DNA from: a virus
Virus record (IMG/VR): IMGVR_UViG_3300031726_000003
Location: 4,480 to 68,479 of that record
Direction: 5' to 3' (one strand)
Length of the DNA: 64,000 bases
Below the pieces are notes generated by a model. That model had not been told where the DNA came from. It made no database searches and saw only the letters and a list, made by a program, of their open reading frames with translations. This document shows positions 1 to 64,000 of the stretch, in pieces. How positions within the stretch are numbered: position 1 is the stretch's first letter; every line of letters starts with the position of its first letter. The position numbers and the translations under genes are program-made.

Positions 1-907
1 AGAGGAACTGATCGTTCTGCTCTTCAATCTGGAGCTTGTCTTGCTCACGCTTAACCATCTCCGTCTTGTAAGCCGGAGATGCGCGGAATGCGGCGATATG
101 CGCCTTTGCCTTGGGCGAGTACGCAATGATGATCCAGTTACGAAGCTGCGCCTCGATGTCGCGAGCGACACCGGTTTGCACAGCCGTATTGAGATCGCGC
201 CACTTGCGGTCTGCAACCGCAGTGACAATGCGCTCCCGACGAGATGTAGTAAGACTATCGCGGCTCGCTGGTATTTCATTGAGCCACTCGCTTACTGCCA
301 GACGTGGGTCTTCAGATACCTCGTTAAGAACAAGGTCTCCATAGCCCAGTTGAATAACCAACTGGATAGATAGCCCCCACTGACTGTCGTCAGTATTGGC
401 AGCCTTTTCGTCCTTGATCCATTCAGAGAATGGACGAACGACATGTGCTACCTTTGTAACGACCTTCTTGCTGCCGTCTGGCTGGACTTCCAGCTCACGC
501 TGGGTCATCTCGAAGAGCCATTCGTTACCTTCAGCCCGTGCTACGTGCTTGGCCCAATGCCATACATTACTGGCGTTCTGGATGCCTTGCTCGATAGACA
601 TCGGAGCTATGGTATCGCTCCTGTCAGCGAGGTCAGAGGTTGTAGCAACCTCAGGCTCCTCGTCAAACAGCGGCTCTTCCCTGCCGTTTGCACGCAGGAT
701 TGCACCGATCAGTCCGCAATACGCCATACGAACAGCTTGATTGATGAACTTGGCGTCCGTGATAATATCCACTAACGCTGGGTTCTTGGACTTCTGCGCA
801 GGCTCATACTCGAACACGTATTCAGAAGGCTTACGAGCCTCCATAGACATGATGTTGTCGATGATCCCTGCTTGGATCAGGGCCAGAGTGAGTTGATTAG
901 CATGCAT
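1..907 (-). CDS. Hypothetical protein, runs off the window edge (not in the ORF track)
   Basis: Manual translation from ATG at 907 (MHANQLTLALIQAGIIDN...) stays open to base 1; AGGAG RBS upstream. Confidence 0.75.
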   Translation of the reverse strand, partial: MHANQLTLALIQAGIIDNIMSMEARKPSEYVFEYEPAQKSKNPALVDIITDAKFINQAVRMAYCGLIGAILRANGREEPLFDEEPEVATTSDLADRSDTIAPMSIEQGIQNASNVWHWAKHVARAEGNEWLFEMTQRELEVQPDGSKKVVTKVAHVVRPFSEWIKDEKAANTDDSQWGLSIQLVIQLGYGDLVLNEVSEDPRLAVSEWLNEIPASRDSLTTSRRERIVTAVADRKWRDLNTAVQTGVARDIEAQLRNWIIIAYSPKAKAHIAAFRASPAYKTEMVKREQDKLQIEEQNDQFL

Positions 908-1074
908 GCTAGTCTCCTACCGCACACGCTCGAAGTTACGTGCTGCTCATCAGTATGATGGACAGACCACGTCGCATGTGCAGTCCTATACCCACTGAGC
1001 TTTGGGGTATAAGACTTGGCCTCATCAGTGCACGCCTCACGTGCAGAACGTCTCGCGACGTTTTCGGCCTTAGC

Positions 1075-1236
1075 CTATTCAGGCTTGAACATGGCTATAA
1101 GAGGGACAAGAATGTCCCGGTACGTAGTCATGATCTCAGCGAACTCCGCTGGGGTGATGGTAGAAGCGACTGTTAGTTCGTCTACCTTGCTGTCGGCGCT
1201 GATAACAGCGCCTTTGATTGTGAGCTTGAAGTCCAT
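1075..1236 (-). CDS. Small hypothetical protein (53 aa)
   Basis: MDFKLTIKGAVISADSK...KPE*; AGGAG RBS; directly follows the 1251-1475 gene. Confidence 0.6.
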   Translation of the reverse strand: MDFKLTIKGAVISADSKVDELTVASTITPAEFAEIMTTYRDILVPLIAMFKPE

Positions 1237-1250
1237 GTTGATTCTCCTAG

Positions 1251-1475
1251 TTACTTGCCTGTGAGACCAGCCCAGAAGTTCTGGCTGGCTACCTTTGTTG
1301 CGATGCTACCCTTGCGGATAGTAGAACCAGCCTTGTAGCTGGTACTGGTACGGTCAATGACCTTGTTGGTGGGGACAGCCTTAGCCTTGGCCTTAGCCTT
1401 GACGACCCGACGGGTCGTAGTTGGCTTGGTTGTTTGCTTAACAGCTTGCTTAGTTGTAGTAGTACGAGTTGCCAT
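1251..1475 (-). CDS. Small basic Lys/Thr/Ala-rich protein, possible nucleic-acid binder
   Basis: 74-aa ORF with KAKAKAK tract; AGGAG RBS. Confidence 0.7.
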   Translation of the reverse strand: MATRTTTTKQAVKQTTKPTTTRRVVKAKAKAKAVPTNKVIDRTSTSYKAGSTIRKGSIATKVASQNFWAGLTGK

Positions 1476-1687
1476 GATTTTGTTCTCCTGAACAATGATT
1501 AAAGGGACTCCTTGACCGGTATCGGAAAGTGAATCCGAACCGGCCCACCCATCCGCCGGGGGCGGGGGTGGGTTACCAGCCCAGTATTTTCCTTACCCAC
1601 CCGTGAAAACGAATTCCCTTATATGGTTGTGGATATTATTTTCCTTGCGGATAGTAGAACCAGCCTTGTAGCTGGTACTGGTACGGT
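1310..1687. repeat. Exact 45-nt direct repeat (1310-1354 and 1643-1687)
   Basis: CCTTGCGGATAGTAGAACCAGCCTTGTAGCTGGTACTGGTACGGT present at both positions. Confidence 0.95.
1516..1572. promoter_or_regulatory. Two adjacent GC-rich hairpins upstream of the minus-strand early gene
   Basis: CCGGT-A-TCGGA/TCCGA-ACCGG at 1516-1543 and CCCACCC..CCGCC/GGCGG..GGGTGGG at 1544-1572. Confidence 0.55.
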
Positions 1688-1725
1688 ACCCACCCATGAA
1701 AACGAATCCGAAGCCACCCCCGGCC

Positions 1726-1754
1726 TTCGCAAATACAGGATTCACATATATAAT
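1726..1754 (+). promoter_or_regulatory. Putative sigma70 promoter for the packaging/structural arm
   Basis: TTCGCA (1726-1731), 17 nt, TATAAT (1749-1754) in an AT-rich patch. Confidence 0.6.
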
Positions 1755-1794
1755 TAAAAAAATTTCACACACATATTCAGAGGTAGGACACTGT

Positions 1795-2046
1795 ATGGCG
1801 TTCGATATGAATGATTTTGGCGACTGCATAGTCGGGGTGGTCGAACAGATAGGGCGTTCGAAGGTCGTGTGTTACGATTATGACAAGGTCATCGACAAGA
1901 TGATGCACACTGACGGGATGAGTTACGAGGACGCCGTTGAATATTTCGAGTTCAATATCGGCGCGGCCTATATAGGCGCGGGGAACCCGGCGTTTATGTA
2001 CCGTGGGGATGAGGACGACGTGGGGGTATTACTTGGCACGCCCTAG
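1795..2046 (+). CDS. Conserved-looking small phage hypothetical protein
   Basis: Start at ATG 1795 with GAGG RBS; motif YDYDKVID...MSYEDAVEYFEFNIGAAYIG resembles a common uncharacterised phage family. Confidence 0.7.
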   Translation: MAFDMNDFGDCIVGVVEQIGRSKVVCYDYDKVIDKMMHTDGMSYEDAVEYFEFNIGAAYIGAGNPAFMYRGDEDDVGVLLGTP

Positions 2047-2470
2047 ATCAGAGCTTACGCCCAAGCAGGCAGCCTTCGTGAATGCGAAGATGCTGGGGCA
2101 CAGCAATAATGCAGCAGCCGCTGAAGCCGGGTATTCGACCCCGCATGCTCCTGCGGTGTCTACCACTGTGCAGGAACAGCTCGCCGCTGCTCGCCGGTGG
2201 CTTACGGACACCACGCAGATACGCAGGCTCGATGTGATCGAGGGGATAATCGACGGGATAGAGATGGCGCGGCACCTTGGCGACCCTAACGCAGTGATCA
2301 AGGGGTGGGTGGAGGTCGGAAAGATTCTGGGACACACTGCGCCGGAGGTGAAAGTGACTCACATGACCGTGAATCAGATGAATATCCAGTCGAAATTCCA
2401 ATCGATGAGCGTCGAGGAGTTGTTGGCGATCTCAGAAGGCAGGCCGATGCCCAAGGTTGTCAATGGCTGA
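2003..2470 (+). CDS. terS: Terminase small subunit
   Basis: LTPKQAAFV...AAAAEAGYS HTH-type TerS motif; directly upstream of TerL; exact start uncertain. Confidence 0.8.
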   Translation: MGMRTTWGYYLARPRSELTPKQAAFVNAKMLGHSNNAAAAEAGYSTPHAPAVSTTVQEQLAAARRWLTDTTQIRRLDVIEGIIDGIEMARHLGDPNAVIKGWVEVGKILGHTAPEVKVTHMTVNQMNIQSKFQSMSVEELLAISEGRPMPKVVNG

Positions 2471-4241
2471 CAGAAAATGCGTAGCTTGCGGGCTACGGAA
2501 GCCGCGCTCGGCGTACCCCATGAGCGACTCCGACACTTGCCTTGAGTGTACCCACGCGGATGCAGTCGCCGAAGCAGAAGAAACCCATGTTTTTACCCCC
2601 GAAACCCCGCAGATAATGCCCGCAACGGCTGAAGGCGATGAAGAATCGCTGAGAATTCCGTTCCCGCAGGCAGAAATCGACTACAGCCAGCCCACGATGC
2701 AGGAGCTGGCCGCAAGAACCCTCGCAAACAAGAAATTATTGCACTTCATACGCCGTTTCAGGCCACGATATATGGTCGGATGGGTGCATGAGGACATCTG
2801 CCGCCGCTTGGAGCGGTTCGTAGAGGATGTGGAGAACGAGAAAGAGCCGCGTCTGCTGCTGTGTATGCCTGTCCGGCATGGGAAAAGTGAGATAGCCTCC
2901 CGTCACTTCCCGCCTTGGGTGCTGGGCAGGCATCCTGACTGGGAGATTATAGCGACGAGCGGGGCGCAGTCTCTCGCACTGTCGTTCTCGCGTTATCAGC
3001 GCGATATGATGCGCGACCAGAGCTATCAGACCGTGTTCCCCGGAGCTGAGCTTGACCCGCAGTCGCAGTCCGTAGAGAACTGGAACATGCTGGCCGGCGG
3101 GGGATATCTGGCCGCAGGCATCGGGACGATGATTACCGGGCGCGGGGCAAATATTCTCATAGTGGACGACCCAGTGAAGGACGCAGAGGCGGCTGATTCG
3201 CAGGTGATACGAGACAACAACTGGGAGTGGTTCCTGTCTACTGCCCAGTCTCGCCTCGCCCCCGGTGGAGGCGTGTTGATCATAATGACGTGGTGGAACG
3301 AAGATGATCTCGCGGGGCGGGTACAGGTGCTATCCGGCATAGAGGGTGCCGATACTTATGAGGTGGTGAAGTACCCCGCCATAAACGAGCTGGGCGACGA
3401 GTACATCATGCCGGACGACACGGTAGTAGAGCTTCCGCCCGGGTCGGTTGTCCCCGAGGGGGCTAGGCTTACGCGTCTGCACAACACTGCGTTGCATCCG
3501 GAACGGTACACGCTGGAGAGTTTGCAGCGGCGCAAGGCGACATATTACGCGCTGGGGCAGCAGCGGTGGTGGGCAGCGCTGTATCAGCAGAACCCCACAC
3601 CGGAGGAGGGGGCGTTCTTCACGAAGAGCATGTTCCGGATGTACCAGCATGAGCCAAACACGCGTGGGGCGAATGTATATCAGGCGTGGGACTTCGCCAT
3701 CACCGAGAGCAGCCTGAACGACTACACGGTAGGTTGTACCGTGATGCAGGACGAGTTCGACAATATATACGTGCTCGATGTGTTCCGGTTCCGGTCTGGC
3801 GACGGTATTGACCTGATGACGACGGTGGTTGATTACGCTATCGCGTGGCAGCCGACGCTGATAGGGTTCGAGGACGGGCAGATTTGGAAAGCGCTGGAGA
3901 CCACGTTCACAAAGACGTGCGGGTTCAAGCATTATTATCCCAGCTACGAGGTGCTGAAGCCGCTGTCTGACAAGATGGTGCGGGCGCAGCCGCTCAGAGG
4001 GCGCATGCAGTCAGGGAAGTTATGGTGGCCGGAGAAGGCGGCATGGTTCGACGCGCTGAAGCAGGAGTTCCTTCGGTTCCCTGCGGGTAAGCACGACGAC
4101 CAGATTGACTCGCTGGCATGGTGCGTGCGCCTGACGCTGAGCAAGAGCGCGCCGCGCATCGCGGAGCCGCCGAGAATAAAAGGGTGGCGCGACAGACTGG
4201 CGGAGATGGACTTCTCCGGCACCAGCCACATGGCGGCGTAG
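2463..4241 (+). CDS. terL: Terminase large subunit
   Basis: Walker A PVRHGKS, Walker B ILIVDDP, LYQQNP, nuclease motifs AWDFA and HDDQIDS. Confidence 0.97.
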   Translation: MADRKCVACGLRKPRSAYPMSDSDTCLECTHADAVAEAEETHVFTPETPQIMPATAEGDEESLRIPFPQAEIDYSQPTMQELAARTLANKKLLHFIRRFRPRYMVGWVHEDICRRLERFVEDVENEKEPRLLLCMPVRHGKSEIASRHFPPWVLGRHPDWEIIATSGAQSLALSFSRYQRDMMRDQSYQTVFPGAELDPQSQSVENWNMLAGGGYLAAGIGTMITGRGANILIVDDPVKDAEAADSQVIRDNNWEWFLSTAQSRLAPGGGVLIIMTWWNEDDLAGRVQVLSGIEGADTYEVVKYPAINELGDEYIMPDDTVVELPPGSVVPEGARLTRLHNTALHPERYTLESLQRRKATYYALGQQRWWAALYQQNPTPEEGAFFTKSMFRMYQHEPNTRGANVYQAWDFAITESSLNDYTVGCTVMQDEFDNIYVLDVFRFRSGDGIDLMTTVVDYAIAWQPTLIGFEDGQIWKALETTFTKTCGFKHYYPSYEVLKPLSDKMVRAQPLRGRMQSGKLWWPEKAAWFDALKQEFLRFPAGKHDDQIDSLAWCVRLTLSKSAPRIAEPPRIKGWRDRLAEMDFSGTSHMAA

Positions 4242-4246
4242 CGCGC

Positions 4247-6472
4247 ATGAAGCCGGTAGAGTTCTTCCCGTCTCGCTTCGCACGCCCACCGAAGCGGTTC
4301 CGTGTGGCAGTCATCGGTATGGCGCAGGCCATGAAGCACAGGCGCAGCCGCGCGAGCATAACGGCTGGGTGGACGGCGCTGATGCAGCGCGTACGAGCCA
4401 CGGTAAGAATATTCTATACACGCACCACAGGGCTGTGGATGGGGGCCACGCTGCGCGTGTCGCACAACGCTCCCGACACGTTTCTTCCCACGTCGCATTT
4501 TATCTACATAAAGAACCGCGTGTCGGTCCCGCGCAGCGTGTTCCTCCTGAACGAGCCGGACTTCACACACGACAGCGTCGGTACAATCGAGTACGCCAAT
4601 CTGGCGCGTAACGCATCTGTGCAGAGTTACAACCGCCCTCACAGCGGGGAAGAGGCGTGGTCGGTGTACTTCGACGCAGGTCTGGACGTGCTCAGCGACG
4701 TCGGCGGGAACTTCACTACCTTCACGTTGTATGCACTGGACGAGCAGATGCGAATTCCGGTGAAGGTGTACGGTACCCACGATGACTTGACCCAGCTCTC
4801 GACGGCGAGCGCAGCGGGTCTCGTCCCCGGCGTGCTGTGTTATAGCCTAGACCGGCGCGCTGTGGTTTTGATACACGTGAGCGACTCTATCGCCGACTTG
4901 ACCGGCGCTGTGTTTGCTGTGTTCATCGGCGGCACAGCCGGCGTGTTGTCGGAGTTCGACGGTACGACACCGTTGGAGGCGCCCTTAGTAAGGGTGTATA
5001 CATATGCCCATCCGGGTATGTTCTACGCAAGCACTACCATGCTCACCAAGATACACACCGGCACGACTGCCCTGATCGACGTGGAGTGGGCGTATATGAC
5101 GGGTCCAGCGGCGCCCTTCGAGTATACGCATGACTACGTAGTGGTGTCAGGTAAGACACAGACGGCGGACGTGGTGGGGGACCTGCAGATGTACGCGCTG
5201 TACAACACTCCCCCGTACCTCATGCGTACGTTCCCACTGGCTCACTACGCCCCGTCGACATATACGATAATGTCGTACATCGGGGGCACTGACAGCATAA
5301 ACCGGTTCTTGTCGTACTTCGCCCTCCTCCCTGACGGGAACTGGGAGCAGGGCACGATCCCATTCGGCGGGTCGGAGTTTCAGTATCCGGACGCAAACCT
5401 GCACGGGCTGTTCAGAAGCGTGGTGTACTTCACCGATAAAGGCGAGCGAGTGGTAGGTACGTCAGTGGGTGAATACATCTATGTGGAAATATCCGGTACA
5501 TGGGGGATATGGGGGCACTACGTTACATTCGGGGCCGCGTCATTCTACTGCGTAGACACAAGCTCCCCAGCTTCAGGGTTTGCCTCCGCCCCCACGCACT
5601 GTAACGACGGCTTGACTCGGGTGTTGTTCTGGGGGGCGGGGTTCACGTCCATTGATGAGATGATGGCGAACTTGCCCAACCCGAACCTGTACTACGCGGG
5701 ATACAGCACACTGTGGGAGATATGCGCAGAGACCGGTACCGCCACACGGCTGGAGGCAGCCGGAGGGCACCCCGGATGGATACGTTCAGAGGACTACCTC
5801 CACTGGTCCACCCTCTATGGGGGCTCCGGGCGGATAGGGCTGTATGCGTCCAGTGGAAGACACAGGGTGGTGGAGATACGGGTAGAATCGCCCGGCGTCA
5901 CGTTCTCCCGCCTGTACTACACGGACGACAGTGGGGGCTGGAAATTACTCGTAGAGGCGAACAGCTCGAATGTGTTGCTTACTGGGGAGGAGGTAGGGCA
6001 CGTATGCTCCACTGCATGCGACGTCATAGTAGCCGTTTCCGGTAGGGTGTTCGACTCCGCAACAGACCCGGCGGTGTTCTCGCTATACAGCACTCGCGAC
6101 GCAGTCTTGAAGGAGATATACAAGTTCACCCACCCATCCGGGATCACTACAGGGTCGTGGACGTTCGGCACCATGCGCGTAGACGACACCGGGGAGAATG
6201 TCTACCTGATGGCGTCATATGTGGAGGAGGTTGATTACTGGAACGTGACCCCTGCGGTTGTGGTGCGGATACTCCACATCGACATGAAGCATGCGAAGGT
6301 GTACGTGCCGTATGAAGAGCGGTTCGGAGATACCCCGGCAGCGGAGCAGATGCGGGGTATCTACCCAGCAGGGAATTATTTCGGATATACCACGCGGATG
6401 TGCTTTGACACACAGGGGTTCGTAAATACAAGCGGAAACTCGTTCTACCTCGTCGTGCGAGAAATCTATTAA
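4247..6472 (+). CDS. Large hypothetical beta-rich protein (741 aa), possibly virion-associated
   Basis: Long ORF from ATG 4247; aromatic/Gly/Thr-rich; no motif recognised. Confidence 0.7.
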   Translation: MKPVEFFPSRFARPPKRFRVAVIGMAQAMKHRRSRASITAGWTALMQRVRATVRIFYTRTTGLWMGATLRVSHNAPDTFLPTSHFIYIKNRVSVPRSVFLLNEPDFTHDSVGTIEYANLARNASVQSYNRPHSGEEAWSVYFDAGLDVLSDVGGNFTTFTLYALDEQMRIPVKVYGTHDDLTQLSTASAAGLVPGVLCYSLDRRAVVLIHVSDSIADLTGAVFAVFIGGTAGVLSEFDGTTPLEAPLVRVYTYAHPGMFYASTTMLTKIHTGTTALIDVEWAYMTGPAAPFEYTHDYVVVSGKTQTADVVGDLQMYALYNTPPYLMRTFPLAHYAPSTYTIMSYIGGTDSINRFLSYFALLPDGNWEQGTIPFGGSEFQYPDANLHGLFRSVVYFTDKGERVVGTSVGEYIYVEISGTWGIWGHYVTFGAASFYCVDTSSPASGFASAPTHCNDGLTRVLFWGAGFTSIDEMMANLPNPNLYYAGYSTLWEICAETGTATRLEAAGGHPGWIRSEDYLHWSTLYGGSGRIGLYASSGRHRVVEIRVESPGVTFSRLYYTDDSGGWKLLVEANSSNVLLTGEEVGHVCSTACDVIVAVSGRVFDSATDPAVFSLYSTRDAVLKEIYKFTHPSGITTGSWTFGTMRVDDTGENVYLMASYVEEVDYWNVTPAVVVRILHIDMKHAKVYVPYEERFGDTPAAEQMRGIYPAGNYFGYTTRMCFDTQGFVNTSGNSFYLVVREIY

Positions 6473-6479
6473 CCTGCCA

Positions 6480-6509
6480 TTGACTGTTTACGACGCTTTC
6501 TGATATTCT
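6480..6509 (+). promoter_or_regulatory. Putative sigma70 promoter upstream of the portal gene
   Basis: TTGACT, 18 nt, TATTCT with extended -10 TG. Confidence 0.6.
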
Positions 6510-6536
6510 CAAACGCACTCCAAGAGGACTCGCGAT

Positions 6537-8705
6537 ATGCCAATAAATGATGATGTATCAACAGAGCAGTGGTATCGTTATCGCTGGATGGTGGAGCGCG
6601 GTCATTATCAGTTTCTTGAAAAAGCATACAAGTGTGATCAGTTCTTCGCAGGAGAGCAGTGGAACGAGACAGACATCAACGCGCTAAAATTGCAGAAGCG
6701 CCCGGCGATGACTATCAACAAGATCATCTCCACTGTAGGCACAATCATGGGGGAGCAGATTTACAACCGCAACGAGGTGCTGTTCAGGCCATCTAACGGC
6801 GCCACACCAGAAGTGGCAGAAGCTCTATCGAAGGTCTGGATGCAGGTCTCCCAGAACAACCAGCTCCCGTGGGTACGCTCAGATGTGTTCGCGGATGGCA
6901 TTATCCGTTCACGTGGTTTCTACGACGTACGCATGGACTTCAACGACGCCATGCAGGGCGAGGTCCGAATATCCCAGTTGAACAGCAAGAACGTAATCAT
7001 CGATCCAGACGCGGAGGAGTACGACCCCGACATGTGGAACGACGTGATCATCACCAAGTGGCTCACGGCTGATGACATCGAGGTACTGTACGACAAGGAA
7101 GACGCGGACTACTTTCGTACGAAGGTAGAGTCCTCGTTCCCATATTCATATGACTCCGTAGAACGCTACCGTGATCGCTTCGCCAGTCAGATGTTGGGCG
7201 GGGCGTACTACGGCATGCTTGATCGCACGTTCGTGCGCCGGTCAGTCCGCACGTTGGAGCGGCAGTATCGAAAGATGGACAAGCAGAACCACTTCGTCGA
7301 CATCGAGACTGGCGATATGCGCCCGGTGCCTGACGGTTGGGACAGGAACAAGATTTCCTCTGTGCTGGAGAAGGCGCAGGGCCAGCTCAACGTCATCAAG
7401 CGTACCGTCAAGCGAATCCGCTGGACAGTTACAGCAGACAATTTGGTCCTGCACGACGACTGGTCTCCATACAAGCACTTCACTGTAGTCCCATACTTCC
7501 CGCATTTCCGCTATGGCAAGACCATAGGCATCGTAGAGAATCTGCTTGGACCACAGGAAATCCTGAACAAGGTGTCCAGTCAAGAGCTTCATATTGTGAA
7601 CACAACGGCTAATTCCGGCTGGAAAGTCAGGGCAGGCGCGCTGCGTAACATGTCTATCGAGGATTTGGAGCAGAGCGGGGCGCAGACCGGGCTGGTGCTG
7701 GAACTCGACGACATCAACAACGCCGAGAAGATTCAGCCTAACCAGACTCCTACCGGGCTTGACCGTATCAGCTATAAGGCCGAAGAACACATCAAGTCTA
7801 TCTCTAACGTCAGTGATTCCATGCAGGGGTTCGACAGGGAGGACGTAGCTGCGAAGGCCATCGCCTACAAGCAGCAGCGCGGGTCTGTGAACCTGACCAA
7901 GGTCATGGACAACCTTGAGCGTTCCGATTGGATACTCGCACGTAATGTGCTCGACCTGATACAGGAGTATTACACGGAGCACCGCATCGTTACGATCACG
8001 CACGACGACGTGCTCAAGGAGCCAGAGACGATAGAGGTGAACAAGGCCGACCCCACTACAAGCGCAATAACCAACGACCTCACGTTGGGCGAGTACCAGA
8101 TCACCATCACCTCGCAACCATTCCGCGCGACGATGGAGGACAGCCAGTTCGAACAAGCACGCGCACTGAAAGAGATTGGCGTGGCTATCCCGGACAGCGT
8201 ACTTATCGAGGCCAGCCGCCTGCAGCGCAAGGGGGATATTCTCAAGCAGATGTCCGGCGACCAAGAGACTCCGGAGGCACAAGCGGCGAAAGCACTACAA
8301 CAGCGTCAAGCCGAGGCTGAGGTAGGCAAGCTGGAGGCGGAGGTTGCAGACAAGCATGCCGACGCCAGCCTGAAGACCGCGCGTGCGCAGAAAGAAGGAA
8401 TGGAGGCGCAGGGCGGGACGGGCGCCGAGATGGCTAAGATGGAGCGCGAGCACGAGATGGAGAAGGAGCGCACCGGCATGGAGATGGACATGAAGCGCGA
8501 GGAGATGGACATGAAGCGCGAGGAATTCCAGATGAAGCTGCAGTTCGAGCGTGAGAAGCATGAGCAGGACATGAAGATAAGGGCGGAGGAGGCAGCGCAG
8601 CAGGCCGAAGACAGGCGGCAGGACGCTATACTCAAACGCCAGCAGATGTTGCAGCAGCAAGAAGAGCAGGAAGATGAACCCACCTCACACGAAGGAGAAA
8701 TGTAA
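6537..8705 (+). CDS. Portal protein (P22 gp1-like) with C-terminal coiled-coil barrel
   Basis: FFAGEQW...RPAMTINKI N-terminal motif, HFTVVPYF, long E/K/M/Q-rich helical tail; position after terminase. Confidence 0.92.
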   Translation: MPINDDVSTEQWYRYRWMVERGHYQFLEKAYKCDQFFAGEQWNETDINALKLQKRPAMTINKIISTVGTIMGEQIYNRNEVLFRPSNGATPEVAEALSKVWMQVSQNNQLPWVRSDVFADGIIRSRGFYDVRMDFNDAMQGEVRISQLNSKNVIIDPDAEEYDPDMWNDVIITKWLTADDIEVLYDKEDADYFRTKVESSFPYSYDSVERYRDRFASQMLGGAYYGMLDRTFVRRSVRTLERQYRKMDKQNHFVDIETGDMRPVPDGWDRNKISSVLEKAQGQLNVIKRTVKRIRWTVTADNLVLHDDWSPYKHFTVVPYFPHFRYGKTIGIVENLLGPQEILNKVSSQELHIVNTTANSGWKVRAGALRNMSIEDLEQSGAQTGLVLELDDINNAEKIQPNQTPTGLDRISYKAEEHIKSISNVSDSMQGFDREDVAAKAIAYKQQRGSVNLTKVMDNLERSDWILARNVLDLIQEYYTEHRIVTITHDDVLKEPETIEVNKADPTTSAITNDLTLGEYQITITSQPFRATMEDSQFEQARALKEIGVAIPDSVLIEASRLQRKGDILKQMSGDQETPEAQAAKALQQRQAEAEVGKLEAEVADKHADASLKTARAQKEGMEAQGGTGAEMAKMEREHEMEKERTGMEMDMKREEMDMKREEFQMKLQFEREKHEQDMKIRAEEAAQQAEDRRQDAILKRQQMLQQQEEQEDEPTSHEGEM

Positions 8706-9655
8706 TGAAACTATTCCAACGGCTACTGAACTTCTACATCATGCGCGCCGTAGACGGCGATGATGGCGGAGCTGTAGATCGCGGCGATGCTGTAGTCGCC
8801 GGTGAAGTTGAAGCACCCGCCGAGGCAGAAGCAGCGGCGGAAGAAGCGCCGGAGGAGAGCGTTGACGAACAACCACGCGGCGAGGACGGCAAGTTCGCCA
8901 AGAAGGACGGTCCTATCAGTATTCCAAAGGCTGAATTTGACCGCCGTATAGAGCAGTCGCGCTTGGCGAAGGAGGCGGCAGAAGCACGTGCTGCCGATCT
9001 GGAGCGACAGATTCAGCAACAGACACAGAACGCGGACATCAAGGCGTTGAAAGAGCAGCGAGCTGTCATCAGTGAGAAGCTGGAGACTGCCCGCATGGAG
9101 GGCGACAAGGATCGCGCACTGGAGCTTGGGCGTCAGGTAGAGGCGATCACAGAGCAGATCGAGGACGTGAAGCTGGCGAACAACACCGATAGAATCCGCG
9201 CCGAAGCCCGTGAAGAAGTGCGCATGGACCTGACTATTGAGCGGCTCGAGGCGGCGTATGACATTCTACGTCCAGACTCAGAAACGTTCGATCAGGATGT
9301 GGTTGACATGGTATTGGCTACTCAGCGCGACCTTATGGCGCGCGAGCGTCTACCAGCCAGCCGCGCGTTGGAGACTGCGGTGACGAAGGTGATGTCGAAG
9401 GTCATGCCTGCGGCTACCGACGACACGAAGTCTACCGGCCTGTCTGCGGCGAAAGGCTCAGACCGAGCCAAGCAGCAGGTAGCAAAGAATCTGGACACGA
9501 CGAAACGCCAGCCCGCCAGCATGAAAGAGGTGGGTGAGGACAGCGACACCAGAGGTCAGCGCGCTGCTGATCCCGACGTGGCGGACATGTCCTTCGAGGA
9601 GTTCTCGGCGTTGCCGGATGCAACGAAAGCCCGCTTGCGCGGTGACTCAATTTAG
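8705..9655 (+). CDS. Capsid scaffolding protein
   Basis: Acidic coiled-coil with RGEDGKFAK motif; between portal and capsid. Confidence 0.8.
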   Translation: MKLFQRLLNFYIMRAVDGDDGGAVDRGDAVVAGEVEAPAEAEAAAEEAPEESVDEQPRGEDGKFAKKDGPISIPKAEFDRRIEQSRLAKEAAEARAADLERQIQQQTQNADIKALKEQRAVISEKLETARMEGDKDRALELGRQVEAITEQIEDVKLANNTDRIRAEAREEVRMDLTIERLEAAYDILRPDSETFDQDVVDMVLATQRDLMARERLPASRALETAVTKVMSKVMPAATDDTKSTGLSAAKGSDRAKQQVAKNLDTTKRQPASMKEVGEDSDTRGQRAADPDVADMSFEEFSALPDATKARLRGDSI

Positions 9656-9664
9656 GAGACTGAT

Positions 9665-9718
9665 ATGGCATGTAAACCAAAGAAGTCCGGCGGTAAAAAG
9701 CCACCCAAGAAATGTTGA
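9665..9718 (+). CDS. 17-aa basic micro-ORF MACKPKKSGGKKPPKKC
   Basis: AGGAG RBS a few nt upstream of ATG 9665; TGA at 9716-9718. Confidence 0.5.
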   Translation: MACKPKKSGGKKPPKKC

Positions 9719-9744
9719 CACTGTTGTCCAATCTGATGTACTCT
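9715..9744 (+). promoter_or_regulatory. Putative sigma70 promoter for the capsid operon
   Basis: Consensus TTGACA (9715-9720), 18 nt, TACTCT (9739-9744). Confidence 0.6.
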
Positions 9745-9746
9745 CT

Positions 9747-9929
9747 GACGTAACAAAGCGTCTGCCGGGTACGCAAAATACCCGGCACTTCGTATGACGG
9801 CGACGATACAGCGTCATGTAGTGCTTCGTAAGTACGCGACGACACAGCGTTCCGGCTCCACCTCCGTAAAGGTTGAACTCTCGCGCACCGCAGCGACACC
9901 GTGGTCTGAAACCTGACACAGTCTGTCAG
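9747..9929 (+). ncRNA. Structured 5' leader of the capsid gene (series of hairpins with recurring loops)
   Basis: Inverted repeats at 9763-9787, 9794-9817, 9821-9835, 9834-9850, 9860-9873, 9887-9905 and 9913-9929. Confidence 0.6.
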
Positions 9930-9965
9930 CACAAGCGTTTAACTTTTTCAACAAAGGAGAGCCAA

Positions 9966-11126
9966 ATGGCACTTACTAATTTTGCGTTGCTCACCAACGA
10001 GCAAAAGACTGTATGGTCGCTGGACTTGTGGAAACAAGCCCGTAACCTGTCGTTCATTAACAAGTTCTTGGGGCGTGATTCCAACGCTCTTATCCAACAC
10101 GTAACCGAGCTGAAGAAGACTGAAAAGGGCGCACGCGCCGTTATCACTCTGCTGACCGACGTCGAAGGCGACGGTATTGCCGGGGATCGTACTCTGGAGG
10201 GCAACGAAGAAGCTCTGAAGAGCTTCGACACCGTGATCCGTCTGGACCAACTGCGTCACGCGCATCGTCACGAAGGCCGTATGGCAGACCAAAAGTCTAT
10301 CATCAACTTCCGTGAAAACGCCCGCGACCAGTTAGCTTATTGGCTTTCTGATCGTCTGGACCAACTGGCGTTCCTGTCTCTGGCAGGCATCGCTTATTCG
10401 TTCAAGAACGCTGGCGGCACCCGCATCGGTTCTGACCTTCCGTTCCTTGAGTTTGCCGCTGACGTAGTGGCTCCTACCTCCAAGCGTTATGGCCGTTGGG
10501 ATGCTACCAACAAGCGCATGGTATGGGGCGGTGCATCCAGCACAATCTCCGGTAACCATTACTCCACTGGCGCGTATATCGCGACCAACGGCGGAGACAC
10601 TGCCGCTGACTATCCCACATGGAACATGCTCGTAGCTGCCAAGGCGTACGCCAAGGACAATTACATCCGTGGTATCCGTGAAGATGGCGGCGAAGAAACT
10701 TACCACGTGTTCCTGTCCCCACAAGCGATGTCTCGCCTGAAGATGGACACTGACTACATGGCTAACTTGCGGTACTCCTCTAGCAAGGACGTCAACAGCA
10801 AGCTGTTCAGCGGGTCTACGGTAAAGGTCGACGGTCTGTATCTGCATGAGTTCCGTCATGTGCCTAACACACGCCTTGCAGCCGGCGGGTCCAAGTATGG
10901 CGCTGGTAACATCGACGGTTGTCAGGTTTTGTTCTGCGGTGCTCAAGCATTGGGTATGGCAGACATTGGCGCACCAGAATGGGTCGAGAAGGGCTTCGAC
11001 TACGAGAACCAACAAGGTATCTCGACTGGCAAGATCATCGGCTTCAAGAAGCCGCAGTTCTACACCCAGTATTCCGGCGGCACTACCGAAGACTTCGGTG
11101 TGCTTTCTATTTACACCGCGCAATAA
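9966..11126 (+). CDS. Major capsid protein (DUF4043 / N4-gp56-like)
   Basis: MALTNFALL start with AAGGAG RBS; ELKKTEKGARAVITL, LEGNEEAL, DQLRHA and C-terminal EDFGVL motifs. Confidence 0.92.
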   Translation: MALTNFALLTNEQKTVWSLDLWKQARNLSFINKFLGRDSNALIQHVTELKKTEKGARAVITLLTDVEGDGIAGDRTLEGNEEALKSFDTVIRLDQLRHAHRHEGRMADQKSIINFRENARDQLAYWLSDRLDQLAFLSLAGIAYSFKNAGGTRIGSDLPFLEFAADVVAPTSKRYGRWDATNKRMVWGGASSTISGNHYSTGAYIATNGGDTAADYPTWNMLVAAKAYAKDNYIRGIREDGGEETYHVFLSPQAMSRLKMDTDYMANLRYSSSKDVNSKLFSGSTVKVDGLYLHEFRHVPNTRLAAGGSKYGAGNIDGCQVLFCGAQALGMADIGAPEWVEKGFDYENQQGISTGKIIGFKKPQFYTQYSGGTTEDFGVLSIYTAQ

Positions 11127-11138
11127 GGAGGCCGGATC

Positions 11139-11669
11139 ATGGCTAAGAAACTTGCTGTTCGTGGAACTCAGTACCCTGTAACTGCTGAGTTCATCTTCAA
11201 CTACAACGACTGGGTGACTGATTCAGGTTCCGGGGTGAAATACACCTTCGGCGCTGCAGTCACAAACACCGGTACCGCAACTGCTGTAGACCCCGGCACT
11301 GGTATTGTAGAACCCGGCCTGACATCCGGTACAGGGCTGACATTTGACTGTATCCCTATGCCGCTGGGCGCTTACATCACTGGAGCGGAGGTCAACGTCG
11401 AAACCGCGTACGTCGGTATCGGTGCTGGCGCCACCCTGTCTCTGGGCATCGCTGGCTCCACCACTGCGCTGGTCAACGCTGCTGACTTGGATGCTGCTGC
11501 CGCTGGTGCGAAACTCACCATCGCTACGTTCACTCCTACGCTGAGCAATTCCGGTCAGAATATCCGCCTGACTTTGGCCGGGCTGACTGCTGCTGCTTCC
11601 GCTGGTAGGGTTCGCGTACGCGTGAACTACACTATCGACGGTAAGGTCAACGAGGTGTCGGCAGTTTAA
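11139..11669 (+). CDS. Capsid decoration / minor capsid protein
   Basis: Beta-rich Ala/Gly/Thr protein right after the capsid gene, strong RBS, upstream of the terminator. Confidence 0.7.
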   Translation: MAKKLAVRGTQYPVTAEFIFNYNDWVTDSGSGVKYTFGAAVTNTGTATAVDPGTGIVEPGLTSGTGLTFDCIPMPLGAYITGAEVNVETAYVGIGAGATLSLGIAGSTTALVNAADLDAAAAGAKLTIATFTPTLSNSGQNIRLTLAGLTAAASAGRVRVRVNYTIDGKVNEVSAV

Positions 11670-11684
11670 GAAGTGATAAGGGCT

Positions 11685-11711
11685 AGGGGGGCATATCGCC
11701 CCCCTTTTTTT
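11685..11711 (+). terminator. Rho-independent terminator
   Basis: GGGGGGC-ATATC-GCCCCCC followed by a T7 run. Confidence 0.88.
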
Positions 11712-11728
11712 AAGTAGAGGAGATAAAC

Positions 11729-12115
11729 GTGCCAGATTATGTGCTGCACCGCGACCATACACTTCAGACTCTAGCCGGACGTAGCATCGCGTTCAGAAAG
11801 GGTGCTCCAACATGGGTTCCGCCAGAGTGCGAGAAAGACGCGATTCATATCGGAGCAGTGCCTGTAGAGGGCGAAGTAAAATTTCTCGAAGATGAGCAAG
11901 ATGTACCAGTTGAGCTGAGCATGCAGGAGCGCACAGCCAAACTGAATGATTCGTTCGCCGCTATGGAGGCTCGCAACGGTGTAGAAGAGTTCCGCAACGA
12001 CTTCACGGCGCAGGGTGTCCCGAACCTGAAGGTGCTGTCTGCACTCACCGGATTCGAGGTGCTTGGCAAAGAGCGTGATGAGGCGTGGAAGCAGTATAGA
12101 CTTGGTAATGCGTGA
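11729..12115 (+). CDS. Hypothetical head-associated protein
   Basis: 128-aa ORF, GTG start with GGAG RBS. Confidence 0.7.
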   Translation: MPDYVLHRDHTLQTLAGRSIAFRKGAPTWVPPECEKDAIHIGAVPVEGEVKFLEDEQDVPVELSMQERTAKLNDSFAAMEARNGVEEFRNDFTAQGVPNLKVLSALTGFEVLGKERDEAWKQYRLGNA

Positions 12116-12801
12116 TGCTATCCGGTGATCTGTACGACTATTTCAAGTCAGACGTCGTAGACTTAGAAGACCCCCCTCTGTGGACTGAAGCAGAGACGTT
12201 CCTCTACATGAACGACGCCTACCGGATGTTCGTCAGGCTCACCGGGGGTATCCCCGACTCCACTTCGCTATTGACACAGGTCCCTATTCAATCGGGGACT
12301 GCGTTCGCTGACGTTGACCCGCGAATCCTGCGGTTCCGACTGGCCTACAAAGTATCCAACGGCGAAGAGCTTGTCATCGTCAACCAAGAGGAGCTACACA
12401 ATCTGACCCGCTCGGACTATGGTGTGGTACGCCCGCTCGTAATAGACAATTCCGCTGGGGCAGTGCAATACATGGTGGTAGGGCAAGAGCGCAATATGGT
12501 TCGATGGGTGCAGATTCCCGTTGTAGATGATACAGCGCAGATTTCGGTGTACCGGCTCCCACTCGATACCATCGATGAAGGTGACATGGGGTTCGCGTTC
12601 CCTGAGATCGGGGAAGAACACCACGAGCATCTATCGCTATGGATGAAACATAGGGCGTATAGTAAACAAGACGCCGAGACGTTCGATAGAGGGCGCGCTG
12701 CTGACAACAAGAAACAGTTTGAGGACTATTGCGCTGCGTCGAAGGCCGAATGGGAGCGGTACAAGCACAAGACACGTGTCGTTAGCTACGGCGGACTCTG
12801 A
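12112..12801 (+). CDS. Head-tail adaptor / head completion protein
   Basis: LWTEAETFLYMNDA N-terminus and HRAYSKQDAET C-terminus typical of podophage adaptors; gene position. Confidence 0.7.
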   Translation: MMLSGDLYDYFKSDVVDLEDPPLWTEAETFLYMNDAYRMFVRLTGGIPDSTSLLTQVPIQSGTAFADVDPRILRFRLAYKVSNGEELVIVNQEELHNLTRSDYGVVRPLVIDNSAGAVQYMVVGQERNMVRWVQIPVVDDTAQISVYRLPLDTIDEGDMGFAFPEIGEEHHEHLSLWMKHRAYSKQDAETFDRGRAADNKKQFEDYCAASKAEWERYKHKTRVVSYGGL

Positions 12802-13253
12802 TGACCGATGAAAACTTCAACCGCAGGCTATCGGACGCGCAGGCAAGCGGAGCTGTAGCAGCATTACAGGCCGAGATACGATTGATGACCGGCGGGGTCA
12901 GCAAGCTGACCGACGAGGTTAGGGAGAATTCTAGGCAGTTAGCAAGATTATCCGTACTGGAGGCCAGTCACCAGACACACGAGGCCGCGCTGGGACGGGC
13001 GTTCCGGGACATCAACCGGGTAGAAGGCGAAGCAAAATTGCACGAAGAGAATCAAGTCAAGGCGAACAACCGATACGATAGAATAATCTCGTTCATGTTC
13101 GGCGCGAGCGTAGCAATATCGATAGTGTGGTCTATAGTAGGGTATCGAATAAACGAGAATATAGACTCCGTGATGAAGACAGCGGCGGACATGCGGGTGC
13201 ACATGCAGGAATCAGATGGGCATACGCACGCCCGCGCTGCGGGCGGCGGATGA
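12801..13253 (+). CDS. Coiled-coil protein with one TM helix (holin/antiholin-like)
   Basis: Hydrophobic segment IISFMFGASVAISIVWSIVGY; start of lysis region. Confidence 0.55.
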   Translation: MTDENFNRRLSDAQASGAVAALQAEIRLMTGGVSKLTDEVRENSRQLARLSVLEASHQTHEAALGRAFRDINRVEGEAKLHEENQVKANNRYDRIISFMFGASVAISIVWSIVGYRINENIDSVMKTAADMRVHMQESDGHTHARAAGGG

Positions 13254-13429
13254 AGCACGATATAACAGAGCAGATCGGGCACTGTACCGCGTGTCACGGA
13301 TATTTTGTACTGGGGGTCGAAGGTGACGGTGATCAGTGCGACAGGTGCCGAGACGCTGAGGAGCCGGACCACTCCCTCGGCGCGGAGTGGGACCACTTGA
13401 GCGACAGTCCAGAAGTAAGGAGCGGGTAA
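13250..13429 (+). CDS. Small Zn-finger-like protein
   Basis: CTAC...CDRC; ATGA overlap with the upstream stop. Confidence 0.5.
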   Translation: MKHDITEQIGHCTACHGYFVLGVEGDGDQCDRCRDAEEPDHSLGAEWDHLSDSPEVRSG

Positions 13430-13431
13430 TA

Positions 13432-13869
13432 ATGACACAGTTGAGCTTGCATTTCACGCTGGAAGAACTTACGTTCTCACAAGAGGCCGTCAGGAAAGGT
13501 ATAGACAACACCCCCACCCCCGCCGCAGCAGAACGTCTAGAATATCTAGCCGCCGGCTTGGAACACATACGAAAGGTGCTCGGCCTACCGATGCACGTGA
13601 GTTCAGCCTACCGATGCCCCGCACTTAACTCGCTTATCGGCGGGTCTCCCACCTCAGCACACATGGACGGCGACGCCGCAGACTTCGAGTGCCTGCTTGA
13701 CCCCCGCACGGTGTGCGCGATGATAATGACCTCCGACGTAAGATTCGACCAATTGATAATGGAGGGCACATGGACACATGTCAGCTTCAGCCCACGCATG
13801 CGGCACGAGGTGCTGACCGCCGTGTTCAAGAACGGCGTGGCGGCGTACTATACAGGGCTATCAAAATGA
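13432..13869 (+). CDS. Endolysin, peptidase M15A family
   Basis: HFTLEEL, SSAYRCPALN, SAHMDGDAADF, WTHVSF motifs. Confidence 0.92.
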   Translation: MTQLSLHFTLEELTFSQEAVRKGIDNTPTPAAAERLEYLAAGLEHIRKVLGLPMHVSSAYRCPALNSLIGGSPTSAHMDGDAADFECLLDPRTVCAMIMTSDVRFDQLIMEGTWTHVSFSPRMRHEVLTAVFKNGVAAYYTGLSK

Positions 13870-14045
13870 GTTACACAACTGTAGGAGGGAGACGATTTCT
13901 CCTTACCTGTTTGACTGTGGCAGTATCATGCGTGTTGGTGTGGTACGGCAGAATCACACCTGATGCGTGGGCGATGGTCCAGTTGGGCACCGTAGTTGCA
14001 TACATCACAGGAGCCTCGTACGAAGCATTGAAAGCCCAGAAGTGA
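13866..14045 (+). CDS. Putative holin (2 TM)
   Basis: MSYTTVGGRRFLLTCLTVAVSCVLVWYG...; overlaps the endolysin stop. Confidence 0.6.
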   Translation: MSYTTVGGRRFLLTCLTVAVSCVLVWYGRITPDAWAMVQLGTVVAYITGASYEALKAQK

Positions 14046-14275
14046 GCGTGCTCATACATGTAGAGGACACCGGGCGGATACAGGTCTGCCGGCTAGACTC
14101 AACGGATGTCGAGTATCTCATGGTGAAGCGCAAGGACGGGTGCACACACTGCTACGAGATTCTGGAGTTCGAGCGTATAGCGAATAACGACGACCTCATG
14201 GCCCTACAGCACGAAGTCGTCGCGCTGAAACAGATGTTGGATGCATATAGAAGGATTCAACATGGCAGTGAATGA
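14042..14275 (+). CDS. Hypothetical protein
   Basis: GTG start overlapping the previous stop; start uncertain. Confidence 0.4.
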   Translation: MSVLIHVEDTGRIQVCRLDSTDVEYLMVKRKDGCTHCYEILEFERIANNDDLMALQHEVVALKQMLDAYRRIQHGSE

Positions 14276-14432
14276 CGTTCTGTTGCTGTTCATAATGGCA
14301 TTTGTCATCGGGATAGCAGCGGGGCTGACAGCGTGGGTCGTGCGGGGGATGCGGACCGATATCGATTACCTGAAGCATGAGATCAGGGTACTGCGGACAC
14401 TTGTGGAAGACTACATGATAGGGAAAAAGTAA
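14262..14432 (+). CDS. Small membrane protein
   Basis: One hydrophobic helix followed by a short coiled coil. Confidence 0.55.
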   Translation: MAVNDVLLLFIMAFVIGIAAGLTAWVVRGMRTDIDYLKHEIRVLRTLVEDYMIGKK

Positions 14433-14809
14433 TGTGGACACTGTTATGGGGGTTACGAAGTCAGATTGGCCTTGGCCTGATCGTATTGGCAGTCCTTGGG
14501 TACATCGCGGTACTGAAGAGCGACATAAGCACTCTGACCAAAACGGTGGTAACACTAAATGCTCAGCTTGCAGAAGCCAGTGTAAGCCTGTCGATGGAGA
14601 AGGCGACGAGTGCTCGATTACAAGGAGTATTAGAGAAACTTTCCGAAGAGGGCAAACGCAGGACAGCGAATGCTGCGATGTGGAAGGGCAAATTCGAAAG
14701 CAGCGAGAAGCAGTGGCAAGGGGTGGTTGGTGGCCTGACTGCCTTTCGCCCGAACCCAAAGGAGACCGATTGTGACGCGGCTATTCGGCTATTGCATACT
14801 GCTCATTAG
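14432..14809 (+). CDS. Inner-membrane spanin (Rz-like)
   Basis: N-terminal TM, periplasmic coiled coil, C-terminal Cys; overlaps a lipoprotein gene. Confidence 0.8.
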   Translation: MWTLLWGLRSQIGLGLIVLAVLGYIAVLKSDISTLTKTVVTLNAQLAEASVSLSMEKATSARLQGVLEKLSEEGKRRTANAAMWKGKFESSEKQWQGVVGGLTAFRPNPKETDCDAAIRLLHTAH

Positions 14810-15035
14810 TCTGGCAGGATGTGGACATAACCCCTTCAAGCAGGAGGTGTCCTATGTCGAGATACCTACTCCGACGTCGTGTGTTACGTGGGAGCCTAGT
14901 CGCGAGGTTTCGGAGTTCGAGAAGACGACTGGTGATGGATCGTTATGGGAACAAGTAAAGGCGTTGCTGGTTGATCGTGCCAACGACCAGCGATTTATCG
15001 AAGGGCAAGCCTCTGTCATCAGCGGCTGCAAATAA
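14772..15035 (+). CDS. Outer-membrane spanin (Rz1-like lipoprotein)
   Basis: Signal peptide with LAGC lipobox; overlaps the Rz-like gene in another frame. Confidence 0.8.
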   Translation: MTRLFGYCILLISLAGCGHNPFKQEVSYVEIPTPTSCVTWEPSREVSEFEKTTGDGSLWEQVKALLVDRANDQRFIEGQASVISGCK

Positions 15036-15046
15036 GGAGCGACATC

Positions 15047-15466
15047 ATGGCAAATGCAATCTACCCGAAGTATAAAGAAGCACTGCTGACCGCCGGGGCA
15101 AGTTCAGCCTTGAACGGGTCCGGCACCACCGGTGTTTACGCCGTCCTGTACGATACAGGCGTACGTGCGTATACATCGACGGATCAGTTCTACACCGACT
15201 GCTCGTCCGCGTTCGTAGGGACTCCGGTTGAGATCGGTGCAACGAAGGCGTATACCAACGGCGTGTTCGACGGAGCCGATGTGACATGGACAGCCGTCTC
15301 TGGGGCGTCGTGCGAAGCTATTGTGATCTATGTCCAGAATGCCGGGGCTAATACCACATGGCGCTTGGTAGCGTTCTTGGACTCCAATGTAACTAACCTG
15401 CCAGTTACACCTAACGGCGGCAATATCACCGTTACTTGGAACGCATCTGGGGTGTTCTCACTGTAA
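15047..15466 (+). CDS. Small beta-sandwich virion/fibre subunit
   Basis: MANAIYPKYKEALL...TPNGGNITVTW; strong RBS. Confidence 0.75.
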   Translation: MANAIYPKYKEALLTAGASSALNGSGTTGVYAVLYDTGVRAYTSTDQFYTDCSSAFVGTPVEIGATKAYTNGVFDGADVTWTAVSGASCEAIVIYVQNAGANTTWRLVAFLDSNVTNLPVTPNGGNITVTWNASGVFSL

Positions 15467-15822
15467 TGCCTAGATACGCGGACAGGGTGAAAGAGACCAC
15501 GGCAACGACTGGCACGGGGACGATTACATTCAGCGGCGCGTCTACTGGGTTTCAGACGTTCGCGAGCGGTTTCCCATCCGGTATACGTCCGTGTTCTATA
15601 GGGTACGCTATCGAGGATGGTTCAGCGTGGGAGGTAGGCAGGGGAACGCTTAACTCCTCCGGCACGACACTGACACGCGATATCATCCGCGCGTCGTCCA
15701 CCGGATCGGTGCTGTCTCTATCCGGGTCTGCCGTGGTATTTTGTACGCCGGCAGCGGAGATGATAGACAACGCAAACATAGGGCAAGTGATGGCGCAAGC
15801 AACAGGCCAAGCGATGCCGTAA
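15466..15822 (+). CDS. Fibre adaptor protein (ADRVxETT N-terminal domain)
   Basis: Similar to the N-terminus of 42202-43641. Confidence 0.7.
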   Translation: MPRYADRVKETTATTGTGTITFSGASTGFQTFASGFPSGIRPCSIGYAIEDGSAWEVGRGTLNSSGTTLTRDIIRASSTGSVLSLSGSAVVFCTPAAEMIDNANIGQVMAQATGQAMP

Positions 15823-15832
15823 GGAGAGTATC

Positions 15833-16282
15833 ATGGCTGGAAATAACGACCCAATCTATAGCAAGGTTGGCAGCATCACGTCAGTAGCCGTAACCGCTGC
15901 CAACACATCATCCCAAGGTGGCGGAACTATCGGAACCGACATCTTCTTGGCCTTTACGGCAGACGCGACCAATGGGTCATTCGTACGTGATGTGCGTATG
16001 CTCCCGACATCTACGGCAGCAGCTACGAATACCACAGCCACCGTGGCACGGGTGTTCCTGTCTACAGTGTCGTCTGGGGCCACCACATCGAGCAACACCC
16101 ATCTGATTGGAGAGCTGGCACTAGCGGCTCAATCGGCGGATAACACCACCTCCGCCGTGTACCCGGTAGTGTTACCACTCAACTTCGCACTTCCGCCGGG
16201 CATGACGATCCTTGTTACCAACCACGCCGCTCCGGCAACAAACACGCTGTGGAAAATAACTGTCACAGGGGGTAGTTACTAA
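15833..16282 (+). CDS. Virion structural protein (fibre cluster)
   Basis: Thr/Ala-rich beta protein; AGGAG RBS. Confidence 0.7.
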   Translation: MAGNNDPIYSKVGSITSVAVTAANTSSQGGGTIGTDIFLAFTADATNGSFVRDVRMLPTSTAAATNTTATVARVFLSTVSSGATTSSNTHLIGELALAAQSADNTTSAVYPVVLPLNFALPPGMTILVTNHAAPATNTLWKITVTGGSY

Positions 16283-16449
16283 TGCTCCGGGCACAGATCA
16301 ACTTCCTGTCTACGATCACCGGCACTGGGTGGATGTATATAGACGCCGTTAGCCGCGAGGTGGTCAAGGTCACTGACCCCGACGGAGTCGAGGTGTCCAG
16401 CGAAGTTCCGTACTCCTACGAATGCGTGGGTGAATGGGAAGATGCTTGA
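16282..16449 (+). CDS. Small protein (55 aa, below the ORF track cut-off)
   Basis: MLRAQINFLSTITGTGWMYID...GEWEDA*; TAATG coupling upstream and overlap with the next start. Confidence 0.6.
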   Translation: MLRAQINFLSTITGTGWMYIDAVSREVVKVTDPDGVEVSSEVPYSYECVGEWEDA

Positions 16450-17377
16450 TCTATACCACACGCCGTCGTCGTTATTAGCTGACCGTCAGATATTCTACGG
16501 CGTTGTAGCCTCTCAGGCTCAACCGGTGCCGTGGTTCAAACCGCGCGGAAAATCATTCCTCCGCATTCTCTGCTTGGGCGGGGGAGGTGGAGGTGGTTCC
16601 GGATTTGTCGGTGCTGCGTCTGCTGCTGGAGGGGGTGGAGGGGGAGGAGGCGGAGCGCAATGTACTGTGACCTTACCGCTGGTCCTAGTCCCCGATGTCC
16701 TGTTCATAACCCCCGGAAAAGGGGGAGCGCCAAGTACTGCCGGCGGCGCGTCTGCAGTAAGTATGTCATATGTTACCGGGGTAAATAGCTGCTATATAGC
16801 CTTCGCTAACGGAGGGGGGCAAGGGTCGGACGCAAGCGCAGTCGGGGCCGCCGGCGTTGGAGCTGCGGGCACGGTGACTGGCATATCATTAGCGTCCGGG
16901 GTTTTGATGGGAGGGCTGCTTCTTACTAACGTGAGCACACTCGGCTCAAACGGGGGGGCCGGGGGCGCGGCCACGACGGGAGCAGCAGGAGCAGCTGCGA
17001 CGTATGGGAACAGCGGGGGTCTCGGATGCGGCGGCGGAGGTGGGGGGGCTATAGGGACTACCGCGAATGGTGGGGCCGGGGGGAACGGATCATCATATGG
17101 AACGAACGGTTTCCCCGGTATAGCTATCGGCGGGGTAGCATCTGCCGGAGCCGGAGGCAGTGGAGGGGGAGGAGTGAGTTTCCCTATGGGCTTTCTATTC
17201 GGCACCGGGGGAGCGGGCGGAGCTGGATCGGCGTTTAACTCCGCTACGAGCGGGGGGGACGGGGGCAACGGGGGTATAGGTAGCGGCGGCGGCGGCGGCG
17301 GGGCATGTTTGACCGGCGGCGTCGCTGGTAGGGCCGGAAACGGCGGCCCCGGCGTAGTAGTGATGATATGTTGGTGA
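16442..17377 (+). CDS. Glycine-rich adhesin/fibre protein, paralogue 1
   Basis: WFKPRGK motif, poly-Gly blocks, C-terminal GGPGVVVMICW. Confidence 0.8.
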   Translation: MLDLYHTPSSLLADRQIFYGVVASQAQPVPWFKPRGKSFLRILCLGGGGGGGSGFVGAASAAGGGGGGGGGAQCTVTLPLVLVPDVLFITPGKGGAPSTAGGASAVSMSYVTGVNSCYIAFANGGGQGSDASAVGAAGVGAAGTVTGISLASGVLMGGLLLTNVSTLGSNGGAGGAATTGAAGAAATYGNSGGLGCGGGGGGAIGTTANGGAGGNGSSYGTNGFPGIAIGGVASAGAGGSGGGGVSFPMGFLFGTGGAGGAGSAFNSATSGGDGGNGGIGSGGGGGGACLTGGVAGRAGNGGPGVVVMICW

Positions 17378-17381
17378 CAAT

Positions 17382-18332
17382 ATGCTAGACATGTTTCATA
17401 CCGCGAATGACGGGAACACACAGGTGTTTGTGGGAAGAGTATGTACCGCTTCTGCCCCGGTGATATGGACGCCTTGGTTCAAGCCTAGAGGGAAGTCCAT
17501 GATGCACATCCTTCTTATCAGCGGAGGAGCAGGGGGAGGGGCAGGGCGGGTAGGATCAGCATCTGCGTCTGGAGGCGGCGGCGGAGGAGGCTGCGGGCCA
17601 ATCTACACCGCACTATATCCGCTGTCGGATGTGCCGGATGTACTATTCGTGAGCGCCGGGGACGGAGGGCTGGGGGCGACTACATCAGGCGGGATAGGAA
17701 ATGCTGGCTCGATGTCGTTCGTAGCTTCGGGGGCAAATAGCAATACCGGATTTGTTATAACGTCTACGTCAGCCGGGGCGGCGGGGCAAGGGGGTTCGGC
17801 CGCTAGTTCCGCTGCGGGGGGAACGGCGGCTTCAGCGTACGCCGTTGGGACGGGGTGGGGAGGTCTGACAGGGATATTAGGGGTAGCAACCAGCAGCACG
17901 GTTGGGCAGGCAGGAGGGTCCGGGGGCACGGCTACCACGGCGGCGGCAGGATCGGCTATCGCTACCCCTACCACCGGGCTGCTACTTACGGGAGGAGCGG
18001 GGGGCGGAGCGATAGGCACAACCGCGAACGGAGGGGCAGGAGGGGCCGTGGGGGCGCTGTGTACTATACCGGGAATCCCCGGAGGTCTGGCGTCTGCAGG
18101 AGCAGGCGGGAACGGTAACGCCGGATATAAGTGGCCGGGGTTCGGCCCATTCCTCAATACAGGAGGTTCTGGCGGAGCAGGCTCAGCGTTTAACTCGGCA
18201 ACTGCTGGAGGCTTCGGCGGGGACGGCGGGTATGGGTGCGGCGGCGGCGGGGGCGGAGCATGCCTCACTGGCGGGGTAGTCGGGCGCGGCGGAAACGGCG
18301 GCCCCGGAATTGTGATAATCACGTGCTGGTAA
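17382..18332 (+). CDS. Glycine-rich adhesin/fibre protein, paralogue 2
   Basis: Same motif order as paralogue 1. Confidence 0.8.
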   Translation: MLDMFHTANDGNTQVFVGRVCTASAPVIWTPWFKPRGKSMMHILLISGGAGGGAGRVGSASASGGGGGGGCGPIYTALYPLSDVPDVLFVSAGDGGLGATTSGGIGNAGSMSFVASGANSNTGFVITSTSAGAAGQGGSAASSAAGGTAASAYAVGTGWGGLTGILGVATSSTVGQAGGSGGTATTAAAGSAIATPTTGLLLTGGAGGGAIGTTANGGAGGAVGALCTIPGIPGGLASAGAGGNGNAGYKWPGFGPFLNTGGSGGAGSAFNSATAGGFGGDGGYGCGGGGGGACLTGGVVGRGGNGGPGIVIITCW

Positions 18333-18344
18333 CTAGGGTCCATC

Positions 18345-19304
18345 ATGCTTGACCTATACTATATGACCAACCAGAAGACCGACGTGCAGATATTCACCGG
18401 CACTACTGCGGCGTTCGGGTCGCAATTCACACTGTGGTTCAAGCCTCGCGGCAAATTTTCTGTACTGAATATAATCTGCATCGGAGGCGGAGGCGGAGGC
18501 GGGGGTGGGTTCGTGGGCGCGGCATCAGCCGCAGGAGGCGGCGCTGGAGGAGGTTCTGCCGCGCAGTTCTTCGGTACATTCCCACTATGGATGCTCCCCG
18601 ACGTACTGTATATACAGCCCGGAGCGTGGGGGATTGGGGGGACTGGGTCTGGGGTAGCAGGCGCCGCTGGGGGGACATCATATGTAGCATTGGCCCCCAC
18701 CACGTCAGGGTCTATTATTGCTCAAGGGTCTGGAGGGCAGGGGGGTAACGCGGGGGCAGCATCCGGCGCAGCTACTGGAGGAGTGGCGGGGGCGGTAACT
18801 ACCATAGCCACCACTATAGGCGCGTTTCTGTCTGGATACTACGTTACCAACACATCCCTCATAGGAGTAGGCGGTGGGAACGGAGGAACCGCTACAACCG
18901 CAGGCGCAGGGGCGACTCCGGGGTCGTCCACAGGCGGGCAGTGCTGCGCACCGGGAGCGGGCGGCGGGGCGGTGGGAACTACCGGTAACGGGGGTAACGG
19001 AGGGTCGCCTTCTGCCGGCGCTCAGTTACTTTTCCCGCCGGCTGGAGGTATAGCTGGAGGCGCGGGGGCTGGGGGTAGTGGGAACCCCGGATTCGCATAC
19101 ACAAGCCTGTTGGGAGCTGGGTTCATGAATACAGGAGGAGGAGGAGGGGCAGGGTCTGGATTCAATTCCGCCACCTCCGGTGGAGCGGGTGGACAGGGAG
19201 CTTTCGGCGCCGGTGGAGGAGGAGGAGGGGCATGCTTTACCGGGGGAGTAGGCGGAGCCGGAGGCCACGGCGGAAGTGGTATAATCATCATGACTTGCTC
19301 GTGA
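18345..19304 (+). CDS. Glycine-rich adhesin/fibre protein, paralogue 3
   Basis: Same motif order as paralogues 1 and 2. Confidence 0.8.
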   Translation: MLDLYYMTNQKTDVQIFTGTTAAFGSQFTLWFKPRGKFSVLNIICIGGGGGGGGGFVGAASAAGGGAGGGSAAQFFGTFPLWMLPDVLYIQPGAWGIGGTGSGVAGAAGGTSYVALAPTTSGSIIAQGSGGQGGNAGAASGAATGGVAGAVTTIATTIGAFLSGYYVTNTSLIGVGGGNGGTATTAGAGATPGSSTGGQCCAPGAGGGAVGTTGNGGNGGSPSAGAQLLFPPAGGIAGGAGAGGSGNPGFAYTSLLGAGFMNTGGGGGAGSGFNSATSGGAGGQGAFGAGGGGGGACFTGGVGGAGGHGGSGIIIMTCS

Positions 19305-19311
19305 GGACAAT

Positions 19312-20574
19312 ATGCTAGGTTTCAACCCGATAGCAGCGTTACCTATAGCGACAGCACCTTCGGCGTCGGGGCCGAGCACGCAGACTCTTACGCAGTCTGC
19401 GATATTCGCGAACAGCAGTACGTTTTACACCCACGCGTTAGCTGGGTCGGCGCAGACGCTCACACAATCTGCCATCCATGCGAACAGCAGCACGTTCTAC
19501 ACACACCTGTTAACTCCGGGCGTCCGTACACTTACTCAATCTGCAATCTTCGGCAATGCGCAGACGTACTATACGCACGCGCTGGCGACGACCTCCTCCC
19601 TCACTGCGTCTACGATGTTCGCCAACGCGCAGACATATTACACGCATGTATTGAGCCAAGTAGGAGCGCAGACGCTCACACAGACGTCGACATTCACGGC
19701 CAGCCAGTCATACTACACGCATGTATTGTTGGCTACCGTCGCTATGCCGCAGTCGGCCATATTTGCGAACAGCAATACATTCTACACGCACGTGCTGGGC
19801 GTGGTCAGTCAGCTAACACAGTCTTCGATGTTCGCGAACAGCAACACGTTTTACACGCACGCGCTATCGGTAGGGGCGGTGACGCTCACTCCGACTTCGA
19901 TGTTTGCCAACGCGCAGACATACTATACGCACGTGCTGTCTCTGCTCGGAGGGCCGCAGACGCTCACTTCGACGACTATGTTTGCGAACGCGCAGTCGTT
20001 CTATACCCAGACTATAAGCACGACTCTTACGCTCACTCCGACGACTATGTTTGCGAACGCGCAGACGTATTACACGCATGTGCTGATACCGCCGCCTAGA
20101 ACTCTTACACAGTCCGCTATCTTTGCGAACACGCAGACGTTCTACACTCACGCGCTATCTGTCGGGGCCGCGTCGCTCACGCAGTCTTCGCTATTCGCGA
20201 ACAGCAACACGTTCTACACGCACGTTATTGGGACGTCGGGGGCAGCGCAGACACTTACGCAATCTGCGCGGTTCAATAGCTCCAACACGCTGAACTACCA
20301 GCATGTGCTGCAAGCCTCCAATGCGCTCGTCCAGTCAGCCATATACGCGAATGGCAACACGTTCTACACGCATTCACTGACCGTCGCTGCGGCTACGCTC
20401 GTGCAGTCGAGCAGGTTTAGCAACGTCAATGATTTCTACGTGCACGTTATTGGTGGGGGGATCATAAGCCATGTTTATGTGCCGCCGTCGATTGTGCTCA
20501 CCACCACTCATAAAACCGCCGTACTTGCGAGCCGCATGAGCAGGATAGATGTCTTGCCGAACGACCTGTTCTGA
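19312..20574 (+). CDS. Tandem-repeat fibre protein (15 repeats of about 23-26 aa, LTQSxxFANxxT(F/Y)YTH)
   Basis: Repeats counted in the translation; MLGFNPIAALPIA N-terminus. Confidence 0.8.
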   Translation: MLGFNPIAALPIATAPSASGPSTQTLTQSAIFANSSTFYTHALAGSAQTLTQSAIHANSSTFYTHLLTPGVRTLTQSAIFGNAQTYYTHALATTSSLTASTMFANAQTYYTHVLSQVGAQTLTQTSTFTASQSYYTHVLLATVAMPQSAIFANSNTFYTHVLGVVSQLTQSSMFANSNTFYTHALSVGAVTLTPTSMFANAQTYYTHVLSLLGGPQTLTSTTMFANAQSFYTQTISTTLTLTPTTMFANAQTYYTHVLIPPPRTLTQSAIFANTQTFYTHALSVGAASLTQSSLFANSNTFYTHVIGTSGAAQTLTQSARFNSSNTLNYQHVLQASNALVQSAIYANGNTFYTHSLTVAAATLVQSSRFSNVNDFYVHVIGGGIISHVYVPPSIVLTTTHKTAVLASRMSRIDVLPNDLF

Positions 20575-20614
20575 CATACTATAATCGAGGCAGCGCACTC
20601 TTGGAGATACCGAA

Positions 20615-21217
20615 ATGGCGAAAAAGGAAGACATAGTTATCACGCAAGGCAAGACCTATATGCACGAGGTCAGGTGGCAAACAACGCCCATTGTCTACAA
20701 GCCGATCACCGGTATAACCAGAGCAGCACCATGCGTAGTGACCGCTGCTGCTCATGGGGTACCTGATGGCTGGCCGGTAGCCATAGTCTCCGCGTCCGGG
20801 ATGACGCAGATCAACGCCCGTACTCCGCCGAAGGACCACGAATACAAGACCGCGACGGTACTGACTACTAACACTATCGAGCTGAATGATGTGAACTCGG
20901 CGGCGTATACCGCCTATACCAGCGGCGGGTATGTTCAGTATTACACCCCGCATGAATTGGCTGGATATACCGCGCTTCTGGTAGTAAAAACAAAGGTTGG
21001 GGGCACAGAGCTATTGCGCTTGACCAGCGCCACAAGTGCCATCGTTATCGACGATGCAAAGAAATGCATCACGGTCCGCATCGACGCTGTTATAACGGCA
21101 GCGTGGACGTGGACACGTGGGGTGTATGAGCTGGAGTTACACTCATCCAGTGAAGAAGTGACCGCCATCTTGCATGGCACGATAAGTGTAACCGCTGAAA
21201 TCGCAACCACCACATAG
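20615..21217 (+). CDS. Tail/fibre attachment protein
   Basis: ITGITRAAPCVVTAAAHG...GMTQIN insert inside a beta-sandwich (GVYELEL). Confidence 0.7.
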   Translation: MAKKEDIVITQGKTYMHEVRWQTTPIVYKPITGITRAAPCVVTAAAHGVPDGWPVAIVSASGMTQINARTPPKDHEYKTATVLTTNTIELNDVNSAAYTAYTSGGYVQYYTPHELAGYTALLVVKTKVGGTELLRLTSATSAIVIDDAKKCITVRIDAVITAAWTWTRGVYELELHSSSEEVTAILHGTISVTAEIATTT

Positions 21218-21226
21218 GAGATCAAC

Positions 21227-21715
21227 ATGGCTGCAATGTCTGACTATCTGGAGAACAAGCTGATCGACCACATCTTCCGTGGTGTGTCGTTCACTGCTCC
21301 GTCCAACCTGTATGTCGCACTGCTGACTGCGAACCCGACTGACGCTAATACGTCCGGCGGCAACGAGCTTGGCACCACGACTCCGAACAACTATGCGCGC
21401 GTCAACATCGCGGCCAATACTACCAACTGGGCATCCACCGGTGGCGCGACTACTACGACCAATCCGTCGGCTGGTACTTCAGGCACCACCTCGAACAACG
21501 GCGTTGTTCAGTTCAACACCCCGTCCGGTAACTGGTTTAACGGCGCGGGTCCATCTGCGTCCACGATCACTTACTTTGGTATCTACGATAGCGCGACTAT
21601 CGGCGGGGGAAACCTTCTATTCTACGGTGCGCTCACGAATTCGAAGACTGTGAACAATGGGGACGCTGGCCCGTCGTTCGCTATCAGTGCGCTGTCTATC
21701 CAGATAGACAACTAA
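21227..21715 (+). CDS. Small beta-sandwich tail-fibre subunit
   Basis: MSDYLENKLIDHIFRG...YARV...FGIYDSA..GGNLLFYGAL motif typical of this phage family. Confidence 0.8.
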   Translation: MAAMSDYLENKLIDHIFRGVSFTAPSNLYVALLTANPTDANTSGGNELGTTTPNNYARVNIAANTTNWASTGGATTTTNPSAGTSGTTSNNGVVQFNTPSGNWFNGAGPSASTITYFGIYDSATIGGGNLLFYGALTNSKTVNNGDAGPSFAISALSIQIDN

Positions 21716-21727
21716 CAAGGTAGCGGC

Positions 21728-24700
21728 ATGGCCGCGTTTCTTCTAGCGTCGTCAGTACGCGCTGCAAGCACCGCCTCGGTAACTAGACTCACGCAGTCTC
21801 AGCCGAGGCTCGCTGCGTCTGTTGTCTGCATCCCATCCGCTTCATACGCCCAGCCGGGAGCTATCTCGGCTGCGGTCACGTGTGTCTGCACGGCGGGGAC
21901 TTATAACGCGGTTAGTTGGACCACATTCGAGGATGTTAACGTACTACCATCGGTCATAGGGAATGGATACGAGGTAAGGCTCAACTACTTCGGCGGTACT
22001 CGATACATGGAGTACAGAGCTATCGGGGGTACAACATGGACGGCGGCTACCGTCGTATGCGATACGGTGCTGTTCTTCAAAGGGATGTTCGTATTACTCA
22101 GGGTATACGACTATTGGGACTTTGCGCTTAACGCATATAGGTACGGGCTGATGTCGTGGACATCTGCAAGTACGCCTGCTGAGTTTACGTCCCCCGCACG
22201 AGCATATACCGGGCGCGAATTCAACGGGGGCAATGCGTTCTCTTATTTTACAGATGCCGCCGTGCTCGGCGGAGAGATGGTGGTCATGTCCGGGCGCTCG
22301 GTGGCGCGTAGCAGTGATGGCATGAACTGGACGCAGTACATGGTGCCGGCTACTGGCAACAGCTATCTGACCGCTAATCGTCAGCGGTTGTTCACAGATG
22401 CGTTATGGGGGCACTCGCTGACAGGGGCCGCTAGGGCGTTGGTCTCCGCGAACAGGGGGTCATCGTGGACTGAGATCACACTCCCAACTGGAGATTCCGT
22501 GATTGACTACGCCGCGAACGGCACGCACGCTGTGTACATTGTGCTCAACGCTGGGGCATCGTATGTCAGGGTCACGACGGATAGAGGAGCGACGTGGACG
22601 TCGTCACAGGTACCGAACTCATCTACGTACTGGTACAACGGCGGATCGTACGCGGGCATAGACGACAAAGGGCGAGTATACACACTGTGGAGTGACCAGT
22701 ACGACGACGCTCAGGTCGCGCTGTATTACTCAGACGACTATACGAATTGGACGAACATCCCGATCGGCATAACCGGGGTCAATGTAGTACCGGGGCAGGG
22801 GGTCATGTTCTTTAACGGGGCTAACGTCGTCATAGCGTATCGGGGGGGTATGAAATGTCGACTGGATGTGGGTACCGTTACAGCGACAGCAGCTCTCACC
22901 ACGAAGGATTACAGGCTGGACGCGGCGGCGGTATGTGTGTGCTCTACTGTATACGGCGGAGCTACTAGGGTAAGTGCGATACCCCCCGCTTACGGCGATA
23001 CATATTCCCCTTCAGACCTTCTCCCAGACGGGTCAATGCATTCTACCTCGCTGCTATCCGAAGGCATAGGTACTACGCCGTTCCGCATATTAAGCGTTGT
23101 TAACGACGGGGAGTATGTTACCTGCGATCAGGACGGAACAGTGATAAGAACTGACGGGGTAGTAGTGTCGTCCATGCAGCTCCCCCAGATCGGTATTGAT
23201 GGGTATTCGTACAACATAGAGTATCTAGTGAAGCTCGGCGATATGCACGTAGCATTTAGCAGATTCAACGTGCTGATCTCCACGGACAACTGTGCTACGT
23301 GGACTCACGCAATAGCGCCTACGCGTATATACTCCGCCGTATCCACAGGGACGTATTTGGCTATACCGAGCGGCAGTGGGCTTCTCGTGACTACCGACGG
23401 GGTTAACTGGACGTCACGATCAACCCCGTCCAGTGATGGTATTAGTAGCAGACTCGCTGCAACGAAGAATGCACTATTCGTCAGCGACACGGCTCATGTA
23501 TACAGGTCGTTAGACGGCGGAGTTACGTGGACGCAGGTGTTCACTGCCAACACGAACCTATTATCTACAGGGCGATCCTACCAAGACATAGTGTTCGCGG
23601 GGCCGTCTAACGATAGTTATAACTATAGTTACACGTCGATATACTACTCGCTGGACGACGGAACCACCTACACGGAAGTCCGTATGCCATACACGAGTAT
23701 GGTGCCCCAATTCAGGTCGATAGACCGCAGTACCGGGCAGTACATCGCAAAGTCACACGGCGCAGAGGTGTTCACCTTCTCCGGGGCACCGTCGGCAATA
23801 CAACTTAACACAGCTCCGAACAATATTCTAAATGGTAGTGCGATTGTATCTATCGCTGTGTCTGAAGGGGCGAGTACAACCTTTACAGAGCTAACTCCCG
23901 GACCATATTACCCCTCGTCATCAGCTTACGACGGGGCATATTACTTCCTGATGGAGGCGTCGGATGCGCTGGGCGTCATTCAAGACTGGAGGTCTGTGGA
24001 TGGCGTAACATGGACTGCCTTTAGAGCCAGCCGAATGAACTCAGTCGCGATGGGGTTCTTGGGTAACCTGTATGTCATCGAGCACATTGGGAGTACGAAT
24101 CCAGCCTCGCTAACGGTTTCAACGGATCACGGTGTGACGTCTAGCGACGTTACACCGGCAGGCATGGTGATTGGGACTAACCCTTGGCTGAGTATGTACG
24201 CGTACGATGACGCGTTATACGTGTGGGAGTATACCAGCGCCGGGCAGCGTTGGAAGACGACAGACGGTAGTGTATGGACACTTGTGGATTCAGCCAATCC
24301 GGGCTTTGCATCTGCGTCAACCGTCGTAGTAAGAGGATGCTACTTATACGCTGCGAACCAATCCCGGCCATCCTTTTATGTGAGCGGGGATAACGGAGCA
24401 TCATGGACAGCGAGTAATCCGCCGGGCTGGGCTATCTTCGGGGATGATGGAGTAGTGTTAGCCCTCGTCAGTAACAACCCCATATACGTGTACAGAAGTG
24501 ACGACTACGGGGCACATTTCTATCTTGTGTCAACTGTGCCGGGGACCTTTGGATATAGAGGATATGCGGCGGGGGTGTTCGTACTATCTGTGTTGTCAGG
24601 TAGCGTTTACTCTATGTACTATTCTACCAATAACGGAGATACATGGACGAAGAGGTACAACGGGGGCGAAGCATTGGCAGCTCTGGTGTTCGATCTCGGA

Positions 24701-25984
24701 GGTAAGTGCTATGCCGTGGGGGTACCTACCTACTCACCTAGTCTGTTGATCGACGGCGAGAAGACAAGCATTGCTCTGCTAGAGTTTCACGCATACCTGA
24801 CGAGCACAGTGACCTGTGTATCCTCCGCCAGCGCAACCTTTTCGGATGGGTATGCTAACTGCGTGTGCACGGTGCCGGCAGTAAATCTGCAACTGCCGGT
24901 AAAGTTTATCGCGTCTGTGGCTATCAGCTTCGACGTGTGGGCGTGGCTTAGAACACAGAGCGCGTTGTATGGGAGTGGAGTGGCGTTATCCACAGCAAGT
25001 CTGTCGCGCGGGTGGTTCCTGCACGAGACCCTCACCGCTGTCAGCGCTGCCACAGCCTCCCTCAAGAAGACGCACGATTTAACAGCGCCGATGCTGGTAT
25101 GCGTGTCATCGATGCGGGATAACGCTAGACTGGTGGCGAGCATACAGAACATACCGTTCGTGTGGCCGGCGGCTCTCACCACGAAGGGGCACACTTACCT
25201 AGCTGCTGCAGCGCAAGGCGTCTCTACTGCCAGTGCTCCGCTCGCGTTCCACACCACGCTTATAGCGGACGACGTGTGCTATGACGGCGCGTGGATAGTG
25301 GGGGCAACTCTCACTGCTCGTATAGCTCTTGCGAGTACAGCGTCTTGTACACAGGCGATAAGCACGCCCAGCCTACTGACCGCAATACAGCTAGAAGGCA
25401 CGGCCATCGCGGCTTCTAGCGGCCCTGCGGCTGCACTTACCTCTGCCATCAGTCTGACAGCGTCCGTGACGGGCGGCGCAATATCTACCGCAATACTCTC
25501 GCACGACGAGCTGCGGTCAGCGCAGGCTGTCGTAACCCTCGCCACCGGCGACCTGACGCACATCATACGACTCAGCGATGTAGCGGTCATGGAATCCGCA
25601 GCTACAGGCGAGTTAACCGCATATATCAATCTGGCGGCAGTAGCTCAGACGGTAGTGACCGCCAGCGGGGCGGCAGCGGTCAGGTCCACGATGGAGGCTA
25701 TAGTCAGCGCGAATAGCACGGCGATGGCTACGCTTCGCGTGATTATCACCCTGCAGGCCGGCTGTGCTGCGGGGGGTACGGCAACCGGCGATCTCAGCAG
25801 CGCGGTGCGTCTGTCCGGCACCGCGCTTGTGTATGCAAGTGTGCTCGAAGCGCTGATTGCTACACATTACCCCGACGAGGCGGTCTATAAGTCATACGTC
25901 AGTGTGCTGCTCACACCGTCTAACACGGTGTACACTACCACGAACAGAACCGACGTATTTGTCGCATCAAAGAAGGCAGCATAG
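21728..25984 (+). CDS. Large receptor-binding/fibre protein with Asp-box (BNR) propeller modules and Ala-rich repeats
   Basis: About 14 SxDxGxTW-like motifs; Ala-rich segments at N- and C-termini. Confidence 0.82.
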   Translation: MAAFLLASSVRAASTASVTRLTQSQPRLAASVVCIPSASYAQPGAISAAVTCVCTAGTYNAVSWTTFEDVNVLPSVIGNGYEVRLNYFGGTRYMEYRAIGGTTWTAATVVCDTVLFFKGMFVLLRVYDYWDFALNAYRYGLMSWTSASTPAEFTSPARAYTGREFNGGNAFSYFTDAAVLGGEMVVMSGRSVARSSDGMNWTQYMVPATGNSYLTANRQRLFTDALWGHSLTGAARALVSANRGSSWTEITLPTGDSVIDYAANGTHAVYIVLNAGASYVRVTTDRGATWTSSQVPNSSTYWYNGGSYAGIDDKGRVYTLWSDQYDDAQVALYYSDDYTNWTNIPIGITGVNVVPGQGVMFFNGANVVIAYRGGMKCRLDVGTVTATAALTTKDYRLDAAAVCVCSTVYGGATRVSAIPPAYGDTYSPSDLLPDGSMHSTSLLSEGIGTTPFRILSVVNDGEYVTCDQDGTVIRTDGVVVSSMQLPQIGIDGYSYNIEYLVKLGDMHVAFSRFNVLISTDNCATWTHAIAPTRIYSAVSTGTYLAIPSGSGLLVTTDGVNWTSRSTPSSDGISSRLAATKNALFVSDTAHVYRSLDGGVTWTQVFTANTNLLSTGRSYQDIVFAGPSNDSYNYSYTSIYYSLDDGTTYTEVRMPYTSMVPQFRSIDRSTGQYIAKSHGAEVFTFSGAPSAIQLNTAPNNILNGSAIVSIAVSEGASTTFTELTPGPYYPSSSAYDGAYYFLMEASDALGVIQDWRSVDGVTWTAFRASRMNSVAMGFLGNLYVIEHIGSTNPASLTVSTDHGVTSSDVTPAGMVIGTNPWLSMYAYDDALYVWEYTSAGQRWKTTDGSVWTLVDSANPGFASASTVVVRGCYLYAANQSRPSFYVSGDNGASWTASNPPGWAIFGDDGVVLALVSNNPIYVYRSDDYGAHFYLVSTVPGTFGYRGYAAGVFVLSVLSGSVYSMYYSTNNGDTWTKRYNGGEALAALVFDLGGKCYAVGVPTYSPSLLIDGEKTSIALLEFHAYLTSTVTCVSSASATFSDGYANCVCTVPAVNLQLPVKFIASVAISFDVWAWLRTQSALYGSGVALSTASLSRGWFLHETLTAVSAATASLKKTHDLTAPMLVCVSSMRDNARLVASIQNIPFVWPAALTTKGHTYLAAAAQGVSTASAPLAFHTTLIADDVCYDGAWIVGATLTARIALASTASCTQAISTPSLLTAIQLEGTAIAASSGPAAALTSAISLTASVTGGAISTAILSHDELRSAQAVVTLATGDLTHIIRLSDVAVMESAATGELTAYINLAAVAQTVVTASGAAAVRSTMEAIVSANSTAMATLRVIITLQAGCAAGGTATGDLSSAVRLSGTALVYASVLEALIATHYPDEAVYKSYVSVLLTPSNTVYTTTNRTDVFVASKKAA

Positions 25985-25992
25985 GAGAAATC

Positions 25993-27177
25993 ATGGCTCT
26001 CAAGGATGTATCATTCAGCGTGGTAAAAGGTGTACGCAACGACGTGGACCTGAACCGCTTCGCACATGCAGACCTATCGGCAGGCATGAACATTGATCTA
26101 GACGAGACGGGCCGGTTGATACGGCGCGGCGGTATCGCCCAGATAGAATCCACGGCGTCGCATAGCCTGTGGTCGAACGGCACAAAGGCGTATCTGGTGG
26201 CTGGCAACACGATGTACTACATAGATCAGTCACTCAACCGGTGGCCGGTACGCGACATGAACATGACGCGCGTGCGATACGCCGAGATAAACAATGTAGT
26301 GTACTGGACGGATGGATTAGAGACAGGGCAGATCGTAGGTAACACACGCTCCACCCGGTTAGGGATAGCGCCCCCGCTGCAGCTATCGGCCACCGTGATC
26401 CCCGGCGCACTCAGGGCTGGCCGGTATATGTTCACCATGACTTATGCACGTGTCAACGGGGAAGAGAGCGGCGCGCCTATTTGCGGAGAGATCGTTCTCC
26501 CGGTAGACGGAGGGATACAGTTGGACCTCCCGACGTCCAGTGACACCTCGGTATACGAGAAACGAATATACCTGACGGCGTGGAACGGAGAGACTCCGTA
26601 TCTGGCCGGAACAGTGCTAAATGCCGTCCCCACGGCGAGCTTTGCGGACATGCCGGAGTTGGGCGCAGCAGTGCGTACACAGTTCATGACCGACGCTCCT
26701 CCGGGCGTTATAATCAGATACTATGCGGGCCGCTTGTGGATTGCTTACGGGAATTATATATGGTACAGTCAACCGTATGAATACGGTCTTTTTGACCGGC
26801 GGTCCGGGTTTCTTGGATTTGACGCTGAGGTGCGGACGATCAGTGTAGTTGCTGACGGTATCTTCGTAGGAACGAGTGAAGAGACTTACTGGTTGAGCGG
26901 CACCGACCCTACGCAGATGCAGCTTCAACGCGTCGCGGATTACGGCACTATCCTTGGCACCGAGACCTCCGTGCAAGGGTTGTATTTAACTTCGGACGGT
27001 CTGCCCGGTCAAGTCGCATGCTGGTATAGCAACAAAGGCATGTGTATTGGCATGACAGGAGGCCAGATGAAGAATATGACAGGGGGGCGGTACATTCCTC
27101 CATCAGCTACAGAAGGGTCAGCTCTTCTGAAGATACGTGGTGGGACACCTCAACTCGTTTTTTCTCTGGAGACTTGA
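25993..27177 (+). CDS. Putative tail nozzle / stabilisation protein
   Basis: NIDLDETGRLIRRGG N-terminal motif, GRLWIA, IWYSQP propeller-like strands. Confidence 0.65.
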   Translation: MALKDVSFSVVKGVRNDVDLNRFAHADLSAGMNIDLDETGRLIRRGGIAQIESTASHSLWSNGTKAYLVAGNTMYYIDQSLNRWPVRDMNMTRVRYAEINNVVYWTDGLETGQIVGNTRSTRLGIAPPLQLSATVIPGALRAGRYMFTMTYARVNGEESGAPICGEIVLPVDGGIQLDLPTSSDTSVYEKRIYLTAWNGETPYLAGTVLNAVPTASFADMPELGAAVRTQFMTDAPPGVIIRYYAGRLWIAYGNYIWYSQPYEYGLFDRRSGFLGFDAEVRTISVVADGIFVGTSEETYWLSGTDPTQMQLQRVADYGTILGTETSVQGLYLTSDGLPGQVACWYSNKGMCIGMTGGQMKNMTGGRYIPPSATEGSALLKIRGGTPQLVFSLET

Positions 27178-27178
27178 T

Positions 27179-27940
27179 ATGCGACTTTCAACTGGGCTGG
27201 TAAATAAACTGATGGATACGGGGTCTTTCCGTGACATCTTCTCTAATTTCGTTCTGGATGTATATTCCGGCTCGCAACCCGCGCTGCCAGACAATGCTCC
27301 AAGCGGTACGATGTTGTGTACCGTAACTCTGAACGGCAACTCGTACACCCCCGAAACACGCTCCACCGGCACAATGACTCTTACTGGGGGTGCCTCCGGC
27401 ACTGTCAATACAGTCACCGTCAACAGCGTGGACATCCTCGGTGCGGCAGTGAGCTACACGTCTGATCTGACCACTACTGCTGCTGCGGTGGTTGCCCAGA
27501 TAAACCTGAACCCCGCCAACAAGTTGTACGTGGCATCCAACGTCGGCGCGATCATCACTATAACCGCCGTCGCCGGCCTCGGCACACTCCCCAACACCTA
27601 CGCCATTGCTGGCTCGTTGACCACTATTACTGCCAGCTATGCGGCAATGTCTGGCGGGGTTACCGCAGTCAATGGATTGAACTTCGGTTCCGCCGTCGCT
27701 GGTGTCATCAGTAAGCCGGTATCCGCTACTTGGCAGGGCACCGTCGCTGTCACTGGCACTGCCGGCTGGTTCCGCGTTCGTGAAGCAGGCGATGCAGGTT
27801 CTACTTACTCCGCGACTGCGTGTCGTGTAGACGGTAGCATCGGCACCAGCGGCGCTGACATGAACCTCGGCGCACTTGGCTTGACTCTCGGCGCACCATT
27901 CCAAGTACCGACGGCATCGTTTGCTCTAGCACAACAGTAA
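27179..27940 (+). CDS. Virion structural protein (beta-sandwich fibre subunit with insert)
   Basis: MRLSTGL...YSGSQPA...GTAGWFR...RVDGSIGTSGADM motifs. Confidence 0.75.
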   Translation: MRLSTGLVNKLMDTGSFRDIFSNFVLDVYSGSQPALPDNAPSGTMLCTVTLNGNSYTPETRSTGTMTLTGGASGTVNTVTVNSVDILGAAVSYTSDLTTTAAAVVAQINLNPANKLYVASNVGAIITITAVAGLGTLPNTYAIAGSLTTITASYAAMSGGVTAVNGLNFGSAVAGVISKPVSATWQGTVAVTGTAGWFRVREAGDAGSTYSATACRVDGSIGTSGADMNLGALGLTLGAPFQVPTASFALAQQ

Positions 27941-27947
27941 GCTCTAT

Positions 27948-28520
27948 ATGAGCAACATGATCGACGTATCACTGCCGATCCCATCGGCGAGCTTCACCGG
28001 CCTGAACAATGGCGCCGGGATGCTCGCCGCTTCGTTTAGTAGCGCCCTTCTAACTGCCGCCCTCACTGGCACGCCTTGGCTGGCTGGTACGTTCGACGCG
28101 GTGATGCCGCCCCTCTCCATGTACTCGGAGGGTGGGCAGTTTGAGCTGGCGCCTACGATTACGATGGCGCACAGTGCGGCGTTCACAGCGGTTGTTGCCC
28201 CGGACTGCTATGTATATGCGCTCATGCCGCGCATCGTACCGAGCATCGTCGGGGTGGGCACAGTGTTGGGGCCGATCAGCGCGCGGGTCAAGGTGCTGAC
28301 AGGGAGCTTCTCCCCGCTGACCGCTGCGCCCGGTATTCTTGCGGGGCATCTCAGACTGAGGCAGATGCAGTTCAGTGCGATGCAGGGAAAGCTCGCATAC
28401 ATCAGCGCTGACATGCCAAGCATTACCGTGGCGGCGCAGTCGTGGGTCACGTCTTATGCTGTGCCAAGTTCCGTACTCCCGCGCTTCACTGCTGACATCA
28501 GCGGGAGAAAACCGCTATGA
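27948..28520 (+). CDS. Hydrophobic repeat-like structural protein
   Basis: 190-aa ORF with periodic (L/M)P motifs. Confidence 0.6.
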   Translation: MSNMIDVSLPIPSASFTGLNNGAGMLAASFSSALLTAALTGTPWLAGTFDAVMPPLSMYSEGGQFELAPTITMAHSAAFTAVVAPDCYVYALMPRIVPSIVGVGTVLGPISARVKVLTGSFSPLTAAPGILAGHLRLRQMQFSAMQGKLAYISADMPSITVAAQSWVTSYAVPSSVLPRFTADISGRKPL

Positions 28521-28984
28521 GCGTTGTCATCACACAGATAGTAAACGGACTCACGGCGGCTACTACGCTGTATGATTTTCAGTTCACGTCGTACGCCAAT
28601 ATCGGCGGCAACTATTACGCTGTCGGCCCGAGTGGGTTCTACCAGATTGACGTGGGCGACACCGACAATGGGGCGCCGATAAACGCCGTGCTATCCACCG
28701 GGGAAGAAGACTTCAACACCGCGCAGATCAAACGGCTCTCGGACGTGTATATGGATATGCGTGCCACCGGCGACATAGTGTTCCGTGTATATCCAGACGA
28801 GACAGCTCCGTTTGAGTATACGGTCAGCCCGCTCATGGTCACGACGCTGAGACAACGACGTTCGTGGATCGGCAAAGGTATGAGGGCTAGGCATTTTCGG
28901 TTTGAGATAGAAAACACGAACGGGTGCAACTTCGACCTGAACGATATTTTAGTGTCAGCCGATGTGACGGCTAGGAGACTTTAA
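28517..28984 (+). CDS. Tail structural protein
   Basis: GKGMRARHFRFEIEN motif like the C-terminal part of nozzle-type proteins. Confidence 0.65.
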   Translation: MSVVITQIVNGLTAATTLYDFQFTSYANIGGNYYAVGPSGFYQIDVGDTDNGAPINAVLSTGEEDFNTAQIKRLSDVYMDMRATGDIVFRVYPDETAPFEYTVSPLMVTTLRQRRSWIGKGMRARHFRFEIENTNGCNFDLNDILVSADVTARRL

Positions 28985-28986
28985 TC

Positions 28987-30780
28987 ATGGCTACATCAGC
29001 AGCGTTTGACTCGGCTATAGCGACGCTTCAGGACGCATCATCTGCGTTCGCGAGCAGCATGAACCAGTATGCCGACATGTCGCAGAATGGCGGCATCGAG
29101 ATGGCGAACATTAACATCGCTACCGGTGGCATCTACTATAACGGCGTAGTCAACCCGGCTAATATCACTATGAGTGATGTGGTGTTCAACGGGCGGACGC
29201 TTCCCACCGTTAATATGCCGACTATCACGATGGGGGATACTGGCGTCGCCCCGACCTTCTCCGCTACCACTCCTCTGGTGAATATCCCGGTTGTGCCTGC
29301 GCTGGTGATACCGGACGTTAATACCACCCCGCCGACATTCAATATGCCGACGCTTCCCGACACTCCGCAGTTCACCTACCCGGCGGTGCCGACTATCAGT
29401 GAAGTGGCGATGCCGGCAGCACCGGCGATAAATCTGCCGGTGTTCGACAGCACATTCATTGATTACGACCTGACGAACACTGTCGGCGATTTCGATTGGG
29501 CGGAGGCTCCGTTTCAAGACGCACTGATGGACGAGCTGAAGTCCAAGCTGATGGCTGACCTTATAAACGGCGGCTATGGTATCGAGCCTGCCGATGAAGA
29601 AGGATTGTGGATGCGTGCCGTTGATCGTGAGGTACGCAACTCCGAGCGCGCTATTCAGGAGGCCAACCGCGCCGCTGCAGCGCGCGGGTTCAGCCTACCC
29701 CCCGGTGCTCTGTTCGCGCAGATGGAGTCCGTACGGCAGGATACGATGGAGAAGAACAGTAGCGTGCAGCGAGACATAGCACTCAAGCGCGCTGACTTGT
29801 ACGTACAGAACAGACAGTTCACCATCCAAGAGACACGTCAGGTAGAGCAGATGCTGCTCAACTACTGGGCCGGTGTACAGGAGCGTGCGTTGCAAGCGGC
29901 CAAGGCACTTGTAGAGCTTGGCGTGATAGCGTTCAACTCCCGGATTGCCAGACTGAATTATTTCCTCGAGCAGTACAAGATAAAAGCGATGGTGTACGAA
30001 ACTACGCTACGCGCCGCACTTGCGAATCTTGAAGTCTACAAGGCTGAGATGGAGGGTGTAAAAGTCTCTGTCGAGGTACAGCGCAGTCGTGTTGATCTAT
30101 ACGTCGCGCAGTTACAGGGTATCAAGACTTCAGCCGATATCTACCGTACCGAGATGGAGGCGTCACAGATACAGGCACACATAGAGGAGATCAAGCTGAA
30201 CGCTTTCCGTGTGGGCATCGAGGGGTTCAAGGCGCTGGTAGATGCGAAAGTGTCTGTATATACAGCCTACCGCGCGCAGATCGAAGGGGAGATGGCAAAG
30301 GTCAATCTGTATACCGCACAGGTGCATGCATATTCCTCCGAGGTTGAAGCGTACAAGGGCAAGATACAGGCGGCAGTTGCCAACGTACAAGGGCAGTCTG
30401 TTGTTGCTGACGTCCAGATCAAGAATCTGGAAGCTAATGCAAACGCGTATACTGCGGAAGCACATGCGTACAGCGCGCGTGTGACTGCCCTGTCTGAAGC
30501 CGCGCGTGTGAAGGTGGAGTCATACAAAGCCACTACTTCTGCCCAACTGGACAATGCGCGGGTAGCGGTGTCGGCATGGGAGGCAACAGCGCACACCCAC
30601 ATGGCGGCGGCAGGCATCGTGGGCAACGTGGCTATGCAGAACGCGTCGATGGCTAACGCACGTGCCACTGCTGCTGCCAGTACAGCGGCATCTATCGCCG
30701 GTACGTACGCGGCGGCTATGGGTTCTGCAGTCAGCGGAATCAGTGCGCTGGAAGCTGACATCACGTCATCTAACGGTTAA
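28987..30780 (+). CDS. Internal virion / ejection protein (Pro-rich segment plus long coiled coil)
   Basis: RGFSLPPG motif, extended Ala/Glu/Tyr heptads; gene position. Confidence 0.65.
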   Translation: MATSAAFDSAIATLQDASSAFASSMNQYADMSQNGGIEMANINIATGGIYYNGVVNPANITMSDVVFNGRTLPTVNMPTITMGDTGVAPTFSATTPLVNIPVVPALVIPDVNTTPPTFNMPTLPDTPQFTYPAVPTISEVAMPAAPAINLPVFDSTFIDYDLTNTVGDFDWAEAPFQDALMDELKSKLMADLINGGYGIEPADEEGLWMRAVDREVRNSERAIQEANRAAAARGFSLPPGALFAQMESVRQDTMEKNSSVQRDIALKRADLYVQNRQFTIQETRQVEQMLLNYWAGVQERALQAAKALVELGVIAFNSRIARLNYFLEQYKIKAMVYETTLRAALANLEVYKAEMEGVKVSVEVQRSRVDLYVAQLQGIKTSADIYRTEMEASQIQAHIEEIKLNAFRVGIEGFKALVDAKVSVYTAYRAQIEGEMAKVNLYTAQVHAYSSEVEAYKGKIQAAVANVQGQSVVADVQIKNLEANANAYTAEAHAYSARVTALSEAARVKVESYKATTSAQLDNARVAVSAWEATAHTHMAAAGIVGNVAMQNASMANARATAAASTAASIAGTYAAAMGSAVSGISALEADITSSNG

Positions 30781-30796
30781 TGGACGGAGTCTTATC

Positions 30797-33331
30797 ATGA
30801 AAGAGACACAGATTTTACGGGGACTCGCCAAAGCGAAGGCGGCGTACAAGGCTAACAAATTTGCGAGTGGGTATGTACCACCGCAGCTTGCTAACTCCGA
30901 GGGGTTTCAGAATCTGGAGCGGGCCGGGCTGACAGAGAAGCTGCCCACCATCCGAATCCCACAACCACAGCCCGCTGCTCCTGTCGTACAACCCGGTGCA
31001 GCGGCTGCACAGCGCACGGCGGGCATGGCTCGATCAGCTCAGATGGGCGGGCGTGCTCTGGGTCTCGGCGCAGCTATGATGGGGTACTCACCTGACATCG
31101 AGAGCGGTATGTTCCCTGCGAATCAGCCTCGTCCAGACCCGCTGCCAGCATTCAATAACCCCGCTCAGCCTAGTCCTGTCAGTATGGCGCGAGGCGGTAT
31201 GGTGCACGGCGCTGGTACTCATACCTCGGATAGCGTACCTGCCATGTTGTCTCAAGGCGAGGCTGTGCTACCAGCTAAGACCGTAGCTGCTGCCGGCGGC
31301 TCGAAGAGCATCCAGCGACTTATCGAACAGACCACGCACCACGAGCCGAAGCGCACGTTGAGGGGCGGTATGCACGCTGCAGTTGGAGCGGTGGATGACC
31401 GCCCTGACTTCCGCCCTATCTCGCTCGCACAGAACGGTATGCAGACAGCTCCTGTAGCTGCTCCTGTAGCCTCCCCTGCCCCTGCACCGAACTTCACTCC
31501 TGCGCCCGGCGCAGGCAGCACCGGTACATCCGGTGGCTACACCCCGCCTGTACCTACGAATCCAGAGGGCGACCTCATCGGCCTAGCAGCGGCGAACAAT
31601 GCAGTTGCCAATAAACAGGCACGAGTTGCGCCGCCTGAACCACCGGCACGACCACCGTCACGAGTCGCTGCTGCGGTACAGCGGACCGGCGGACTGGTAG
31701 ACAAGGTTAAAGATGCTGTGCTAGGGACACGTGTTGCACCGGTCACTCCACCTGTCGTGCACGCGGCTACAGGGGCTGCGAACGGGTTGGAGCTGGCGCC
31801 CAAGGACGGCGCGGTATCTGACGCAGCATCGCGTACAGCCGAAGTGGCTCCGGGGAAGACCTCTCCGTCGTTCATGCAGCGGGCCGTTGCGAACATGCCC
31901 GGCGCCGACGTGGGAGAGGGGGCGTTAAAAGCGGGGGCGCGCACGTTAGGCAGCGCCGTGAGATTAACAGGCCGTGTAGCAGCACCGGTTGCTGCGGCTA
32001 TGTCGCTGAATAAAGTAGGCGGTGTGGCTCTAGACCCGAGTAAGACGATGGGCGAGAAAGTCGGCGCGGCTGCTGAAGAAGGTCTCGGCAGATGGGCACC
32101 AGCCGCTGCGCTCGGCGGAGTAGGTGCAGAACTAGGGCTGGCGGGAGGACCGGTAGGTTCCGCTATAGGTGGGCTGGCTGGCGGCGCGCTTGGGTACTTC
32201 GCTGGTGATAAGGCGCTTCAGTGGGCGCATGAGCACGGAATCATGGAAGACCCCACCAAGGGATCGAAGACGCTCACCGAGGCTACCGGCATCAACGACG
32301 CCGTAGCCAAGATGTATAACGGAGACAAGACGGCGGCACCTCCTCCTCCTCCTCCTCCGGGAGCTGCAGTGGCTAAAGCCCCTGCTGCTGCTGCTGCTGA
32401 CAACGACGCCGCAATACAGCAGGCCAAGCAGCAGACACTGCAAGACCTTCTTCATCAGTTGTCTCAGGTGCACCGCGACCCGAATGTCGATGCGTTCGGG
32501 TACGGGCGGGTTAACAACGGCCCTGACACGCCCATGACAGGGTACGGAGACGGTAGCGGTAACTCGAATTATATGCATCCGAGCCAGTTGGATACGTTCT
32601 CGAAGACACGCGATCCTAATCGTAAGGGCGGGTTATTCGACGGCATGACTGGTATAGGTAGCGCCTTGGCTGAAGCCGCGCAGACGAAATACAACAAGAA
32701 CCAGAATACGTTGCGCCGTGGTCAGGATATGAACTACGCCACCACACTGATGCAGCGTGAGATGGCGCAGAAGAGCTATCTCCGTGATCTATACAACGAT
32801 CAAGCCACGCGCAATCAGGGGGTGATTGACACCATGTCTGCGATTGGAGCGGATGGCAAACCGATGACCGATACCAAAGGCAATCCGATCAAATCGCCGG
32901 CCCGTGCGGCTGACTTGAACCGGAGCCTTATAGCCGCGCTGGGTAATGCAAAACACCCGATGACTGGACAACCGCTGCGTATCGGCGATCTCGATACCAG
33001 TGCGTTGAACCAGTTCTTCGACGCCGGTGCTCGTAAGGACTTCTTCGACACTATGAATGAGGGTAAACTCAGAACTATGCTGCGTGCAGTAGGAGCCGAC
33101 GAACCTGCGTTCAAGAGCGCTAATCCGTTTGCGCCGGGGTACACTGTTACCGGCACTGCACCGGGGATGTTGGGCCAGCAGCAGCTACGCACCGCAGCGA
33201 ATGCGCCGGGCAAGACTAGCGGCATATGGGCGCCGAATCTCACCGGCGGCTCATGGGGCGCCCCATTCAACTGGGATCAGATGGTGGCAGCACAGAACGG
33301 ACAACGCGTCTGGAATCAAGATCAACAGTAG
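30797..33331 (+). CDS. Internal virion / DNA pilot-like protein
   Basis: Ala/Gly/Pro-rich, Gly-zipper hydrophobic segment, GGMVHGAGTHTSDSVPAMLSQGE motif; ATG 30797 with GGAG RBS. Confidence 0.65.
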   Translation: MKETQILRGLAKAKAAYKANKFASGYVPPQLANSEGFQNLERAGLTEKLPTIRIPQPQPAAPVVQPGAAAAQRTAGMARSAQMGGRALGLGAAMMGYSPDIESGMFPANQPRPDPLPAFNNPAQPSPVSMARGGMVHGAGTHTSDSVPAMLSQGEAVLPAKTVAAAGGSKSIQRLIEQTTHHEPKRTLRGGMHAAVGAVDDRPDFRPISLAQNGMQTAPVAAPVASPAPAPNFTPAPGAGSTGTSGGYTPPVPTNPEGDLIGLAAANNAVANKQARVAPPEPPARPPSRVAAAVQRTGGLVDKVKDAVLGTRVAPVTPPVVHAATGAANGLELAPKDGAVSDAASRTAEVAPGKTSPSFMQRAVANMPGADVGEGALKAGARTLGSAVRLTGRVAAPVAAAMSLNKVGGVALDPSKTMGEKVGAAAEEGLGRWAPAAALGGVGAELGLAGGPVGSAIGGLAGGALGYFAGDKALQWAHEHGIMEDPTKGSKTLTEATGINDAVAKMYNGDKTAAPPPPPPPGAAVAKAPAAAAADNDAAIQQAKQQTLQDLLHQLSQVHRDPNVDAFGYGRVNNGPDTPMTGYGDGSGNSNYMHPSQLDTFSKTRDPNRKGGLFDGMTGIGSALAEAAQTKYNKNQNTLRRGQDMNYATTLMQREMAQKSYLRDLYNDQATRNQGVIDTMSAIGADGKPMTDTKGNPIKSPARAADLNRSLIAALGNAKHPMTGQPLRIGDLDTSALNQFFDAGARKDFFDTMNEGKLRTMLRAVGADEPAFKSANPFAPGYTVTGTAPGMLGQQQLRTAANAPGKTSGIWAPNLTGGSWGAPFNWDQMVAAQNGQRVWNQDQQ

Positions 33332-33349
33332 CACTTACAGGAGAGACTC

Positions 33350-36300
33350 ATGGCTGGTTTAGCTGACGCGCTCTACGCACAGGCCGGGTATAACAATCCC
33401 CCCGCAGGAGGTGACGTCTTATATGCCCCGCAGCAGTCTGTTCCTACGCCGGAGATGATGCAGCAGTTCTCTCCGGGGAACTCATTCACACAAGGGCTTG
33501 CGCGCGGTGGTCGAGGGCTGCGGGGGCAGATTGGCGCGCTGGTAGGCACAGGCGCTGAAGCGATGGGGTTCCCGAGCGTAGCGCAGGGAGGATACGACCT
33601 AGCTGCGGATATGGCGCACCAGAACGCGGATGCTGCGCAGACAGACGCGATCCCGACGTGGAAGAACGTGCATGATCTGAAGGGGCTGTCGCAGTTCACT
33701 CTGGGCAGCGTAGGGGCAGGACTTCCGTACATCGCCCCTGCCGTGCTCGGCCCGATGGGTGCACGTATAGCAGGCGCAGGACTTGAAGGACAGATCGCCG
33801 CTGGTACTGCGGCCAATGCATTACCGTTCGCTGGCAGTGCTGCTGAGCGGCTGCATGATGATCCAGCTACAGCCTCCATGCCGGCCAGCCATCGGCTAGG
33901 TATCGCAGGGACAGAAGGGCTGGCAGGCGCAGGGCTATACGCCATCCCCGGCGCACTCATGGGCGAGCGGGCTGTCGGCGCCGCTGGCATGGCTGCGAAA
34001 CCTACACTCAACCCGCTCAAATCCGCCGCCGGTATGGCCGGCGACACCGCTGCGTTCATGGGCGGCATGGGCGCTGCTGGTGCCGCCACAGGTCAGCTTG
34101 GGCGCACAGTGCAGAGGCAGTACGACCCGACATACCTAGAAGGGCAAGACCCGGAGCTGATGAAAGAGGAGTTTGCCGGTAGTGCTGCTGGTATGCTGCC
34201 GTTCGCCATTCCGCATGCCATCTCCGCTCACACCGCTGGTGCGGCACGTCAGCCGATCCGTGAGTTCGTGAGCGCGGGCGTGAAAAACGTGGGGCGCAAG
34301 ATATATGACTCCATGCCTGATATGGCGCAGAGCGCACTCGACGTTTTGGTCGCTACAGGCAAGACCACTTCTGATGGGGCCAGACTGCTCAGTGAGTTCA
34401 AGGAGCATATCAAAGGCAAGGCGCGTACTGCACTCGATGCGTACGAGGACAGCCTGAACACCGCGCGTACAGACAACTTCATCACCGGCGAAGAAGGCGG
34501 CGTCAACGACCACCTCGGCGCTGCCGCAGATGCTGTGAAGGCGGCGCTTCCGACAGAGGATGAGGCGGCTGCAACAGGGTTGGCGGCTGGACGCGCGGTA
34601 CGCAAGGCTGCGGTTGACACATGGGGCACGATACGCAAGGCGGTGTTCGGCGAGGGCGTGCCTGAAGCCACCCCGATGAACATCAAGCGCGTGCATGCAC
34701 GCATCGCTTCGCTGGAGAACGTCTCTGCTGAAGAAGCCCCCGGCGTGTACTCGAAGCTGGTGGAAAGCCTTGGCGACCACGACTCTCCGGCTGCTGACCG
34801 CATACGCACGCTCGCGCAGAAGCGGCTAAATGACGGCAAGTTATCCGACGAAGAGGTGTATGGAATGTCGAACGACATTCTGGAGGTCGCCGCTGCCAGA
34901 CGCGCTATACAGCAGGCACGTGACATCGCATCATCCAAGCCGGATGCAACTGTAGACGAAGAGGGACCAGCGTCTGAGTCGTCCAATTCCATACCGAATA
35001 AACTGTTTCGCGATTCGTTCGCGAAGTGGGGCGTCGACCCTGCGCTGACTAGTGAGCTAGGCAAGTACGTAAATCCGACCACCGTGCATAAATACGGCAT
35101 TACTGACCTGAACAGGCAGCTAGTGGCGAAAGCCGCAGAGTTGACCGGCGGCGATGAAGGCCATATGACGGCGGTAACGAAGGCAGTCGAGAGCATGACA
35201 TCGGAACTGCAGTCGTACCGCAAAGAGGCGCACCCCGATCTGCCGGATGATCCAATGAAGGTGATGCGTGGTATTGAGTCTGCAGCACGCACGATGGTGA
35301 ACGCCAGTGACCGCCCTGAGGCACGCGACCCATCTACTGCGAGGGCTGCCGCTGACACCATGATGGAGATCGTGAATGCGGCTGCGCAAGGGCGGGACGT
35401 GCACTATGGCGACGGGAAGACGCGCTCGTGGCGCGCATCTGTCGGCAAGTTGACTGACTGGCTGCATGGCGAGTATGGGCAAGCCGGAGCGGAATTCGTG
35501 CAGAACGTACTCGCGCACGCACGTGAGGCATACGGCGAAAACAGCAAGGTAGTCGGCAGGCTAAAGCTGTTGAACGACACCTCTACTCAGTACGAGTCGT
35601 CCCTGCGTGATTTCGGAGAGCAGTTAAACCGCAAGTACGCAGACCAGAAGGTCAATGTGCGTAACGTGATGAAGCGAATGCTGGGCGATCTACGCACCAC
35701 CCGCGACATGGCTGAGCCGTCTACGCTCGCACAGCACAAGGCCACGCTGGACTCAAACATAAAACAGACACGCGCTGCAATCGATTCGATGGAGAACAGC
35801 GGCACTATCGACCCGCGAGTGCAGAAGGACATCGACGCGAAATATGCCGAACTACACAGCTATCTGCGTCAGGCCGATGAACTGGCAGAACAGCGCACAT
35901 CGCCCGCGAAAGACCCGCAGATGGAGCTGCGTCGCCGATGGCTCGGTGAGTTCAAGAACGACAAGGCATATCAGCGCGCGCTGGCTGCGGTGCAGCGCTA
36001 CGAGCGTAGTGGAGCTGACGCCGTACCGAAGAAAGAACTCGGTGGGGCACCTACTAGAGCCGCGACGAACGCCGAGGGTGACACAGGCAATCACAACTAT
36101 TCTGCTGAGCAGAGTACGACGGAGGGTGCCGAACATCTAGAGGAGGATCAGAAGAAGCTCGTCGCACAGGCTGCGAACGAGAAAGGCACCAACGACACAT
36201 TCACTCCGTCACAGAACGTGGGATACCACGGTGTAGAGACCATGCGCGGGCTGCGCGTAGAGGGTAATGATGTACCCACGCCGATCTCCCGCAAGCAGTC

Positions 36301-39300
36301 CGCCGACTTTGAAAAAGGCGGCATGAGGAACAAGACGTACGAGCAGATGCATGCTCTGCATGGGTTCCATACTGCGAGCGAGTGGCGCAACATGAAGAAC
36401 TGGGCTGAAGAGCGGAGCGCCTCCACTGGCGAATCTGTGAACAGCTTGCTGAACACCGCGATGGAGAAGGTTATCGCGCACGATGAAGAGCGGCTACAGA
36501 CTCTGGAGAAGCGTAACGCATCGAACGTGGCATCTGAAGATATTGCGTTTCTCCACGCTCGCCGGGAGATGTACGACGACCTGAAGAAGCGTGGCAATGA
36601 TGCTGGCGGGACGTTCTCCCCCGGTAAACTGTTCTTCGAGGATAAGATCAACCGGCACTACGGCTTGTACCGCATGGAGGGGGACGAGGGTACTGAATTA
36701 CACTTCACCCCCGAATCGCTGCAACGCTTTGCCCCCAAAGAAGGTGTGCTCGGCCCCGAGTCCCCAGATAAATACGCCAACAAGCTGATGGAGCGATTCA
36801 AAGGCGTGAAGATGGCCCCGGAGAAGCGCGGTGAGCTGATCGATAATATCAAACAATCGCTGCTCCCGTTACGGTTTGAGGACGGCAAGACCACACAGTT
36901 GGACATCGGACGCCTTGTGGAGAACGTCCTTGAGCGTCATTGGGTACAGCAGGGTAAGATCATAGGCGTGAAGGAGCGCGAAGGCGCGCTTGAGCATGAT
37001 CGTACCGGCGTGCCAAAGCAGAGATATACGTCGGAGGAAGTCCTTCGGGCGTTCTATGAGGTAGTCAATACCATCAAGCTGACGAAGGGTGTGGACAACG
37101 AGAGTGCATTCGGTGAGGGCAAGCCCCTTGAAGGACAGCGGTTGGTGAAGGCAACTCGCACCGGGGCCGCGTTGTTCACGAAGAAAGACACGGCGCGCAC
37201 TATACGTGAGTTCGATCCGAAGCTGGTTATCTATCGTAGCAAGCCTACAGTGGTCGATGGGAATGTAACGCAGCGCGTAGTTCGCGCTGGCGACGTGGTA
37301 AGTTTCCTCGGTAAGGACTCTTCTGGCAACGCTATGTACAGCCGGAAAAATATCGACCTGAACAAGGTGCTCGTCGACAGGAAGAAAGAGACGTTCTCCG
37401 AGTCGCGTATAACCAAGAGCACTGGGTATTCTAAGGACGGCACGTTCATCGGAGTAGGTAAGCCGGACGAACATGCTGCCGTTACTCCGAATACTCACGC
37501 CATCGAGGCGGCTAAAAAAGGAGTGTTGCGCGACTTCACCGCTGGCAAAGATTTAGACTTGCGAGCGGCGCTGAACGAATCGGCAGATATGCACGGCATA
37601 TCACGCAGTGACATACCAGACATGGACGAGGCGCACGTCGCCGCGTTGATTCGCGACGTGCTTATCAACGTGGCTGACACGGGGCACAAGCACGACCTTA
37701 TGGCCGACGACATTGGCAAGCTGCTCGCAGGTACAAAGTTCCCTCGTGGCGACCCGCGCAAAGCGTGGCAGGATGCGGTTGTGTATACGCGCGAGCTGGC
37801 CGACGGGACGAAGTTTGACGTGACGCTGATGGCACTCCTTAAAAAGGCTGACTACGGCGATAGTATGCCGCGCCATAGCATAGAAGCAGCAAAGGCGTTC
37901 CATCTACGTAGCCAGATTGATCGCATACTTCGCCGTATCGATACTCCTGAGAACGACGAAGGACCGGTAGGGCACGATGTTGAGAAGGTGAAAGCCGACA
38001 TAGCTACTACGAACTCGGAGATTGCCCGGCTCACTGAGCAGCGTAAGACCGCGCCTACCAACGCAGCTCAGATCGGCATACCATCGCGGAAACGGGCAGA
38101 ATCCAGAGAGCAGATAGATGAGAAGTTAGCGGGGCTGAAGGCGGACAAGACCAGACTCGAAGGTATCCGCTTCAGCTCTGGCAAGGACGTGGAGGATAAT
38201 ACCGTGCTGGGCCGGTTGCAGTCGCGGTTAGACCGGGAGACTGGTAATCGAGAGGAATCTGTAAATACAGCCGCGCTGAAGAACGGAATGGACGAGCTGT
38301 ACAACTTCATGACTGGCAGCGCGATGCGCGACGCGAAGGACAGCGACGGCAACTACGTGTTGGCCGATCTTCACGATGTGTTGGGCACTGGCAACGAGGT
38401 GCCGAAGATGGGGGCTGCAGAAGCCAAACGCGCACTCGGCGCAGGGGAGAAGTATGCTGGGGTGGATAAGACCGGGCCGAAAATGGCGGACGTTAAAGAT
38501 TCCGGCAAGATTGGCCCTGCAACGGACTGGACCTCGCCGGAGAATCTGCGCAAGCTGTCTACCGGGCTGCGCGCTGTAGAGGATGCATTCAAAGCCGCCC
38601 CAGAAGCGAAGATGACCAGCGAGACACTGAGCACTGTACAACCAGTGCGCGGGCCAAAGGGGTCTACCACCGGCATGATGGAACAGCGCAGAGCGAATAT
38701 TGCCAGCGCTGCCGCCAAGCAGAAACAGAAAGAGGTTGCACGTCTGCAGCGCATGGCGCGGGGCGAGATCACACAGACACAGAGTGGGTTCCGTAGCCGC
38801 AACAACAAGGTCGGCCCCGCGTCGAAAGAAGCCGCTGCCAGATTAGCGAAGGCTACGGAGGTAATGAATAATCCGAGGGACTTGAGCGAGCCAGTGCCAC
38901 AGGCTGTAGAGCATGCGGCTGATGCGTCATTTGTCGAAAAGGAACGCGAGAGTACCGCCACAGGCTATAAACAGCCGGGTGTGCTGCACGTGAGTGAGAG
39001 CAACTTCTTGGCCCATCTTGACCAATACACTCCGGAGCAGGCGGCTAACTGGATCGCATCCAACTCACCACGTAGCCAGACGGACAAGATGGTACTCAAG
39101 GACTATGTTAACTCTATCCTTGACGAGATTCATAGCCGCGATCCAGAGAAGGCGGTCAAGGCGTCATACGAGCTGGTTGATACAGGCGGGTGGAAAGAGC
39201 CTGTCTCCAAGGCGGATGATGCGCCGTTCTCCGAGTCGTCGCGCAAGACAAAGCCGCTCACCAACGAGGAGAAGATTGCGCAGCTAGAGAAGGACTTGAC

Positions 39301-41653
39301 TGAGGGGCTGTCCAAGATATTCCCGAAGGAGATCATGAAGGGCGTGAAGCTGGTAGACAAGATCGAAGGCAACGACAAAGCCATTGGCAAACTGGTTGAT
39401 CAGATCGCGCAGATTCACATAGGCGCGATGGATAAAGGCGAGGTGCGGTGGCATGAAGGCTGGCATGGGCTTGAGCAGTTTCTGAAGAAGCAGATAGGTG
39501 GTACGGAGATTCTCGCCACTGTGTACAAGCACGTCGGCAGTGAGCGCATGTCGCAATGGTTTGCTGAACAGTATGCGAATGACCCCGGCGCGTTGAAGCA
39601 GATGGATAAGCTAGGCGATAGTGAGAAGGCGGCGTTCGCGTTCCAGAAGATTATGGAGGGCGCAACCCTGCCGGGGTCGCCGGTGGTGCGTGGGTTCTGG
39701 AACACGATCAAGTCGTGGATACAGAAGCTTGGCAACCTCATCGGTATAGGCAACGAGGGTAAGCACACCCAAGCGTTCTTTGACTATGTGAAGAACAGTA
39801 ATCTGTTGCGCGACCATGACAACCCCGACGCGATGCTTAATGCGCTTCATCGGACAACAATGGACGAATTCGCCAGCGATGTGCGTTCGTTCACAGAACC
39901 GCTGCATGGTGGGTTAAGTGCGCTGCTGGGGCATTCGTCCAACCGCATGCACGACACGGGTATAGCCGCGTACCAGACGATTGCAAACCTGTATGCAGGA
40001 GAGTCCGGCAAGGGCGGGTACATATCCAAGCAAAACGCTGCGATCAACCGATTCGGCAATGAACTTGACCGCATAGCAGAGCTGGAAGATAAGGGCGTAC
40101 AGGGCGCTCGCATTCGTGACCTACAGGGCAAGCTGAGTGGTTACCTGAACAAGGCCGGGTTCACCAACGGCGAGATAAACCGTATGTACGACGGTATCCT
40201 CGCGTTCGACCAAGAGAAGATAAATTCCGGCATCAAGGAGTTCATGACCGACGTGGTGAATCACGCTGGTACATCAGGCAAGAATGGGGCTGAGCTTCGC
40301 GTTATCGCACAGAATATCGCTGACACCGGTTTCTTCTACGACCCGATGATCGGGCGCGAGCTGTTCAAAGACCCGAAGGTGGCGGCGAAGTGGACAGTAA
40401 CAGACCCTACCGAGCGTATGGCGCGCATGATCTATCAAGGCACCCGCATGGCTGAACGCCGCCGTGCTTTCGGGGCGAACGACGAGAATCTGAAGCTCCT
40501 AGTTGAGGCCGGCGACGCAGAGGCTACCCCAGAGCAGCGGCTGTTCGCGGAGCAGTTCGTTGCCAGCTACGAAGGGAAACTCGGCAACGGCACGATGTCT
40601 CCTGCAGCGCGCAAGATGATGGGCGTACTCATCACAGCAAACAACATCCGCATGTTGCCTATGGCTGTGTTTTCACAGTTGCTCGAGCCTATGCAGCTTG
40701 CGTTTCGTAAGAACAGTTTTAGCGGTACATTCGACGCCATGTGGCGTGGTATATCTGACATGCCCCGCAGCTTTGACTCTATCAATAAACGCTACAAGGA
40801 CGATCCTTCAGGATACCGTGACTACTGGGAGAGAATCTCGGCAGAGATGGGCACCATCGGGTCTGACATAGTAGGCAGTGCGGTTGCGAACATGACCAAC
40901 GGCATGAACCTTCACGGTATGACGAAGCGCATCAACAACATGTTCTTCAAGTACAACCTGATGGAGCAGTGGAACAGGTCAATGCATGTGGCAGCTACAA
41001 AGATGGCCGTGGAGTTCCTGCGCGATCACAGCACGTTACCAGATGGAGCGCAGAGCGAGCGGTTTCTGAAAGAGTTGGGGCTGACGCCGGAGGACATCAA
41101 GTTCGACGGCGAGGATCGTATAATCGTGAACTCGAAAATCGAGGATGCGGTAAACCAGTTCGTTAACGAAGCGATGGCCCACCCTGATGCTGGCTCGAAC
41201 CCTATATGGATGAACGACCCTCGCTTCGCATTGTTGGCGCAGATGAAGCGGTTTACATTCGCTCATTCCCGCTACGTGCTCGAGCGCGGTATTCGCGAGT
41301 TCAAACTGGGCAACAAGTTTGTCATGGCTCCCGCTATACTGTCGGTACCGTGGATGATGACTGCTGACAGTATCCGCGATATGGTTAATCCGACGAGTGA
41401 CCGCAGCTACATGAAGAACTGGACATACACCGATCACGTGATACACGGCATCGAGCGTACAGGCAGCTTCGGACGCTGGTCATTCCCGCTGGACGTAGAG
41501 AAGAGTATCAGCGCCGGCGGCAGTGGTATGGAGGGGCTGCTCGGGCCAACTGCCGAGCTGTTCTCGCGCGTAGGGCGTGGCGCGCATGAGGGAAACATGA
41601 TGGACGCGATGCTGGGCAACCTGCCCGGTGCACCTTTACTGATGCCTGACTAG
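33350..41653 (+). CDS. Giant internal virion / ejection protein (2767 aa) with HExxH motif
   Basis: Ala/Gly-rich N-terminus, WHEGWHG near 39449-39469, helical C-terminal region. Confidence 0.75.
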   Translation: MAGLADALYAQAGYNNPPAGGDVLYAPQQSVPTPEMMQQFSPGNSFTQGLARGGRGLRGQIGALVGTGAEAMGFPSVAQGGYDLAADMAHQNADAAQTDAIPTWKNVHDLKGLSQFTLGSVGAGLPYIAPAVLGPMGARIAGAGLEGQIAAGTAANALPFAGSAAERLHDDPATASMPASHRLGIAGTEGLAGAGLYAIPGALMGERAVGAAGMAAKPTLNPLKSAAGMAGDTAAFMGGMGAAGAATGQLGRTVQRQYDPTYLEGQDPELMKEEFAGSAAGMLPFAIPHAISAHTAGAARQPIREFVSAGVKNVGRKIYDSMPDMAQSALDVLVATGKTTSDGARLLSEFKEHIKGKARTALDAYEDSLNTARTDNFITGEEGGVNDHLGAAADAVKAALPTEDEAAATGLAAGRAVRKAAVDTWGTIRKAVFGEGVPEATPMNIKRVHARIASLENVSAEEAPGVYSKLVESLGDHDSPAADRIRTLAQKRLNDGKLSDEEVYGMSNDILEVAAARRAIQQARDIASSKPDATVDEEGPASESSNSIPNKLFRDSFAKWGVDPALTSELGKYVNPTTVHKYGITDLNRQLVAKAAELTGGDEGHMTAVTKAVESMTSELQSYRKEAHPDLPDDPMKVMRGIESAARTMVNASDRPEARDPSTARAAADTMMEIVNAAAQGRDVHYGDGKTRSWRASVGKLTDWLHGEYGQAGAEFVQNVLAHAREAYGENSKVVGRLKLLNDTSTQYESSLRDFGEQLNRKYADQKVNVRNVMKRMLGDLRTTRDMAEPSTLAQHKATLDSNIKQTRAAIDSMENSGTIDPRVQKDIDAKYAELHSYLRQADELAEQRTSPAKDPQMELRRRWLGEFKNDKAYQRALAAVQRYERSGADAVPKKELGGAPTRAATNAEGDTGNHNYSAEQSTTEGAEHLEEDQKKLVAQAANEKGTNDTFTPSQNVGYHGVETMRGLRVEGNDVPTPISRKQSADFEKGGMRNKTYEQMHALHGFHTASEWRNMKNWAEERSASTGESVNSLLNTAMEKVIAHDEERLQTLEKRNASNVASEDIAFLHARREMYDDLKKRGNDAGGTFSPGKLFFEDKINRHYGLYRMEGDEGTELHFTPESLQRFAPKEGVLGPESPDKYANKLMERFKGVKMAPEKRGELIDNIKQSLLPLRFEDGKTTQLDIGRLVENVLERHWVQQGKIIGVKEREGALEHDRTGVPKQRYTSEEVLRAFYEVVNTIKLTKGVDNESAFGEGKPLEGQRLVKATRTGAALFTKKDTARTIREFDPKLVIYRSKPTVVDGNVTQRVVRAGDVVSFLGKDSSGNAMYSRKNIDLNKVLVDRKKETFSESRITKSTGYSKDGTFIGVGKPDEHAAVTPNTHAIEAAKKGVLRDFTAGKDLDLRAALNESADMHGISRSDIPDMDEAHVAALIRDVLINVADTGHKHDLMADDIGKLLAGTKFPRGDPRKAWQDAVVYTRELADGTKFDVTLMALLKKADYGDSMPRHSIEAAKAFHLRSQIDRILRRIDTPENDEGPVGHDVEKVKADIATTNSEIARLTEQRKTAPTNAAQIGIPSRKRAESREQIDEKLAGLKADKTRLEGIRFSSGKDVEDNTVLGRLQSRLDRETGNREESVNTAALKNGMDELYNFMTGSAMRDAKDSDGNYVLADLHDVLGTGNEVPKMGAAEAKRALGAGEKYAGVDKTGPKMADVKDSGKIGPATDWTSPENLRKLSTGLRAVEDAFKAAPEAKMTSETLSTVQPVRGPKGSTTGMMEQRRANIASAAAKQKQKEVARLQRMARGEITQTQSGFRSRNNKVGPASKEAAARLAKATEVMNNPRDLSEPVPQAVEHAADASFVEKERESTATGYKQPGVLHVSESNFLAHLDQYTPEQAANWIASNSPRSQTDKMVLKDYVNSILDEIHSRDPEKAVKASYELVDTGGWKEPVSKADDAPFSESSRKTKPLTNEEKIAQLEKDLTEGLSKIFPKEIMKGVKLVDKIEGNDKAIGKLVDQIAQIHIGAMDKGEVRWHEGWHGLEQFLKKQIGGTEILATVYKHVGSERMSQWFAEQYANDPGALKQMDKLGDSEKAAFAFQKIMEGATLPGSPVVRGFWNTIKSWIQKLGNLIGIGNEGKHTQAFFDYVKNSNLLRDHDNPDAMLNALHRTTMDEFASDVRSFTEPLHGGLSALLGHSSNRMHDTGIAAYQTIANLYAGESGKGGYISKQNAAINRFGNELDRIAELEDKGVQGARIRDLQGKLSGYLNKAGFTNGEINRMYDGILAFDQEKINSGIKEFMTDVVNHAGTSGKNGAELRVIAQNIADTGFFYDPMIGRELFKDPKVAAKWTVTDPTERMARMIYQGTRMAERRRAFGANDENLKLLVEAGDAEATPEQRLFAEQFVASYEGKLGNGTMSPAARKMMGVLITANNIRMLPMAVFSQLLEPMQLAFRKNSFSGTFDAMWRGISDMPRSFDSINKRYKDDPSGYRDYWERISAEMGTIGSDIVGSAVANMTNGMNLHGMTKRINNMFFKYNLMEQWNRSMHVAATKMAVEFLRDHSTLPDGAQSERFLKELGLTPEDIKFDGEDRIIVNSKIEDAVNQFVNEAMAHPDAGSNPIWMNDPRFALLAQMKRFTFAHSRYVLERGIREFKLGNKFVMAPAILSVPWMMTADSIRDMVNPTSDRSYMKNWTYTDHVIHGIERTGSFGRWSFPLDVEKSISAGGSGMEGLLGPTAELFSRVGRGAHEGNMMDAMLGNLPGAPLLMPD

Positions 41654-41661
41654 GAGCTGAT

Positions 41662-42030
41662 ATGGCGGATAAAGAGATGTGCGGCGAGCTTACTGCTCGC
41701 TGCTTCCAAGCTAGGACGGATGCTCATGTGGCTCATCTGCGTACTCGTAGCTATGCGGCGCATAAAGCCTTGAACGAGTTCTACGACGGCATAATCGATC
41801 TAGCGGACTCCTTTGCCGAGAACGCACAAGGACGCTGCGGGCTACTTGAATACCCCATCATCAAGCCGCATGGAAACTCAGACAAGCCCATCTCCATAGT
41901 CGAGGAACTCCGCGACTGGATCGACGACAACCGTGCTGACTGTTGCGATGAATCAGAGCTACAGAATCTAATAGACGAGATCGTAGGGTTGTGTAATTCC
42001 ACGCTTTACAAGCTGAGGTTCCTGTCATGA
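41662..42030 (+). CDS. Ferritin/Dps-like four-helix protein (DUF5856-like)
   Basis: AHVAHLRTRSYAAHKALNEFYD...DSFAE...LQNLIDEI...TLYKLRFL. Confidence 0.8.
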   Translation: MADKEMCGELTARCFQARTDAHVAHLRTRSYAAHKALNEFYDGIIDLADSFAENAQGRCGLLEYPIIKPHGNSDKPISIVEELRDWIDDNRADCCDESELQNLIDEIVGLCNSTLYKLRFLS

Positions 42031-42221
42031 CCGTAAACGAGCTTATTGTCCTGCTGCTCAAATACCCGCAGTCCGCTAACGTGTGCATCGACGTTGATGA
42101 CGGCATGGATCGTAACTATCATGAGGTGACACACGTCTACGAGCGTACTAATTCCATAAGTGAGCCGTTCATCGTCATAGACGCGGACTGGGGCAAGTCA
42201 GATGACAATACTACTCGCTGA
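42027..42221 (+). CDS. Small hypothetical protein
   Basis: MTVNELIVLLLKYPQSANV, a common small phage protein start. Confidence 0.6.
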   Translation: MTVNELIVLLLKYPQSANVCIDVDDGMDRNYHEVTHVYERTNSISEPFIVIDADWGKSDDNTTR

Positions 42222-43641
42222 CAGAGTAGAAGAAACCACTACCACCACTGGGAACGGGACATACACCCTAGCCGGCGCCAAGTCCGGCTTCCGCACGTTT
42301 ACGTCCGTGGTCGCCACAGGATCGACGTGCTATTACGCTTGTGCGTTAGGATCAGATTGGGAAGTGGGCGTCGGTACTATGGCTTCGTCCACCACACTAT
42401 CTCGCACGACGATCCTTGCATCCAGTAACGCGGGGGCGGCGGTATCGTGGGCTGCCGGCACGAAGGACATATTCATCACCACGCCTGCGTCTATCGCCAA
42501 GGGGTCAGTTCCGATAGAAGGGATCATAGGACTGCCGGCTACTTACGGTAACTCGGCGACTATCAACGGATGCGATTATCTGAAGACCGGCGTCACGGCG
42601 CTATCATCAGATTACCCGTTGTGCTCGACTGTGTCGTATAACGACGCGTCCGCTAGTACATGGACGACGCGCACGCTCCCATCCACTGCGTATTGGGAAC
42701 GCGTTACCTATGTAGGGGCCATATCCGGGCTTCCGGCGTGGTTCATACAGGACACTCTCAGCACCTCCATTCTTCAATCTACCGACGGCACCACTTGGAC
42801 GAGCTACGGCGGGGCGGCGTTCATACTCAACTCGATTGTGTATTCTGGAACCAGTGGGACGTGTGTCAACGTGTGTACGCTGGATACTGCGTCTTCTAAA
42901 TACTGGAACGGGTCGAGTTGGTCGTCTGGTAGCGGCATTGCCATAGTCGCCAAGGGGGGAGTCGCATACGGGGGCGGATACTTCGTGGCTGTAGGAGAAG
43001 GAGCCTTCGGCGCCACTACGACGTCGTGTAGTTACTCCTCTGACGGGATCACTTGGTCTACAGGGACCATGTCTGGGACTGCATATAGCTGGGGGTTCGT
43101 GAACTACGCCGGTAACAAATTCTTCGCCGGGGGCTACTCACTCGGGGCGTCATATTATTACGCTACCACGCCTACGAGCTGGACACTCGCATCCCCCGCT
43201 CAGATGTCTGGTTGGACGAACGGCGTAAAAGGGGTGGCCTATGGTGGCGGAATCTACGTAGCGCTGGGGTATGATGGCCTCTATACGTATGCATGTACGT
43301 CCTCCGATGGAGTGACGTGGAGCACCGCCAATATTGTAGAAAACACAGGAGGAGGCGCAAGTGGGCTGTTGTATGCCGGAGGGGTGTTCGTATTTTTCCT
43401 CGCGAACCCGACTAGCGGCATATGTCTCACAAGCCCCGACGGAGTGACGTGGACCATTCACTCCGCTGATTCTGTCTCCCGTGCCGGGATGGCCTATGGC
43501 GGCGGTGTCTTCGTGGTGACTTCAGCCGGGTCTGCTGCGGCGGCATACACAGCTCCTTTGGCACCGTTGGAGTGTGGCGTTTCTGTGGCGTCTTATGCCG
43601 ACCCGGATAAATCAATAGCGCACTACATGAGGGTAAGCTGA
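42202..43641 (+). CDS. Second receptor-binding protein (ADRVxETT adaptor plus Asp-box propeller)
   Basis: Repeated SxDGxTW and VAYGGGxFVA motifs. Confidence 0.8.
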   Translation: MTILLADRVEETTTTTGNGTYTLAGAKSGFRTFTSVVATGSTCYYACALGSDWEVGVGTMASSTTLSRTTILASSNAGAAVSWAAGTKDIFITTPASIAKGSVPIEGIIGLPATYGNSATINGCDYLKTGVTALSSDYPLCSTVSYNDASASTWTTRTLPSTAYWERVTYVGAISGLPAWFIQDTLSTSILQSTDGTTWTSYGGAAFILNSIVYSGTSGTCVNVCTLDTASSKYWNGSSWSSGSGIAIVAKGGVAYGGGYFVAVGEGAFGATTTSCSYSSDGITWSTGTMSGTAYSWGFVNYAGNKFFAGGYSLGASYYYATTPTSWTLASPAQMSGWTNGVKGVAYGGGIYVALGYDGLYTYACTSSDGVTWSTANIVENTGGGASGLLYAGGVFVFFLANPTSGICLTSPDGVTWTIHSADSVSRAGMAYGGGVFVVTSAGSAAAAYTAPLAPLECGVSVASYADPDKSIAHYMRVS

Positions 43642-43642
43642 T

Positions 43643-44473
43643 ATGGCTACGCTTACGGTAAGAGATACCGGGTCTACATGGAAAACGTCGTTCCTGAGAA
43701 AACTGTTGGGGACTACATCTGCAGACTCGGGGAAGCTGCTAATGGTAGATGGCTCCGGCGACATTGCCGCTGGTACCCCACCAAACGATATGAGTAGGAA
43801 GCGCATCGCGCTTATAGCGCCGGGGGCTACCACGGCCCCTACTGTCTTCGGCACCGCACAGACCTCGGTAGGTACGTTATCTCACCCCGCACTGGCGGTC
43901 ACGAATAACGCCACACAGACAAGGCGGGTGGTGAACACATCTTCTGGTACTGCCGGCGCGCTGGCATCTACTCGCGGCACACAGGCGGAGTGCTGTGGCA
44001 CGAACGGGTATACGTTCATAATCCGGTTCACGTTTGAGACGATCCCTGCTATTGCTACGTTCAGAGCATTCTTCGGGCTAGTGGATGTTATCACGGCCCC
44101 GACGAACGTGGTGCCCACCACGTCCACAACACCGGGCAAGATCGGTGTGGGGTGTGCTGCTAACACTGGTAACCTGTACATAATAAACTGCATAACGGGA
44201 ACGACCCCGACAACGTATCATTTATCGAGTGGAGATTTCACAGTACAGACCCAAATTGTCTACGAGCTGAAGCTGGTGTGTGCCGTGGGCGGGGCGTCTG
44301 TAGTATGGACGATGACCAACGTGACCAACGGGTATTATGAGACAGGGACACTCACTACTAATATCCCGGCGGCTGCGACATACTTGGACTACGCCATGTG
44401 GACGTGTAACAACACGCTGGCCTCTGCCAGTGCGTTCAGCATAGTCCGGATGTACATGGAGCCTAACACTTAG
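43643..44473 (+). CDS. Thr-rich beta protein, possible lectin-like fibre component
   Basis: 276-aa ORF coupled to the RBP gene. Confidence 0.65.
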   Translation: MATLTVRDTGSTWKTSFLRKLLGTTSADSGKLLMVDGSGDIAAGTPPNDMSRKRIALIAPGATTAPTVFGTAQTSVGTLSHPALAVTNNATQTRRVVNTSSGTAGALASTRGTQAECCGTNGYTFIIRFTFETIPAIATFRAFFGLVDVITAPTNVVPTTSTTPGKIGVGCAANTGNLYIINCITGTTPTTYHLSSGDFTVQTQIVYELKLVCAVGGASVVWTMTNVTNGYYETGTLTTNIPAAATYLDYAMWTCNNTLASASAFSIVRMYMEPNT

Positions 44474-44485
44474 GAGGCGCGCATC

Positions 44486-44692
44486 ATGGCTGAACTCACA
44501 CAGAAGAAACGACGCACGCTGAAGGACGCGACGTTCGCGTTGCCGGGGCGCAGATTCCCCATCCCGGATAAGACGCACGCTGCTGTGGCGAAGAGCTACG
44601 CCTCGCGCATGTATTCCAAAGGGCAGTTGAGCGCGGGCCAGAAAGCACAGGTCGATGTCAAGGCAGACAAGAAGCTGGGTCTCCGGGGCTAG
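44486..44692 (+). CDS. Small basic protein (DUF6582-like)
   Basis: FALPGRRFPIPDKTHA motif; GGAGG RBS. Confidence 0.65.
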   Translation: MAELTQKKRRTLKDATFALPGRRFPIPDKTHAAVAKSYASRMYSKGQLSAGQKAQVDVKADKKLGLRG

Positions 44693-44738
44693 GTCAGGGA
44701 GGGCAGACCTCGGCGCAGGGGGAGGGGTTAGTTTTAAG

Positions 44739-44810
44739 TGACCAGTGAGAGTGGAATACTGTGCTGGGACTACACCTGTATTCTGTGGTGACAAAAGCCA
44801 CTCTCGGTCA
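44739..44810. other. Nested stem-loop structure at the convergence of the two arms
   Basis: TGACC/GGTCA and GAGAGTGG/CCACTCTC outer stems; AATAC/GTATT inner stem. Confidence 0.55.
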
Positions 44811-44854
44811 AGGTGCCTATTGGATAGGGTGGGAGAACCGACAACGCCACCTTA

Positions 44855-45127
44855 TCACGGCGTTGGCTGTTCGTCGTCATGTCCTTTCATTATGTTGCGT
44901 ACGACACTGTCAAAATCCGGGCTGTATCCGTTCGCATTGCAGAACCGGCATATCTCACGAGCCGTCGCAAGACATGCATCTCGTACCTCGTCGTCGCGCC
45001 ACATACGGGTGGGGGTTGTATCCCTCGGCGGCTTCGATCTGTACAGCCACCCGAACCATACGGCGAACCATATGCATAGCACTGTGAACCCGAACGCGTA
45101 GACCATCTCTATAGGCATTTTGTGCAT
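44855..45127 (-). CDS. Small membrane protein
   Basis: N-terminal hydrophobic helix; AGGAG RBS. Confidence 0.6.
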   Translation of the reverse strand: MHKMPIEMVYAFGFTVLCIWFAVWFGWLYRSKPPRDTTPTRMWRDDEVRDACLATAREICRFCNANGYSPDFDSVVRNIMKGHDDEQPTP

Positions 45128-45148
45128 TCCTTCTCCTTAGTGTCGTTG

Positions 45149-45550
45149 TCAAAACTTGCCTTCATATCGTTTTCCTCTCTCATCATCAGGGACGGTTACT
45201 ATCGTGAGACTGAACTGCTTACAGATGTGCTTTATGAAGTTCAGTCTTGTTCGGCGGTACTCAAAGAGCAGCACGCGTTTAGGATGGCGCAGTACATATA
45301 ATCTACCGAGGTCCGGTATTGCGTTGTTGCTCAGTTTGAATTCCCCGCCTACTTCGCGGACGCTGTGATCGAAGCGCATCTTCTCGCCGATGGTGCGGGC
45401 CGAATAATGACGACGGCCCGCTTCCCACAATTTATCCGCCAGCTTCTCGAAGTACGTGTACATGTGCTGGTTCAATGGTAACCATTGCATGAACTCTGAT
45501 GAAAACGCGGCTCTATGTTTTACGGCTAGATTTAACAGTCGGCTTGCCAT
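45149..45550 (-). CDS. Hypothetical phage protein
   Basis: YSARTIGEKMRF...FKLSNN...RLY motif of a common phage family; AGGAG RBS. Confidence 0.7.
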   Translation of the reverse strand: MASRLLNLAVKHRAAFSSEFMQWLPLNQHMYTYFEKLADKLWEAGRRHYSARTIGEKMRFDHSVREVGGEFKLSNNAIPDLGRLYVLRHPKRVLLFEYRRTRLNFIKHICKQFSLTIVTVPDDERGKRYEGKF

Positions 45551-45574
45551 TCAGTTTCTCCTTCTTTCGCTCCT

Positions 45575-45877
45575 TCAGGAAGTCGTAGATACCGATTCCA
45601 ATGAGTAATGCAGCTCCGAGCGCGGTGGTCGTCCTCTGCGCGGCAATGGAGAATCGTGTGATCGAGCTGAGCGTTTTCCAGAACATACTGCCTCCTTATC
45701 AAACAACGACATGCCGTTCTGTTTCAGCGCGTCTTCGATGGTCGCAGCATAACCGCGTTTGCGTTTTATTTTTGGGGAATTCATCTTTTCCCCGGCAACT
45801 TCGTACCCATACTCCCAGCCGCCGTTGACGGCTAGGACATATGTGCACAGTGCCTCTGATGGCAGTGTAGTGGTCAT
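45575..45877 (-). CDS. Hypothetical protein
   Basis: MTTTLPSEAL start overlapping the DUF932 stop. Confidence 0.5.
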   Translation of the reverse strand: MTTTLPSEALCTYVLAVNGGWEYGYEVAGEKMNSPKIKRKRGYAATIEDALKQNGMSLFDKEAVCSGKRSARSHDSPLPRRGRPPRSELHYSLESVSTTS

Positions 45878-46917
45878 GCTGTTGCCACACGCTCCCACTC
45901 AGTCTTCGAGAGGTCGATCACACGACCGCCGAGTGCCTCTATCTCTGTAGCTCTGTCGTAGGATTCCACATCTGCAGCGAAGGCAGTCACTGCATTCATC
46001 AGGGAGTAGCGGGACAGGTTCCCGGATTCTATCAGGTTGCGCAACACCCCTGAACGCTCCACCTGATTCAACTGCAGCGTCTCTCCGAGCAGCTCCACAG
46101 CCTTCGGTACGTCGCCTGTGATCTTCTGGCTATGCATATGCTCCATCAGGGCAATCTCCTGCTGCAGCAAATCCATGCTCATACACGCCTTGAGCACGTC
46201 GCGTACTTTAGACAGCACAGCCTTGTCTTCCAATGACTTCGTGGCATCGGACAGGAACAGCTCGTCTTCGCCGGCCTTGCGCCCCACGTGGTATTTCACC
46301 ATGCTCAGCTTGTCTCGTACCAAACCGTTGGTGCAGGCCAAGAAGTTGAAGAACGGCTTTATAGACAGACTACCGAGTCCGATTTCGGAATTGCTGATCA
46401 TGACACCGGCTTCTACGAAGTCGCCCACACGCGGGGAATTCTTCACTTCAGCCACAATGTTCGTGCTGGTAGCTTTTACGTACAGGCGATTGCCGGTTAC
46501 CTCGCACGACTGTACTTTGATGCCGCCGGTCTCCATTAGCACAGGCAGGATTGTTTCCAGCACATGTTCGTTATCGATGCGGTGATAACGGTCAGACAGG
46601 AACGCGCGTGCTGTATCTCCGAGGCCGCGAATCATTCGGCGTTCGTTGTCTTTGTGAAACCAGTGATTGACGTTCGTCGCCAACAGTTCCGGTGCCTTGT
46701 CTTGCATGTCTCGGTAATATTTTGCAGGGATATTCAAGCGTGCTCCCACTTGGTTGTGGAAGTTCTGTGTTGGAGTGAAGATGTGCTCAGCGTCTACAAC
46801 AACGCGGCCATCGTTCATCATTTCCATCTTCTTCGTATCAGCTACCAAGTCTACCTTTTGACTCGACAGCCGCTCAAGCTCTTGTGCCAGCTCGACTAGC
46901 GATTTACCTTGTTTCAT
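45874..46917 (-). CDS. DUF932-family phage/plasmid protein
   Basis: RAFLSDRYHRIDN, ISNSEIGLGS, ACTNGL, NAVTAFA motifs. Confidence 0.85.
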   Translation of the reverse strand: MKQGKSLVELAQELERLSSQKVDLVADTKKMEMMNDGRVVVDAEHIFTPTQNFHNQVGARLNIPAKYYRDMQDKAPELLATNVNHWFHKDNERRMIRGLGDTARAFLSDRYHRIDNEHVLETILPVLMETGGIKVQSCEVTGNRLYVKATSTNIVAEVKNSPRVGDFVEAGVMISNSEIGLGSLSIKPFFNFLACTNGLVRDKLSMVKYHVGRKAGEDELFLSDATKSLEDKAVLSKVRDVLKACMSMDLLQQEIALMEHMHSQKITGDVPKAVELLGETLQLNQVERSGVLRNLIESGNLSRYSLMNAVTAFAADVESYDRATEIEALGGRVIDLSKTEWERVATA

Positions 46918-46926
46918 CGTTGCTCC

Positions 46927-47457
46927 TTATTCACAGTCGGTACATATAATTTGTTCGATGTATGCTTCGAACGACTTTTCTACTTCTCTTGTCAGGCGTT
47001 CCACGTCTGTCACGTGGTCGTAGAAGTCCTGACTACGTTCGAGGTGTGCCTTTAATAGCCACGTCACGTCAGTATCGGTCAGTGATACATTCGTTACCTC
47101 CAAGTTCGGCGATCTGAACTCGTACTCCACGAGCAACTCCTTGTCTCCTAGAATGCCCATGTTAATCCAGTAGGTTGCTGTGCTCATTCTGCTCCTCTCT
47201 ATCTCACCGACAGTCTCAGATTCTTTCTCCGTAGTTAGTTGTCCAATTACTCCGCTTGCCAAGGCTTCGTACTTCCCGCTGCTCTGCCACGTGTCTTGAT
47301 ATACATGGAAGCGGTCAACACCTTCGTTGTCCTGCCACAGTCTCACGCAGATGCAGCCGTTCCACGACGCCGCCGTGACACTCAGGCCGGATTTTTTGCT
47401 GCCTCTCCGTGTGCCTTCGCCCGCCTGTCCTTGCACACAGCCGTAAAAATGGCTCAT
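46927..47457 (-). CDS. Hypothetical protein
   Basis: MSHFYG...TRRGSKKSG...ASWNG N-terminal motif; AGGAG RBS. Confidence 0.65.
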   Translation of the reverse strand: MSHFYGCVQGQAGEGTRRGSKKSGLSVTAASWNGCICVRLWQDNEGVDRFHVYQDTWQSSGKYEALASGVIGQLTTEKESETVGEIERSRMSTATYWINMGILGDKELLVEYEFRSPNLEVTNVSLTDTDVTWLLKAHLERSQDFYDHVTDVERLTREVEKSFEAYIEQIICTDCE

Positions 47458-47459
47458 TA

Positions 47460-48173
47460 TTACTCCTTGTAGTTGTTGTCAGATAAGAACTTCTTCACGT
47501 ACATCTTGATGTCATGCGCTAATGAATGCGGGTATTTCCTGCCATCGTCGGGAATGTTCTCTTCTATCATTTTAAGTTCGTGCAAGATAGCGTTCCAATC
47601 TCGTGAGGCGTCTACCGCCGCATCAACGTCGTTCCATAAGTCTTCGCCCAACCACTCTTCGAATTCCTTACCTGATACTATCGTCTCTAACAGCGTCCAC
47701 AACTGATTATGATCCCACGTGAGTACGTCTCCCCACGTTGTCCAGTCCGCGTCATAGAAGCTGATGAACCCACTGCGACTTGTGAACTGCTTCTTACACA
47801 CCTCAGTGAGTGCGTCCTTGTTCACGTAGTTGAACAACCTTAGTACGTCATCGTCGGGGATATCGGCAAAGATGCGGTCTGTCTGGAAGTTGTACTCTTT
47901 TGGGGACGACATGTCCTTGAACATCAGGAACAGGAATAACTTGTGCTCACGTATCAAGTAATCTCTCAGTTCATTTACATACAGTTCCGAGATTTTGAGC
48001 ATAGCGTTGTGATAGTCTGTGTGCTTGAGCAATAGCTCATCAAGTCGTACGTCCTCCGGCAGGTCAGGGTGCTCCTCGGTTAGGTACGATACCGTGCTCT
48101 CGTCGCAGTGGTCCATATTGTCTGACCAGATCGAACAATAGAATCCGCTAAATGGTACTCTTATTTCAGGCAT
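47460..48173 (-). CDS. Acidic hypothetical protein
   Basis: PFSGFYCS, SPKEYNFQTDRI, FTSRSGFISFY motifs; GGAGG RBS. Confidence 0.7.
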   Translation of the reverse strand: MPEIRVPFSGFYCSIWSDNMDHCDESTVSYLTEEHPDLPEDVRLDELLLKHTDYHNAMLKISELYVNELRDYLIREHKLFLFLMFKDMSSPKEYNFQTDRIFADIPDDDVLRLFNYVNKDALTEVCKKQFTSRSGFISFYDADWTTWGDVLTWDHNQLWTLLETIVSGKEFEEWLGEDLWNDVDAAVDASRDWNAILHELKMIEENIPDDGRKYPHSLAHDIKMYVKKFLSDNNYKE

Positions 48174-48403
48174 GCTCGCCTCCATTCTTCCCACTCGAGT
48201 AGGTCTTCGCTCGTTGGTATGTTCATCAGGAAACACAATTGATGCACCATTAGTTTCAGTGCTGGGTCTGTCAGATACATATGGGTCGATGTGTTCCCCT
48301 CGGCGGTGATCTCGTTCTCCGCTTGCAGCATCGCTCGAAGAATGGCTCTTGGGTTGCTTGCTCCATCAGAGATGATTATGGCGTTTTCATTTCGCTTACT
48401 CAT
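48161..48403 (-). CDS. Hypothetical protein
   Basis: 80-aa ORF in a coupled operon. Confidence 0.6.
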   Translation of the reverse strand: MSKRNENAIIISDGASNPRAILRAMLQAENEITAEGNTSTHMYLTDPALKLMVHQLCFLMNIPTSEDLLEWEEWRRACLK

Positions 48404-48587
48404 ATATTGCCTTTCGTATGTCCCGCATGGCGCGCTTCGGGCCGTTGCGATCGCTGGGGGTCTGAGACATGGAGATCATAGTGACTCCGCGCTTGAGTAC
48501 AATATGGTTGTTTGATCGCGATATTTCAAAGCCGTTTTCTTTGGCATACTTCAACGCCTCGCGTACATCCTTGTTCGCGCCTCTCAT
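48396..48587 (-). CDS. HicA-like dsRBD-fold protein
   Basis: 63 aa, basic; GFEISRSNNHIVL with His, TPSD motif. Confidence 0.6.
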   Translation of the reverse strand: MRGANKDVREALKYAKENGFEISRSNNHIVLKRGVTMISMSQTPSDRNGPKRAMRDIRKAIYE

Positions 48588-48829
48588 GAATGGAACTCCA
48601 CATCTAGCTGGTCGGGGGTACGAAGGATGGCGCCTACAGTCAGCTTTCCACCTCCGACATACTCGTATACCAGCAACCACTCCATCCAGCCTTTGTCAGG
48701 TTCATCACTGTGGCCGGGGTAGACAGTTACGGAATCTACTCTTCCGCTGTTGTTCTGCCAGCCTATGTGACTCCCAACGGCTGCAGCCATCCGCTCTGCT
48801 TGAGTCTCAGGTAACTGTATGTTTTTCAT
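48584..48829 (-). CDS. Hypothetical protein
   Basis: 81-aa ORF with ATGA overlaps on both sides. Confidence 0.6.
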   Translation of the reverse strand: MKNIQLPETQAERMAAAVGSHIGWQNNSGRVDSVTVYPGHSDEPDKGWMEWLLVYEYVGGGKLTVGAILRTPDQLDVEFHS

Positions 48830-49461
48830 GCTATTTCCCCGTTTTCAGTGAACTCATACCCGTTGATAATAAGAAGCTCGTCTACTTGTTCATCCTCGTG
48901 CCGCCACGTGTACTCTTCATACAGACGGTCATATATCCAGTCGGCGAAGTTACGAAGCAGCTCTGTAACTTCGTCCTCGGCTTCCGGTGTGCATGGGATG
49001 TTGTAGGCTGAGCTTTCCACGCTTACATCCATGCAGTATGAATGATAGTAATGCCCACGATGTCTTGTACGCGCTTCCAGCTTGTAGAAGAACCGACGTT
49101 GGATGTCCTGTAGCCCTTTCACGATTCTGTGCAGGCGTGTGTCTGTCGGGACGTATTTCTTTACTTGCGCCAATGCGCCCTTCTTATATCGGTATGTGCC
49201 TTCAAAACATGCACCGTCGCCCTGACTCCAGAACCCGCTGTAATAAATACACGGGTCGTAGCGGACAGATTTATCCAATGTCCGTACCAAGCGGGTACGG
49301 ATGTCGAGGCCGAACAGGTCTGCGATCGTAGCAGCGTCCTCGTATACAAATTCTGTATCGTAGCCGTCATCTGGTATCGAGTTCCACCACTCGCGTGCGG
49401 TCTGCTTCGCGGTGTCGCTCAACTCCCTAAATGTATAGACCTTGGTCTCGATGACTCTCAT
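48826..49461 (-). CDS. Conserved phage/plasmid protein (family often labelled 'antitoxin of TA stability system')
   Basis: VYTFRELSDTAKQTAREWW, YSGFWSQGDGACF, NGYEFTENG motifs. Confidence 0.7.
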   Translation of the reverse strand: MRVIETKVYTFRELSDTAKQTAREWWNSIPDDGYDTEFVYEDAATIADLFGLDIRTRLVRTLDKSVRYDPCIYYSGFWSQGDGACFEGTYRYKKGALAQVKKYVPTDTRLHRIVKGLQDIQRRFFYKLEARTRHRGHYYHSYCMDVSVESSAYNIPCTPEAEDEVTELLRNFADWIYDRLYEEYTWRHEDEQVDELLIINGYEFTENGEIA

Positions 49462-49468
49462 GGTGCAC

Positions 49469-49957
49469 TCATGCTTTCTCCTTGATTGAATAAGTGTTGC
49501 CGTCGAATGTGACTTCACCCCGGTGCCAGAACGTGAACAGATGGTCTTCGTATTTCCGGCCAAGCTCGTTCAGCGTACGCGGACTATTGCGCAGCATAGC
49601 GAATATAGTGCTTCGCGCTGTATCCCCTATACGGGAGAGCCTGCTGCCGGGTGGGGTTATAGATACTGCTTCCACCACCTTCGGTGGGAGCACTGCCGTA
49701 GGAGTGCTTTCAGGAATGTCCGAAGAAGGTGGTGGAGCAGTAACCTGTGCTACGAGGGTGGTGATCCCGTTGATAGGGTTGATCCCCCACTCACGAGCGA
49801 TAGCGACCACATCGCGGCGGTCTGCAGTTTTACGTTCGTTGATGCTGTGTACGCACGCCAAGAGTTCACTATCTGAGGCTTCTCGGTCTATGAACTCGAT
49901 CATCCGTCTCTTTATATTTTCATGCATGATGGTCCTTTCAGACGTGATTTGAGGCAC
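49469..49957 (-). CDS. Hypothetical protein
   Basis: ORF fills the gap in the operon; start uncertain. Confidence 0.55.
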   Translation of the reverse strand: MPQITSERTIMHENIKRRMIEFIDREASDSELLACVHSINERKTADRRDVVAIAREWGINPINGITTLVAQVTAPPPSSDIPESTPTAVLPPKVVEAVSITPPGSRLSRIGDTARSTIFAMLRNSPRTLNELGRKYEDHLFTFWHRGEVTFDGNTYSIKEKA

Positions 49958-49969
49958 TCTTGATTTCTG

Positions 49970-50386
49970 CTACTGTTTAACGGGGCCGTCTGTGAATCGT
50001 ATGATGTACTCGGCTAGTTCTTTCCGAGTCATGGTGCGTTCGAGAATTTCTGTTGTGGTGAATGATTTCCCCCACTCCAGCTTCTCAAGAAGTACACCAC
50101 CTTTGGAATGCCCCAATACTACTGCGACGTTGCGTCCTTCGTAATATCGGCGTCCTAGCCACAGTGTCTGAAGTTCAGACAAGTTCACATGTACCTTTGT
50201 ATGCTCGCGTATGGGCAGCGCCGGCACATACTTGTACTCTACCCACAAGTCTGCTCTCTTGCCTGAATACCAGCAGTCGGGGATACCTCCGACGAGGGGC
50301 ATGTTTATTTTCAGATGGTACAGCCCCGACTGCAGCATGTGCTTATGCACGCCAGCGATGAACGTGTTCTCTGGTTTAGAGGCCAT
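49970..50386 (-). CDS. PD-(D/E)xK nuclease, Holliday-junction resolvase / VRR-NUC-like
   Basis: GIPDCWY...WVEYK...LSELQTLW. Confidence 0.78.
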   Translation of the reverse strand: MASKPENTFIAGVHKHMLQSGLYHLKINMPLVGGIPDCWYSGKRADLWVEYKYVPALPIREHTKVHVNLSELQTLWLGRRYYEGRNVAVVLGHSKGGVLLEKLEWGKSFTTTEILERTMTRKELAEYIIRFTDGPVKQ

Positions 50387-50648
50387 GATCTTCGAGGGTG
50401 TTGACCACAAGTTGAGCGTACCCTGCGATGTCTGTCCACGAGTCTTTATAGTGTGGGTCACCGTTAAGTATGCGCCCTATCTTGTGAGCGATCATCTCAA
50501 GCGCTTCCTTTTGAGAGCACCACAGGCTGTCCCATTTTGCACTATCCTGCATGACCCGTTTCAAGTCTTGCGTGATCTGTGCATGGCTTACGAACGAGCC
50601 ATACCGAGTTCCACGCTCTGCTAGTACGTTGCTGATGCTATCTGCCAT
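50376..50648 (-). CDS. DUF6378-like protein
   Basis: LAERGTRYGSF...KIGRILNGDPHYKDSWTDIAGYA. Confidence 0.8.
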   Translation of the reverse strand: MADSISNVLAERGTRYGSFVSHAQITQDLKRVMQDSAKWDSLWCSQKEALEMIAHKIGRILNGDPHYKDSWTDIAGYAQLVVNTLEDHGL

Positions 50649-50719
50649 TGTAGCTTCTCCGCTGTACTCTTCATGAATGAGGGTGCCCCCGATTATAACG
50701 TCCGGGGGTGTGACGTTTA

Positions 50720-51010
50720 TTACTTTGGGCCGAGAATTGCAGCCAGCTCTGCTTCAAGCTTGGCTACGGACTTACCATGAGCGAGCCGCTCTTTTGTGAA
50801 GCCTTGGCTCACAGCGTTGAACGCCTTGACTGCGGCTTTCTCTACTGCGGCGACGGACTTCCGCTCGGCTTCGAACGCCTTGACTGCGGTCTTTTCTCCG
50901 GCCAGTACCAACTTGAGTGCATCCTTCGATGCCTTCAGATCGGCGCGGATGCCGGTGATAACAGCCTTCTTATCGGCTGCAGACAATACTGCACTTTTTG
51001 CACGGGCCAT
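50720..51010 (-). CDS. Ala/Lys-rich coiled-coil protein with an internal duplication
   Basis: EKTAVKAF / EKAAVKAF repeat; AGGAG RBS. Confidence 0.7.
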   Translation of the reverse strand: MARAKSAVLSAADKKAVITGIRADLKASKDALKLVLAGEKTAVKAFEAERKSVAAVEKAAVKAFNAVSQGFTKERLAHGKSVAKLEAELAAILGPK

Positions 51011-51035
51011 ACTATAACTCCTTGTTTGTTAAGCG

Positions 51036-51068
51036 AAAGTAAAGTAGGGGCTGATTACGCGCAGCCCC
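51036..51068 (-). terminator. Putative terminator after the SSB-like gene
   Basis: GGGGGCTG/CAGCCCCC stem followed on the minus strand by TACTTTACTTT. Confidence 0.55.
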
Positions 51069-51093
51069 CGACGCGCTTCCGCTAGGTACCTAT

Positions 51094-51891
51094 CTATCGG
51101 CGACCACGAGCAGCCGGTTTCTTAGGCCGCTCTACCACTTCCTCATCCGAGGCTACCTGCGGCTCGACTTGCAGCATACGGCGAGCCTCTTCCAGCTTCG
51201 ACTGGGCTTCGAGGATCAATCCGTTGTCTGCCGCTCCAAGACACGAGAATCGCATCGTGGGGTAGTCGGATGCTGAATCGAACGTAATACGGGTGAGAAC
51301 GCCACGCAGCGGACGGTTGAACGTCGATGCGATCTCGTTAACGTAGTTGTCAAACCACGTTGGTTCACCTGAGCGTACTTTCGATGCTGCTGGTTTCTGG
51401 ATGGCGGTCTTGCTGACCTTGAGCAGATACAGCCTGCTCTCACCGGTCTTCGGATCGACTTCCATTACTACCAGATTGCGATTGTCATCGCATGCCTTAC
51501 CACCACGACCATTGGGGTGAGTCCCCCATACCTTGTTAGGGCATGAAACGCATTCTTCTGCGCACGGTTCTGGTACAGCCTTGCTTGGCTTCAGGTCGGC
51601 GACATCGAACCCCAACGCAAAACATGCGGGGCTGGTGTTGGCGCCTTCTTGATAGGCTGTGGTGTAATAATTATTCGCACAGATGAAGTCCACGACAATG
51701 GCCTCCAGTTGTGGGAACGTGCGGCCATCGGGCAATATGAACTGCTTGCCCTGTACCTTGATCCACTGCCCAGAGGGTTGATGGATGCGCTTCGAGACTC
51801 CAGCTACTTCGGCGGCAAACATTTGGTTGATGTCTACCGGCAATGCGGCCTTCGCTTTGGTTACTACTTGGGTTTTAGGCTGTTGAGCCAT
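51094..51891 (-). CDS. Putative ssDNA-binding / annealing protein
   Basis: SPACFA, CVSCP, GKAC motifs, VLTRITFD, charged tail; next to the polymerase. Confidence 0.6.
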   Translation of the reverse strand: MAQQPKTQVVTKAKAALPVDINQMFAAEVAGVSKRIHQPSGQWIKVQGKQFILPDGRTFPQLEAIVVDFICANNYYTTAYQEGANTSPACFALGFDVADLKPSKAVPEPCAEECVSCPNKVWGTHPNGRGGKACDDNRNLVVMEVDPKTGESRLYLLKVSKTAIQKPAASKVRSGEPTWFDNYVNEIASTFNRPLRGVLTRITFDSASDYPTMRFSCLGAADNGLILEAQSKLEEARRMLQVEPQVASDEEVVERPKKPAARGRR

Positions 51892-51931
51892 GACTGCTCC
51901 TTTCGTCATGTGAGAGAAACTACTACTGCTA

Positions 51932-52384
51932 CTACTTTTGCAACACACGCAAGTTGATGGTTTTCACCTCGCGTGATTTCAACCCCGGCGGTATTACTCC
52001 TTTAAGTTCGCAGAGTTCACGAACTCCGGGGTCTGAGACACGGCGCTGCACCAAGTCCCACCGTTTCAGGCGGGCGATGTAGGCCATGAATTTGGGCCAG
52101 CCATCTTCACCGTCTGTGTCGGCGGTGAACGGGCTGAAGCATGTATTGATACTGATTGACGCGGTGTAGTTGTTGTTCGAGCCAAGTCGCTGGTCTTGTG
52201 TCTCGAGCAGGGTGATGAGTAGAGCTTCTGCGGTATCGTAATCAGCGACTAGTTCCTTGTCTCGAGCTTTCAGGACACGGCGTTCGTCACGGATGGCAGC
52301 TAGATTATCTATTAGCAGGCCGATGGATAGTGTGGGAGGCGTTTTCGACGTTTTCGACGTCTTCTTGGCGGGCGTTGTGCTCAT
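51932..52384 (-). CDS. Replication-module hypothetical protein
   Basis: Coiled coil plus WDLVQRRVS...PPGL motif. Confidence 0.65.
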   Translation of the reverse strand: MSTTPAKKTSKTSKTPPTLSIGLLIDNLAAIRDERRVLKARDKELVADYDTAEALLITLLETQDQRLGSNNNYTASISINTCFSPFTADTDGEDGWPKFMAYIARLKRWDLVQRRVSDPGVRELCELKGVIPPGLKSREVKTINLRVLQK

Positions 52385-52410
52385 TGTGCTCTTTCTAAAT
52401 TCAGGGTTAA

Positions 52411-52438
52411 ATTATAGCATAGCTACTTGGAATAACAA
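52411..52438 (-). promoter_or_regulatory. Putative sigma70 promoter
   Basis: On the minus strand: TTGTTA, 16 nt, TATAAT with extended -10 TG. Confidence 0.6.
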
Positions 52439-54291
52439 GTATCCCAGCCACCTTCTGCGTCGAGGGGGATGTCGCTACACCACTCAGGTGGCGTTCTCAT
52501 CAGGCGTAACATCTCGTTCAACACCTTCTGCGCCATCTTGTCAGGGACGCACACTACAACTTCATCGTGTGTGGTCATCACTACTTTTGCTATTTGCGCC
52601 TTGGTCAGTTTCAATGTGCGCAGGTATTCCTGTATACACATCATCTGCTCGATTATTATGATGCGGGCTAATGCCTGCACCAAATTTTCAATTATTTTTC
52701 CGCCGTATAACTTGCGTCTTCCCCGCAGGGTGTTATACGTCAGGTCACCTTCTTCGCTGATAGCGAGTTGTGGGTAATGAATCGGCATGCCGTTCGGTAA
52801 CCACACAGATGTCTCGTCGTGGATGATCAGGTTGTTATAGGCGGTGCCTTCGTTCCCTGCTTTCATCTGTCTCAGCATGCGCTCACCTTCGCGCCATCCA
52901 TCCACAATGGGCTTGTTGACGTTGCGGTATAGATTCACGATCCGTTTGCACTCCGTAAGCGGAAGATCAATCGGCGGGCCGACCATGCCGAGGGCAAGGG
53001 TGGTCTGAAACTTTTTATGCCCCATGCCGTATCCAAGACCGAGCGTCGATATCTTTCCGATGAAGCGTTCATCCTTGGTTATATCTGCCGGGTCTTTGTT
53101 ATATATCGCGCCGGCCATATAGCGGTATACGTCCTGCTTCTTTCTGAACAGATCGAGTAGTGCACCATGTCCTGCTATCCATGCATTCACTCTGGCCTCG
53201 ATCTGTGCTGAGTCGCATACTACGAGCACATGCTTCTTCGGGGCGATGATGGCGCGCCTTAGTGAATCACTAGGCTTGGGGTTGTATGGATCGACACGAG
53301 GCAAGTTCTGAAGGTTGAGTTTATTTGTGCCTCCGAACCTGTGTGTGAGAGCCGCAGAGTATGTGTAGCCTACTGGTAGATTCTGTCCGTTCTCACCTGC
53401 TTTTAGCAGTCGGTAAGCACGCATCTCTGCTTGATTGGTCTTGGCAGCGAGGCGTCCTCGTACGAGCAACGCTACACGGATGTCTTCGTCATACTGAAGC
53501 TCAGTAAACTCTTCGTCAGTCTGGCTGAACGCGTATGCGATCTTGCCTGTCTTTGGGCTGATCTTGGTTGGGACGTCGATGTACTGGCCGAGTATTTCTG
53601 CGAGGCGTTTGTCGGATCGTAACTCTTCTTCTGTGGCTCCTGATTTTAATATCTCGGATCGATTAGCCATTATCTCGTCGGCCAGTCCTTGACGTGCAAG
53701 TGTGTCGTCTACCAGAAGCGGACTATCGCAGAACATGCGGATTACAAGGTCGATAACTTCCAGCTCGCGGACAGGAAAACAGTCGCGTTGAATCTTGTAG
53801 ATTCCAAAGCACTGTTCTGCGTCTTCCATATTGTACGTTTCAAACGCTGCTCTCCACTCGTCTGGAATACGCTCGCATCCTTTTGTAGATTGGAGACTAT
53901 GGTCGTTCTTATTGCCTACACCATAAAGAGGGGCAAGAACCTTGAGGCTGTTGCGTATAACGCCGTTATGAAGCCCTGCAGCCATTGATTTTGTGTCAAA
54001 GTAAAAGCATGGAATAATGTCATAGCAATGAGCCATGATAAAACCATCGAATGCAGTGTTTTGCGCCAGTAGTCCATGAGTTGTCCAGTCCAGTTTTCTG
54101 AGTGCGTTGCCTACTTCGTCGTGCCCCCATACTACTTTGGTTTTACCATTGCCTATCTTGATGGCAGCACAGTGAACTCTGAATCGTGGGTCACGGACAT
54201 ACTCGCTCGTGGATAACTTGCTGAGTGTGAACTCTGTATCCCAGAATGTTTCAAAGTCTACTGTGATCGTCTTGGCTATCGTTGGAATCAT
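52423..54291 (-). CDS. DNA polymerase family A with 3'-5' exonuclease
   Basis: ExoI VDFET, NLQNLP, motif A DSAQIEAR, motif B RFIGKISTLGLGYG, motif C HDE. Confidence 0.96.
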   Translation of the reverse strand: MIPTIAKTITVDFETFWDTEFTLSKLSTSEYVRDPRFRVHCAAIKIGNGKTKVVWGHDEVGNALRKLDWTTHGLLAQNTAFDGFIMAHCYDIIPCFYFDTKSMAAGLHNGVIRNSLKVLAPLYGVGNKNDHSLQSTKGCERIPDEWRAAFETYNMEDAEQCFGIYKIQRDCFPVRELEVIDLVIRMFCDSPLLVDDTLARQGLADEIMANRSEILKSGATEEELRSDKRLAEILGQYIDVPTKISPKTGKIAYAFSQTDEEFTELQYDEDIRVALLVRGRLAAKTNQAEMRAYRLLKAGENGQNLPVGYTYSAALTHRFGGTNKLNLQNLPRVDPYNPKPSDSLRRAIIAPKKHVLVVCDSAQIEARVNAWIAGHGALLDLFRKKQDVYRYMAGAIYNKDPADITKDERFIGKISTLGLGYGMGHKKFQTTLALGMVGPPIDLPLTECKRIVNLYRNVNKPIVDGWREGERMLRQMKAGNEGTAYNNLIIHDETSVWLPNGMPIHYPQLAISEEGDLTYNTLRGRRKLYGGKIIENLVQALARIIIIEQMMCIQEYLRTLKLTKAQIAKVVMTTHDEVVVCVPDKMAQKVLNEMLRLMRTPPEWCSDIPLDAEGGWDTCYSK

Positions 54292-54439
54292 GAAGTGCTC
54301 CGTTGTTGTATCCGGTTATATAGCCGCTTCGTACTGCGCACCAGATAATGCTCTGTTCTATATCTGTTAATGGGGTGGTTTCAAGCAGCGTTGTCAGGTA
54401 TTCTGAAGCGTAGTTGTTAGCGGCGAATTCTTTTGACAT
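54251..54439 (-). CDS. Small hypothetical protein
   Basis: 62-aa ORF between helicase and polymerase. Confidence 0.5.
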   Translation of the reverse strand: MSKEFAANNYASEYLTTLLETTPLTDIEQSIIWCAVRSGYITGYNNGALHDSNDSQDDHSRL

Positions 54440-54457
54440 GACTGGTTTCTTTTACGG

Positions 54458-55840
54458 TTAATAGTGTTTTGGTTTATGAAACGAGTCTTTCAGGTACGCC
54501 AGCATGCCCGACATCTTCACATCTTTTTCCAACAAGGACTTGTATACAGCGGTCTCTATGGTGTCCGGGGCTACGATCACGATGTTCTCAGTGCGCTGTT
54601 TCTGCCCTATACGATAGATGCGTCGAGACCCTTGAATGAAGTGTTCAAGGTTCGCTGTCGGGCTTGCCCAGATCGTTGCTGTACTCTTTGTGAGTGTGAG
54701 TCCGTGGCCTGCACTTTGTGGATGAGCGAAGAGCACACGATAAACACCTCCTTGATATTGGTCGACGATATGTGAGCGGGCTGCATCTGACGTTTCTCCG
54801 TCGAATACTGCATAACTGAGCTTTCGTTGGTTGGCTAGTGTCACAAGTTGATCCTTCTGATGCTGCCAATTGAAGAATACTATTGAGTGCGGGCGCGCTT
54901 CAACGAGATCAAGTACCAGCTCATAACGATCAGAGTCGATAACGGTATAATCGCCAGCGCTGCTATACACAGCGCCCGACGATAGTTGAAGGAGTTTTCC
55001 GTATAAGACTGCTGCGTTGACTGCGTTGATAATCTTTTCCGACGATAGAATGAGCACACTGTCTTTTTCCAATTGAATATATTTATCCATGTGTTTCTTG
55101 TTGAGTGTGAACTCTAATGGATATTGGTTGTTCTTTGGAATGTCCACACATTCCTCGAATTTATGCCTGATTGTAATGTCTTTCAGTAACTCGGCCACAA
55201 TGGGTTCTGCACTTACTTTGTCAGTCCACTTCACAAATGAAGTGGCGCCAAAGCCGCCTTGTTGTGGCACGCACACTGCAGCTCTGAATGCAAAGAACGA
55301 TGTGCCCAGCCGTTTACCATCATCCAGTATATTTACCTGATGCCATATATCCGTAATCCCGTTGGATGTTGGCGTTGCACTAAGTGTAGCGCGATACCTG
55401 AAATACTTTTTGATCTTCGCTATTGACTTGCTACGCCCAGATGTATGGTGCTTGAACGCAGTTGATTCATCTATGATCAACGTGTCAAACTTCTTCCAGA
55501 ATGCCGGTGGCAATTTGGTAAGTACATTTACAGCGTCGTGGTTTGTTATCAGAACGTCTACATCTTTGGATAGTGCTTGTTTTCTGTTCGATGCATATGC
55601 AATAGATGTTGTGAGTTGAGGAGCAAATTTTACAATGTCCTTTTCCCACGCATTAGCCAGTAAAGAACGAGGGGCAAGGACTAAGGCTTTTCCTCCACGC
55701 TTCTCACGTCGTTTTGCGAACGCGGTAATATGAACGCCAGTCTTACCAGTGCCAGCATCGCTCATGTCGAACACAATCGGGGATGTACTAATGAATCTTA
55801 CAGAGTCCTGCTGGTGTTCGAACAATTTGAGTTTTGTCAT
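54458..55840 (-). CDS. SNF2-like SF2 helicase
   Basis: DAGTGKT, IIDEST, SATP, SAGHGLTL, RIYRIGQ. Confidence 0.92.
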   Translation of the reverse strand: MTKLKLFEHQQDSVRFISTSPIVFDMSDAGTGKTGVHITAFAKRREKRGGKALVLAPRSLLANAWEKDIVKFAPQLTTSIAYASNRKQALSKDVDVLITNHDAVNVLTKLPPAFWKKFDTLIIDESTAFKHHTSGRSKSIAKIKKYFRYRATLSATPTSNGITDIWHQVNILDDGKRLGTSFFAFRAAVCVPQQGGFGATSFVKWTDKVSAEPIVAELLKDITIRHKFEECVDIPKNNQYPLEFTLNKKHMDKYIQLEKDSVLILSSEKIINAVNAAVLYGKLLQLSSGAVYSSAGDYTVIDSDRYELVLDLVEARPHSIVFFNWQHQKDQLVTLANQRKLSYAVFDGETSDAARSHIVDQYQGGVYRVLFAHPQSAGHGLTLTKSTATIWASPTANLEHFIQGSRRIYRIGQKQRTENIVIVAPDTIETAVYKSLLEKDVKMSGMLAYLKDSFHKPKHY

Positions 55841-56010
55841 TCCTCACTCGCTTTACTTTCAGTTACCTGTTCAATATGAAACCTGTCCCAGTTTTCCGGC
55901 TTTATGCCTTCTATCGCCTTGTCGTAGGCAAGATGTTTTGATTCAGCGGTGATGTTCTCCGCGCGTATGCACTCGCCCTTGTAGAACCACTGTAGTTGGT
56001 ATTCGTTCAT
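55837..56010 (-). CDS. Small hypothetical protein (57 aa)
   Basis: Manual translation MNEYQLQWFYKGE...; ATGA overlaps on both sides. Confidence 0.55.
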   Translation of the reverse strand: MNEYQLQWFYKGECIRAENITAESKHLAYDKAIEGIKPENWDRFHIEQVTESKASEE

Positions 56011-56183
56011 CTCAACTCCTCCGGTATCTCTACTTCATCAACAATCTCACGGAGCATGTCGCGGAGGGATTCTATTTCATCTGCTGCCCTAACATCTAAG
56101 GGCGTTGGATTAATCCAATACTCAGGCTCATATGGAGCACTGACTTTAATTTTTTCCCGTAACAGATCAACAATGTCAGTCAT
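56007..56183 (-). CDS. Small hypothetical protein (58 aa)
   Basis: MTDIVDLLR...RAADEIESLR...DEVEIPEELR; starts at a junction motif. Confidence 0.6.
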   Translation of the reverse strand: MTDIVDLLREKIKVSAPYEPEYWINPTPLDVRAADEIESLRDMLREIVDEVEIPEELR

Positions 56184-56202
56184 TTCTCACTCTCCTCTGC
56201 CA

Positions 56203-56385
56203 TCATTGTTCCTTTATCAGCGAGAGTATTTCATCGTGACAGTCGTTCACATCGGCGTTGGCTGAAAGCTCCATTAACTTATCAGCCGCTTCCAACAGCG
56301 CAGCCTTCCGGCTGTAGTTCCATGCACGTTCGCAAGATTCATATTCTCCACCGCCAGCAACTTCCCACCACTCATCGAATGTCAT
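56203..56385 (-). CDS. MTFDEWW-family small protein, copy 1
   Basis: First 27 aa identical to 56717-56953. Confidence 0.65.
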   Translation of the reverse strand: MTFDEWWEVAGGGEYESCERAWNYSRKAALLEAADKLMELSANADVNDCHDEILSLIKEQ

Positions 56386-56956
56386 TTCAGCCCCTCGTCA
56401 ATCCAGCTATCTAAATACTCAATCCAGTATCTAAAAACAACAAAGAAAAGCGCCGGAATCATTACGAAGAACGACGCGAAAACGATTGCTACTTTTTGCT
56501 TATTCATTTCTTACCTCCATAGAACATGATGAGGCACACTGTCCGGTCATTTATCTCTCCAGTTCACAACATCCATCCATGCCTGCCGGAAGCCCTTGAA
56601 TGTCAGGTTAATCCGCATCTTCAGATGGTTCTTAGGGATAGATACCATCCGCTTGCTACGCTTGTTCATCACGGAGAGGTCGGATATTGCAGTCTTTCGC
56701 ATAGAGCATCGATATCTCATTCCCCTAGTACCTCCTTGGTCAACTGTTCAACGATAGTGGTCAAGTTCTCATGCAGCCAATCCGGCATCTGTTTATCCAT
56801 TGAAAAAGACCATGATTCAAGGGCAGCTAACAGTTTTAGTATTTCAAGGTGGTCTTCTTTATTCATTGAGCCCTTACGGCTGTAGTTCCATGCACGTTCG
56901 CAAGATTCATATTCTCCACCGCCAGCAACTTCCCACCACTCATCGAATGTCATTTC
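56309..56956. repeat. Exact 80-nt direct repeat (56309-56388 and 56877-56956)
   Basis: Base-by-base identity; a 24-nt part recurs at 57651-57674. Confidence 0.95.
56717..56953 (-). CDS. MTFDEWW-family small protein, copy 2 (chimeric C-terminus)
   Basis: Shared N-terminus fused to an unrelated MNKEDHLEIL segment. Confidence 0.6.
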   Translation of the reverse strand: MTFDEWWEVAGGGEYESCERAWNYSRKGSMNKEDHLEILKLLAALESWSFSMDKQMPDWLHENLTTIVEQLTKEVLGE

Positions 56957-57492
56957 GCCACCTCATCAACTATTGCTTCAACATCGGGTTCACCAAGAAG
57001 GCTCCAACCCGGGCATCTCCATATCGTCATAGCAACCCTCAAACAAATCTCCCTCAACGCAGTCCTATCTCCGGGGAGGGCGAGAGCATCTTTAATGCGC
57101 CATGTAGATATAGTTGCTGTGTCGCTACGCCCATCCCATATATGAGACTCCAACGCTTCCCGCAGTTTCAGAATCGTGGCTTCGTGGGAGGCGAGGGTTG
57201 TTACTAGCTTATTGATAGCCTTAACCGGAAGATTCCCTGTTGAGTTGTTCAGCACATCTGCCTTGCGTAAAACATCTTTTATTTCTTCCATGCGTTCAGG
57301 CAAGCCATACCTGTGATGCCACGACCCGCAGTTGCAAGCGGGAATATCGCAATGCACGAACCCAGAACGGAGAAGCACATCCTTCAACTCCGCTATTTCA
57401 GTCTGTTCGGCTGAACCAATGGATTTGACGCTATCCCTTTCGCACCCTGACTTCTTGCAGAATCCTCCGCAACTACTGCATTGTCTTGTCAT
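56950..57492 (-). CDS. Cys-rich mosaic hypothetical protein
   Basis: CSSCGGFCKKSGC and CDIPACNCGSWH motifs; starts at a junction motif. Confidence 0.65.
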   Translation of the reverse strand: MTRQCSSCGGFCKKSGCERDSVKSIGSAEQTEIAELKDVLLRSGFVHCDIPACNCGSWHHRYGLPERMEEIKDVLRKADVLNNSTGNLPVKAINKLVTTLASHEATILKLREALESHIWDGRSDTATISTWRIKDALALPGDRTALREICLRVAMTIWRCPGWSLLGEPDVEAIVDEVAK

Positions 57493-57671
57493 TTCTTATT
57501 CTCCTCTGCCATCTCACGAAGTTCATGCGGGAGCAACCCACATCCACCGTGTTTATCTGCATACTCAGCCGCTTCCTCCAACGCAACCTTCCGGCTGGCT
57601 TGCCATGATTGTTCGGCTGCAACTCTCCCTTGCTTTCGGTAAGTTGTTTTCCACCACTCATCGAATGTCAT
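57489..57671 (-). CDS. MTFDEWW-family small protein, copy 3
   Basis: MTFDEWW...ASRKVALEEAA...AEENKK. Confidence 0.65.
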   Translation of the reverse strand: MTFDEWWKTTYRKQGRVAAEQSWQASRKVALEEAAEYADKHGGCGLLPHELREMAEENKK

Positions 57672-58150
57672 TTCAATTCCTCCGGTATCTCAACCTCATC
57701 GCCTAGCTTGCTGGCGACGTTGCATCTCATGGCCGCGATTAGACTGGTCTCACCTACACCGTGGTGGTGTTTATAGTACCCTGATAGTGTGCCGTCATCC
57801 TTCAGTTCTTTTATTGTGGCTGTCCACTTACCGCTTACGTTCGGGGCAACCCTAATCATCTCTCGCTCGATGATCGGCCCGCCGTGCGCCCAGTCTGTTG
57901 AGTATGCGTAATCCTCTAGATACACAGGGCCGAATTCAACGCGGGGCGGTGTCATAATCCATTTGCTGTTAAACCTGTGCGTGTTTTTCCGTAGATTGGT
58001 AAACCCTTCGCACTTCGCCACCGCCCAATCAAGTGCGGCTCCTTCAAGTTCAGACGTTTTCATTTCTATTGAACTCCATGTGTCTTTAACGCTAGGGCGT
58101 TTAGGTTGTAACTCTGTCTCTCGCAGCACTTTCATCCAATAGTCGCTCAT
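57668..58150 (-). CDS. DUF2591 / NinX-like protein
   Basis: KTSELEGAALDWAVAKCEG, YSTDWAHGGPIIERE, LIAAMRC..ASKLGDEVEIPEEL; core domain begins at ATG 58063. Confidence 0.8.
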   Translation of the reverse strand: MSDYWMKVLRETELQPKRPSVKDTWSSIEMKTSELEGAALDWAVAKCEGFTNLRKNTHRFNSKWIMTPPRVEFGPVYLEDYAYSTDWAHGGPIIEREMIRVAPNVSGKWTATIKELKDDGTLSGYYKHHHGVGETSLIAAMRCNVASKLGDEVEIPEELK

Positions 58151-58362
58151 TCTTTCCTCCCTTCCGCTTCGATGGCGGCGTTGATTGCATCTGCAATTTC
58201 ATCGTGCGTCTTTTCAGGAAAGCATCGCAGCATATTTACATAGAAGGCGGCTTTGATCCTCTCCGCATCCTTCTTCAACTCCGCTATTTCAGCCTTTAGT
58301 TCATCACCAAACTTGATAAGTTCTGTGTCAATCTTTGGTCGGATTGCTTTTATGTTTGTCAT
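58147..58362 (-). CDS. Small hypothetical protein
   Basis: 71 aa; shares AEIAELK and IEAEGR modules with neighbours. Confidence 0.6.
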   Translation of the reverse strand: MTNIKAIRPKIDTELIKFGDELKAEIAELKKDAERIKAAFYVNMLRCFPEKTHDEIADAINAAIEAEGRKE

Positions 58363-58482
58363 TCAATCTCTCCACAATAAGTTTCGCGTCCATCTCTTGC
58401 CAGCAAATAGCTATACGCTGGTTGTCCGGGTTGAGTATGTCGAAGCGTAGCCCTTGACCTGAGCATTTAACGTACCGGTAGG

Positions 58483-58656
58483 TCATTTCTTAATTTCTTC
58501 CCACACATAGACTTCATCTCTTAGTTTATACACTCCGTGCATGCCCTTGGCGTGGGCATCATCTACACAACCGATCATCTTTGGCGGAGCCTTCATTTGC
58601 TTGACTACCAGTTCTCCATCTCTTGGGCCGTTTACATACTTGATCATCACTTCCAT
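58483..58656 (-). CDS. Small hypothetical protein (57 aa)
   Basis: Manual translation MEVMIKYVNGPRDGE...; starts at an exact junction motif. Confidence 0.6.
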   Translation of the reverse strand: MEVMIKYVNGPRDGELVVKQMKAPPKMIGCVDDAHAKGMHGVYKLRDEVYVWEEIKK

Positions 58657-58672
58657 TTCTCATTCTCCTTAG

Positions 58673-58741
58673 TTAAAGTTCACAAGTTTCCTGCCACTGG
58701 TGTTTATTCCCAACTGCATCCACGATCACCACGCTACACGG
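58673..58741 (-). pseudogene. Orphan 3' remnant of the gene ending at 61870
   Basis: 66/69 nt identical to 61870-61938; in-frame TGA just upstream. Confidence 0.75.
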
Positions 58742-58762
58742 CACCCGCTTTTCTCATCCTCC

Positions 58763-59122
58763 TCAGTCCTCTACCCTGCGCCAGCCTTCAGGCGTGTATT
58801 CACGTTGACGGCGAATCTCGTAGTTACCCGGTGGGATAGCAATCGTTTCATGAGTATCGAATGAGCGCAGATGTTCAAGCAATGCCTCGGTGGCGTCTGC
58901 TGCTTCTACCACTTGCAGATAACTAATCATCGGGTCTCCAGTGGAGTACAGCTTGACGTTCGGCGATTCTTTGATAACGTGGTCATGACCTGTTTCCGAG
59001 TGGGCTACAACAAACTTTCCACGTTCAGATGCTACTGGCTTGGCATCTTTCGGCAGTGCATCAATCCTGCGGATTATCAAGTCGCCCTGTGCTGCACAAT
59101 TCTTGAATGTCTTCATCTTCAT
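58763..59122 (-). CDS. His-rich partner of the DUF6745-like protein
   Basis: QGDL, AHSETGHDH, HETIAIPPGNYEIRRQREY. Confidence 0.75.
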   Translation of the reverse strand: MKMKTFKNCAAQGDLIIRRIDALPKDAKPVASERGKFVVAHSETGHDHVIKESPNVKLYSTGDPMISYLQVVEAADATEALLEHLRSFDTHETIAIPPGNYEIRRQREYTPEGWRRVED

Positions 59123-59128
59123 TCTCCT

Positions 59129-61009
59129 TTATGTACGAATTTCAGGCTTGAAGTGCTTTGTGTCTTCAATCCCAAATGTCCAAGCGTTTGCGTGTATTGC
59201 TGTCTTGCACTTCCTATCTACGGGTAAAACAAATGTGCGACCCGTTCCGCAACGTACTTGCAGGAATCTCTCCTTGCCTGAGTCTGGAATATCCGCCTCA
59301 AGTAGCGTGCCGATTTCAGGATCGCCGTCTTCGTCGATCACCGTGGCGTTGAGTTCAGCGAGGATGTTGTTCCACCCAACCAGTTCGCACGCAACCCGAC
59401 GCTGCTCGATATTGGCCCACGTCAACGCTTCCGATGCAGATGGCTTCTGCCCGGTTACCCACTCTTTAGGGATGGAAACACCATGCCAGTGGTGTAACTC
59501 AAAACCCTTCCATGCTATCGACGCGCCGTTCTCACAATGTAATCTGCCATTCGCGTCGCGCTTTATCCTATGTGGACGCTGACAGACCATGATAAATTTC
59601 GCGTGTGGATACCAGAAACTGACAGACGAATTGATGGTTTCAAAGCAGGCCATACGAGCCATTATGTTTTCTGGGAGTTCCAGCCCGCACACATCCCGAA
59701 AATAGGTTACATATGCGTTACCCCAATACCATCCACCTACATTAAATTGACCACCTAGGTACTTGTGATACTCCTGTTCAACTAATTCCCGCACTTTTGC
59801 ACCATCGACAGCATTACCGACAGCACCACGGACAGCAACACGGACAGTATCACGGACAGTATCACCGATAGCCCTATCTACAGCACCATCGACATCCCCA
59901 CTTACAGCCCTATCGACAGCCCTATCGACAGCCCTACCGACAGCACCACCGACAGCCTCACTGACAGCAACACTTACAGCACCACTGACAGCATCACGGA
60001 CATCCCTACGGACAGGGACACCGACAGCATTACCGACAACATTACCGACAGCACCATAGACAGCACCACTGACAGCATCACTGACAGCATCACGGACAGC
60101 CTCACTGACAGCACCACTTACAGCATCACTGACATCCCTACCGACAGCCCCACTGACAGCCCCACCGACAGCATCACCGACAGCCTCACCGACAGTCTCA
60201 CCGACAGCAACACTTACAGCACCACTTACAGCATCACTGACATCCCTACGGACAGCATTACGGACAGGGACACCGACAGCATCACTGACAGTCTCACTGA
60301 CATCCCTACGGACAGCAACACCGACAGCATCACTGACAGCCCCATCGACGGCCCCACTGACAGCCCCACCGACAGCATCACGGACAGGGCCACTGACAGC
60401 CCTATCGACAGCCACACCGACAGCATCACCGACAGCCCCACCGACAGCACCATAGACAGCATCACTGACATCCCTACGGACAGCACCACTTACAGCATCA
60501 TTTACAGCCCTATCGACAGCATCACCGACAGCATTACCGACAGCACCACCGACAGCCTCATAGACAGCACTACTGACAGTATCATCGGCAGCCTCACTGA
60601 CAGCACCATAGACAGCATCACTGACAGCCCCATCGACAGCATTACGGACAGCATCACTGACATCCCTACGGACAGCATCACCGATAGCATCACCGACAGC
60701 ACCACTGACAGCACCACTGACAGCACTACTGACAGCATCACGGACAGCAACACTTACAGCACCACGGACAGCATCACCGCCCAGCATAAATCCTGCGATA
60801 GGCGCAGCTAGAGCCATCACCAGCGGGTTATCGACATGGACAATATTTCCATGCCATTCCAATTTGGCAAATTCATACGCCTGCTTTGCTGCTATCTCAA
60901 ATGATTCAAAATCTGCCGGTTCGGTGGAAAGACCAACGTCAACCCATTTCTTGACCCAGACGGGAAACATTGCTTCCTGCTCAGGTGTTAATTTATCTAT
61001 ACGTTTCAT
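59129..61009 (-). CDS. DUF6745-like protein with a very long VxxA tetrapeptide repeat
   Basis: GRLHCENGASIAW...HHWHGV, NIEQRR motifs; central repeat. Confidence 0.8.
   Translation of the reverse strand: MKRIDKLTPEQEAMFPVWVKKWVDVGLSTEPADFESFEIAAKQAYEFAKLEWHGNIVHVDNPLVMALAAPIAGFMLGGDAVRGAVSVAVRDAVSSAVSGAVSGAVGDAIGDAVRRDVSDAVRNAVDGAVSDAVYGAVSEAADDTVSSAVYEAVGGAVGNAVGDAVDRAVNDAVSGAVRRDVSDAVYGAVGGAVGDAVGVAVDRAVSGPVRDAVGGAVSGAVDGAVSDAVGVAVRRDVSETVSDAVGVPVRNAVRRDVSDAVSGAVSVAVGETVGEAVGDAVGGAVSGAVGRDVSDAVSGAVSEAVRDAVSDAVSGAVYGAVGNVVGNAVGVPVRRDVRDAVSGAVSVAVSEAVGGAVGRAVDRAVDRAVSGDVDGAVDRAIGDTVRDTVRVAVRGAVGNAVDGAKVRELVEQEYHKYLGGQFNVGGWYWGNAYVTYFRDVCGLELPENIMARMACFETINSSVSFWYPHAKFIMVCQRPHRIKRDANGRLHCENGASIAWKGFELHHWHGVSIPKEWVTGQKPSASEALTWANIEQRRVACELVGWNNILAELNATVIDEDGDPEIGTLLEADIPDSGKERFLQVRCGTGRTFVLPVDRKCKTAIHANAWTFGIEDTKHFKPEIRT
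59800..60778. repeat. Degenerate 12-nt tandem repeat (about 80 units, + strand consensus GACAGCATCACN)
   Basis: Visible period-12 array encoding V-[SGRDY]-[DGEVNR]-A. Confidence 0.95.
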
Positions 61010-61350
61010 TTCTCATTCTCCTTCGTATCTGCCTGAACTTCTTGGCTTGCAGGCGCATCTTTCTCCACATCTCTAGGTAGGTAACGTAAAAGCTGCGTTT
61101 CATTTCTCATCCTCCCTTCCGCTTCTATAAGGTCCCTAATGTCATCACAAATATAGCTGGCTCGCTCTGGGCATTCAGGTTGTGCTGCGTGGTTCCTTGC
61201 TATAGCTAATGCTTCGGTCAGCGCTACCAGCCTGCACTCGGCTAGTAGCGACTTCAACTCTGCTATTTCAGCTTGTGCGGCAGAGAGTTGGGCGCGTAGA
61301 GTTTCTTCTTCTGTTTCACACATATCACTGGCGTCTAAAAATATTCTCAT
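61006..61350 (-). CDS. Hypothetical cassette protein
   Basis: Bounded by exact junction motifs; ends ENEK. Confidence 0.6.
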   Translation of the reverse strand: MRIFLDASDMCETEEETLRAQLSAAQAEIAELKSLLAECRLVALTEALAIARNHAAQPECPERASYICDDIRDLIEAEGRMRNETQLLRYLPRDVEKDAPASQEVQADTKENEK

Positions 61351-61571
61351 TTCTCATTCTCCTCTGCCCTTACCTTTAAGTTCAACGCCATACCTTTAAG
61401 CTCCAACACAGCATGGTTTACAACTGCTTCTTCAGCAGCTTTATCGTACACTTCAGACGCTTCCAATAGTGTAGCCTTGCGGCTGGCGTTCCATGCCGCT
61501 TCTGCAACGTCTCTATATATAGAACGCCGCGCACAGAAGTCCGTAGACCACCACCAATCCCCAAATGTCAT
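61347..61571 (-). CDS. MTF(G/D)xWW-family small protein, copy 4
   Basis: MTFGDWWW...AWNASRKATLLEA...AEENEK. Confidence 0.65.
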   Translation of the reverse strand: MTFGDWWWSTDFCARRSIYRDVAEAAWNASRKATLLEASEVYDKAAEEAVVNHAVLELKGMALNLKVRAEENEK

Positions 61572-61635
61572 TTCTCATTCTCCTATAGTAAGTGCCGCTT
61601 ACGATTATGCGGCGCAGGTGTTGATGCTGTTGCTG

Positions 61636-61857
61636 TCAGACCTTTCGGGCGTAGCCCCTGCCGATTTTCGATACAACTTCTGCCTTGCTTTGATGCAGTG
61701 CACATAAAAATTCTCTGTATGCAGCTAAAGCCCTTACCCCAAAATCATCTTTTCGGCTTTCGAGTTCCTTGATTTTGGCAAGCAGTTTTATCTCAGCTTC
61801 CTTATGCCTGACAAGGTCTGCATTGACGCCGTTAGCCTTCTTCCAAAAATAGCTCAT
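61636..61857 (-). CDS. Small hypothetical protein
   Basis: Starts at an exact junction motif. Confidence 0.6.
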   Translation of the reverse strand: MSYFWKKANGVNADLVRHKEAEIKLLAKIKELESRKDDFGVRALAAYREFLCALHQSKAEVVSKIGRGYARKV

Positions 61858-61869
61858 TTCTCATTCTCC

Positions 61870-62046
61870 TTAAAGTTCACAAGTCTCTTGCCACTGGTGT
61901 TTATTCCCAACAGCATCCACGATCACCACGCTACACGGAACTTTCTTTGGGACGGTCAGTTTTCCGGCAACGAATCCCGCTGCCATCGCCAAGACTATCG
62001 AGACTGCGGTTACCCACACGGCGAAACTGCTGTCGCTGGGTATCAT
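61870..62046 (-). CDS. Small membrane protein
   Basis: MIPSDSSFAVWVTAVSIVLAMAAGFVAG TM segment; ATGA overlap. Confidence 0.6.
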   Translation of the reverse strand: MIPSDSSFAVWVTAVSIVLAMAAGFVAGKLTVPKKVPCSVVIVDAVGNKHQWQETCEL

Positions 62047-62648
62047 TTTGTGACCTGCTGCATTCCGTATGTGAACCCGCCTCCTCCTGCTCCATGCCCC
62101 CCTTGGCTGGTACGAAGGTCGAAAATATCTGATCCTGTCCATTGTCCCTGATTAGTTTGAACGCTTGGTTCAGCCACTTGGGGCGCTTTGAACTGCTTGT
62201 TGTATTGGTCAATTGTGAATATTCCCTTATACAATTCGCTGAGATTAAACTCGTAAGTGTTGAGTTTGTTTTCCAGTTCAATCACTCGCTTCTGCGCCAA
62301 CTCCAACGCTGCCTTGTAGTCCTCTTGCGGCTGTTCCGATTTATGTTCGTATCTACGAACAAGTGCTTCAAGGTTCTGAATGTGGGACTGTGCTTTTTCG
62401 AGGGCTATCAGGTTCCTTGTATGAACTGTCTGAAGTTTCTCAAGCTCTGCTATTTTGGATAACGATTTTTCAAGTTCTATCCATGCCTTGTTGAGAGCTG
62501 TTATGTATTCAGGCGAGTCTATCTTCGGCTGACCGCAGGGTTCCCAATGGATAGGCCAGATTGATCCAGACTCACACAATGTTGCTGCATCATGCACTGT
62601 GGCTACGGATACGTCCGTATGGTTCGTGATCTTGATGAGCAGGCTCAT
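62043..62648 (-). CDS. Coiled-coil hypothetical protein
   Basis: 201 aa with heptad repeats; GGGAG RBS. Confidence 0.65.
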   Translation of the reverse strand: MSLLIKITNHTDVSVATVHDAATLCESGSIWPIHWEPCGQPKIDSPEYITALNKAWIELEKSLSKIAELEKLQTVHTRNLIALEKAQSHIQNLEALVRRYEHKSEQPQEDYKAALELAQKRVIELENKLNTYEFNLSELYKGIFTIDQYNKQFKAPQVAEPSVQTNQGQWTGSDIFDLRTSQGGHGAGGGGFTYGMQQVTK

Positions 62649-62676
62649 GACATGATCTCCCTTTGAATGGTTTGCT

Positions 62677-62730
62677 GTGGTGGTGGTGGTGGTGGTGGTG
62701 GTGGTGGTGGTGGTGGTGGTGGTGGTGGTG
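62677..62730. repeat. Perfect (GTG)18 microsatellite, intergenic
   Basis: 54 nt of uninterrupted GTG. Confidence 0.95.
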
Positions 62731-62740
62731 AAACGAGTGC

Positions 62741-63544
62741 TTACCCGAACTTCTGTCTATAGAATTTCAGTGGTGACTCTCCTGCAGTTACACTGTAGTT
62801 ACATGGGCCGCCTTTGTCGGACCTGAAGCTGCACCATTTACATGTGTGCACTGTGGGATTCGCCGGGAATGTTGTGGCTGTGAGCATCTTCTCAGCGCGC
62901 TTATGGAACGTCTGCACGTGGCGCAGCGCCTCCATACGTGTGTATTCCTGCTTGGTGATGTCGTCCTTGTCCAGATACCATAGCTCGACAGTCACGTGCT
63001 TTACATCAGGATTACGTATGAACGTGGCTATGGCATACAGTTGTACCTGCTCGCCGTGCTTGATCTCATTACCGTCTTTACGGCCTGTTTTGTAGTCAAT
63101 GACTACGGCGGTAGTAGAAGATGTGTGAGCAACTGCGTCGCCTTTCACACGCAGCCATGCGCCTTTATAAGGTGCTGGTGTCCACTCGTTATCGAACCCC
63201 CATTCGCCTTCAAGGCTGACCTTGTTATCGAGGTGCATGTCGCGTAGTTTCTCGAACTCTTGCTCGAATGCTTTTAGTCCTGCAGGCAGTGTCTTTGTGG
63301 TGCCACATACAAAGTCTTCGGCTTGCAGATGCGTGGCTGTACCACGTTCAGCAGCAGGGTGTTGAATTTCGGGAATCTTGTCTACATGCTTGAGTTTCGC
63401 CCTGAGAGGGCATGCTTCATAGTCCAGAAGCCGGGAATAAGACCATGTGTTGATACGCTGTGCTTCGGGATGGCTGAGTGACATAGTATCGTTGTGCTCT
63501 GTGAAGTTTCGAGGATCACAGGATACTATGGGCAGCTTAGCCAT
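62741..63544 (-). CDS. PD-(D/E)xK exonuclease (Cas4/RecB-like)
   Basis: WSYSRL...CP, RGTATH, KGD...IDYKTG, QVQLYA, CKWCSF...C. Confidence 0.88.
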   Translation of the reverse strand: MAKLPIVSCDPRNFTEHNDTMSLSHPEAQRINTWSYSRLLDYEACPLRAKLKHVDKIPEIQHPAAERGTATHLQAEDFVCGTTKTLPAGLKAFEQEFEKLRDMHLDNKVSLEGEWGFDNEWTPAPYKGAWLRVKGDAVAHTSSTTAVVIDYKTGRKDGNEIKHGEQVQLYAIATFIRNPDVKHVTVELWYLDKDDITKQEYTRMEALRHVQTFHKRAEKMLTATTFPANPTVHTCKWCSFRSDKGGPCNYSVTAGESPLKFYRQKFG

Positions 63545-63545
63545 G

Positions 63546-63968
63546 TCAATGATAGTGCGTGCGTGGCACAGAGGTGTGGATGGGGGTAGGGGCGGAGGCA
63601 GAGGCGGAGGCAGAGGCGGCGGAGGTGTCGTCGTTCGCAGGGGTTTCCTTGCGTAGCATTATGGCGTGTATGTCAGCTTGAAACACGTCGAAGAGCTTGT
63701 CTACCAACTCCCTGTCCATGTGCGGGTCCATCTTGATCTGCAACATACTCATCATCTCTGAAGTGACGAGCACGATACCGTCGACGATTACAGCACAGCT
63801 CTCCGGCGGCATTCCGGCTTCGGCGCACACCATAACAGTAACGTAGTTCAAAGTCTTGATGTGATGCAGCAAGACTATCAATCCTGCAATATCAGGGCCG
63901 TGGGTTTTCTCGATAGCGTCTATCAGCGCTGTAACTTCAGCTACAGCGACGTGAGATGTGATGATCAT
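63546..63968 (-). CDS. Hypothetical protein with low-complexity SASASA tail
   Basis: 140-aa ORF; GAGGA RBS. Confidence 0.55.
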   Translation of the reverse strand: MIITSHVAVAEVTALIDAIEKTHGPDIAGLIVLLHHIKTLNYVTVMVCAEAGMPPESCAVIVDGIVLVTSEMMSMLQIKMDPHMDRELVDKLFDVFQADIHAIMLRKETPANDDTSAASASASASAPTPIHTSVPRTHYH

Positions 63969-64000
63969 GATGTGGGGTCCTCGCCGGGTAAGTGTAAGGG

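Follow-up and report, generated by a model that had tools for sequence, protein, structure and literature searches.

What does a phage gain from a capsid mRNA leader that is built almost entirely of hairpins? This question is raised by a 64,000-nucleotide stretch of DNA (hereafter the window, meaning the whole stretch analysed; positions are those of the window and, unless stated otherwise, of its + strand), taken from a podophage genome that is complete at 68.5 kb and a distant relative of Pseudomonas phage KPP25. Positions 9748-9965 hold the capsid mRNA's 5′ leader. Upstream of it, a sigma-70-type promoter can be read from the sequence (9715-9744), with a -35 element TTGACA (9715-9720), a 16-nt spacer carrying TG at 9734-9735 and a -10 element TGTACT (9737-9742) or, alternatively, TACTCT (9739-9744). 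A simple consensus promoter scan gave no score to this promoter. The layout TTGMMN-N16/17-(TGn)TAnnnT is common to the relatives, and the setting between a promoter and a ribosome-binding site, as given in an initial annotation of this DNA, is thus plausible; transcription would start at about 9748-9750. The leader runs into a translation initiation region (9939-9968) that contains a U-rich stretch, UUAACUUU (9939-9946), which may resemble the T7 gene 10 enhancer, followed by the SD sequence AAGGAG (9954-9959) and the capsid ATG at 9966.

The transcription unit behind the leader (9966-11712) holds the capsid ORF (9966-11126), which matches PF13252 and phrog_334, and an ORF of 176 aa without a family match (11139-11669); a strong intrinsic terminator (11685-11705), followed by a U run, closes this two-gene unit. 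Beyond the terminator lie about 33 kb of structural genes on the same strand, and the neighbours of the leader are scaffold-like and capsid genes. One contig from an RNA library spans 9811-10040 at 100% identity and joins the leader to coding sequence, which is weak evidence of a joint transcript, as contigs cannot show transcription and the library may contain DNA; read recovery for the leader region yielded short contigs only. The runs with contigs matching the leader carry a peat metagenome label.

The initial annotation had described this leader as nearly all hairpins, and the hairpins that it listed can be read from the sequence with one exception. A strong 5′-proximal hairpin (9763-9787) has a 9-bp stem and a CGCAAAA loop, is also present in the MFE fold, and has counterparts at the same position, with unrelated loops, in four group-1 relatives (L009, L010, L021 and L039). 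It is followed by a hairpin with a 6-bp stem and the loop GCGACGATACAG (9794-9817), by hpA (9834-9850; 4-bp stem, loop GACGACACA), hpB (9860-9873; 4-bp stem, loop CCGTAA) and hpC (9887-9905; 5-bp stem including one G.U pair, loop AGCGACACC), and by hpD (9913-9929), which has a 6-bp stem and a CAGUC loop in both sequence and MFE fold. By eye and without a formal count, the group-1 relatives conserve an RCAGU loop in hpD on differing stems (GAACC/GGUUC, UGAAGC/GCUUCA, CAGGCG/CGCCUG). The exception is a proposed hairpin at 9821-9835 with the loop TCGTA, which is weak (4 bp with a G.U pair), overlaps the next stem and has no support from homologues; its UCGU makes better sense as a 5′ segment pairing with the loop of the hairpin that follows.

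Repetition within the leader is real. A repeat search found a 27-nt unit at 9788-9814 that recurs at 9824-9850 with 81% identity and a 36-nt period, and an 18-nt repeat present three times (9799-9816, 9835-9852 and 9889-9906); between units the likeness is 72-81%, and the stems are not the same. Comparison with relatives indicates that the segment 9788-9817, with a UCGU flank (9790-9793), a 6-bp stem (9794-9799/9812-9817) and a loop GCGACGAUACAG containing ACGA at 9803-9806, is a lineage-specific tandem extra copy of the hpA-type unit. Such an upstream unit is also present in 7 of 11 group-1 loci, and the first of our two covariance models gave a weak score over 9731-9816 (E 0.36). The three two-hairpin units with alternating loops that had been proposed therefore survive as repeats, but not as the conserved architecture, which is hpA-hpB-hpC. 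Similarly, of the loops grouped as CGYAA-type, the CCGTAA loop of hpB is conserved but the CGCAAAA loop is not. Taken by itself, the window gives a weak folding signal: the leader has an MFE of -69.9 kcal/mol (z = -1.88), 9 of 200 shuffles fold equally well, and the window as a whole has no excess of hairpins with RCGAYA loops (21 over both strands; shuffle mean 20.5). The evidence beyond chance is comparative, comprising covariance-model matches, retention across related loci and strong covariation.

We built two covariance models from relatives, R1 (62 matches) and the later R2, and both match a conserved core of hpA, hpB and hpC with their 5′ flanks at 9823-9906 on the + strand (R1, 33.4 bits, E 5.9e-6; R2, 49.3 bits, E 1.5e-7). 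Loci were sampled from the best 80 of 365 viral and the best 80 of 343 metagenome capsid matches, and R2 has one match each in 75 of 100 non-redundant loci encoding a related capsid. All 74 capsid-oriented loci match on the + strand; the remaining locus (L141), which is unoriented and came from a pattern scan, matches on the - strand. Carriers are viral and metagenome contigs of many environments, together with 4 of 11 bacterial-genome loci, and include a cultured bacterium, Uliginosibacterium gangwonense DSM 18521, in a prophage-like locus (L285, 64.8 bits). The core is present in a single copy both in the 68.5-kb phage genome, where it gives the only significant match, and in a 5.0-Mb bacterial genome with a related prophage. 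A putative second copy at 33970-34055 on the - strand (R1, E 0.06) was discarded, being absent with R2 at E <= 0.01. In 60 of 62 R1 matches the 3′ end of the core lies 29-85 nt upstream of the capsid start. The two exceptions (L213 and L228), in which a nuclease gene intervenes and some 590 nt separate the core from the capsid start, show that the core can persist without an adjoining capsid ribosome-binding site.

A blastn search of the leader against 50,697 phage records found matches only within the capsid coding sequence, in six KPP25-like records; the KPP25 leader itself (L001) gave no significant R2 match (best 8.5 bits), and the leader of Aeromonas phage phiA008 (L280) reached at best 8.0 bits, with an in-leader match at 1401-1471 of 5.9 bits (E 1.9). 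Hairpins resembling hpB and hpC can be seen by eye in the phiA008 leader, which is a lead only. By reading, more distant relatives appear to keep hpA/hpC-type units without hpB. A search of viral contigs with the pattern CCGT..TTCGC..AGCGACA returned 117 stretches and proved too loose to inform on other contexts: of the 80 loci listed, R1 bore out only 3, two of them on contigs already known. A likeness of the linker-B/hpB segment to a T arm in some relatives was followed up with ARAGORN, which detects neither a tRNA nor a tmRNA in the window, and the idea was dropped because this segment varies between groups.

Covariation places the element at the level of RNA. Among 74 distinct sequences, pairing is kept in 86.9% of hairpin cells (69.2% in shuffles), cells with double changes number 357 (119 in shuffles), and the covariation score reaches 0.476, whereas slid partners give no more than 0.100; the alignments used (A5 and A6) were fitted to the model's hairpins and these counts ignore phylogeny. 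Double changes occur at all five pairs of the hpA stem, at four of five in hpB and at five of six in hpC, where 92.6% of cells are paired. As the stems covary freely, the loops stay near-invariant (RCGAYA, YCCGUAA and AGCGACA). The initial annotation had noted in the window alone that stems vary while loops recur, and its suggestion of a covariance model from related capsid leaders was borne out by covarying pairs and conserved loops in the homologues. These comparisons show that the leader hairpins are real rather than products of chance and that the element is a conserved, strand-specific RNA feature of the capsid leader. A DNA-level signal (for example an operator or a site for packaging or replication), a short coding sequence or a set of chance hairpins could be imagined from the TCGC...GCGA motifs, which are palindromic as DNA, and from ORFs of 40 aa (+) and 90 aa (-) that overlap the leader. 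The likelihood of any of these is next to negligible: pairing is kept while stems change, a covariation that already contradicts such a reading, the G.U pairs in the stems work on the + strand only, R2 matches are strand-specific within the 1.1 Mb searched, the leaders of relatives differ by indels of any length with no conserved ORF, and three-quarters of the sampled loci retain the element.

Within the core, the near-invariant loops appear to have partners. In unit A (9826-9850), ACGA (9839-9842) in the loop GACGACACA of hpA (9834-9837/9847-9850) can pair with the flank UCGU (9826-9829); in unit B (9852-9875), CCG (9864-9866) in the loop CCGUAA (9864-9869) of hpB (9860-9863/9870-9873) can pair with CGG (9853-9855) in the linker CCGG (9852-9855); and in unit C (9881-9905), GCGA (9893-9896) in the loop AGCGACACC of hpC (9887-9891/9901-9905) can pair with the flank UCGC (9881-9884). 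These pseudoknot helices are 2-4 bp long. As most positions in them do not vary, the core CG pairs are uninformative and one variable pair per unit carries the support. For unit A, the 14 sequences with an ACGA loop have a flank with CGU only (11), CGC only (2) or both (1), and the 40 with a GCGA loop have CGC only (29), CGU only (3) or both (8), an association with a Fisher p of 2.4e-6 that ignores phylogeny; the wrong flank thus accompanies 2 of the 14 ACGA loops. For unit B, pair 105-122 is CG in 68 sequences, GC in 1, UA in 1 and other in 3, and the third pair, 107-120, is GC in 30, AU in 7 and GU in 4 and fails in 33 of 74 sequences. For unit C, pair 164-176 is CG in 65, AU in 2, UG in 2, GC in 1, UA in 1 and other in 3. 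Compensatory changes of the kind expected of H-type pseudoknots are therefore found at the variable edge pair of all three units. The pair types are also unit-specific: in the window the variable pair is U:A in the extra upstream unit and unit A and C:G in unit C, and in two relatives (L033 and L049) it is C:G in unit A and A:U in unit C, which fits pairing inside each unit. On this comparative basis the core is best modelled as three tandem mini H-type pseudoknots with the pairings UCGY:RCGA, CGG:CCG and UCGC:GCGA.

The window also contains an alternative to this fold. In the MFE structure a long-range helix, P1 (9868-9947), joins 9868-9878 to 9937-9947 through 11 bp including 2 G.U pairs, enclosing hpC and hpD and overlapping the 3′ strand of hpB. 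In the same fold GGCUC (9854-9858) pairs with GAGCC (9959-9963) and CCU (9861-9863) with AGG (9955-9957), an arrangement (9854-9963) that sequesters the SD; the anti-SD CCUCC itself lies inside hpB at 9861-9865. The loop-to-5′-flank pairings, the long-range helix and this relation between anti-SD and ribosome-binding site are features beyond those of the initial annotation.

We propose that the leader is a pseudoknot-gated, cis-acting translational switch of the capsid gene, and we put the probability of this reading at roughly 45%; that the leader RNA in some way controls the making of capsid protein is probable. Under the switch proposal, each near-invariant loop would pair with the CG-containing segment that immediately precedes its stem on the 5′ side, giving three tandem mini-pseudoknots, and this fold would compete with an alternative extended hairpin. 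In the latter, the hpB 3′ strand and the following spacer would pair with the segment before the ribosome-binding site (P1), and the linker-B/hpB-5′ segment with its anti-SD would pair with the SD and spacer. With the pseudoknots formed, the anti-SD would be locked away and the capsid ribosome-binding site free; with the pseudoknots unformed, the ribosome-binding site would be buried. Both folds would have to form in vivo for the switch to set translation, and candidate triggers include a phage or host protein, a small ligand or ion, and co-transcriptional kinetics.

Family-wide calculations are consistent with this switch. Core P1 pairing was followed in 10 group-1 loci, in which 86.3% of cells are paired and double changes occur at 3 pairs. 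For the variable 3′ part of the leader (hpD and the ribosome-binding region), MAFFT alignments were too inconsistent for pair counts, and locus-wise duplex tests were used. Duplex energies within a locus were set against those across loci, and self pairing was the better, at a rank of 0.05 or less, for the X-TIR duplex in 14 of the 60 loci, with 3 expected (mean -2.1 kcal/mol), and for the P1 duplex in 15 of 60 (-2.65 kcal/mol), against 4, 5, 5 and 1 of 60 for control region pairs. Predicted SD accessibility in a nested ensemble averaged 0.15, compared with 0.29 when the upstream sequence was shuffled, and for 30 of the 60 loci it did not exceed the 10th percentile. An anti-SD complementary to the SD and spacer, with mutually exclusive pairing, is predicted across the family and in the MFE fold of the window. 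For the window itself the evidence for a switch is weak: its X-TIR rank is 0.10 and its SD accessibility of 0.19 is not distinct from the 0.15 of shuffles. The anti-SD gate may, moreover, not be the ancestral function, because group-3 relatives have no long P1 (showing hpC-TIR complementarity instead) and distant relatives appear to lack hpB.

A rival reading gives the element a passive role, in which the compact pseudoknotted domain at the 5′ end would shield a late, very highly expressed mRNA from 5′-end-dependent decay (RNase E entry or scanning), perhaps also acting as a ribosome standby site or enhancer, with no switching and with the complementarity to the ribosome-binding site incidental or tuning. 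Such a role would suit the position of the group-3 element at or near the inferred transcript 5′ end, the extra 5′ hairpins added in the other groups, the U-rich stretch and strong SD downstream of the element, the unremarkable SD accessibility of the window and the retention of the core in the two loci where it stands apart from the capsid start. Stabilizing hairpins, however, need neither invariant loops nor flank-loop covariation, both P1 and the pairing potential with the ribosome-binding region are better within a locus than across loci, and burial of the SD beyond shuffled controls in half of the loci tested would be unexpected if high expression were the sole role. We consider a purely passive module somewhat unlikely.

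The translational switch, if purely structural, leaves unexplained why the CG-centred sequence is identical in all units. The leader could alternatively be a platform or decoy in which each UCGY/RCGAYA unit (2-4 per leader) binds one trans factor, whether capsid or scaffold protein in feedback, a conserved host protein or an abortive-infection toxin that is soaked up, with effects on translation secondary. Repeated units with identical loops on free stems resemble sponge or operator arrays, the loops are invariant over a core G+C of 0.43 to 0.71 among phages, and the core persists uncoupled from the capsid start in L213 and L228. In addition, a bona fide Rfam abiF motif (RF03085) lies just 5′ of the core in the same leader of three loci (L004, 45 bits; L005, 45 bits; L006, 49.6 bits; gathering score 37), although the window has no 37-nt hairpin with the conserved AAGCCUCUCAACGAUGCUCA interior scoring at least 37 bits that defines this motif. 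According to a recent preprint, abiF motifs neutralize the AbiF toxin by direct binding (bioRxiv 10.1101/2025.04.15.648962). Against such a platform, a bacterial counterpart of the motif was found neither outside the prophage in a host-type bacterial genome nor in 150 other genomes of the host-type class (searched with stricter filters, 30 candidates being scored in each). A cis-acting role is favoured by the tight spacing between core and capsid start and by a complementarity to the ribosome-binding region that is specific to each locus, and the Y:R covariation indicates that conserved nucleotides pair mutually and are not all free for protein. Nor is the micro-peptide, which the initial annotation had listed for reporter assays, a general partner: a comparable Gly/Lys-rich micro-ORF accompanies the RNA in about 9 of 72 loci, and any basic micro-ORF in 15 of 72, a distribution that rules out a universal role. 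On this evidence the platform or decoy is unlikely. A bolder extension, distinctly improbable in our view, would make each UCGY/RCGAYA mini-pseudoknot an aptamer for one conserved trans factor, which could be a small molecule, an ion, a host component of universal occurrence or a defence toxin that binds RNA. The leader would then be a new class of sensor, with three to four cooperating sites, by which the synthesis of capsid is timed or licensed; in this clade, the leaders of capsid genes might more generally be a platform for protein-binding or anti-defence RNAs, as suggested by the abiF motif in three of them.

Protein-binding RNA arrays are known from type III toxin-antitoxin systems, in which ToxI consists of tandem, pseudoknotted units of about 36 nt and the antitoxin repeats are near-identical, adjoin the gene of an endoribonuclease toxin and are cleaved by that toxin. 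The leader shares with these and with abiF the tandem structured units of about 36 nt and, in the three loci above, the abiF motif itself, but its stems differ between units, its units are only 72-81% alike and its neighbours are scaffold-like and capsid genes with no toxin gene adjacent, so that the features of a ToxI or AntiQ array are lacking; the window has no Rfam match to ToxI or abiF.

Antitermination had been offered in the initial annotation alongside control of capsid output. HK022 put is a pair of specific stem-loops whose action on RNA polymerase lets it pass downstream terminators, and a nut site combines boxA with a boxB hairpin bearing a GNRA-like pentaloop. An antitermination RNA like put of HK022 or nut of lambda, modifying polymerase for late read-through, would likewise be promoter-proximal with conserved stem-loops, and the terminator two genes on, with the long run of structural genes after it, would give it something to act on. 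The leader nevertheless appears to differ in loops and architecture: on a reading of 9748-9965 (not a formal scan) there is no boxA-like sequence and no pentaloop hairpin of the lambda/P22 type, the loops being 6-12 nt; a terminator scan found none between promoter and capsid gene; and a polymerase-modifying element needs neither the conserved spacing nor the conserved complementarity that link this leader to the capsid ribosome-binding site. We regard processive antitermination as very improbable.

The translational switch has parallels among RNAs that control initiation. In phage Mu, the mom ribosome-binding site lies in a stem that is opened by Com, a dedicated zinc-finger protein acting at an upstream hairpin; our proposal shares the phage late gene, the buried ribosome-binding site and an upstream structured site that would open it when occupied, whereas Mu has one hairpin and unrelated sequences. 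The guanidine-II (mini-ykkC) riboswitch has two hairpins, each with an ACGR tetraloop, and the tetraloops kiss. With it and other SD-sequestering riboswitches the leader shares an anti-SD versus anti-anti-SD logic, small repeated hairpins, N-C-G-R loop nucleotides and a two-pair CG:CG contact; it differs in having three units whose RCGAYA loops, hexaloops or larger, pair with their own 5′ flanks, so that the two ACGR tetraloops are absent, and the window has no Rfam match to mini-ykkC or any riboswitch. In the T4 gene 32 mRNA leader, an H-type pseudoknot is a translational operator. Here too a pseudoknot in a phage mRNA leader would stand 5′ of a U/A-rich stretch and ribosome-binding site and, as proposed, control translation, but T4 has one pseudoknot of unrelated sequence that nucleates binding of the gene's own ssDNA-binding product, and the present leader precedes a capsid gene and is predicted to carry three to four mini-pseudoknots in tandem, all with the same CG core.

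A search with the 4227 models of Rfam 15 over 9000-10600 on both strands (E <= 10) gave no match in the leader, in keeping with the suggestion that it may be undescribed, and two chance-level matches outside it (E 4.3 and 4.7); the same search of 49 homologous loci found nothing on the core and only abiF beside it, in three loci. A full-text literature search likewise found no description of the motif. The T4 gene 32 pseudoknot is mentioned in a survey that reports 10,006 candidate viral RNAs, five of them upstream of the PHA00201 major capsid protein (PMC10690425). The capsid downstream of our motif is PF13252; the unnamed candidates of the survey may include the motif. We therefore regard the element as a new RNA family of an already known general kind, which may be among those candidates; the earlier suggestion of a novel cis-regulatory RNA holds in outline, without its antitermination part.

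Capsid genes are the most heavily expressed phage genes; to our knowledge, few structured cis-regulatory RNAs of tailed phages have been described and almost none for capsid genes. Here we have described an element that is widespread and highly regular, with three to four predicted tandem mini-pseudoknots that share one CG-centred pairing and are linked physically to the capsid ribosome-binding site. Its occurrence in a cultured bacterium makes the question of its function directly testable. If the element is a switch, it would show that the timing or amount of capsid is controlled post-transcriptionally in a phage that relies on host RNA polymerase and a sigma-70-type promoter; if it instead binds a factor, it would define a new RNA-protein or RNA-ligand pair.

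The source virus record is 68,479 bases long and rated 100% complete, and PHROG and Pfam matches give it a podophage-like gene layout, with structural genes running along the + strand as far as about 44.7 kb and those for replication on the − strand; no tRNA was found in the window. The portal gene (6537-8705) is followed by a 316-aa ORF in the scaffold position (8705-9655), which matched no family, and by the major capsid gene (9966-11126; phrog_334, PF13252). A 2767-aa ORF (33350-41653, +) matches the virion structural protein family phrog_30152 over its C-terminal 420 residues, the rest being without a family match. Among cultured phages, Pseudomonas phage KPP25 and its kin are closest, with a capsid identity of 60%.

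The scaffold-position ORF and the capsid start are 310 nt apart, and this interval, the site of the leader examined here, holds in order a 16-codon ORF (9667-9717), a sigma-70-type promoter and approximately 215 nt of leader. The promoter (TTGACA 9715-9720, a 16-nt spacer, TGTACT 9737-9742 and TG 9734-9735) has the same layout in relatives and went unscored by a simple consensus scan. Because a strong intrinsic terminator (11685-11705, +; a G+C-rich stem of 8 bp followed by a U run) closes the unit after the ORF at 11139-11669, the leader heads a two-gene capsid operon. An RNA-library contig of 230 nt, identical to 9811-10040 and spanning leader and coding sequence, hints weakly at transcription, although DNA may be present in such a library and the contig is no proof of RNA. 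The 16-codon ORF (+) has a strong Shine-Dalgarno (SD) sequence and encodes a Lys/Gly/Pro-rich peptide with a KKC end. Of 72 related loci, about 9 contain a comparable Gly/Lys-rich micro-ORF with a GGKKC or GKGKK end, and the peptide, proposed in the initial annotation as a partner of the leader, is therefore not a general one. In most relatives, the capsid promoter region (window 9715-9744) carries a conserved TCTGA motif, repeated about 10 nt apart between -35 and -10, that may be a regulator site. Upstream of this promoter, four loci (L004, L071, L076, L077) contain AAGGAGGTGATCC, which precedes short, dissimilar ORFs and which we take to be a full complement of the 16S rRNA 3' end.

Inspection of the leader bore out the hairpins described in the initial annotation at 9763-9787, 9794-9817, 9834-9850, 9860-9873, 9887-9905 and 9913-9929; a further one at 9821-9835 was marginal. 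Repeat searches detected a 27-nt unit present twice (9788-9814 and 9824-9850; 81% identical, 36-nt period) and an 18-nt core sequence in three copies. The leader has a minimum free energy of -69.9 kcal/mol (z = -1.88), 9 of 200 shuffles folding equally well, and hairpins with RCGAYA loops were not enriched over the window (21 vs 20.5 in shuffles). The window sequence by itself proves nothing about leader folding.

Capsid relatives comprised the best 80 of 365 viral contigs, the best 80 of 343 metagenome contigs and 12 bacterial-genome loci; the closest among the matches listed stood at 77% or lower at the protein level, and the leader DNA aligned to no cultured phage. A non-coding gap of 140-460 nt precedes the capsid gene in most of the 77 loci with a callable upstream ORF, and on inspection the stems of these leaders differ while their loops are identical. 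A first covariance model of three hairpins, built on ten relatives with the window left out, found window 9823-9906 (+) at 33.4 bits (E 5.9e-6) and matched 62 of 100 non-redundant loci. This core consists of hairpins hpA, hpB and hpC with their 5' flanks (units A, B and C). A second model, built on those 62 loci, matched 75 of the 100, once each, and scored the window at 49.3 bits (E 1.5e-7). Matches were on the + strand in all 74 capsid-oriented loci and on the − strand in one unoriented locus from a pattern scan (L141). In 60 of the 62 first-model matches, 29-85 nt separate the end of the core from the capsid start; the distance is 583 nt in L228 and 596 nt in L213, where a 181-aa HNH-type nuclease ORF (L213 937-1482; also in L228) is inserted between core and capsid gene. 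The insert has taken the place of the leader's 3' portion, with the core retained. An annotated endonuclease gene (552-1082) also precedes the capsid gene in L281 (MW202615), which has a weak core match (13.2 bits, E 0.066).

Covariation supports all three hairpins. Among 74 distinct sequences in the second-model alignment, which is fitted to the model and so biased toward the structure, 86.9% of cells were standard pairs (69.2% in shuffles), 357 cells had changed on both sides (119 in shuffles), and the covariation score was 0.476 against at most 0.100 with partners slid by 1-3 columns. Double changes affected 5 of 5 pairs in hpA, 4 of 5 in hpB and 5 of 6 in hpC, and a hairpin search without alignment gave the same picture. 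G.U pairs and strand-specific matches show that conservation concerns the + strand RNA; a signal acting at the DNA level is poorly supported, as is the antitermination role floated in the initial annotation.

Each of the three stems has a near-invariant CG dinucleotide 2-5 nt upstream, and each loop can base-pair to sequence 5' of the stem it caps (UCGY:RCGA in A, (C)CGG:CCG in B and UCGC:GCGA in C; PK-A, PK-B and PK-C). The central C-G and G-C pairs are invariant and therefore uninformative either way. The edge pair of PK-C was CG in 65 sequences, AU in 2, UG in 2, GC in 1, UA in 1 and unpaired in 3; the first pair of PK-B was CG in 68, GC in 1, UA in 1 and unpaired in 3, and its third pair was weaker (GC 30, AU 7, GU 4, unpaired 33). 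Since the flank of unit A aligns badly, PK-A was tallied alignment-free on 54 CGA-holding loops. Flanks of the 14 ACGA loops held only CGU in 11 cases, only CGC in two and both in one, and those of the 40 GCGA loops only CGC in 29, only CGU in three (G.U allowed) and both in eight (Fisher p 2.4e-6, kinship ignored). In the window, the edge pair is U:A in both units upstream of unit C and C:G in unit C itself; in L033 and L049 it is the reverse, which argues for pairing within units and not across them. Spacer and loop lengths presumably fit classical H-type pseudoknot geometry. Phages with a core G+C of 0.43-0.71 share the same loop and flank sequences, as do the 2-4 units of each leader; such constancy suggests a conserved factor that recognises these sequences, or an exacting tertiary fold, and not stability alone.

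The minimum-free-energy structure of the window contains a long-range helix, P1 (9868-9878 with 9937-9947), which consumes the 3' strand of hpB, and pairs 9861-9863 with 9955-9957 and 9854-9858 with 9959-9963; CCUCC at 9861-9865 is an anti-SD. In this structure, the segment otherwise taken up by PK-B and hpB buries the capsid SD (AAGGAG, 9954-9959) and its spacer. The P1 core is 86.3% paired in ten group-1 relatives, with double changes at three positions; among them, C-G becomes U-A in the window, and A-U becomes G-C by way of G.U in L265. P1 sequences are quite different in the other groups of related leaders, and because P1 and the ribosome-binding region do not align, duplex energies were compared within and between loci (cores less than 80% alike, kinship ignored). 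The segment of linker B and hpB-5' paired better with the ribosome-binding region of its own locus in 14 of 60 loci (rank <= 0.05; 3 expected), and P1 strands paired better within their locus in 15 of the 60; the counts for four control region pairs were 4, 5, 5 and 1 of 60. In group-3 loci it is instead hpC that is complementary to the ribosome-binding region. In a nested-structure ensemble, the mean unpaired probability of the SD was 0.15 vs 0.29 with the upstream part shuffled, and 30 of 60 loci had an accessibility no higher than the 10th percentile of shuffles (kinship ignored); that of the window itself was not distinct (0.19 vs 0.15 in shuffles).

This evidence fits two mutually exclusive folds. 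In a pseudoknot fold, hpB, PK-B and PK-C would form, locking the anti-SD and leaving the SD free; in an extended fold, P1 and the anti-SD:SD pairing would form and bury the SD. We therefore read the leader element, with a probability of roughly 45%, as a pseudoknot-gated translational switch for the capsid gene, which would work like known SD-sequestering leaders and pseudoknot operators. The simplest alternative, a passive stabiliser or enhancer, would account for the 5'-proximal position and for the retention of the core in L213 and L228. It is somewhat unlikely, and leaves unexplained why the pairing sequences are invariant and why complementarity to the ribosome-binding region is locus-specific.

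Leaders of some relatives carry additional elements. The Rfam abiF motif (RF03085; gathering score 37) lies immediately 5' of the core in 3 of 49 homologous loci scanned (L004 2805-2841, 45 bits; L005 2419-2455, 45 bits; L006 2805-2841, 49.6 bits), had no match in the window and has a diverged, sub-threshold look-alike in L007. According to a 2025 preprint, abiF motifs bind the abortive-infection toxin AbiF directly and thereby neutralise it (bioRxiv 10.1101/2025.04.15.648962); one carried by a phage could serve as a decoy against this defence. Its presence in these three leaders adds some weight to the core itself being a binding platform or decoy, a rather unlikely reading given that no bacterial counterpart was found: the 5.0-Mb genome holding the bacterial locus L285 has a single core copy, at the prophage capsid gene and nowhere else, and the core was absent from 150 other genomes of that host's class under stricter filters with few candidates scored per genome. 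Many group-2 leaders (L011, L012, L015, L017, L043, L059, L071 and others) have an extra conserved hairpin 5' of the core, with a stem like UGACAG/CUGUCA and the loop CGGAUUGUAG, and without an Rfam match. Its GGAUU/GGUU loop is complementary, with covariation, to an AAUCC/AACC segment just upstream, making it a candidate further pseudoknot.

The switch element proposed here is outside every known family that could be tested. Rfam 15, the comparison advised in the initial annotation, gave no match on the window leader at E <= 10, and in 49 homologous loci none of its families fell on the core; a full-text literature search found no description of the motif. It may be among the 10,006 unnamed RNA candidates of a 2023 viral-contig survey, which places five of them upstream of a PHA00201 capsid protein (PMC10690425). 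By eye, the cultured Aeromonas phage phiA008 (L280 1401-1471; capsid 41% identical) has a UUCGCA flank and hairpin with the loop AGCGUAGAC, and an hpB-like hairpin too, at a second-model score of only 5.9 bits. That model matches L285 at 64.8 bits (NZ_KB892865.1, 1354-1447; capsid identity 68%), on a 261-kb scaffold and probably within a prophage. The host is a cultured betaproteobacterium, and a cultured carrier of the leader motif thus exists in Uliginosibacterium gangwonense DSM 18521.
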